DNA of 64,000 bases. Origin: Saccostrea echinata. Taxonomy: Eukaryota. Each line of letters begins with the position of its first letter. Position 1 is the first letter of the stretch. Shown in pieces: positions 1-64,000 of this stretch. The notes beneath the pieces were generated by a model that was not told where the DNA came from, ran no database searches, and saw nothing but the letters and a program-made list of their open reading frames with translations. Location: positions 9,052,001-9,116,000 of the forward strand of contig NW_026889778.1 of the NCBI RefSeq assembly GCF_033153115.1, given 5' to 3'. The translations under genes were made by a program, and so were the position numbers.

Positions 1-939
1 TAAAAAATAATCATGCAAATTGTTAGCTTGATAAACATCAATGGAAAAAAATTTCATTAGTTTAATAAAGAACTACCCACGCTAACTGTCGATTCCCGCC
101 TACAATTTACACCCATTTGATTCAATATAAACGGCATTTGGCCATTAAAACTTAATTGAATGCAAAGAAGAGTTCGTTATTAATTGATTATAATAATTCT
201 AAAACCAGTGTCAAAAACTTAATTGCTCCTATTTACGACTCTTTTCAAAATTGCTTGATATTCAAAAACGCATGGAAATGGGAAAATGACCCTTAAAACT
301 TTCCGTATGTTTAACTTGTTTAAAATTCAACATATAAGATTGATAAAAGACCCTATTTTTGAAATTGAAAATAAAAAATGACCAATTTTGCAGTTTTTTG
401 GCTGTAAACATATGCCCCCCCCCCCTTCCGTGAAACAACAAAAGCTTTGGTATGAATTTGTCAAATAACAATTCGTAAAATCCATGAAGAGGAATTCTTG
501 TTTCACGGGGGGATGTTTTATAAATATTTTCCGTTCATTTCTATGGTGAAAAACGCAATTTTTACCAAGATTAAAGAGTTATCTCTTAGTTTTCCAAATA
601 AGTTATGTTTTTTTTATTAAATTTACATAAATATCTATATAAAATATATATATATCTATATAAATATGAAAAATCATTCAAATATGGTAACTTTTCACAA
701 TCATTCAAATATGTTTTTGACAATTGGTATGCCGAAGAACAATACGATCAACTCGAACCATGGGTCTTGAGTTTCACAATTTTGTTGGAAAAGTAAATGG
801 TAATAATATATATACCGTTTGCCTAGTAGATATTCACAAGGATTGAATATCTTCGAGGATTTCATGGTGTTTGATGGTTTTTGGTCCCCTTCCCCTCATG
901 AAGAGAAGGGCTGGTACCAACATGAAATCCACGACTTTT

Positions 940-1740
940 GTTCTCCACAGATGATAATACCATCATAACCATTCACTTAGTTTGTTGAAATAATACCCAG
1001 GAGCAGAGAAGAAGATTTTCAAAGAATTATTGCATTTTCACTATATAATCCATAGAGCGCCGCCTTTACACAAAACCCCTGACCCGGGGGCCATGAATTT
1101 CACAATTTTGGAAAAGGCATCCTTGTGCATCATAACCATGCACTTAGTTTGTTTAGATAATACCCAGGAGCAGAAAAGCAGATTTTCAAAGAATTAATGC
1201 ATTTTCACTACATAATCAATAGAGCCCCGCCCTAAGACCAGAGCCCCTGCCCCAGGGGGCCATGAAATTCCCAATTTTATAAAAGGAATCGGTGTGCATC
1301 ATAACCATGCACTTAGTTTGTTCAAATAAAACCCTGCAGAAGATTTTCAAAGAAATAAGGCACTTTCACTATATGATCTATATAGCCACACCCTAGCACC
1401 AGAACCCCTGACCCTGGGGCCATGAATTTCACAATTGTGATAGAGGGCACAATGCTTATTACAATCATGCCAACAGTTTGACTGCTTGATGACCATGAGT
1501 AGAGAAGAAAAGTTTAAAGGATTGCATCAATTTGGGTGGTTTTAGCCCCAACCCCCCAGGGGGGCAGGAACCATGAAATTCATAATTTTTATTCCCATTC
1601 ACCCATAGGTGCTATATGGCAAAATTGGTTGAGCGATTTTAGAGAAGAAGTTGAAAATGTTCAAATGTTAAAACACGACGAACGCCGTCGGAAAAAAGGG
1701 ATAGCAATAGGTCACCTGAGTGATTCAAGTGACCTTAAAA
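940..1740 (-). mobile_element. Non-autonomous Helitron/Helentron fragment with ~160-169 bp satellite monomers
   Basis: About 3.5 tandem monomers (GGCCATGA near 1089, 1259, 1418). Ends in GCAATAGGTCACCTGAGTGATTCAAGTGACC, the reverse complement of the terminal box of the full copy at 38811. Confidence 0.8.
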
Positions 1741-1816
1741 GTTAGATGACATGGATTGCTTAATGAGTTTGCATCACGTAACCTTAATGAATCATGTAAT
1801 AAAACAATTATTGCTG

Positions 1817-1890
1817 TTTTTTCAGTCAATATGATGATTTAGCCACCTTGTACTCCTCAGGTGGCTAAATCATTGTATTGACTGAAAAAA
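1817..1890. repeat. 32-bp inverted repeat with 10-nt spacer
   Basis: TTTTTTCAGTCAATATGATGATTTAGCCACCT (1817-1848) vs AGGTGGCTAAATCATTGTATTGACTGAAAAAA (1859-1890); 2 mismatches. Confidence 0.9.
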
Positions 1891-3244
1891 AAAACCCAGC
1901 CAATAATTTTATAATATTGATAATATCAATGTAATAGGGACTGTTCCTGAACTATGATAATGTGGTTGCCAAAGGAACTTGTTTTTTGTTTGTTTGTTTG
2001 TTTGTTTTTTTTAATTGAATTTTCATTTTAATGCGAATGAAATGACAAGGTTAATTATCATGATTTAATTTATTGAAAAAGAAACATAACAATCAACGAT
2101 ACGTACATTGATAATATCAATAAAAATAATAGGGATTGTTCCTGAATTATTTGGTTGCCATAGCAACCGTTTTTTTTTTAAATAATGAATATCTTTAAAT
2201 GAAATGACAAAGTTGATTAATTTGATTTATTTATTGATTCTGAAGAAGAAATCTAATGATGCAACGTGGCTCTCGTTATTTCATATTGTTAATATCAATA
2301 ATTATTTGAATTGTTCCTGAACTATTTGGTTGTCATAGAAACATGTTATTTATTTAAATTTTAAATATGTATTTTGTTTAAATCTTAAGTGAAATGAAAA
2401 GGTAAATTAGTGAAATATTTTTTCATTAATGATTTTATTAAAGCAGATATGTACAAAATATCAGTCAAATAAAATTTAAGAATCTACAATTTAATCTAAA
2501 TTCTCCACAGCAACCATTTTTTGTATTCGTTTCTTTTTATTTTAAGAAATACCACCATTCTAGAAATTTTATATTTTGTTGATTATGGAATGAACTTTTA
2601 ATTGATGGTAGACATTTGCTACGGAGTTCCTTCATTATTACGCTATTATCTGTAGAAAATGCCCAAAATTTGCATTTTTTAAAAAATTGTTAAATTTGTA
2701 AAAATTGACAATTTTCATTGAAAGATCATTCATGCCCAACTACTGAATTAATACACTAATTGTGGTTGTTACTCCTATAAATAATACACAAGAATAGGTA
2801 ACTATTAATCATGCACAAAATGTGTAGAAAATAAAAAAAATAGTATGAAGTTGGTTTATTTTTAGTAGAATGCTGCTCATTTATGGGCTAAAAATGACGG
2901 TTTCGATTATCATGGCAATCGGTACTAAAATTTGTCTGTTGATATTCTTGGATATGAATAAATGTTCCTTAATCTTTTATTATGTTTTACTCATATAAAA
3001 TTAAACATATATTATTAATAAAATACGATGTTTTAGTTGTAAACCCCTTTGAAATTGGTAAAAAAAAAAAAAAGAAAAAAAAGAGCATTTTTGTAGTTTT
3101 TTGAGGAAAAAAACTCCAGTCACTACGCATTGGTTTTTGAGCAACTCCTTCAAGGCAGTCAAATACATTACTGCATGCTAAACAACAGCATTAAGAAGAC
3201 AGGATACCATTATTAGCAGTGGCTATCAAGACGAGAATATTAAT

Positions 3245-5635
3245 GGCTTGGCCAAGATCAGGTGCCCATTTCCACATGAATGATGTTATATAGACGTAAC
3301 TCTTTATTGTTACAATTAATCTAAATGTCTTTAGTTGCATTGCAAAGAACAGAATGAGAGCTTTCCATTGGTATATAATATCATATATATAGTACCTACA
3401 TCTTTGAAAAAACATCAGAATAAAGTCTCAGATTCATAATTTTTGAAGCGTTATGCTGTTGCACTTGATTTTTTACATTTTAAAAAATGGTTAATTAAAA
3501 TGATTTTGAATGAAACATTCCAAAATAAATATACTTTATTATAGAGAAATCATTCTGGTTAAGTTTATTTTTTACAGAAAAGAAAAAGGATAAAAATTGT
3601 GGAAATTATGAAAAAATGTGTGCAGATAAACCTTTGTTATATAATTTAAGATTTATCAATGTTTGAAAAAATTCATAATTTCTAGCAGAAAAAGAGCAAA
3701 TATAATGAGTTTAAAAAATTTTATTTTACTTAAGAAAAAAAGTAGTATAAGAAAATTGTAGTGGTTATATGGTAAAATGTGTGCACATTTTGTAATTTTT
3801 TTTTTCCATACTGGTCTAATATTTTGTATAGTCCGTAGCCCCATATTTCATTATAGTTTGTGTTCAACAAAAGAATGTATAATTTATCATGCTCTTGTTT
3901 AATATTTTCAAAGTTACCAGTAAAGTATAAAAACAGTAATGAATAGCTTTTGCGACAACACCAAAAGAAGTTATAGAAGAATGATTGGTGTCCGTAGCTC
4001 TGTATAGTCCGTAGCCCTAATATTACAACTTCCAGAAAAAGTCATATGCATTATTGATACAATAACTACAATACAGTAATATGTTTATTCGTACAAATAC
4101 GATGTTTTTAAATACACATATCACTGTAATTAAAGATAAAGTGTCTGAAAATTAACATTTTTCAACTAAAGGCTTGCTTCTGTAGTGTGTCCTGCTCTGT
4201 TTGTGGTCACAACATATTTCTAAATATACATGACAAAGTTTTCCTTCTTGTGATACATACTATCAATCCATTTAGAATAATAAGCATTGGAACATTTTTA
4301 AAAGAATATTTGGCCACACAAATTCTACTTAGAAAAGGGCTACAGACTCTTCAAATAAATTTAGCAAATTTACAGACCATATACTAGTAACCATCTACTT
4401 CTTTATTAGCAAGAGATTTGTTTTCTGCCTGCATCACTGCAAAATGTGGCTTCAATGGTTTATTAGGTCCCATCAACCAGTCTTAACATCCCATATTGGG
4501 ATTTGATCCCAAAACATAAGGATCAACTCCATTATTTGGCATTGAAAGTACAGTCAGTACATTAGACAATTGATCTTTAAGCACGGTATTATAAATACTC
4601 AAATTTAGTGGTGTAAACTGTTGTAGAAAACCAAAATAATAATATAAAAATTGCCCAAGAATTAATTATACTAATATATTTTCTTTAAGATGATTGTCAA
4701 CAATAGAGATGTTTAACGGTGTAGTCCGTAGCCCCAGTGCTCTTATGAAATTCATCCTTCTTAGACATGTTAGATGCTAAATTAAAGTTTATTCTTGGTC
4801 TTTATATGGTCTTAGACTATATTTTGTTATCAAAACACCAATTACATGTAGTTCTGACATGTATTATTTTGTTCTGACAATTCTTATTTTACTCGTATTG
4901 GGAATTTATACTAAGTTTTAGTTTTATTTTGTTAAATTTCACAGGATTTTTGTATAAATTGACTTAATATCCAACTGAAAGGATTTATTAAACACATGTG
5001 AACTCCAAGATGATAATTTTAAAAAATATTTACTGATACAAGCAACTATTTTTTCTATGGTCTCTCCTTAAATGAAAAATACTCTATGTATAGTCCGTAG
5101 CCCAAGGTCCTAAAATAGTCAATCAAAAAATACTTGACACAGTTTTTCTCTGAGTATTACTAAATAAGTTTGAAATTCTCATTCCCATATACAGTTTCTT
5201 TAGAAAAATTGAAAGTACTTTAATGCATTTTTTCTTCAAATGTCCAAATATTAAGAGTAGAAAACCTCTCAAAGATTAACAAATTTACCCATGTCCTTTG
5301 TATACTGTAACATTTTAATGGAAATGACTTATGTGATTTTTTTTGCTCAGACAAGATTTTGTGAAGAGTTTGTATTTGAATTATACTTTTTTTGTTCAGT
5401 TGAATATGATAAAGGTAAATGTTATGCCTGAATATGTATAGTCTGTAGCCCACTTGGGTCTCTGTTATAGTAAGAGTGAAATCTTTTAAACCGCTTTACA
5501 GAAATGGACAGAAATTTCAGACAATCTGCCAAAAGGATGTAGTGTTACATAGAGCATACTTGTAATAAATTTCATTTGACTTCATTTTTTTTGTTAATCT
5601 GCAACCAACATGGGCACCTGATCTCGGCCAAGCCG
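3245..5635. mobile_element. Non-autonomous DNA transposon with 25-bp TIRs (Sola1-like, tentative)
   Basis: GGCTTGGCCAAGATCAGGTGCCCAT (3245-3269) is inverted at 5610-5634 with 1 mismatch. Internal motif TAGTCCGTAGCCC recurs about 6 times. No transposase ORF; TSD unclear. Confidence 0.7.
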
Positions 5636-6189
5636 TATTGAGTGCCAGCAGGACGTTAGTGCAAGCAGGAAGTGGTCCTTGTACACAAAGAAGATGCGCA
5701 GCACAGCTAAGGCTACAAAAAGGAGGCGTGGCCTAATTTGTGCGGGAAGTGTTAACTATGACATCACACAAAACTAACAAGTCTTAAAAATACCCCAAAA
5801 TGAAATTATTTGCTATTTTAAACTGTAGGAAACCATCAAACTACATCAAAACCTAATATAACACGCTGTTTTGTCATTAATTAAATCCTATATAGCAAAG
5901 TATAAACAAGTCACTGATCGCAATGCACTTGTCAATATGACTTCATTTTGTAAAACTTGACGCTGTTTGTATGCAGTGAGAGGCGGATCAAGTAATATTT
6001 CACAACGAAAAATATGTTTTATAATTAAATAAAATATTATTTGCAGATATTTAAGAGGCCATTAACTTGGATTCAATGTCTTCTTTATGATTTTATTCAT
6101 ATATTTTCCGTACATTTCCTATTTGATTGATACCGCTGTATATTTCTATGCAAGTACATAGGGTTATGTAAGGGTCTCAATAAATCGAT

Positions 6190-6494
6190 CTAGTGCAAGG
6201 GCATACGCGCAATGGATCATAGTAAGCTTTTACAAATAAACTCTAGAAGTATTAATGTATTTGAAAAGTGCTGCGTCCCTGTTGAAATCTTGAAAATGAA
6301 TTAATTATATATATATTTAATGCCACTGAGCAGCAAAAACTTGAGCATTCAGTAATACAAACATGACTTTAACAATGAAATAGCAGAATCTACAATATAT
6401 ATAGGATCGTAGCACTTTTCAGAAACTACAATGCGTGTTGAAAATATTTATGAACTTAACTTAGAATTTTAACTTGGCTATGCCCTTGCACTAG
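6190..6494. mobile_element. Putative MITE with 16-bp perfect TIR
   Basis: CTAGTGCAAGGGCATA (6190-6205) / TATGCCCTTGCACTAG (6479-6494); no clear TSD. Confidence 0.5.
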
Positions 6495-7593
6495 TGAAAT
6501 TTATAGGTGATCTCAATACTGCAAGTATATGTGCTAAATTCACGTGACTGCCACATCATGTGACAAGTCTAAATATAAAATCTAATCGTCCTCAATATGT
6601 AGTTAATAACGACAATTACATATGTCGATATAAATAAAGTACTAAAAAAAAATTTTATCCTGATTAAGAAAATATTTTTAAATCACAAAAATTGCCGGTA
6701 TTTCCATTGCGCACTTTAACTGTACTGCGTGGTGTGGAACTGTATAAAGTATGACACTTGTGAAATAAAATCTGCATAAAAATTCCACACAAACATGAGA
6801 TAGTTGAATGACAAACTTGATTTTTTTAGTTGGCTGTTCGAAGAAAAGGTTAAAAACAGTTTACGATTTCAAATCAAATCAATTTTTGTTTCCTCTAAAG
6901 TGTCATGCAGTCTTTCTAATTGTGACAACGACATGAATTCCTAATTATATTAAAACTTAAGTTGCTGTTTAAAAAAATACAATCACCACATTCTTATGAC
7001 ATGGTAAGTCTATGGGCAACAGTTTTGCATATGCAAAATTAAATATAAATCGTTTCATACACAATCAAATTAAAAAAAAATGATTGATGTATTATTTTTC
7101 TGTCTAGTTTCACACTGTTTGTCTCTTCTGTTAAATGTATGGCTTTCCAGTCCTTTAAAAAATTGCAGTAGAAGGACGATCTGAACTTTCTGTAAATGTA
7201 TGAAAAGTTGGTTGTTTGCTTCGAAAATTTTTCACTCATGTTGGGACGCATTCAACGCCATTGGCAGGTTGCAATTGTAGATATGTAGTCGACTCGACAC
7301 GGGAGATTTCTAAAATGAATTGCGTTCGCACTGTCAATGATGAACCGTTTCCTTTTCCATACACTTGCTTCTTTGTATATAAACTTGAAAGTCTGCAATT
7401 AAGATCCATACTTGCTGGTAATAGGTAAGACAGCATCATATTATCTGAAATATCATTTGTTATATCAAGTATTATTTTAGTCTACGATTTTTTCCCCTAG
7501 TTTCAAACATGTAAGATGTACTTGTCACTCTTAAATATGATTTATACCGTGTTGTCATTGTCCAAATGCTATTTTTTTCTTTTGTTCCTTAGA

Positions 7594-8605
7594 TTTTTAA
7601 GTCACCTGCGTCACTCACCTGGCTCACTCATGTGACCTATTGCTATCGTTTTTTGTCCGTCGTGGGACGTGCGTCGGTCGTAGACTTTTGAACATTTTCA
7701 GTTTCTTATCTTGAACCGTTGAACCAATTTCAACCAATTTTGGCCAATAGCATCAACGGGTGAAAGGAATCCAAAATTGTGATTGGTCCCTGCTCTCCTG
7801 GGGACTGAGGGGTGGGGCTTAAATCGTCAAAACTACTGGACATCAAGCAATGAAACTGTTAGGATGATTGTAATAACCAATAAGCCTTCTACCAAAATTG
7901 TGAAATGCATGGCTCCAGAGGCCGGGGATCTGTAGTTAGGGCGGGGATCTAATGAACTTATAGCGAAAACGCATAAATTCTTTAAAAATCTTTTCTTCCC
8001 GTGTATATTTAGCAGATAAACTAGGTGCGTGGTTATGATGAGCATAAGTGCCTCTTCAAAAATTGTAAAAAATTGGGTTCTTGGGGGGGGGGGGGGGGCT
8101 CTATTGTTCATTCATGAAGTGAAAATGCATTATTTCTACGAAAATCTTGTGACTTTCATGACCTCTGGGTCAAGGGTTCGGGGGGGGGGGGGTAGGCTCC
8201 ATTGATTATATAGCAAAAACTCTGAGAATATCTCTGCTTCTGGGTATTCAGCAAATAAACCAAGTGCATAGTTATTGTGAGCAAGCGTGCTCACAAATTT
8301 GTGAAATTTGTGGACCCAGTGTCAGGGGTTCAGGTGTTGGGAGGGGGCTCTATGGATTATATACTGAAAATGCATCATTTCTTTGAAAATCTTCGTGTCT
8401 TATCCTAGATATTAATGAAATATGGAGACAACGAACAGTATTCAAGCTCAAAGTCCATTTAAACAGTAAAAATCGGAAGCAGAGCAAACAGCAAACAAAG
8501 TAAATGCATGGATATGATAAGCAAGGGTGCGCCTCTTCCAAAATTTTGAATTTAATGGCTCCAGGATTAGGGATTTTGGTTTTAGGACAGGGCTCTATTG
8601 ATTGT
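7594..8605 (+). mobile_element. Helentron-type element, 5' part with degenerate ~167-bp monomers
   Basis: Starts GTCACCTG...GTGACCTATTGCTATC...GTCCGTCGT and is colinear with 38811 onward; about 4.5 monomers; 3' end missing. Confidence 0.8.
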
Positions 8606-9076
8606 ATTAAGTATATTTTGTAGCTGCAATGTTATTGTTAATAAATTAATTGTTCGATAACTTGTGTGATTTTTCCTTTAAGGGAAGAGATCGTGCGTAA
8701 ATTAGGTTCGATCGATTCCGATTTTTAATCGTGCGTGGACACTATTTTCTAAAGAAAATAACCCCTGAGATGAGTGGTTTTGAGGATTTTTCTCCTTAAA
8801 TCTTAGGAATTAACGACATTAATGATGTCACAGAACTGTTCTCCTTCATGCCATATTGTTTCATGATTTATCATATTCATACACTCTACTCATATTTACG
8901 CCAATTTCGAGACTTTGAAAACTTCAATTTTTAAGGCACAATAAAATTACAACCGTACGTACTTCTTTCGCAAAGTGAAAGTCGTGCCAAACGTGCATGT
9001 CAATCTCTTTCGGCTGTCTTTGTGTTTGACGATAGTGGGCGGGGACTATGGAAATAAACATGGAACACTCGTTCTG

Positions 9077-9077
<1 letters not shown>

Positions 9078-9125
<48 letters not shown>
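9078..9125. repeat. (TA)n microsatellite
   Basis: Uninterrupted TA run. Confidence 0.95.
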
Positions 9126-9126
<1 letters not shown>

Positions 9127-9132
9127 CAGAAT

Positions 9133-10765
9133 ATATATAGAAAGCACAAAGAAATTCACTTTTACATGGATACCCACTTCCGCCCCAACAATGTGTATCA
9201 GTAACGATCCTCTAATAAAACTAATGTTAAAATAACTGTATCTCACTTCCATCGTTTAATGACTGTGTAGTTTACGACAGCGCCGCAAGAATTCCATCGG
9301 CATCGAAAGCAAGTTTAAGTTAACTTGCCTACACGGCCGAGCGGTCTAGCACGCTGTTCCTGTACTGCAAGGAGAAAGATTCCGTAGGTCGAGAGTTCAA
9401 CCGCGGGTTGGGGCGTAAGTGGGCATCCACGTAAAGTGAAAGTGGATGTTCATGTCATTTTACAATTTTAGTACCTAACCTATTAAACTCATCGGTGATT
9501 TTATAAAATTCTCGCAATATGAATGATTTTAGTATGAATGGATAGGTTTTGAATAGAACTACCCGATTCCAGTCAGAAAAAAAACATTTAAATAAATTTT
9601 AAGCAAAATATAGAATTTTACAGCGAAAATAAAGGGTATTTTAAGCGTGTAACGCGTTACATTTTTTAAGCAGGGATCACGCATTTTTCTTGTGTAGAGT
9701 GTTCAAAAATGAATCTGGAGTTTTCATTTTCCTCACAAAACAAGAGCAATTAATGTCGTTTATGACTTCATTAGTGATTCTACATTCAATGGTGGCAAGA
9801 AAAAGAAAGCGATATTTTTTTTAGAATAAGAATCTGTAACGTTATTAATTAAAAACGTGCATATGAATATAAACATTAAATTTACTCATTTACAAGAAAG
9901 TTTAAATAGAAACAATTTATATCAAAATAATGTGCTATTCTTATATATTCTAAATATTTAATTAATGTTGACATTATACTGCATGCTTTGTAGCTAATAA
10001 ATGAATTAGAAGTTCAACAGAAATGTCCAGCGTCTAAAATGACGTGCAAAAATAAGATCAACCCGTTTTTCGAGGGTTTAAATTCTTATATTTTTTTATG
10101 GATTATAAAAATAATTATAAGTTTATAATGTGATAATCTAAACAATCAGATTGAATGTTAGATTGATAAATTTACTTTATTAATTAATATTTTACGCAAC
10201 ATTAAGGAGGTTCAACATTCTTGTCCGGTGGACGTTCTTGACGCGTAATTCGTCTTGCTTCAAATTAATACACGAAAATGCGTTTGAGAGTGTTTTGAGT
10301 AATTAACAAACTTTATCAAAGCACCCTTTTTGTTCATTAGTTTAATTACAAGTAGCCTATATTTTTTTTACTCATATTTCAAGTACAAAGACAAAGCGAT
10401 ATGGTACCAGTCAAGCTAATAACACTATTACATTGTAGAAGCATTACGTCTATTTTTCCGTAGCGCTATGAAAACGTAACGTCAAGCGTCACCAACATCA
10501 CGCGTAACGTCGTAACGATCCTCTAATAAAACTAATCTTCGAAGAACTGTATCTCACTTCCATTCTCAATGACCGTGTAGTGTAGGAGAGCGCCGCGAGT
10601 ATTCCATCGGCATCAAAACCAGTTTTAGTTAACTTGCCTAGATGGCCGAGCGGTCTAGCAGTTCCTATACTGCTCGGAGACAGATTCCGTAGGTCGAAAG
10701 TTCAACCCCGGTTGGGGTGGAAGTGCGTCTCCATGTAAAAGTGAATTTCATTGTGCTTTCTATAT
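9133..10765. mobile_element. TIR element with internal ~240-bp direct repeats containing a tRNA-like segment
   Basis: 9133-9189 is an inverted copy of 10711-10765. Direct repeats at 9201-9440 and 10512-10745 each hold A-box-like GGCCGAGCGGTCTAG and B-box-like GTTCAACC motifs. Confidence 0.65.
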
Positions 10766-10798
10766 TAATATTTCTTCACAGGGGCAGTTGTTTAAGTG

Positions 10799-10941
10799 NN
10801 NNNNNNNNNNNNNNNNNNNNNNNNNNNNNNNNNNNNNNNNNNNNNNNNNNNNNNNNNNNNNNNNNNNNNNNNNNNNNNNNNNNNNNNNNNNNNNNNNNNN
10901 NNNNNNNNNNNNNNNNNNNNNNNNNNNNNNNNNNNNNNNNN
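10799..10941. other. Assembly gap (143 N)
   Basis: Run of N. Confidence 1.
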
Positions 10942-11448
10942 CGGGATGGAGAGAGTGGGGGGGTTCAGAGTTTAATTCAGAGATCATATGAGCATTTGTC
11001 ATAAAAATTTCTCTTAATATAGGCATGTATAGTACGACACTATTGTTCCGAAAATTTTGCAATTTTTATCCCATTCTGTTAGTCCTATGGAATTTGACTG
11101 TAAATTTTATATGGAGTATCCCATCAATTAAGAGCTTGAAAATGACGGCATAAAGGGGGAGGGGTTTCTTTTTTCAACATTCTATAACGTTTCGCTCCTG
11201 GAAAAAAAACTGGTATAGACCTTGGGAATGTAGGGAAAAATGACTTTGCCCCCTGCTCCCCCTAGAAAACAGATTTATCTATCCATCAGAAGGAAAGCAA
11301 CTTGTCCCTTTCCCTCCTCAAAAATTAGTTTTTTCCTTTCGTCAAAATCCCTCCCCCATCCCCCGGAAAAAGAAATCCTGGATCCGCGCATGATTTGTAA
11401 TATTTTGACTTTGTTAAATTTTAGATTCAAGTCGTGAGAAGTGTGAAT

Positions 11449-14400
11449 ATGAAAGGAATATATGCCTTTATTGTGATTTGTTGCATTCTCAACTTGCATC
11501 TGATACAAGGGTATTACACAACAGGGGTTATTCGGGACAAATGTTTAGAAAATGAGCTGTCAACAACCAACATATACATTGCATCAACTCGTATAATCTA
11601 CCATGTCTGTATACCCTCACCATTGAACGAAAAACGTGGTTCTTTAGGTAAGTACAGTACCTTTGCTTCTCATTTAACAGATATAACAAATACGTGAATA
11701 AGACTTTTTGGATTAAGTGTTGAACTTTCTTTTTATTGTTGAAATTTTTGAATCCATACTTTCATCAGATATTACAGTGAGGGGTTGGAGATGCCCTGGC
11801 GATTCTTTCTCGTTTGGTGCGGTCGCTGGGAGAATGAGATGTTGTACAAAGGAAGGTGAGTTGTGCGTTCGTATTTAAACACCTCAAACATCAACTTTAC
11901 ATTTAAATGTGGTTAGTGAGCTAATTAAAGTGAAATTAAATACTTTTTTTTAAATATTATACATGTACTTAAGAATCAATAACATGAAGTCTACTTCCTT
12001 TATAAATAAAAAGGTTTGGAGGTTAAGAGCTGCATTTTTGACTCGAATATCTACAACTTTGACAACGACTTTGTATCGAGTCCTCCCAAGGGGTTTCATC
12101 TAAAGGGTCGCTTTGGTTTAGGGTAAGATTTTTTATTTGATTAGTATAGTTGAAACATATGCCATAAAACCTGAATTAAACTATTTCGGGGCCTCGATTT
12201 TAAAGCAAGCAACCACAAGACCAGCAACTTTTACTCCAAACTGCCAATTCAAGCGCTTGGTAAAGGATCAGTTGCACCCTATCTTTTATCGACTAAGGGG
12301 TTGAACCCACAACCTTCGGATCACATATCGAGCGCCCTGTTGACCGAGCTTCTGCGACGGTCTGGATAGATTGATTGTATGTTGTTGTACATCCCGTTCG
12401 AGAATTTTTAACTCATACAGAGGCCTCGCCATATTCCGGTTAAGGGCTTCAAATTTAGACCTTTACTCTGCCATTGAGCAGTGAAGGTTCCTTACAGTGC
12501 CAACGCCTATCGTGACACAAGGCCTCAGTTTTAAGGTCTCATCCGAAGGACCCGCAACATTCACTTCAAAGTGCAGAGTGCTTGGCGAAGAAATAGTTGC
12601 TACCTATTTTTTTTTTTTTATCGACTTAGGTCAGTCGCGGCCAAGATTCGAACAAACGACCTTCTGATCACAGAGTGAGCGCCCTACCGACCAAGCTACC
12701 GTGACGGCTTGTGACGGCCTGGAAAGTCGAAAGCAAAAACATTTAGCTCTGTGTGTACATTAAAGGGATTGACAGCCAGGCATTCTGAAGTGCTGCTTTC
12801 AAATCATCAACTGTATCAATATTCATCAGATGTCTTTTTATTTGATTTTTATAAGATGAGCCAAATTTTCCAATAAAACTGATATCAGGAGATTGAGCAG
12901 GCCATGGTAAGGTTGGAATGTTATTTTCTTTCCAGGCTTTACTCATTCTTGAGACATGAGGTGGAGCGTTGTCTTCCTGAAATATGTCTGGTTTGTTTGT
13001 GAAATATTTGGCTTTGACTGACCACAGGTTCTCATCTTTTTGTATTCCTCACTGTCCATATTTCCGTCTATGCAAGTTAATAATCCCTGAATTTGGTGTA
13101 TTGTGCAACCCCACACCATTACTTTCAAGTTCCTGCCATTATGTCGCTTCAGGTGGCCAATGCACTCGGGAAGGTACTTCTCTCGTTTTGTTCTCCAGAC
13201 TTTAACAACCCCACAAGTTATAGGCACTCACAGGTACTGCCATTTCTTCACTAAATTTGATCTTACTCCAGTTTTGGGTTACTGTCCATCTAAACTTACT
13301 TCTGACCAAGAAACTCGACGTACTTTGTTCATTTGTCTGACTCCCAACTTCTTGACGATAGCTCGCTTTCTCGGGTCATACTTGTGAATGGATATTGGGA
13401 TTCTTCTTTTTGACACAGATGCATGGTTAAAGATATTGAATTCATTAGTGATTTCCAGCAAAGTTGATGTCCGATTCCCCCGATTAGGTATCCGACAACT
13501 CCCATCATCCAGGTTTTATATAGGTCGCCCTGATCTGTGACGATTTTCAATAGAGTCGCTCTCCTGATACCGCTTCAAAAACCTACACATTGTTGCTGGA
13601 GTTATTTTCAATACTTTAGCTATTTCACTTTGTTTAAAACTGCTGTTAAGTAACTCCAAAACAATTGTTTTTGTCTCATCAGTCATTTCCTGTCGTTTGG
13701 TATCCATTGTAAACCAATGGCGGTCTATAGTAGAAAAAACACTTGTACCTAAGTCTATACACTGAAAAGCTGACACAGTCATATCAACGGTGTTTTGCGA
13801 GAAGCACTGACTTTTAAAGTTGACGACTTACTTTGACATTTAAACTGTGTTATGTACGGAGGTACGGAATTGATAATAGACATGAAAACCTTATTAGTGG
13901 TTATAGATCTGGTGTTAGGGGCACAAACATGATTTACCGGTATGCAATCAACGCAAGAGATGAAGGGAGGCAGAATTATATAACTTAAATTACCTTATTC
14001 GTAATGGGTAGTATCTCCTTTCAATCTCATTTTCCGGAGGAATCAAATAAGGAAGAAAAACATCCCGGAAGAAAAACTAAGCAAGAATTGTGAAGAGAGG
14101 GGATTGAGGGTAGGGTGGTTGCCGTTCCCTTCCTAGACAACGTAAAATGTGCTCTGAAATGGCCCATTATTATCGTTTTATTAACTGTTCAGCTTAATAT
14201 TTATATCGCAAAAGAGCTTCCGTATATTGTCATAGTGTAAAAGTAAGCCGTCGTTTGTAAAAGTCAGCGCTTCTCGCGAAAGTCCAATAGTCACTCCTAT
14301 ACATGACAACAACGTTTGACGCTCTAGCTATATGTATCGAATACTTTATTTGTATAAACGCGACTTCAGCAATCAAAATTCAAAATGGTGGAAAATTTTA

Positions 14401-14553
14401 CTCATTTTTGTCACCATCCTGCAGATGACTGCGATACTACACGTTATTTTACTAATGTTGATGCATTTACTTCTCATCCACAGAAACCCGAACGACCCAT
14501 TCGGTTATAGGTTAGAATATTGTTCTCTGCAACGTCGACGTGATCAATATTGA
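11449..14553 (+). CDS. Secreted cysteine-rich protein, paralog 1 (154 aa; divergent dermatopontin/HAAF-like, inferred)
   Basis: Exons 11449-11647, 11769-11855, 12014-12122, 14484-14553; all introns GT-AG, phases 1,1,2; spliced ORF open. Signal peptide MKGIYAFIVICCILNLHLIQG, then CLENEL...CIPSP...WRCPGD...RCCTKEGLEVKSC...PPKGFHLKGR...YCSLQ. Exon-by-exon homology to two other copies in the window. Confidence 0.88.
12366..12707 (-). mobile_element. tRNA-derived SINE with V-type core (second partial copy at ~12195-12360)
   Basis: Reverse strand: tRNA-like head, TTCGGATGAGACC...AAAAC core, CACTGCTCAATGGC, TTCTCGAACGGGA tail with CAAT repeats; homologous to 43781-44128. Confidence 0.8.
12743..13707 (-). 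pseudogene. Tc1/mariner transposase relic in intron 3 of paralog 1
   Basis: Frameshifted pieces: HTH (SEIAKVLKITPATMCRFLKRY...RSGRP), KVWR...EKYLPEC, VMVWGC, LPWPAQSPDIS. Confidence 0.88.
13792..14284. mobile_element. Degenerate MITE (~50-bp imperfect TIRs)
   Basis: TTTTGCGAGAAGCACTGACTTTT...GACGACTTACTTT vs AAAGTAAGCCGTCG...AAAAGTCAGCGCTTCTCGCGAAA. Confidence 0.6.
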
Positions 14554-15169
14554 AATCAACCCTGAATACCATCTGATATCATCATCAGTAATCGGTCGAC
14601 CTCATCTTTGTGATATTATTTAGAAAGTGACGACAAACTACATTGTATCAATATATGTTTTTCTTATAAAGATGATGATATACCAATTTTTTTCTCATTA
14701 TATTCATAATACCCATTCAATATAAACAGTCCCTATTACAGTTGTTTGATCAGTTCCTAATTTTGATCAGCTTCAAATAATTAATAATTTAAGAGCTGAT
14801 AATTAATGAATTTAAATAGTGCATTCATAAATTGATACTTACATGTATGGTAAAAAGGTTTATTTATGCATGTTTGAATTCTGTTCTGTGGTCAGCTTTT
14901 GTTTGTGTTCGATATCGTATTTGAAACATTCGACCTACTTTTACAATGCAACAAATCCGACGCGCTTATCTGCAGAAAATCGTCTGTAATCACCTCAATT
15001 TTTCACATATATCAACATGTCAGCTCTCAAAAGTAAGCATGATATGTATTTAAAAAAAAACACCAAAAGTTTTCCGAAATTCAATAATTTGAACACCGGA
15101 AGATATCGGGGGGAAAATCATGCTGTCATTGTACTAGTTCCGAATACCATCATTAACATTATAAGATTA

Positions 15170-16075
15170 TTTAACAATTAGTATGAAAAACGTCAGTCAG
15201 CATTTGACACAATGATAGGTTGTATGTGCTGACAGGGTCATTGTATCGACCGAAAAACTTGCAAAAAGATGACTTAAAGCGACTTTGTTGATATCCTTTG
15301 TTTCATCAATTTGTTTGTCAATAGCTTGCCTCGTTTTAGAAATTGTTCATAGAGCATGCTCTGGCGTATCGAATCAACTGAGAGACATAAACCCCATATG
15401 CAGGTGATAAGGGTATATTACTACTTCAGTAAGTTGAAACTTTGAAAAGTTGAATTCATCACCTTTATCATAACGCTTTGTTGTTAAGTTACCATTAATG
15501 CCTCTTTCTAGTAAAATATCTAAATATGAAACAGATGTGTCAGAATCAGTGGTATCTTTTATTTCAAGCTCACTGGGATATATCGAGTCGAAATATGAAT
15601 GAAAGTAACTATTGTTAATTGATAATACGTCGTCGATATATCGAAATGTCGAGCTGAAGGCCACAACAACTGTTTTCTTCTTCTCATGTAGAAGTCTTTG
15701 AATAAATTCTGTTTCATATGAATACAAAAATAGGTCTGCTAATAAGGGGGCGCAATTGGCACCCATGGGACTTCCAAAAGATTGTTGGAAGACCTGATCT
15801 CACAAAACTACATAGACATTGTCAATCAGAAACTCAAGCATCTTTTTAAAATCAACTTCAGAGTACTTGTGTGTACAATCAGAGTGCTTTTTAACAAAAT
15901 AATTTGGTAAATGACCAATGACAAGGTAAGTATATTTACGAGTTCCATTTTTTATTAAAAAAGCAGATGTTTATGATGTCAAAAAGCTTGGACTTCAATT
16001 TATCGTGGAGAATGGTTGGATAAAGTGTTGAAAAGTCGTACAATTTGATGCCATTGATTTTGGATGTGAATAGAT
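15170..16075 (-). pseudogene. Penelope-like (Naiad-type, tentative) reverse transcriptase fragment
   Basis: YDFSTLYPTI, PMGANCAPLLADLFLYSYE, FRYIDDVLSINN, IYPSELEIKDTT, SYLD motifs; frameshifts present. Confidence 0.85.
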
Positions 16076-16417
16076 ATGAATGTAAAATGTAATTTTAAAT
16101 CATTTTTTTGTTTTTTTATATCAACACTATATGAGTTAACTCTTACCTATAATATCAGGCTTTGGAAAAAAAAAGAATTATATTATAAAATATTATTTTT
16201 GTGTTTTTCATTAAAAGTAATAAAAAAATTATTAAAATTACATATGAACACATTGAAAGGTGGTTGGAGTATTTCGAATCCTAGTAATTTATGTAAATAA
16301 ATATGTAGGAGAAAGATCATCTGGTATCCCATACCACCTTAAAATTACGTAGTAAAAATATCAAGTTTTCTAGAGAATTCTTTGCTCATAATTTCTCGGA
16401 GATTTTCTCTTAGGTCT

Positions 16418-16522
16418 CCATTCGCTACGTATGCACACACACATGGATTAAACCATTCGCTACGTATGCACACACACATGGATTAAACCATTCGCTACGT
16501 ATGCACACACACGTGGATTAAA
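16418..16522. repeat. 35-bp tandem repeat x3
   Basis: CCATTCGCTACGTATGCACACACACATGGATTAAA three times head to tail, 1 substitution. Confidence 0.95.
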
Positions 16523-16639
16523 CATTAACCATGTTGCTAATTGGAATATGAGTATTTTTTACAAACATAATAACGTAAAATAGACATCAATTCTACGGTT
16601 TTATTATCACGTGTTTTTTTTTTTTTAACCCAACATTTT

Positions 16640-17210
16640 AATTGCAGAATGCAAGAATTATTGACCGGGTTTTACGATGAAAATGGTGAGCGGAGGGGTG
16701 GCTGCCGATAGGGTCACCGGATCTGATACTTGTTAAATGTAGCTGGTACTGTAACAAACTTAGCATAACATATATTTGCATGCTTATAACTGCAAACTCA
16801 TAAATTACATTTTCTGTATGCGATTGTCCCCTTTTACCATGTCCAGGTGGTGTTCTCCCACGTATTCGAGAGCAAAATTCATATGCATATGACTTAGAAT
16901 GTGTAAGTCACCTCGCAAATTTCAGTGTCCACGCAGGAGACTTTCCCTTTGTCAATTCAAGATCTACTATAAGATATTTATTACCATTTCCATCTTGGTG
17001 CCAAACGCAAAGAAATTTTCTGAGAGTTACTAGAATTTGCAGATGTTAAACCTCTTAAAATTGTTGAAGCATTGTAGGAGAACGGTGGTTGAGCCTTGAA
17101 ACGTGCATTGGAAGAATTCGTCATCTATGGACAGCACTTAAAATTAAGCTACTATACTGCAGTAATAATGAATGTGAGAAAGCTGGACATGTGCAAAGAT
17201 TCAAAGACTG
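16640..17210 (+). pseudogene. hAT-type transposase relic (ZNF862-like)
   Basis: Manual translation across stops/frameshifts: GGVLPRIREQN...ECVSHLAN...LPLSIQDLL*DIYYHFHLGAKRKE...EFADVKPLK..LKHC..RWLSLETCIGRIRHLWTALK, matching the CxxH and RWLS blocks of hAT transposases. Confidence 0.7.
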
Positions 17211-18088
17211 GTAATCATTCCATAAGATGCACATGGTTTGTCTTTCCTGGATTTCTTACCCATATTGAATAAATTTATCACCAAATTGTCGGTTGTTGTG
17301 CTAATTATTTTAATAATTCAAATACATTTTCATGGTAATGTATAATACATGTAATCTATTTACTGTTTCAATGATATCTCACCTCTACGCACAGATGAAG
17401 AGATTGCTGCGACGGAAATTTGTGATGGTGAAGGCAATAACAGGTGCAGGAAAAGATCTCAGGTACCTTTTGATGATGCAGCATTCCAACTTGAATGACA
17501 ATGAGTTGATTGTAGTAGGACTTAAGACAAGGGATCACATATTCTCTATTATCATGCTTCCTGTCAGTTTTGTCTCTATATAATCGATACCCGTAGCGTA
17601 TTTTTTTTCAATGCACTTGACATTTCTTTTTTTTGATTAGTGATGATTTTCACAAAGAATTTTTTTGTTACATAAGAACTTAAAACTCTGGAGGATGAGG
17701 CAACCGATAATTTCCAGGTTCCTGAGGAAGATTCCATCTTTTTTCTTCGTCTTTGGTCCCACTAAATTCTATATGACCTGACGAATGTTTCCTTATTAAT
17801 ATCACTAATCATGGCCCTATTGTTTGTCAAAGGAAATTTCTTATATTTCCACGTAAACTTTTACATTAATTGTGGTCTACCATATCCTCAGGATAAGACC
17901 CCCTTCTTTTTTTTAAAGACTCTACACTACCTGAAGATTCTTGCATATTTATATTAATAATTATAGTCCTGCTATACCCGAAAAGAAGATTTCAAAACAT
18001 ATTTTCATTTGTATTTCCATGTAGAACTGATCTACTATTTGGGCCAAAACCTACCCTCGGAGTGGGGGCATGATTAGAAACAACTTAA

Positions 18089-18804
18089 GGTTTTACCAAA
18101 GGTCAACATGCCCAAAAATTTATTTTTACAACAGCTCCAAAACTATGTGAGGTATGAAGTTAAAACTTTTACAGTTTATAAATATATCATTGATTAACAG
18201 ATACAAAGTATCACTTAAAAACAAATATTTAAAAAAATATATTTTTTGAGAAAGAACTATTTCAAAAAATTTGCATATTTTAAAAAAATGCACCTGCTTA
18301 ATTCTGTACATTTAGTGAAAACCATCATTGAAGATATAATATATGTTTATCAATGAAGGGCAAGTTGGACGTGAATGGTCTCTGAAAGGCTATTATTGAA
18401 AGCATGACATGTATAAAGACAAGTACCCTATAAAATCCGCCATTTGCAATGTACTTTCGGTTTCAAATCTTAATATTTGGACAAAATAAACAGGGAAAAC
18501 AACTTTCCAGAGACTATCGAAGTCCAACTTGCCTTTCATTGATAAACATATATTGTTTCTGCAATGATGGCTTTCACTAAAAGTACGGAATTAATTAGGT
18601 GTATTTTTTAAAAAAATATATGCATTTTTTAAAAAGAATTTTTCTCGTTAAATACTTTCTTTAAGTATTTGTTATCAAGTGATACTTTCTATCTGTTAAT
18701 CAATGATATTTTTATAAACTGTAAAAGTTTTAACTTTATACCTCACATAGTTTTGGAGCTGTTGTAAAAATAAATTTTTGGGCATGTTGACGTTTGGTAA
18801 AACC
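18089..18804. mobile_element. Foldback MITE with ~300-bp TIRs and TTAA TSD (Kolobok-like)
   Basis: TTAA|GGTTTTACCAAA...TTTGGTAAAACC|TTAA; arms 18089-~18390 and ~18500-18804 are reverse complements. Confidence 0.88.
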
Positions 18805-19039
18805 TTAAATCTGCATTACCTGGGGATGTGTAATACCACTGAAACTTTAGAAGAAAATTTTTCAACATACTTTTGTAAAACTTTGATTCCCGCTTGGAAC
18901 CCCATCCTACTTTATGGGGCCATGATTTGAACAAACTTGAATCTGCACTACCTGGGGAAGCTTGCACATCAATGTCAATAACCATGGTCTTTCTTTTTAA
19001 AAAGATTTTGAAAGAAATTTCCTATATACCCATGTAAAC

Positions 19040-19970
19040 TTTGATCCCTTAAAAACATTCTGATTGTACACACAAGAAGTCTTAAGTAGATATTTAAATG
19101 ATGCTTGAGTTTCCGATCGATAATATCTAGTTTTTGGAGATCGGGTGTTCCAACAATCTGTCGGAATTCCCATCGGTACCAATTGCGCCCCGTTATAAGC
19201 AAACCTATTTTTGTAGGTTATAAAGCAGAATTTTTTCAAAAACGTATACATGAGGAAAAGAAGACACTTGCTGTGGCCTTGAAAATTAGATATATCGACG
19301 GCGTATTTCCAGTTAGCAAGAGTTACTTCTATTCATGTGTCGACTCGATATATCCCAGTGAACTTTAAATAAAAGATACCACAGAGTCTGGAACACATGT
19401 TTCATATTTGGATATTTTACTAGAAAAATGGCTTTAATGGTAACCTAACAACACAGCTTTATGATAATTTGATGACTTCAACTTTTCTTTTGTCAGCTTC
19501 TCTTATTTTTGTAGCAATATCTCCTTATCACCTGCATATCGGGTTTTTATCTCCCAGTTGATTCGATATGCAAGAGCATGTTCCACGTGTGAACAATTTC
19601 TAAAACGAGACAAGCTATCGACAAATTGATAAAGGAATGATATCAACAAGTCATTATTTTGCAAGTTCTATGGTTTATACAATGACCTTGTCAGTAAATA
19701 AAATATATCATTAAGTAAAATGCTGACTTTTCTTTTTCATACTAACTTAAGTCATTATCTAAGCATTGAATTGTCTACGGATTTTCCGTTTGCCAGATCA
19801 TGACAATGAGCATACGACGGGTGTGACCGGTCGACATGGGATGTTTACTCCTCCATGGCACCTGATACCACCTCTTATGTTTTTTAGAGGTCCATGTTTG
19901 CTCTGCTCTCGATTTGTATTATTTTCATGGACTTTGAACTTGATTACTGTTCGTTATCTCCATATTTCAT
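19040..19970 (+). pseudogene. Penelope-like RT fragment with 3' end
   Basis: VFQQSVGIPIGTNCAP, RYIDGV, IYPSEL, ISQLIRYARAC in broken frames, followed by the conserved GGTGTGACCGGTCGAC...CACCTGATACCACC 3' region. Confidence 0.85.
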
Positions 19971-21317
19971 GTCTCTATCCTACCCAGAGGGCCAATATGT
20001 GAACAAACGTGGATCTACACTTTGTCGTGAAGTTTTGACTTAGGTTTCATCTTTTACGTATTTTACCCAGTTTGCAGACTTTTTATGAAACCTATATTTT
20101 TTATGTTCTTGATTTCAAGAATTGATTTTCCCTTCATTTAATCCCCTTCGTCCAACAATACTTTGTATCAAGCTTGGTGAAACTGGCCCAGAACATGAAA
20201 ATTGAGAAAAGTTTACTCCTACAACAACAACGACTACATACAATGATTTTTCATAAAAGCTCATCCGAGCCTTCGGTTCAGGTGAACTAAAAAGTAAATC
20301 AGCAAGAATGAAATTACAGTGTCATCACATCTGTTGCACATATTGCGGTTACTAGTCACTGTCCCCGACATTTCATTTTTGACAAAGGAATAAAAAGGTT
20401 TCCTTCCTTACCAGCACGCAAGCTCCAAAGCTGTATAAAACAACATGCATACATAAACTGATGCTCTTAATATTGTGTTCACCACTTCATTTCTGTATAA
20501 GTTTAATTTCCTATGCTAAATATTGATTATTAAACCCTGTATTATTTCCCTGGCGCTCATGCATCTTAGTGTATCATTACTTCGTGTCAACAGGATAAAC
20601 ATCAGATTAACAAACATCTTTGAAATTTTATTAAATTGACATCAGCTTATATCATATATTTTTGAATGTTTTCAATACAATGGTTATTTTTTTTCAAAAC
20701 AAGACAGGAAAAAAACAGACTCCAAAACTGGACTCAACTGTTTCCAAAGTTACCAATTTCCGCAACAGAAAAAAAAGTTGTTGAGAGGGGTCGCAGTCAA
20801 ATCTATGAACCAATAACAGATCTGTACGGATGTTACGACTGTATTGGATCATGGGTGGAATGTGTTAAAGATGCCATATTTCCATTTCTATTTGTTTTCT
20901 CTGTGATAACTCTTTGAAAGTTAGGAGAGTTGATTTCTTGATCATTCTAACGGAATGCAAATTTTGCCAAGCGAAAGGTCAGTAGCTAAGAAGGCATAAT
21001 ATGCATGTAATTCTCGTGCGGCTGTCTTTGTGTTTGACGTCAGTGGGCGGGGACTATTGAAATTGACATGTGAGGCCTCGTGTAATTTAAATCTATTAGT
21101 CTACATTTTTAAAATCTAAATTTACAATTTTATTTCAAAATGAAATGGAAATATAAGGAATCACTGTCTAGTTAGTAGAGTATGCCAGGGACATCAACGA
21201 TAGTTGGAAACGTGGGATAATTTATGCATAACGGGACAGTGATTCCTTAATTCATTCCAACTACGCACTTCCACATTTACCTGTGTTTGAAAAATGGATA
21301 CTATGTACCTTGAATTA

Positions 21318-22083
21318 CTGTAAACATGGAAATTTTGAAGACGTGCTAATTTTGACTATATTAACGTTTTTTTTTTCTCGTCAAAATTTCCACTCGTCAA
21401 ACTTCACATCATTATAGCGTCACAACAGATATTGACAGTTGTACAACTTTACCGCTTAATTTTCTCGGTTTCCCCCATTACATCAAAGTTACTGTTTAAT
21501 TTTTTGTAAAAAGTTATGAAAACATATAATCACAGTTTTTTTAAAAAACATTGAGTATGTCATATACTATTATTACCCATGGTTATAACATTCTTACTTT
21601 GTGTAATTATCACGCCGTGTTTGACCTACTTTGTCACCTCAGGCAATCGGTCTCGTACAATGAAAACAAAATACAAAAGAGCCATTAATTCAATCAAAGC
21701 TTATACACTGTAGATGGTTTTTACAAGCAAAATTAAATTTTATTGAGAACGCTTGTAAATGCGTTCCCGAGGAAATCGCGGTCCTTGCTTACAACATCGT
21801 GAACTCGAACAGAGCGGCTTAATCGTAGTTGTTCTCAAGTCAACTAATTAAGCCAATGTTTCCATCAAGTTTTTGGTCCTCTACCTTCTGGCGAACTTAC
21901 TCAGGGTACTAGTTTAGAAACTCGTTGTTTTAGGAGTTCTTTGTAATCATTTTTGTTTTAATCTTGTGAAATCAAAGATATACATAACTCTTGATTCAAT
22001 ATTTCGTCAAAATTAACACTCGTCAATTTCCGTAAACAAAAAATCGTCAATTTTTCAACTCGTCAAAATAATTACGTTTACAG
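21318..22083. mobile_element. Tc1/mariner-type MITE with TA TSD
   Basis: TA|CTGTAAACAT...ACGTTTACAG|TA; subterminal CTCGTCAA repeats at both ends. Confidence 0.75.
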
Positions 22084-22313
22084 TAACCAATAAAATACTT
22101 TTTCTTTACATTAAAAGAACAAAGTATTGATCATTCTTCTAATAAACTTCAATACGTTTTAATTTCATCATAAAGCTTCTCGAGTAAACAGGCCCGTAGG
22201 AAGCAATTTTACTTTGGTAGGTGGGGTGGAGACCACCGAAAGTAATTTGCGACAAAGAAATGATATCGACAAAATCATTAATAAAGGATAATTGCATAAA
22301 AAATTTCTCGTAT

Positions 22314-22650
22314 GAATGAAAAAGGGTAATGAAAACGCACAGTGATCGATCTCATAAAATCCACACAATACAAATCTTTGAACAGGGCATAAACATGGAC
22401 CCCTTGAAATTCCAGCGGTGGGATCAGGTGCCTAGGAGGAGTAAGCATCCCATGTCGATCGGTCACACCCGCTGTGAGCCCTATGTATTGATCAAGTAGA
22501 CGGAATATTCCGTAGTCAAATTCAGTATAAAAGCAAAGGTCTAACAATTGGTAGGAAACAAGTCAGCCAAAATACGACCCAGTGATAGATTATATTTGCT
22601 TACAAGGTCATTATAACGACCATAGAGTTTGCAGAATGCCAACTCCAACC
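22314..22650 (-). mobile_element. Penelope-like 3' fragment
   Basis: Reverse-strand homology to 19660-19970 (RT C-terminus plus structured 3' region). Confidence 0.8.
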
Positions 22651-23291
22651 ACAAAAAAGACAAGAGTTCTGAATAAACAATTCCAATCACTATATATCTG
22701 AATCAAGCTCAGAATGACACAACTTTTTTGAATATATTCAAATTTTGGATATCAGGTATGTTTGTTTAAACGGGATAATTCTTAAAACTTTGCCCTTTGA
22801 GTCTAAAAAAATTAGTGCTCCCGACCCCTTCTTTCCTGCATACCTTGCCTCTTCGTGAACTTTTTCCAAAAATGACTTTTTTCTTCTTTCTGGTCAAACA
22901 CTATTAGATATAATCGAACTGTGCGTAAGGTAGATCATAAGTTCATATGATAGTGTCTTGGACCAGACATGAAAGGGACCTAAATAGCCTTTAAGTTTAC
23001 AAGCTACTGACCGTATCTACGTCACTGGTGTGTGAAACGTGACTGATAGAAAGTCGGGTTTACCTTTACTTCAATAAAAAACTGTGATAATAAAAAAAAT
23101 CAGCAATTAATCATTTTAGCTTTACAAAAAGACTTTCTTAGGCTAGAAATATACAAAAGAAGAACTGTATAAGGGCAGTTGGCTACACTTATTTTTGTAT
23201 TATTACGAAGTTCCTCTGAACAAGCTATCTAATGCATTGATTACGGTTAATTATTGGACTTGAAAGTCAAGGTCACACATATAAGAAACCT

Positions 23292-23580
23292 TTTGATTGA
23301 TGTCCCTTGCGAGAATTTTTCACTCGTATATGATGTCACCAAAACCAGTTAAAAAGCTTTAAATTTAGACATTATCTAGTCACCCTAGGCCATTGAGCAG
23401 TGACCGTTCTTTACCGTGCCAACACCTACCGTGAGTCATATCCGAAAGATCCTTGACTTTCACTCCTAGTGCCAGGAGCTTGGCGAAGGAACAGTCATTA
23501 CATAAGATATACCTCTTAAGTTTGACGCCAGACGCGGCACCGCGAACGAGAATCGAACCATGACCTCCAGATCACGAACC
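23292..23580 (-). mobile_element. tRNA-derived SINE (degenerate)
   Basis: GAGAATTTTTCACTCG, GGCCATTGAGCAGTG, TTGGCGAAGGAACAGT blocks shared with other copies. Confidence 0.75.
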
Positions 23581-23778
23581 TTTAGGATGAAGCTCTAAGA
23601 AATGTTAAGGCACAAATTGCTATTGATAATTAAATTAAAGGACACTGACTGCATGTCCCTCACTGATTAAGATGACTGTTCTGCTAAAAAAAATTAATAA
23701 TTAAAAATAATTACACTTTATATGAACTTTATTATGTCACCGGGTTCACAGGTGCGTGAAAGTCAGTCAATATATCGG

Positions 23779-23873
23779 GTCTCAATAGCTCAGTGGTTTG
23801 AGCGCTGGCACGGTACACCAGAGGCCCTGGATTCGAGTCCCAGTTGAGACTTGATTTTTCACCACCTGTGACA
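23779..23873 (+). mobile_element. Short tRNA-derived SINE / pseudo-tRNA
   Basis: Cloverleaf 23779-23850 (GTCTCAA/TTGAGAC acceptor stem, A and B boxes), but no U33 and mismatches in the anticodon and T stems; short tail follows. Confidence 0.65.
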
Positions 23874-23974
23874 TTATATAATATGATTTTTTTTAATATG
23901 GGGGGAGTGGGGGCACGCTGCTCCTATTGCCATGGTAAATTGCTGTACAGTGCAGGGAGTAGTATTAGCGGCTA

Positions 23975-24141
23975 TACACCGGGGGTAAACAATGGGTCTT
24001 TTGTTAGAACGAACAATGGATCTATTGTTAGAATGACCTTGACCGATTTTCAGTGCATAGGTAGTAAACAATGACCTTGACTGACTTAATACAATTAGAC
24101 TCTCAGATATACACCGGGGGTAAACAATGGGTCTTTTGTTA
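23975..24141 (+). repeat. 34-bp direct repeat in Polinton terminus
   Basis: TATACACCGGGGGTAAACAATGGGTCTTTTGTTA at ~23975 and ~24108. Confidence 0.9.
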
Positions 24142-24533
24142 TTCATAGACCATGACCGATGCGCTGCAACAGTAATAGGAATGGGGGGAGAACGACTCTC
24201 TACGTCACGGACAGATGTCACGCTACAGTCTACTCATGGGGAACAGACACAATGGAAGGGGAAAATGGAATGACGTCAACACAAGGGTTGACATAAAAAG
24301 AGATATTTAATAAAAAAAAAAAAGACAGGAGGATTTTTTGAGAAAGGCAATACAAAAAAAAAGAGTTGAGAGTGACGTCATTGATGAACATGAAAGAGAA
24401 AATACAAAAGGATTTTTTTAAACCAATGACTGACTTTTGAGTGACCGTGACCTTAAGTTTCGATAAAAGGAGATGAAATCCAAAAGGAGGATCATTCCGT
24501 TGAGGAGAAAGGAGCTAAGCGAAGAGGGGAAAA

Positions 24534-25037
24534 ATGTCAAAGATTAAATACGAAAAGGCACTGGAAGGAGAAAACAAGGGTCTTGAACATTTCTTGAGAA
24601 AGAGTGCAGCTGTCAAAAATCTCATCGACAACTACATTGCCAACAATATGAACTCCAACTCTTGCGACTACTGCACAAAACATTACGCACTGAGAAGTAA
24701 ACTGGTGCACGAAAAACATTGTCTTGTAAGATTGGCCATGGAAGCCACACTGGATGTTATGAAGATGTCTACATTTTGTCTTCGGGCACAGGACATCGAA
24801 TGCGAGACCTGGAAGGAGATCGACAACAACGAAGTCTTAGAAATAATCATGGCCGAACGTATTCCCTACGATGTCATGGAGGGTGCTTATTACGAATCAA
24901 TTTGGGAAGATTACTACTACCGGAGACTAGAATATCTGTGGCCAGACGGAGTGTGGCGTAAAGAAGATCCATGTGATTTAACTGTGGCCAGACGGAGTAA
25001 AGAAGATCCATGTGATTACAACCCAAATGATCATTAA
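24534..25037 (+). CDS. Polinton hypothetical protein (167 aa), possible C2HC zinc finger
   Basis: Open ORF with CDYC-x12-HEKHC; upstream GATAAAA (24462) + TCATT (24492); AATAAA at ~25143. Confidence 0.7.
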   Translation: MSKIKYEKALEGENKGLEHFLRKSAAVKNLIDNYIANNMNSNSCDYCTKHYALRSKLVHEKHCLVRLAMEATLDVMKMSTFCLRAQDIECETWKEIDNNEVLEIIMAERIPYDVMEGAYYESIWEDYYYRRLEYLWPDGVWRKEDPCDLTVARRSKEDPCDYNPNDH

Positions 25038-25290
25038 AAAAAGACAAGTTAAATATAATCATGTTTTTATTTTGTTTGTGTCATATCTTTAAACATTGGA
25101 GAGGTAAAAATTGTTTGAATTATATTGAATGTATGAAAGTTTAATAAATGATGAGAAAACGTCTATTGTATTGTGTTCATCTTTGATGGAGGGATATTCT
25201 TCAATGAAACGATCCAGTCTCCTATACGATCTTAAACGAGACTGGTGTCAAAAAGGGGATGCGAGAAAAAACTTTTCATTTTGACTGTTT

Positions 25291-25803
25291 TTATTTCGTT
25301 GGATGAATGACGAGAACATGTTTATCATACATTTGAGCAAATTCTTCGATAGCTGTCAAATAAACGTTCCAGTCTCCACCAGCAAGTCCACATCCTATCT
25401 TATAGGGAAAGGCTATCTTTTGAAAAGAAGTCTGTCCGAGCTCGTGCAGACATTGTTGAAACCAAAATATCCTGTTTTCTTTTGTATCAGCAAAAGGTGG
25501 AATGGAACGTTTTCGAACGTTATGACAGCGACCGAAATCCCACTGGGAGAGAAAACAGACCACAGCAGGACATTCTGATTGCCGAAAAATGCAAAGTGTG
25601 CCCGGAATTCCTCGGGTCTCTGTGGTAGCTAAGTTGCGTTTTCCTACGGATTCTCTCAGATTGTAAATATCGGCCCATGGATATTTTTTAGCAATTTGAT
25701 GTGAAAGACCATGCGGTTTGACGGTCAAACAATTCACTTGATGACAAATGGCATCAACATCGGTTAGGGTCAAGATGTCCCCATACACTTGACGAATGCT
25801 CAT
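25291..25803 (-). CDS. Macrodomain protein (TARG1/DarG/ALC1-like class)
   Basis: GDIL...ICHQVNC...GLSHQIAKKYP...IAFPYKIGCGLAGGDW signature; intact 170 aa. Confidence 0.92.
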   Translation of the reverse strand: MSIRQVYGDILTLTDVDAICHQVNCLTVKPHGLSHQIAKKYPWADIYNLRESVGKRNLATTETRGIPGTLCIFRQSECPAVVCFLSQWDFGRCHNVRKRSIPPFADTKENRIFWFQQCLHELGQTSFQKIAFPYKIGCGLAGGDWNVYLTAIEEFAQMYDKHVLVIHPTK

Positions 25804-26062
25804 TATAAGTCCGTACTCTTCAAACGAAGACTATCATCTGATTTTTTTTAAAGGTATAACTCATATATAAAACCCTTTTCCTCTTAACGTTTTCTACACC
25901 TTTATAAAAAACGAGAGAGAAAAAACTCATCACATGTCAATGAAATTTTATTAAAAAATCAGTTTTCTGAATACACAACAATCATTAATGGTATATCATA
26001 CAGATAAATGATCAAAGTATATCACGTAACAGTCAAATCAATGTCTCTCAAAGAAACGGAAT

Positions 26063-26572
26063 TCACCAATTTTCCCATCCGTCTGGATTACAGGCAGGGC
26101 ACTTCAGCATCCCAATTTGATTCAGATGATCATTCTGATCGTAACAGGGTACGAATGTTTCCAATTCCGGAATGGCATTAAGGATGTTTTTCCATTGATC
26201 CATAAAGTGTTCGTATTCCTGGGGTCGAAGACATAAACCCTTCTTTGTTGGAACAGACTCGTCTGTTTGAGGGGGTTTCCAGTATTGACGTATGTCGACA
26301 CAGGGGTTGTTTTCCCTCACGGATACGAAAACATTGTATCCCAAGTGCCACTTCCTCTCTTGGTTTTGTTTCAGGGCTTCCTGTACAGACTCCAGATAAT
26401 TCGACAGTGATTTAATTTGATGTAGTTTCAAAGATATTCCCTTTTTAGTGGGTATGATTTTTTTCTCTCCAACCATGTACTCTCGCATGTCCAATCGAAC
26501 TTCGTTTTGCCAAATGGAGACTTTGGCATAACGTCCATTTTCAAGAGCGACGGATAAACGTAAGTCTGACAT
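26063..26572 (-). CDS. Tandem PC4 (Sub1-like) ssDNA-binding protein with C-terminal Cys/His motif
   Basis: Two PC4 repeats (LDMREY...PTKKGISL; VDIRQYW...PTKKGLCL), then PCY...H...CPAC. Start placed at MSDLRL (26572) because the track ATG at 26626 overlaps the TATA box. Confidence 0.9.
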   Translation of the reverse strand: MSDLRLSVALENGRYAKVSIWQNEVRLDMREYMVGEKKIIPTKKGISLKLHQIKSLSNYLESVQEALKQNQERKWHLGYNVFVSVRENNPCVDIRQYWKPPQTDESVPTKKGLCLRPQEYEHFMDQWKNILNAIPELETFVPCYDQNDHLNQIGMLKCPACNPDGWENW

Positions 26573-26660
26573 GATCTGAGTAGAAGCTGACTGAAGAATG
26601 AAGTTCGATGTCTGTATCGCCTTCATTTATAGAGAAACAGAGGATACCTGGGTAATTCCA

Positions 26661-26902
26661 TGACGTCAAAGTCGGAACCGTGAAAACACGAACAATGAAA
26701 TGTATTGTTCTCGCCCACCCTCCATAAAAAATAAGTTCACGTCTACTGAATAGAGATGACGTCAATATAGAAACAGGGTATTTATATCTAATGATATAAT
26801 TTAACAAGACTAAAGGTCACGAATCCTAAAAAAACGAACAATGACGTCAAAGACATAACATTTTCTTTGTTGTCGTGAACAAAGGGTAGTCTTCTGACGT
26901 CA
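26661..26902. promoter_or_regulatory. Four perfect CRE palindromes in the divergent PC4/IAP promoter region
   Basis: TGACGTCA at 26661, 26757, 26842, 26895; flanked by outward-facing TATA boxes at 26631 (-) and 26976 (+). Confidence 0.6.
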
Positions 26903-27036
26903 TTCTGTGAGCTCTTATTCATCGATAAACAATGAAGTCTCACTATGGAAATGAATGATGTGTGACAGGTGAAAGTATAAATGAGGTTGTTTCCCACCTC
27001 GTCATCATTTCCACGTACAAGGTTTGAGGTAGCAAG

Positions 27037-27567
27037 ATGTCTTCTTCCCTAGATTGTGCAGCAAATTTCGTGGAGACGGATTCCAGTGCCGAACATTCTT
27101 GGAACGATTATTCCTCACTAGAGGTAAACCCTTCCACATCTTGGGATTCCAGTGCCAACTTTGCCTGGCGTTATCAAGAGAATGAAGAGGGGTCAAACGG
27201 TTCTCGAAATGTCGTGACCAGACAGATCAAGAACATTCCACCACCGCCTCCTCCTCAACATCAACTCTGGCAGTATCCAGAATACGTCACTTTTGCCTCG
27301 CGGTTTGCAACGTTTTGGGACTGGCCAAGATACTTGAAAGGACCCAACAAAAAAGACTTGGCTCGAGCTGGATTTATCTACACACAGATCGGAGATAAAG
27401 TGACCTGTTTCTGCTGTGGAATGACACTGAAAAATTGGGAACCCATCGACGATGCCTACCAAGAACACCTTCGTTGGTCCAAGAATTGTCAATTCGCTCA
27501 GATGGTGTCTGATGGAAAGAACGAGAATTACAGGAAAGGAATTCATCCCAGAAATAATTTTCGGTGA
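27037..27567 (+). CDS. Single-BIR inhibitor of apoptosis protein (no RING)
   Basis: RFATFWDWP...LARAGFIYTQIGDKVTCFCCGMTLKNWEPIDDAYQEHLRWSKNC with complete C-C-H-C Zn ligands. Confidence 0.93.
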   Translation: MSSSLDCAANFVETDSSAEHSWNDYSSLEVNPSTSWDSSANFAWRYQENEEGSNGSRNVVTRQIKNIPPPPPPQHQLWQYPEYVTFASRFATFWDWPRYLKGPNKKDLARAGFIYTQIGDKVTCFCCGMTLKNWEPIDDAYQEHLRWSKNCQFAQMVSDGKNENYRKGIHPRNNFR

Positions 27568-27893
27568 AAGAAAAACTAACATTGGTCTTAAACTCTAAAA
27601 TGTATCTTATTGGTTCTGGGATTTTTTTTTGGTTCAAGTTGCTCGTCAAGAATCCGAATAAACTGATCAAGGACACTTAAAGTGCTCCGAGCCGTATTGG
27701 CGGAGATCGACCATAGTAGTGAGACGGGCAACACACTGATATTTTTGTAATTTTCTTTTAATATTAGAATTGTATGAATAAAAATGATATCCAAACCTGA
27801 TACTTGTCTTTTGTTGTATTTGTGTATAACTGAGGATATAAGAGTAGAGGTGTACATGACATATCGTCATTCCAACGTCGAACGTCAGGACGT

Positions 27894-29028
27894 ATGGACA
27901 TGGAAGAATATTTGGAAAAAAATATGGTACGATCCTCGACATCCCGGTTCTTTTGCCGGACCCTCTAAACTTTATCAGGTGGTGAAACAAGAGGGTAAAT
28001 TCAATATTGGTATGACTAAAATAAAAAAATTTCTACAGAACCAGGACGCTTATTCGCTACAAAAGAAAGTGCGTAGAAAGGGGTTTAAGAGGAGGAGAGT
28101 CGTGGTTCAAGGTATAGACTACCAGTGGGAAGCCGACCTGGCAGACGTTCAGAACTTGTCCGAATACAACGATGGCGTTCATTTCCTCCTCGTGATTGTC
28201 GACGTCTTTTCTCGGTTTCTATGGGTCCGGCCCTTAAAAGACCGAAAAGCCAAATCAGTTATTGAGGCGTTTAAGGACGTGTTTACTGGATCGAGACGCC
28301 CCCGAGCCATAAGAACCGATAAGGGATCTGAATTTTATAACCGATTTCTTCAACAGTATCTAAGAGACCAAGGAATCAAGATTTTTTATGCCTTGAACGA
28401 GACCAAAGCCAATTTTGCCGAGAGATACATTCAAACGTTGAAAAAACGTCTGTATCGATATTTTACGCACTTGCAAAAATACAAGTACCTGGACATCTTA
28501 CAGGACGTGGTTCAGTCCATCAACCACACCCCTAACCGATCGCTGAAAGGTCGCACGCCGGCTTCTGTGACCAAGGAAAACGAAGACGAAGTGAGACTAG
28601 ATGCCTATCAGGTTCGTCATCGAAGGGACACTCGGATTCCTAAAGTGAAGAAATCGTCCAAGACGAAAAAACGTTTACCTTACACATTTAAAGTGGGAGA
28701 CCAAGTACGAATCACGCACTTGCGACGTCTCTTTCAGCGGGATTACGACCAAACGTACACCGAGGAAATCTTTGTGATTCGAGATCGTTTCGTGTCTCAA
28801 GGCATCCCCATCTACAAACTGAAGGATTTGACAGACGATCCGATCCAAGGTACTTTTTATGCCAGCGAACTACAGAAAGTGATCAAAGACGAGCAGACGA
28901 TCTGGAGAATCGATAGGATTCTACGTAAACGCAAGGTTCGGGGTAAAGAAGAAGTGCTGGTGAGATGGTTGGGATGGCCCAAGAAATTCGACAGTTGGAT
29001 TCCGAAAAGCGATATAAAAGAGACGTAA
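27894..29028 (+). CDS. Polinton RVE (DDE) integrase with C-terminal chromodomain
   Basis: WYDPRHPGSFAG; catalytic D (WEADLAD), D (TDKGSEF), E (AERYIQTLK); FKVGDQVRI; VLVRWLGWPKKFDSWIP. Natural start probably MDMEEYLEK at 27894, needing one fewer A in the run 27916-27922. Confidence 0.93.
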
Positions 29029-29058
29029 TCTCTATTCCTCGTATCACTTTCCTTCGAG

Positions 29059-29466
29059 ATGTCTATGCGTATGGTTCTCAAGTCGACGGACAGTGCCACC
29101 GATCATCCCGACAATCGACCGGGAAACTTCCGAGTGCGTTTACCCAGACCCTTACCTTTGACGGGTGATTGGACGGTGGAACTGACCGAGTTTAGAAACA
29201 CCAAACTCGGGAAAACGACCGACAAGGAAATTTTCGTCTACTGTTCGGTCTGCGATGACAGCATCGTGGGAGGCAGTCAAAAACCTCTACTGAGACGCAT
29301 CGTCCTGAAGGACAACAACAACGTGATTTTTCTTCGCCCTTATAAGATCCCTTTACGCTCCAATGACCTCAGAGACATCCACGTGTATATAAAGGACAAG
29401 CAAGACACAGACGTTTCATTCTTGACTGGAGAGTCCACGGTGACGTTAGTATTTCATCGTCTCTGA
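29059..29466 (+). CDS. Polinton minor capsid (penton-like) protein, short form
   Basis: HPDNRPGNFRVRLPRPLPLTGDWTVELTEF and IFVYCSVCDDSIVGGSQKPLLRRI...VTLVF motifs. Confidence 0.82.
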   Translation: MSMRMVLKSTDSATDHPDNRPGNFRVRLPRPLPLTGDWTVELTEFRNTKLGKTTDKEIFVYCSVCDDSIVGGSQKPLLRRIVLKDNNNVIFLRPYKIPLRSNDLRDIHVYIKDKQDTDVSFLTGESTVTLVFHRL

Positions 29467-29470
29467 CATC

Positions 29471-29917
29471 ATGTCTGGGCCGACGTACGTTTCGCATCCT
29501 TCGTTGTGGGAACAATTTAGACACACCGAGAGGGGAGAAAACTTCATTCCGACGATTAGAAAGAAAAGCCAGAGAGGGGGTGGCATATTAAATCGAAGAA
29601 GAGCCTACATGATTCCCGTGAAACATGTCGCTACCCCCAAGTCGGAAATCCCTCAAGTCACACCCGTTGCAGCCGAGCGAGAAAGAGCCCTGTCAGATCT
29701 GAAAGAAACCATGCGTAACGACGAGCCGCACATGCCCTTACAAAAATCTATAAAAAAGAAACCCCGAAAAAAAGGTATCAGTCGTTCCTCGACGCTCAAA
29801 GGGAAAAGACGTGTCCCGACGAAGAGACAGAAGCCTCCAAAGAAAAGGAATCTCAAGAAGAAGCCAAAAGGAAAAGGCAAGCCTAACTCGCATCCCGACG
29901 GAAAACCCATTTTTTAG
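29471..29917 (+). CDS. Basic Lys/Arg-rich core-like protein
   Basis: 148 aa, very K/R-rich C-terminus, QRGGG motif; lies between the capsid genes. Confidence 0.72.
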
Positions 29918-29922
29918 CATTC

Positions 29923-30201
29923 ATGTCTTTTCTGAGCGACATCAATACGAGCACGGCAGAACCATGCGAACTCTCTCTTTTCACCGATCCTCCCAATCAA
30001 GTGGCTCTTCAAAAGATATACTTTTCGGAAACTCGTCCCATATCGTCCTTCGACGCCGACGACGCTCCGCTCGAATTTGCCATCCCCGGAAGCGGAAACG
30101 AGTATCTCGATCTGAGAAGAAGTCGACTTTACTTAAAAGCCAAGATCACCAAACCCGACGGCACGGCCCTGGCCGGTTCAGAAAAGACCGGGATCATCAA
30201 C
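29923..30201 (+). pseudogene. Polinton major capsid protein, N-terminal ~93 aa only
   Basis: [11 protein letters not shown]...[32 protein letters not shown]...GIIN, then abrupt switch to AT-rich host DNA. Confidence 0.88.
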
Positions 30202-30579
30202 CCGAGAATACAAAGCAGCGCTTTACAAAGGGAATAAATTATAATGACCATTAAATCCATTACTAAACATACTGATGATAGTTGGATTACTGACAGTATG
30301 GTGTTATGAAGCATAAAAGATATGGGAAGAATTTTTCTCGCATTCGAAAGAACTCGGCTGGGAGATCGACAATCTTTTGCAATTGCAAGGTCTCTTTTAC
30401 ATTAGAACGATTGTTTGTGATCCGACCAGTAATTTTCAGTGCTTATGAAATATTCTGAAAGATATGGTATTTTATTCTTATTTTTAAAATGTCCTTTGAA
30501 GTCGCAAAGAATTAAATAGTACATTTGTTATGGCGCACAGCGAAATGGAGGAAGTAAGATTTCTAGCTAGGACAAAATA

Positions 30580-30985
30580 CCGTATATACTCACCTATAAG
30601 TCGGTCTGCCTATAAGTCGGTTGTATTTTCTGAGGTTATTTATATAAGTCGGTATAACTTTTTGCCAGAATCAGTTGACAATTTCAAATCAATGCTCTAA
30701 TGTTTTAACCCGATTTTGATTAATATTTTTAAGAAATGACGCCGATATTTAATTTTAAATCATTAAGTTATCAAAATATGTAAATACTTGTACTTTACGT
30801 ATAATAATAGAAAACGTAAATGATAGGATATAGTTCAACGATAATCATAGGAAGTGTTTATAAAATACTACATTTCGCCGTCCAGAAAAATACTAATCTT
30901 TTTATGACTCGCCTATAAGTCGGACATAGAGTTTTGGACCAAAATTTAACTCCCAAAATACCGACTTATAGGCGAGTATATACGG
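30580..30985. mobile_element. pogo/mariner-type MITE
   Basis: TA|CCGTATATACTCACCTATAAGTCGG ... CCGACTTATAGGCGAGTATATACGG|TA; internal TATAAGTCGG repeats. Confidence 0.9.
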
Positions 30986-31726
30986 TATTTGCTGAACAGA
31001 TAAAAGATAAAATTTATTCGAATATTGATTATTAAAAAAATGAAGTTTAGTTGAACTGTAAGTAATTACGAAGATTAAGACTGAAAAATATTCTAATCAT
31101 TCGATGTTCCGGGTAGTCATTGGCTTCAATTTCCTCAATGCTTGTCGACAAAATATCTCTGTTATTTCTGTCATGCAGTTGAAGGTTCAAACCAGAAAAA
31201 AATATGAACGTCCATTACTAAAGGAACATCGTCGAATTCAAAGTTTCCTTCGTCCACCCCGAAAAGTTAATTTTTCAGTGTAAAAGTTTTTTTTATCTAT
31301 CGAAAATTTACAACTGACAGTACAGCCTAACCCGCTATCAGTAATTACTGTAAGGACCTCGAATTATGAGTTTTATCACGTAATTACTACTGTTATTCAT
31401 GCTTGCAAAATCGTTAAACAAAAATATTAAATAAAGGTATAACTGTGTTTAACTTTCCAGGAATTTAGAAATGAGACAAGTACGCTTTTATACGTATAAT
31501 AACACTCTGACTTACCATTAGTATCCGACAATGCTTCCAGAGTTTATCAAAATTACTACTCATCAATATCACTTTAAACTCAAAATAAGACACCACAGAG
31601 TCTGACACATCTGTTTCATATAAGGATATTTAACTAGCAAAAAAACATTCTGGCAAACAAACAATAAACGTTTATGATAAACATGTTGACTTCAACTTTT
31701 CTTTCGTCAACTTTTCTTATTTATGT

Positions 31727-32023
31727 TTGCTTGTTTGTATGTTTAACGTCCCTCTCGAGAATTTTTCACTCATATGAAGACGCCACCACTTGCCGGTGGA
31801 GAGCTGCAAATTTTGTCTAATACTCGGCACTTACGGCCATTGAGCAGTGAGGGGTCTTTTTCGTGCCAGCACCTACTGCGACACGGGACCTCGGTTTATA
31901 CGGTCTCATCCGAAGGACCGGTCTCCACGTCCCACAGTGGGATTCGAACCCGCGACGTAAGGATCAACTCCTTACTTTGCGACTCTAGAGCAGACGCCCT
32001 AACCACTGCGTCACGCGGGCGAC
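31727..32023 (-). mobile_element. Full-length V-domain tRNA SINE with 12-bp TSD
   Basis: TSD TCTTATTTATGT at 31715-31726 and 32024-32035; tRNA head, GGATGAGACCGTATAAACCGAGGTCC core, CAAA tail. Confidence 0.9.
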
Positions 32024-32056
32024 TCTTATTTATGTAGCAATATACCAATATTATTT

Positions 32057-32230
32057 TCACCCGCGTGGCGCAGTGGTTAGAGTGTTTGGTCTAGAGTCTC
32101 GGAGTGAGGGGTTTATCCTTACGTCGCGGGTTTGAATCCCACTGCGGGACGTGGAGACTGGTCTTCTTTCCAATGGCACGTGTTGGCGTGAGTAGAAAAA
32201 TTCACGAGAGGGACCTTAAACAAACAAAAA
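32057..32230 (+). mobile_element. Internally deleted copy of the same SINE
   Basis: CCCGCGTGGCGCAGTGGTTAG head and GAGAGGGACCTTAAACAAAC tail, core missing. Confidence 0.8.
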
Positions 32231-33226
32231 AATTACCTCCTGTCCATGGAGTTTATGTCTCCCAGTTGATTCGATACGCAAGAGCTTGTTCTACGTACGA
32301 ACAGTTTCTAAAACAAGACAGGCTATTGACAAATAAGTTGATGATGCAAGGATGTCAAGTTTCGTTTAAAGCCGACATTACGCAAATTCAGTGACACAAT
32401 GAGTTATACTCAAGGAAAATACAACAACAAAATCTAAACTTGCCCTGGAAGAAAACCCTATATTGTGTGTCTGTAGGTTTTTTTCGGGGGGGGGGGGTGT
32501 TAGGACAAGTCATTTCTTTAGTCAATTTTCATTAGTTAAACTGCTATCATTGCTGTATATTACGAAGGGTCCGTGTTTTCCTGTGGGAGGAGGGGATTCC
32601 AGTGTATTTCTAGATCCGCCCATGCAATTGATTGTTGTCTTGATATGTATATATATGTACATTGTACACTACCTTTCCACGCCTGTTTTAATCTTATTTC
32701 TCTCTATCTCTGTGCCTGTTTGAAAACATACTGTTTCATAAATAATCCATAACGATTTTTGACTTTGATACATAAGGTATTCTTTTTTCCTTCTCAGATT
32801 TGGACGCATTATGAGGCGTTCTGATAGATACTTGTGTTGTGAATCTTACACGTTGTAAGATTGCAGAAGCTTGCGCACTATCAGCAGTCTTGCTACTCAA
32901 GAAGTAGATGTACAATTTTAAATTTGTTAACTTCCTGTTCAGAAACGCTTAGTTTCGGAAGGTGGATATTCCTTCGTTCTGGAAAAGTATGACGTCGTGC
33001 ACGCTTTTGGTGTCAATTTCAGTGACGTCAAAATGATGTTTTGACTATCTCTTTGATTAAAGAAGAAAATACAAGCTTTTTAAAACCGTATCTTATTGGA
33101 TATCGCATGTTCTCACCTCCAGTGTTTCTATGAGATCCGTTTTTGTCCTATCCATGACTGATTTTGTTTACTGGATTTATGAGATTGAAAACTGTTCATT
33201 ATCTTCACCCCTTACATTTATATATA

Positions 33227-34388
33227 CAGGTAAACTTCGTTATCACGACATCGACGGGACCATCGGAAAATGTCGAGATATCCGAGGTGTCGAGATATCA
33301 GAGTTGAGACTTGACGTCCAAGATTTCATTGCATAGCAAAACAGACAAGCTTATTATATGTACATGTACATGACTTTAATATAGACTGAAGCTCAACATA
33401 TTTCAGAATTCCCTCTATTTTTATTAAAAATCTAAGAAGTTATTTTAAAAATCTTGTTTATAAAACGTGTTCCTTATCGAAATCTTTCTAAATTCACAAA
33501 GTTTCAGCACCAAGTTACAGCATTGAGCTGCATTCGACTGTAACTTGCCTTTTCGTCAGAACAGGATACGAAATGCGCTCTATAAACTTCGAACCGTATA
33601 AAGTCGACATCCGATATACGGTAAAAAAAATAATAAATGCGGATTATTTTTTTCTTATTTCATTCAGAAAGAATGTACAATAAAATTAATTTTTTAAAGA
33701 GATTTGTGTATCTAAACTAACGTAGTGATGTTACGGATGCACGAATTACGACTGATTCTGTCAATCGTGTCGTTAATTGGATTGTTTCCTGTTGAATACA
33801 TTTTAACTACAAAATATCATGAAAACTTTTTTTTTAATTCCTTAGTATGAATTTTTCAGTGAGATTTTGTTATTCATTGTAATTTAGTTATCTTTTTCAA
33901 ATTTAAAAGTTATGTTACGTTTCGATATAAATAACATTCTGTACATCTACGCAGAATCGTGTAGATTTAGCGATGATATTACCCAAGCTCAATTAACTTC
34001 TCAAAGACGCCGAAGGGGCTTGGGATTCACCTACAAACACAGTCTATAAAATTAATTAAGCAGCGTGCAGTCAAAACATTGGTGTGAAAGGTGTGAAACT
34101 TTGACGACGTCGAGATACCCGGAGTCGTCCGTGCGTGACGAGCGACCCTTTCTGACAAATAGTTAGGTTCAGTAGAGCAGAAAATTGCCGATGTCGACAT
34201 ATGCCAGGTAAATTTCGCTCTTGGGACTGTGAATATACGTCGAGATAACCCGGGTTGTCGACATTACCGAGGTCGACATATCAGAGATTTTGCAAATCAT
34301 TTATATAGTAAATACTGCCGGGACCGCGGGAGGATGTCGACATATCCCAGGTTGTCGACATATCCGATGTCGAGATACCGAAGTTTAC

Positions 34389-34391
<3 letters not shown>
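33227..34391. mobile_element. pogo/Tigger-like MITE
   Basis: TA|CAGGTAAACTTCG ... CGAAGTTTACCTG|TA; many GTCGASATA subterminal repeats; followed by (TA)n at 34392-34432. Confidence 0.88.
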
Positions 34392-34434
<43 letters not shown>

Positions 34435-35120
34435 TAATGGGTCAGAATAACCCGAAATGCCAGCAGAAATCAATCACAGTTTAAATTTAACAACAATTTA
34501 TTTACAGTAATATATACAAAAAAAGTACGAACTTACAGCAAGTATCCAAACATACATACAACAGAGTGTCCGTCACTACACACAATGTCCCAGTGAGAGT
34601 ATCCTAACACAGTCTCTTTGTACTCCGTACGCCAGTCTTCTTTTAAGACGATCTCGTATCTTCTTGACTTGACTGAAATTCTTTGAAACTATATATCTGT
34701 ACATTTATAATACCTAACTGCATGAAACAAAATTATGACGAACTTGTAGCACAATGTGGCGTCATGATAGGGTGTACTAACATGTTTGTCAGAGGTGATT
34801 AAACATAGAAAATGGGAAAAAATGTTGGTTTTATACAACAGTCAACATAATAATAATAGTCAGCATAATATATATAAATACTATATCCAGCCTGATTTAT
34901 ATCTGTTTTTACAAGATATTCAGTTTCCGTTCCGCAATACCCTTTACTTATCTATGAAAGAATATGTTTTTAAGAATCAAAGAGAATAGATAATTGTAGA
35001 AATCTTTAGAAAATATCCATCTTTCTTTAGTTATTTTCAGCAAAATACTCGATCAATTGTTCATCACAAATGTGTGCATTCTGATTGTAATTTTTGAAAT
35101 TTTACTTCCGACAGGAGACA

Positions 35121-61084: not shown

Positions 61085-62169
61085 CGTCCCCTGTCTAAGT
61101 GAACCTGAAAATGTCCAAAATAATGAGATTATGAATTATTAAAACTATACAATTTTAAATTTGTCTAAAGTCAATCTTTATCATAAAGATCGGATGTTAT
61201 ATGCAAGTGTATGTATTTAATGAATATGTTGACAAGCGTTGAAAAATTTTATTGGTTTTTCCTCATACAGTGATCAGCAAAAGAAGACTTGGTAGAGAAC
61301 CTGTGATTGTATAAATCTGAAATGAAGCCTTTTCGGAGGACACTCGGTCTGAACCTATTGAAAATATTTTTCACCTTTACCATTATTTGGATTTAGGCTT
61401 AGATCGAGAGTTTTACAGAGTAAATAAATTAAATGTACATTTGCGATGATCAATTCTAAAGTACCTAAAAAAGATTTTAAAATTTAATTGGGGATGACCG
61501 GAGGTATCCATTTTTACCGTCAATTTCATTTGCCTAGCTAGTTTTCTCACTTTTCATATTCCTAAAGATATCATAGAAGTGAGTTCGACAAACTAGCCGC
61601 TAATGTTCTGCACTCGGGAACATTGTCGGTAAAATTAGGCAAATGTGATTTTTGAAAATATTCCTGTTCCTAAAAACATTACCAAAAAATTTCATTCTCG
61701 GTACGACAGATGATCATTTTTAGAATATGTTGTAATATATACCTTACCTATTTCCAGAAAGTATGGGTTTAGATTGCAAACTCTTTAATTTATATCAAAA
61801 ATAGTAAGTGTATGGAAGCGAAAACAGGTCATCGACAATAATGACAGTAAGCAGTTTAATTTAAAAGGTTGTAAAGAGAATATTTTAATTGATCCATTCT
61901 TTGTTTTTTGTGTCGCCTTTGAGATAATTCTATGTTATTATGCCCCCTTCAAAGAAGGTAAACCAAAAAGATCGTTGTAGTCTGACAATTGTAGAAAAGA
62001 AAGACTGATGTCTCTTTTGGAGAAAAGTTTTTGTTAAATGACAGATAATTATTTATAGTAATTTCACCCTATTTCATTATTTTGATTAGTTTTGAGGGTG
62101 GGGAATCATATTTCTATTTGATTGTCAAAAAAGCCCCCCCCCCTCCCCCGCGTGCTACGCTTCTGATCA

Positions 62170-62432
62170 TTTTTATGCCACGCTACGAAGAAGGGAGGGC
62201 ATATTGCTTTGCTGCTGTCTGTCGATCGGTCCACCGACAGTTTCCTTTCATTTTCTTCGCAAAGGCTGCACATACTAAAATGAAATTTAATATACAGATT
62301 TATCAAAAGAATATTTAGATCAAGTTTTGTTTTGGGTAGGATTGAGCAATTTTTGACAGAATTATGCCTCTTGGACTTCGAACAATTCCAATTATTGGGG
62401 GGCATAAGTGTGTCACAAACATCTCTTGTTTT
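62170..62432 (+). mobile_element. Short Helentron/HINE
   Basis: TTTTTATGCCA...GGGCATA, GTCTGTCGATCGGTC, 3' GGGGGCATAAGTGTGTCACAAACATCTCTTGTT. Confidence 0.75.
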
Positions 62433-63018
62433 TTCTTTGCTATAATGCTACTAGCAAATACATGTACTTACCATCCTTAGATTTATTTCAATCTTTAATA
62501 ATGCTATAAAGCAGGCGATCCTTGGAACACTTTATTTTAACATTCCTTTCGCAAATTGTTTTGCTCCTGTAGAGACGTCACCTGTTGGCTTCTCCATATG
62601 AGTGAAAAGTTCTCGAGAGGGATGTTAAACAATAAACAAACATCAAAGTCCAGGGATTTGGCGAAAAAAGTCACATTTTAATGTCTTGGGTTTAATTCGG
62701 CGTCGGGAAAAGAACTTCAACCTTTCGAACACTAAGCGAGCAACAACCAAAAAAAAAGTTTTAAAAACATACCTCATTGTAGGATTTATTCAGCGAAGAT
62801 GCTTTCAAACCTCTAAATGCCATGCACAGCATCGAAGATAAGAGGTCCATGACTTTAGGATCACCAGAGTATAATTACATTTACAAAAATTCTACTGCAT
62901 AAATAAAAAAAGTACTGCAAGTTGATATGCTAAAATGTATTGAACCACTTTTTTCTTTGTTTGAATATTTTCCCGTTATTAATTATAAATTATTGATTTG
63001 ATGATCTATTTCTGTTAA

Positions 63019-63525
63019 GATATCCGACCCATAATAGCCTCAAATTCAGTGAATCTGAATGTATAACAGATATATATTAGCTGAATACTCAGTATATGTA
63101 GACATAATCTTCATGTTTTAGTATCAATATGTAAGAGCGAAATGTGTCCCAATTTTTGACCTTGTCCTGTCCTTGAAGAGTTATCCCCCTTTGCTTTTAA
63201 TCGATAAAATCAATTCTAAAAAAATCTATCAGGTAAAAATTTAGTTTTCAATCGCTTTTCTTTTCCTTATAATTAAATACATCTTTCCACCACAGCATTT
63301 TTTGATATTCTTAGTATTTAAATTTTTATTTTCAAAAATTTGCTTGTCCCCATAGAAATCAATGCAATCTTCATTAATTAATTACTGCTTTGGTAATTAT
63401 ATTTTTGAAAATTTCTTTTGGTAAATCCTTTACTACTCTAAAATGCTTTGAATTAATATCAAAGTATTTAATACAGGATGGATATTTAAGGTTAGAGAAT
63501 TAGGTCCTAATATGGGTCGGATACC
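63019..63525. mobile_element. Kolobok-like MITE, TTAA TSD
   Basis: TTAA|GATATCCGACCCATA ... TATGGGTCGGATACC|TTAA. Confidence 0.8.
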
Positions 63526-64000
63526 TTAAAAAAAAGTTGCAAAAAAAATCTAAAATAGCATAAATAGGATGAAATTCTTCATTTCATCAGTACTCATAGG
63601 TTGTTTTTTTTACGATAAGTAATCATGGATCGTTTTTCTTTGTTACAATTTAACACAAATTTTATATTACTGTAATGGAGCTCCATACACTACACTGAAC
63701 AGAGCTGATGCAAAAAGGAAGGAAAGATGTTTAATCAATCTTAATTAACTTGATACAAAAAGGTTATTTTGTCTTTTAAAACAATTATTATGCTGATTAA
63801 AGTTGCAGAAAATGAGTCATAAACAAATAATCATTGATGATTTCGTGACATGCAATATCCTAATTTATATAAGAAAATAAATAACGAGAAACATGCCTGG
63901 TTTTGACATTTTTACGAGGATAACTTGACATCTATTGAGACATGTGTAACCTAACGAATGTAAATTTGTAACGGCAATGTCCACGACGCCACAAAATATG

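Follow-up and report, generated by a model that had tools for sequence, protein, structure and literature searches.

A probable truncated Polinton arm in the oyster Saccostrea echinata carries macrodomain, tandem PC4 and single-BIR IAP genes

Here we describe a locus of the oyster Saccostrea echinata, found within a window of 64,000 nucleotides (contig NW_026889778.1, assembly GCF_033153115.1), in which an end motif of Polinton (Maverick) type is followed by four uninterrupted accessory ORFs and then by genes for an integrase, a probable minor capsid protein, a basic protein and a probable major capsid protein (Table 1). Membership of the group is indicated by (AGT)2 or (AG)3 at the end, and a sequence check found AGTAGT here; (AGT)2 is reported as the most frequent end motif of vertebrate Mavericks (PMC8097293). 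The probable terminal region holds a 34-bp direct repeat (23973-24006 and 24108-24141) and reached a depth of 342 at 24005-24305 in DNA run X1, against 30-48 across the accessory genes, while self-BLAST found no second terminus within the window. The combination of end motif, accessory region and putative integrase-minor capsid-PW-major capsid order is that of published Mavericks, whose accessory regions are described as holding varied ORFs. The same succession of accessory slot, integrase, penton, small basic protein and hexon is drawn for beta-adintoviruses (Starrett 2021, PMC8502044). As a whole, the locus is best explained as a young Polinton of the oyster (polintovirus, Orthopolintovirales) with a beta-adintovirus-like layout, of which the left arm is present, cut short and inactive, a reading that we hold to be probable though well short of certain; at the same strength, the stretch from terminus to integrase would be the element's variable accessory region. 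The earlier note had likewise proposed a Polinton arm, a reading that the analysis supports. The locus itself is a common type of fossil.

Table 1. Features of the element and the evidence for each (positions in the window)
Positions	Strand	Feature	Evidence
23958..23963	+	Polinton/Maverick 5' end motif (AGT)2	Sequence
23958..24305	.	Probable terminal inverted repeat region, right edge approximate	Self-BLAST and read depth
24271..24380	.	Two perfect CRE palindromes (TGACGTCA), 5' of ORF1	Motif search
24534..25037	+	ORF1, 167 aa; conserved C-x2-C-x11-H-x2-HC, probable zinc site	Conservation among relatives
25291..25803	-	Stand-alone macrodomain, 170 aa; SCO6735/BT1257 subclass of TARG1/ALC1-like class	Profiles, model, fold comparison
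26063..26626	-	Tandem PC4 protein, 187 aa; two repeats and C-x5-H-x8-C-x2-C tail (probable zinc site)	Pfam, profile, motifs
26627..27036	.	Divergent region common to PC4 and BIR genes; putative promoter	Four CRE palindromes and TATAAA
27037..27567	+	Single-BIR IAP, 176 aa, no RING; acidic N-terminal arm with proline run	Pfam, zinc pattern
27784..29028	+	Retroviral-type integrase with C-terminal chromodomain; first ~45 codons non-conserved as called	Pfam rve, Chromo
29059..29466	+	Probable minor capsid protein (penton), 135 aa	Place in INT-mCP-PW-MCP module and presumed motifs
29471..29917	+	Basic protein, 148 aa, pI 11.4, at PW/Cupiennin position	Composition, synteny
29923..30202	+	Probable major capsid protein, first ~93 codons; element ends here	Presumed motif and synteny

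The series of integrase, penton, basic protein and major capsid protein given in the earlier note fits the published module in order and size, and the integrase was confirmed by Pfam (rve 1.4e-10, Chromo 5e-8) and by the presence of the D-D-E motifs. The two capsid labels drew no confirming library match and come from synteny together with motifs that we take to be characteristic of these proteins. The basic protein is a probable genome-binding core protein. In a scan of IMG/VR the BIR alignment gave 1/17, a giant-virus contig, the integrase 0/1, and the macrodomain alone 0/8 stretches. Two of 26 capsid-fragment matches in IMG/VR were discarded as chance, both being of 40 residues at E 2e-4.

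An intact Maverick has all core ORFs whole and both ends, whereas here the capsid gene is cut, the right half is missing and the start of the integrase looks broken. The major capsid frame departs from viral sequence at ~30202, and long contigs of DNA runs X1 and X3 match the S. echinata copy up to 30202 and then continue with different sequence. An indel table places a frame break in the 414-aa integrase ORF near 27.9 kb, as judged against the entire contig depth at that point in each of the two DNA runs. Unlike the full beta-adintovirus layout of Starrett 2021 (PMC8502044), this copy is without pPolB, ATPase, protease and right end. It is dead and cannot be active; we rejected the view of it as a recently active copy on the grounds of the cut capsid gene and the apparently frame-broken integrase start. 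What survives of the recent activity once read from the intact ORFs concerns the family, which looks young, given that copies in contigs of other DNA runs are ~99% identical to one another.

All four accessory ORFs are genuine genes linked to the element. Independent DNA runs join them in contigs of ~99% identity, which in X1 cover 24235-26562 and 26560-27665. They do not form a fixed cassette: X1 depth of 30-48 over the four genes compares with 96-263 over the core, with a step at about 27.6 kb. This depth suggests that most core-related copies in X1 are without the accessory block, which would make the block dispensable or swappable. Across the contigs spanning 24235-27665, 8 of the 21 listed X1 differences were coding, compared with a coding share of the span of 62% (P=0.025); the changes listed for the four genes themselves (5 synonymous, 3 non-synonymous) are too few to show selection. 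Expression, proposed earlier as a check, was not seen in the poly(A) run X16, of which 1.9 Gb were read and in which the depth across 24607-29723 was zero. Coverage by X11 was patchy and took in non-coding DNA. In none of 161 fetched loci was the query match accompanied by a further element gene, and no distant full cassette was seen.

Gene labels assigned from the letters alone (a zinc-finger-like ORF1, a macrodomain, tandem PC4 and a BIR-only IAP) were borne out for the macrodomain, PC4 and IAP genes, and ORF1 has a probable zinc site. Of 109 candidates, 8 are relatives of ORF1, all unnamed or hypothetical save one with an automatic label, in which the CxxC..H..HC pattern is conserved; ORF1 has no match in Pfam, PHROG, NCBIfam or Atlas, and its structure model (pLDDT 50) is unusable. 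The IAP carries a single, complete BIR domain (Pfam 5.6e-23, 81.7 bits against a cut-off of 22.9) with a complete zinc pattern, C-x2-C-x16-H-x6-C (C124, C127, H144, C151). Its groove residues look type II-like under the residue numbering that we assume. Seven of its 36 relatives are named, all as Saccostrea IAP-like genes. Single-BIR genes of Saccostrea include XP_061170586.1, XP_061190926.1 and XP_061170273.1.

Both stretches of the PC4 protein are recognised by Pfam (E 4.5e-21, 74.5 bits against a cut-off of 25), and its profile matches 1PCF at 2e-13. Each repeat carries the D-x-R arginine and the Lys-Gly motif found in PC4/Sub1 (PF02229; 1PCF), from which the oyster protein differs in having two repeats per chain, a putative one-chain pseudo-dimer, and a Cys/His tail. 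Its relatives, about 1000 clusters, are largely molluscan where known; Atlas matches score under 0.9 and serve as a lead only. Of 340 fetched proteins, 12 (one cluster) fuse tandem PC4 to the minor-capsid ORF and one fuses it to a Polinton-type integrase, 13 in all. No BIR was present among 150 PC4 relatives.

The macrodomain was identified by PHROG (7e-16) and by a model of pLDDT 94, which superposes on BT1257 (2FG1) with Z 17.1 (rmsd 2.3, 144 aligned) and on SCO6735 (5E3B) with Z 15.3; profile matches to BT1257 (3e-11) and SCO6735 (5e-7) both precede TARG1 (1e-5). With SCO6735 (5E3B) and BT1257 (2FG1/2AFC) it has in common the fold, the active-site His/Asn/Gln and the GCGLAGG loop, the equivalents of SCO6735 Gln85, Asn27, His24 and Gly128 being Q87, N24, H21 and that loop. 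In SCO6735, which removes PARP10 marks from uracil, Gln85 and Asn27 are both required for activity, and the aligned Q87 and N24 are invariant in 39 close relatives. The TARG1/DarG catalytic lysine (Lys84/Lys80) is absent, with Gln at the same place. The oyster protein differs from SCO6735 in that Q22 replaces Val25, so that the SCO6735-type Val/Ile at position 25 is not kept, and in the loop that follows the Gln, which is longer and basic (residues 88-111 hold 6 K/R); Lys89 of the SCO6735 DNA-binding loop has no direct match, though the loop is basic. It also differs from both proteins in being encoded by an animal virus-like element and in that its hydrolase activity is predicted. Judged by these residues, the predicted Gln/Asn/His site for taking ADP-ribose off thymine or uracil is kept, and the macrodomain is likely an ADP-ribose-removing enzyme. 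Opposition to PARPs, as suggested earlier, is too broad a description, as the predicted target for this class is mono-ADP-ribose attached to T/U bases or to acidic residues, not poly-ADP-ribose.

The best viral fold match of the macrodomain is a nimavirus wsv206-like protein (E 2.9e-16, TM 0.86). An endogenous nimavirus, a DNA virus of invertebrates, is reported to have the two kinds of gene seen here together, a wsv206-type macrodomain and BIR, although it is an unrelated 280-kb virus, several of whose IAPs have introns and RING domains (PMC7016691). In IMG/VR, the best 80 of 270 macrodomain matches were relatives at ≤49% identity, none with another element gene; in a metagenome scan (best 80 of at least 264), identity among the matches listed was likewise ≤49%, with no other element gene. 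A quick tree gave SH-aLRT 87 at the key branch and included no host TARG1 or ALC1, so no donor is shown. Mercenaria has four macrodomain genes.

These observations lead us to propose that the accessory genes are viral early genes that would aid the element's survival inside the host cell, with a counter-defence function that we infer. Six CRE palindromes occur in 986 non-coding bases, compared with a simulated mean of 0.02; in the region between the PC4 and BIR genes they lie at 26661, 26757, 26842 and 26895, with TATAAA at 26976. Host CREB/ATF factors would turn on the accessory genes through these CRE-rich promoters. The tandem PC4 protein would then serve as a one-chain binder of the strand displaced in protein-primed replication, and the RING-less BIR would bind a caspase or an IAP antagonist, delaying cell death. 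The macrodomain would strip mono-ADP-ribose from T/U bases of displaced ssDNA or viral RNA or, alternatively, clear it from acidic residues, in either case reversing marks set by host mono-PARPs.

An unlikely alternative, which nonetheless deserves weight, is that the genes mainly support replication: PC4 would be an ssDNA binder or co-activator, the macrodomain would clear incidental repair-linked ADP-ribose or small-molecule derivatives in the manner of Poa1p, and a defence role would fall to the BIR protein only. The fold comparison accommodates this, as Poa1p (Z 16.0) scores roughly equal to BT1257 and DarG (Z 16.2); close PC4 relatives show no defence link, and a role in transcription is hinted at by one hard-clam PC4 gene whose number adjoins that of a TBP-like gene. 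Such a reading is harder to reconcile with the CARD fused to 5 of 150 PC4 relatives, with PARP14-like genes being among the expanded families of the hard clam, or with the joint presence of macrodomain and BIR in nimavirus. Less probable again is that the four genes were gathered independently in a hypervariable slot as a passing combination of no joint function. The X1 depth step, the diverse ORFs of Maverick accessory regions and the very unequal sets of relatives (ORF1 8, macrodomain 1150, BIR 36 and, in a different search, PC4 998) would be expected of such cargo, whereas the CRE-rich divergent region common to PC4 and BIR, and the renewed adjacency of PC4 and IAP in a clam of another order, would not.

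ALC1's macrodomain is a reader, and we give little credence to the idea that the oyster macrodomain is a non-catalytic, ALC1-like reader or sponge of ADP-ribose, shielding marked sites or recruiting the element to damage. Absence of the TARG1/DarG lysine and a Gln that is also conserved among ALC1 homologues are compatible with it; against it stand the SCO6735 loop, the absence of any ALC1 chain among profile matches at E 0.1, and the lower structural score of ALC1 (Z 14.2) relative to BT1257. Finally, host genes captured at the locus, or retrocopies that received a Polinton fragment, are barely credible: annotation does list the BIR gene and its relatives as host IAPs, yet all four genes are internal to the end motif and occur joined in other copies, giant-virus and nimavirus proteins are among the non-bivalve relatives of the macrodomain, and the accessory genes occupy both strands, so that a single mRNA cannot have carried all four.

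Returning to the accessory genes as viral early genes, Polintons that multiply and decay would disperse BIR, PC4 and macrodomain genes without introns, later to be annotated as host genes. Bivalve IAPs of this kind (single-exon genes with one BIR, dispersed and mostly silent, with DNA transposons enriched close by) have been interpreted as retrocopies, and the BIR+PC4 type is known in clam and mussels; the main texts of these studies do not mention Polinton or Maverick (PMC7831173, PMC8917759, PMC13159474). The oyster gene differs from those published in sitting within a Polinton and adjoining a PC4 gene. In the hard-clam genome paper, intronless IAPs are ascribed to retroposition and BIR+PC4 is called a host innovation. 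In that paper's table, 8 of the 13 expanded PC4-family genes are numbered adjacent to an IAP (chance 2e-20), adjacency being read from gene numbering. The two supplementary tables use different gene ids, so that the 8 PC4-adjacent IAPs stand unmatched to the clam's intronless clade 1 of 42 IAPs. The recurrence of the pairing in clam suggests viral cargo among the "expanded host" cell-death genes of bivalves, and it strengthens the earlier note's proposal of Polintons as a plausible route for the spread of bivalve IAP genes. As to whether the arrangement was already catalogued, IAP genes in bivalve Polintons are published: Starrett 2021 (PMC8502044) reports IAP and Bcl2 homologues in adintovirus-type elements, with "IAP" labels by the maps of Mytilus and Pinctada and "SSDBP" by those of two cnidarians. 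We found no report there of macrodomain or PC4 in the main text or the readable supplement.

We therefore advance, as a tentative proposal with the balance somewhat against it, that a considerable share of the single-BIR genes counted as the bivalve "host IAP expansion" (dispersed, without introns and silent), together with the BIR+PC4 "innovation" of clams and mussels, consists of early genes of Polintons that DNA transposition has spread. In the same proposal, the T/U-type ADP-ribosyl hydrolase beside an ssDNA binder in these elements would indicate that molluscan PARPs attack displaced viral ssDNA at its bases, an animal counterpart of bacterial DarTG. An SCO6735-type macrodomain in an animal virus-like element would offer an assayable handle on PARP base-marking of ssDNA or RNA as an antiviral defence. 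Furthermore, bivalve IAP expansions are commonly interpreted as host adaptation to stress; if many intronless IAPs are Polinton cargo, the counts of genes, the "BIR+PC4 innovation" and the view of these expansions as adaptive would need revision.

The element, whose start we read from the sequence as the AGTAGT at 23958, is an ordinary truncated Polinton arm. According to the accessible text of PMC8097293, the same motif is the commonest vertebrate Maverick end, and the gene order in the window agrees with the integrase-minor capsid-PW-major capsid module and flanking accessory region published there. On end motif and integrase the earlier note's Polinton identification holds, and ORF calling bears out its four intact accessory genes between terminus and integrase. 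Searches of Pfam, PHROGs, NCBIfam and PDB sequences gave no match for the two capsid-position ORFs, whose labels we presume from motifs. G+C is 42% in the element versus 35% in its flanks.

Features of the element and other repeats and open frames in the window
Feature	Position	Strand	Remarks
ORF1	24534-25037	+	167 aa, uninterrupted
Macrodomain ORF	25291-25803	-	170 aa, uninterrupted
PC4 ORF	26063-26626	-	187 aa, uninterrupted
BIR ORF	27037-27567	+	176 aa, uninterrupted
Integrase	3' of BIR ORF		414-aa ORF, rve and chromodomain
Minor capsid position	3' of integrase		135-aa ORF, label presumed from motifs
Basic ORF	3' of 135-aa ORF		148 aa, pI 11.4
Major capsid position	from 29923, 3' of basic ORF		label presumed from motifs
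High-copy repeat	23733-23875, just left of terminus		looks tRNA-derived (SINE-like) on visual inspection; depth very high in each of the four runs compared
~168-bp repeat arrays	39027-40684, 7832-8607, 961-1543	both	we take these to resemble an oyster satellite/Helitron-linked repeat
Open frame	49888-50436	-	presumably Harbinger-type transposase fragment
Open frame	55280-55747	-	presumably Harbinger-type transposase fragment
Open frame	15377-15799	-	presumably Penelope-type reverse-transcriptase fragment

The recent activity that had been read from these intact ORFs does not apply to this copy, which is dead: its capsid ORF ends at 30202 and its integrase start is probably frame-broken, an assembly consensus error being possible. 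No second Polinton end lies within the 64-kb window. Four of the 24 listed sequencing runs were compared with the window. Contigs from two DNA runs filed under different organism labels align up to 30202 and then pass into other sequence (218 of 518 bases in X1, 349 of 2238 in X3), so other copies extend past the point at which this one breaks off. All X1 and X3 depth near 27.9 kb carries an indel relative to the window, with more in X1 at 27.6-27.9 kb, so that the opening ~45 codons of the 414-aa ORF probably do not code in other copies. Judged by a copy-to-copy identity of ~99% (17 differences in 2324 bases and 9 in 1112, among the 24 of 6648 pieces listed), the family is young; copies of 24235-30202 this similar under two organism labels may reflect a very young family, recent interspecies transfer or a labelling matter.

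The identity of the accessory genes, their conserved sites and their linkage are matters of observation; as to function, we lean towards an early-gene block that would be switched on through host CREB/ATF sites. In it, PC4 would coat the strand that protein-primed replication displaces, mono-ADP-ribose on T/U bases or on acidic residues would be stripped off by the macrodomain, and the BIR protein would delay cell death. Absent from the earlier note and added here are six perfect CRE palindromes in 986 non-coding element bases (simulated mean 0.02), two of them upstream of ORF1 and the other four in the interval that separates the divergent PC4 and BIR genes. Six more lie outside the element (21035, 33023, 35926, 42627, 42783 and 46725) against 0.64 expected for the whole window, so the motif is over-represented in host DNA too. 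Expression was not seen: depth is zero over 24607-29723 in the poly(A) run X16 (1.9 Gb), and DNA could account for the patchy, low coverage in a further run, X11.

An alternative that we consider appreciably less probable is that the block supports replication with no role in defence. That the genes are loose cargo is improbable, that the macrodomain is a reader only is very improbable, and capture of the accessory genes from the host is least credible.

The PC4 protein consists of two PC4 repeats and a Cys/His tail, and has 998 related clusters; the best 150 relatives include one with an integrase, five with CARD and none with BIR. CARD is fused to tandem PC4 in P0184, P0191, P0218, P0229 and P0305, two such clusters including named proteins of Crassostrea angulata and of three species of Mytilus; from their domains, these proteins are possible ssDNA sensors or decoys. 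The BIR protein lacks a RING but shows the zinc pattern in full, and NCBI also annotates it as a gene; 36 of 40 candidates are relatives, with a common N-terminal arm. ORF1 has eight relatives with a conserved CxxC..H..HC core, its search returned no family, and its predicted structure was unusable.

X1 contigs covering 24235-26562 and 26560-27665 join all four, and the block travels with the element. Independently of X1, PC4 is linked to the element by proteins in which tandem PC4 is fused in frame, in 12 of 340 retrieved (one cluster, P0173, contigs of 1.3-1.4 kb) with the minor-capsid ORF and in one (P0276) with a 47%-identical Polinton-type integrase, which are probably internally deleted Polinton derivatives. 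Among 161 retrieved loci, on distant viral and microbial contigs, none had a second element gene beside the match. By depth the block differs from the core: X1 depth reaches 342 in the terminal 300 bases, falls to 30-48 across the accessory genes and stands at 96-263 from integrase to capsid, and X3 depth is 2-9 over the accessory genes versus mostly 8-12 over the core, which suggests a variable block and many core-related copies without it, although depth does not equal copy number. Only 8 of the 21 X1 differences listed within 24235-27665 (from 26 across the two contigs) are coding, though 62% of the span is (P = 0.025); five are synonymous and three non-synonymous.

For the macrodomain, 1150 of 1299 candidates are relatives, the 120 listed including six named bivalve genes, one shrimp gene and one nimavirus wsv206-like protein; one Mercenaria cluster holds four genes on four scaffolds. 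Its predicted structure (pLDDT 94) best matches BT1257 (Z 17.1, rmsd 2.3, 144 aligned), followed by DarG (16.2), Poa1p (16.0), TARG1 (15.5), SCO6735 (15.3) and ALC1 (14.2), and, among viral models, a wsv206-like protein (E 2.9e-16, TM 0.86). The sequence profile gave BT1257 (3e-11), Poa1p (2e-7), DarG and SCO6735 (5e-7 each) and TARG1 (1e-5). H21, N24 and Q87 align to His24, Asn27 and Gln85 of SCO6735, and the GCGLAGG loop is identical; SCO6735 differs in that its Val25 is Gln in the window and its Lys89 has no direct match. The accessible text of PMC9411070 states that thymidine-ADP-ribose hydrolysis by SCO6735 needs Gln85 and Asn27, that TARG1 and DarG have lysine in place of Gln85, and that Gln of the SCO6735 type is common to ALC1 homologues; this last point and the two differences were counted against SCO6735-type hydrolysis. 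Uracil marks laid by PARP10 on ssRNA are reversed by SCO6735 (accessible part of PMC13036486) and 2'-OH RNA marks are not (that of PMC11833690). Across 39 close relatives N24 and Q87 never vary, and in a set of 95 their conservation is 90% or higher.

The seven BIR relatives that carry names all come from Saccostrea, where they lie on several scaffolds and bear host IAP annotations. A quick macrodomain tree of 156 rows, from which short proteins and two fused models were dropped and built without host TARG1 and ALC1, indicated no donor; all five bivalve-labelled rows, the window's included, fall in one group of 43 rows, supported at SH-aLRT 87 and surrounded by rows from giant viruses and nimavirus.

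The content of the accessory region is in part already catalogued: Starrett et al. describe IAP and Bcl2 homologues in adintoviruses, and the available Fig S2 text sets IAP labels beside Mytilus and Pinctada maps (PMC8502044), so IAPs in bivalve Polintons are known. An endogenous nimavirus carries wsv206-like macrodomains and BIR genes together (accessible part of PMC7016691). Macrodomain and tandem PC4 in a Polinton accessory region are apparently unreported: our literature search gave no paper that links Polintons with a macrodomain, and a single record containing both 'Polinton' and 'PC4'. Repbase, subscription journals and preprint supplements, outside that search, may hold such annotation. 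The accessible text of the Polinton-related preprints searched mentions neither macrodomain, IAP nor PC4, and that of the bivalve IAP papers PMC7831173, PMC8917759 and PMC13159474 mentions neither Polinton nor Maverick.

In the available parts of their paper, Song et al. place 42 intronless one-BIR clam IAPs, mostly silent, in one clade interpreted as a retroposition burst, find DNA transposons enriched around IAPs, and consider the BIR+PC4 type an innovation found in clam and mussels (PMC7831173). The accessible expanded-family table of that paper (supplementary file 7), with family borders taken from row order, holds a block of 13 PC4-like genes. When both neighbouring gene numbers were checked for all 13, assuming numbers to be positional, eight adjoin an IAP (1.3001/3000, 11.1573/1574, 11.1748/1749, 13.2100/2101, 17.1995/1994, 7.1298/1299, 7.143/142 and 7.35/34), one a TBP-like gene (6.530/6.529), and for the remaining four the table lists no neighbour. 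All eight IAPs come from a single block of 24 rows, whose genes are spread over many scaffolds; for 23 of these rows the best Swiss-Prot match is OsHV-1 ORF99. Chance adjacency would be 2e-20, or 7e-14 with all 159 IAPs, the pairs not being independent. Table ids do not map to those in the first of the ten parts of the paper's IAP table. Close pairs also occur among IAP genes (6.155/6.157, 6.550/6.553) and TBP-like genes (3.1615/3.1617, 8.3019/8.3021), and one TBP-block row (11.1068) has a best hit of the PC4 family.

Retrocopying of a single mRNA does not normally bring a neighbouring gene along. The pairs, known from gene numbers, suggest that clam PC4 and IAP were copied as a unit; Mavericks are that clam's largest DNA-transposon class, at 1.69% of the genome (accessible text of PMC8905726). 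The window element points to a cheap test of the published explanation for the expansion of IAPs in bivalves.
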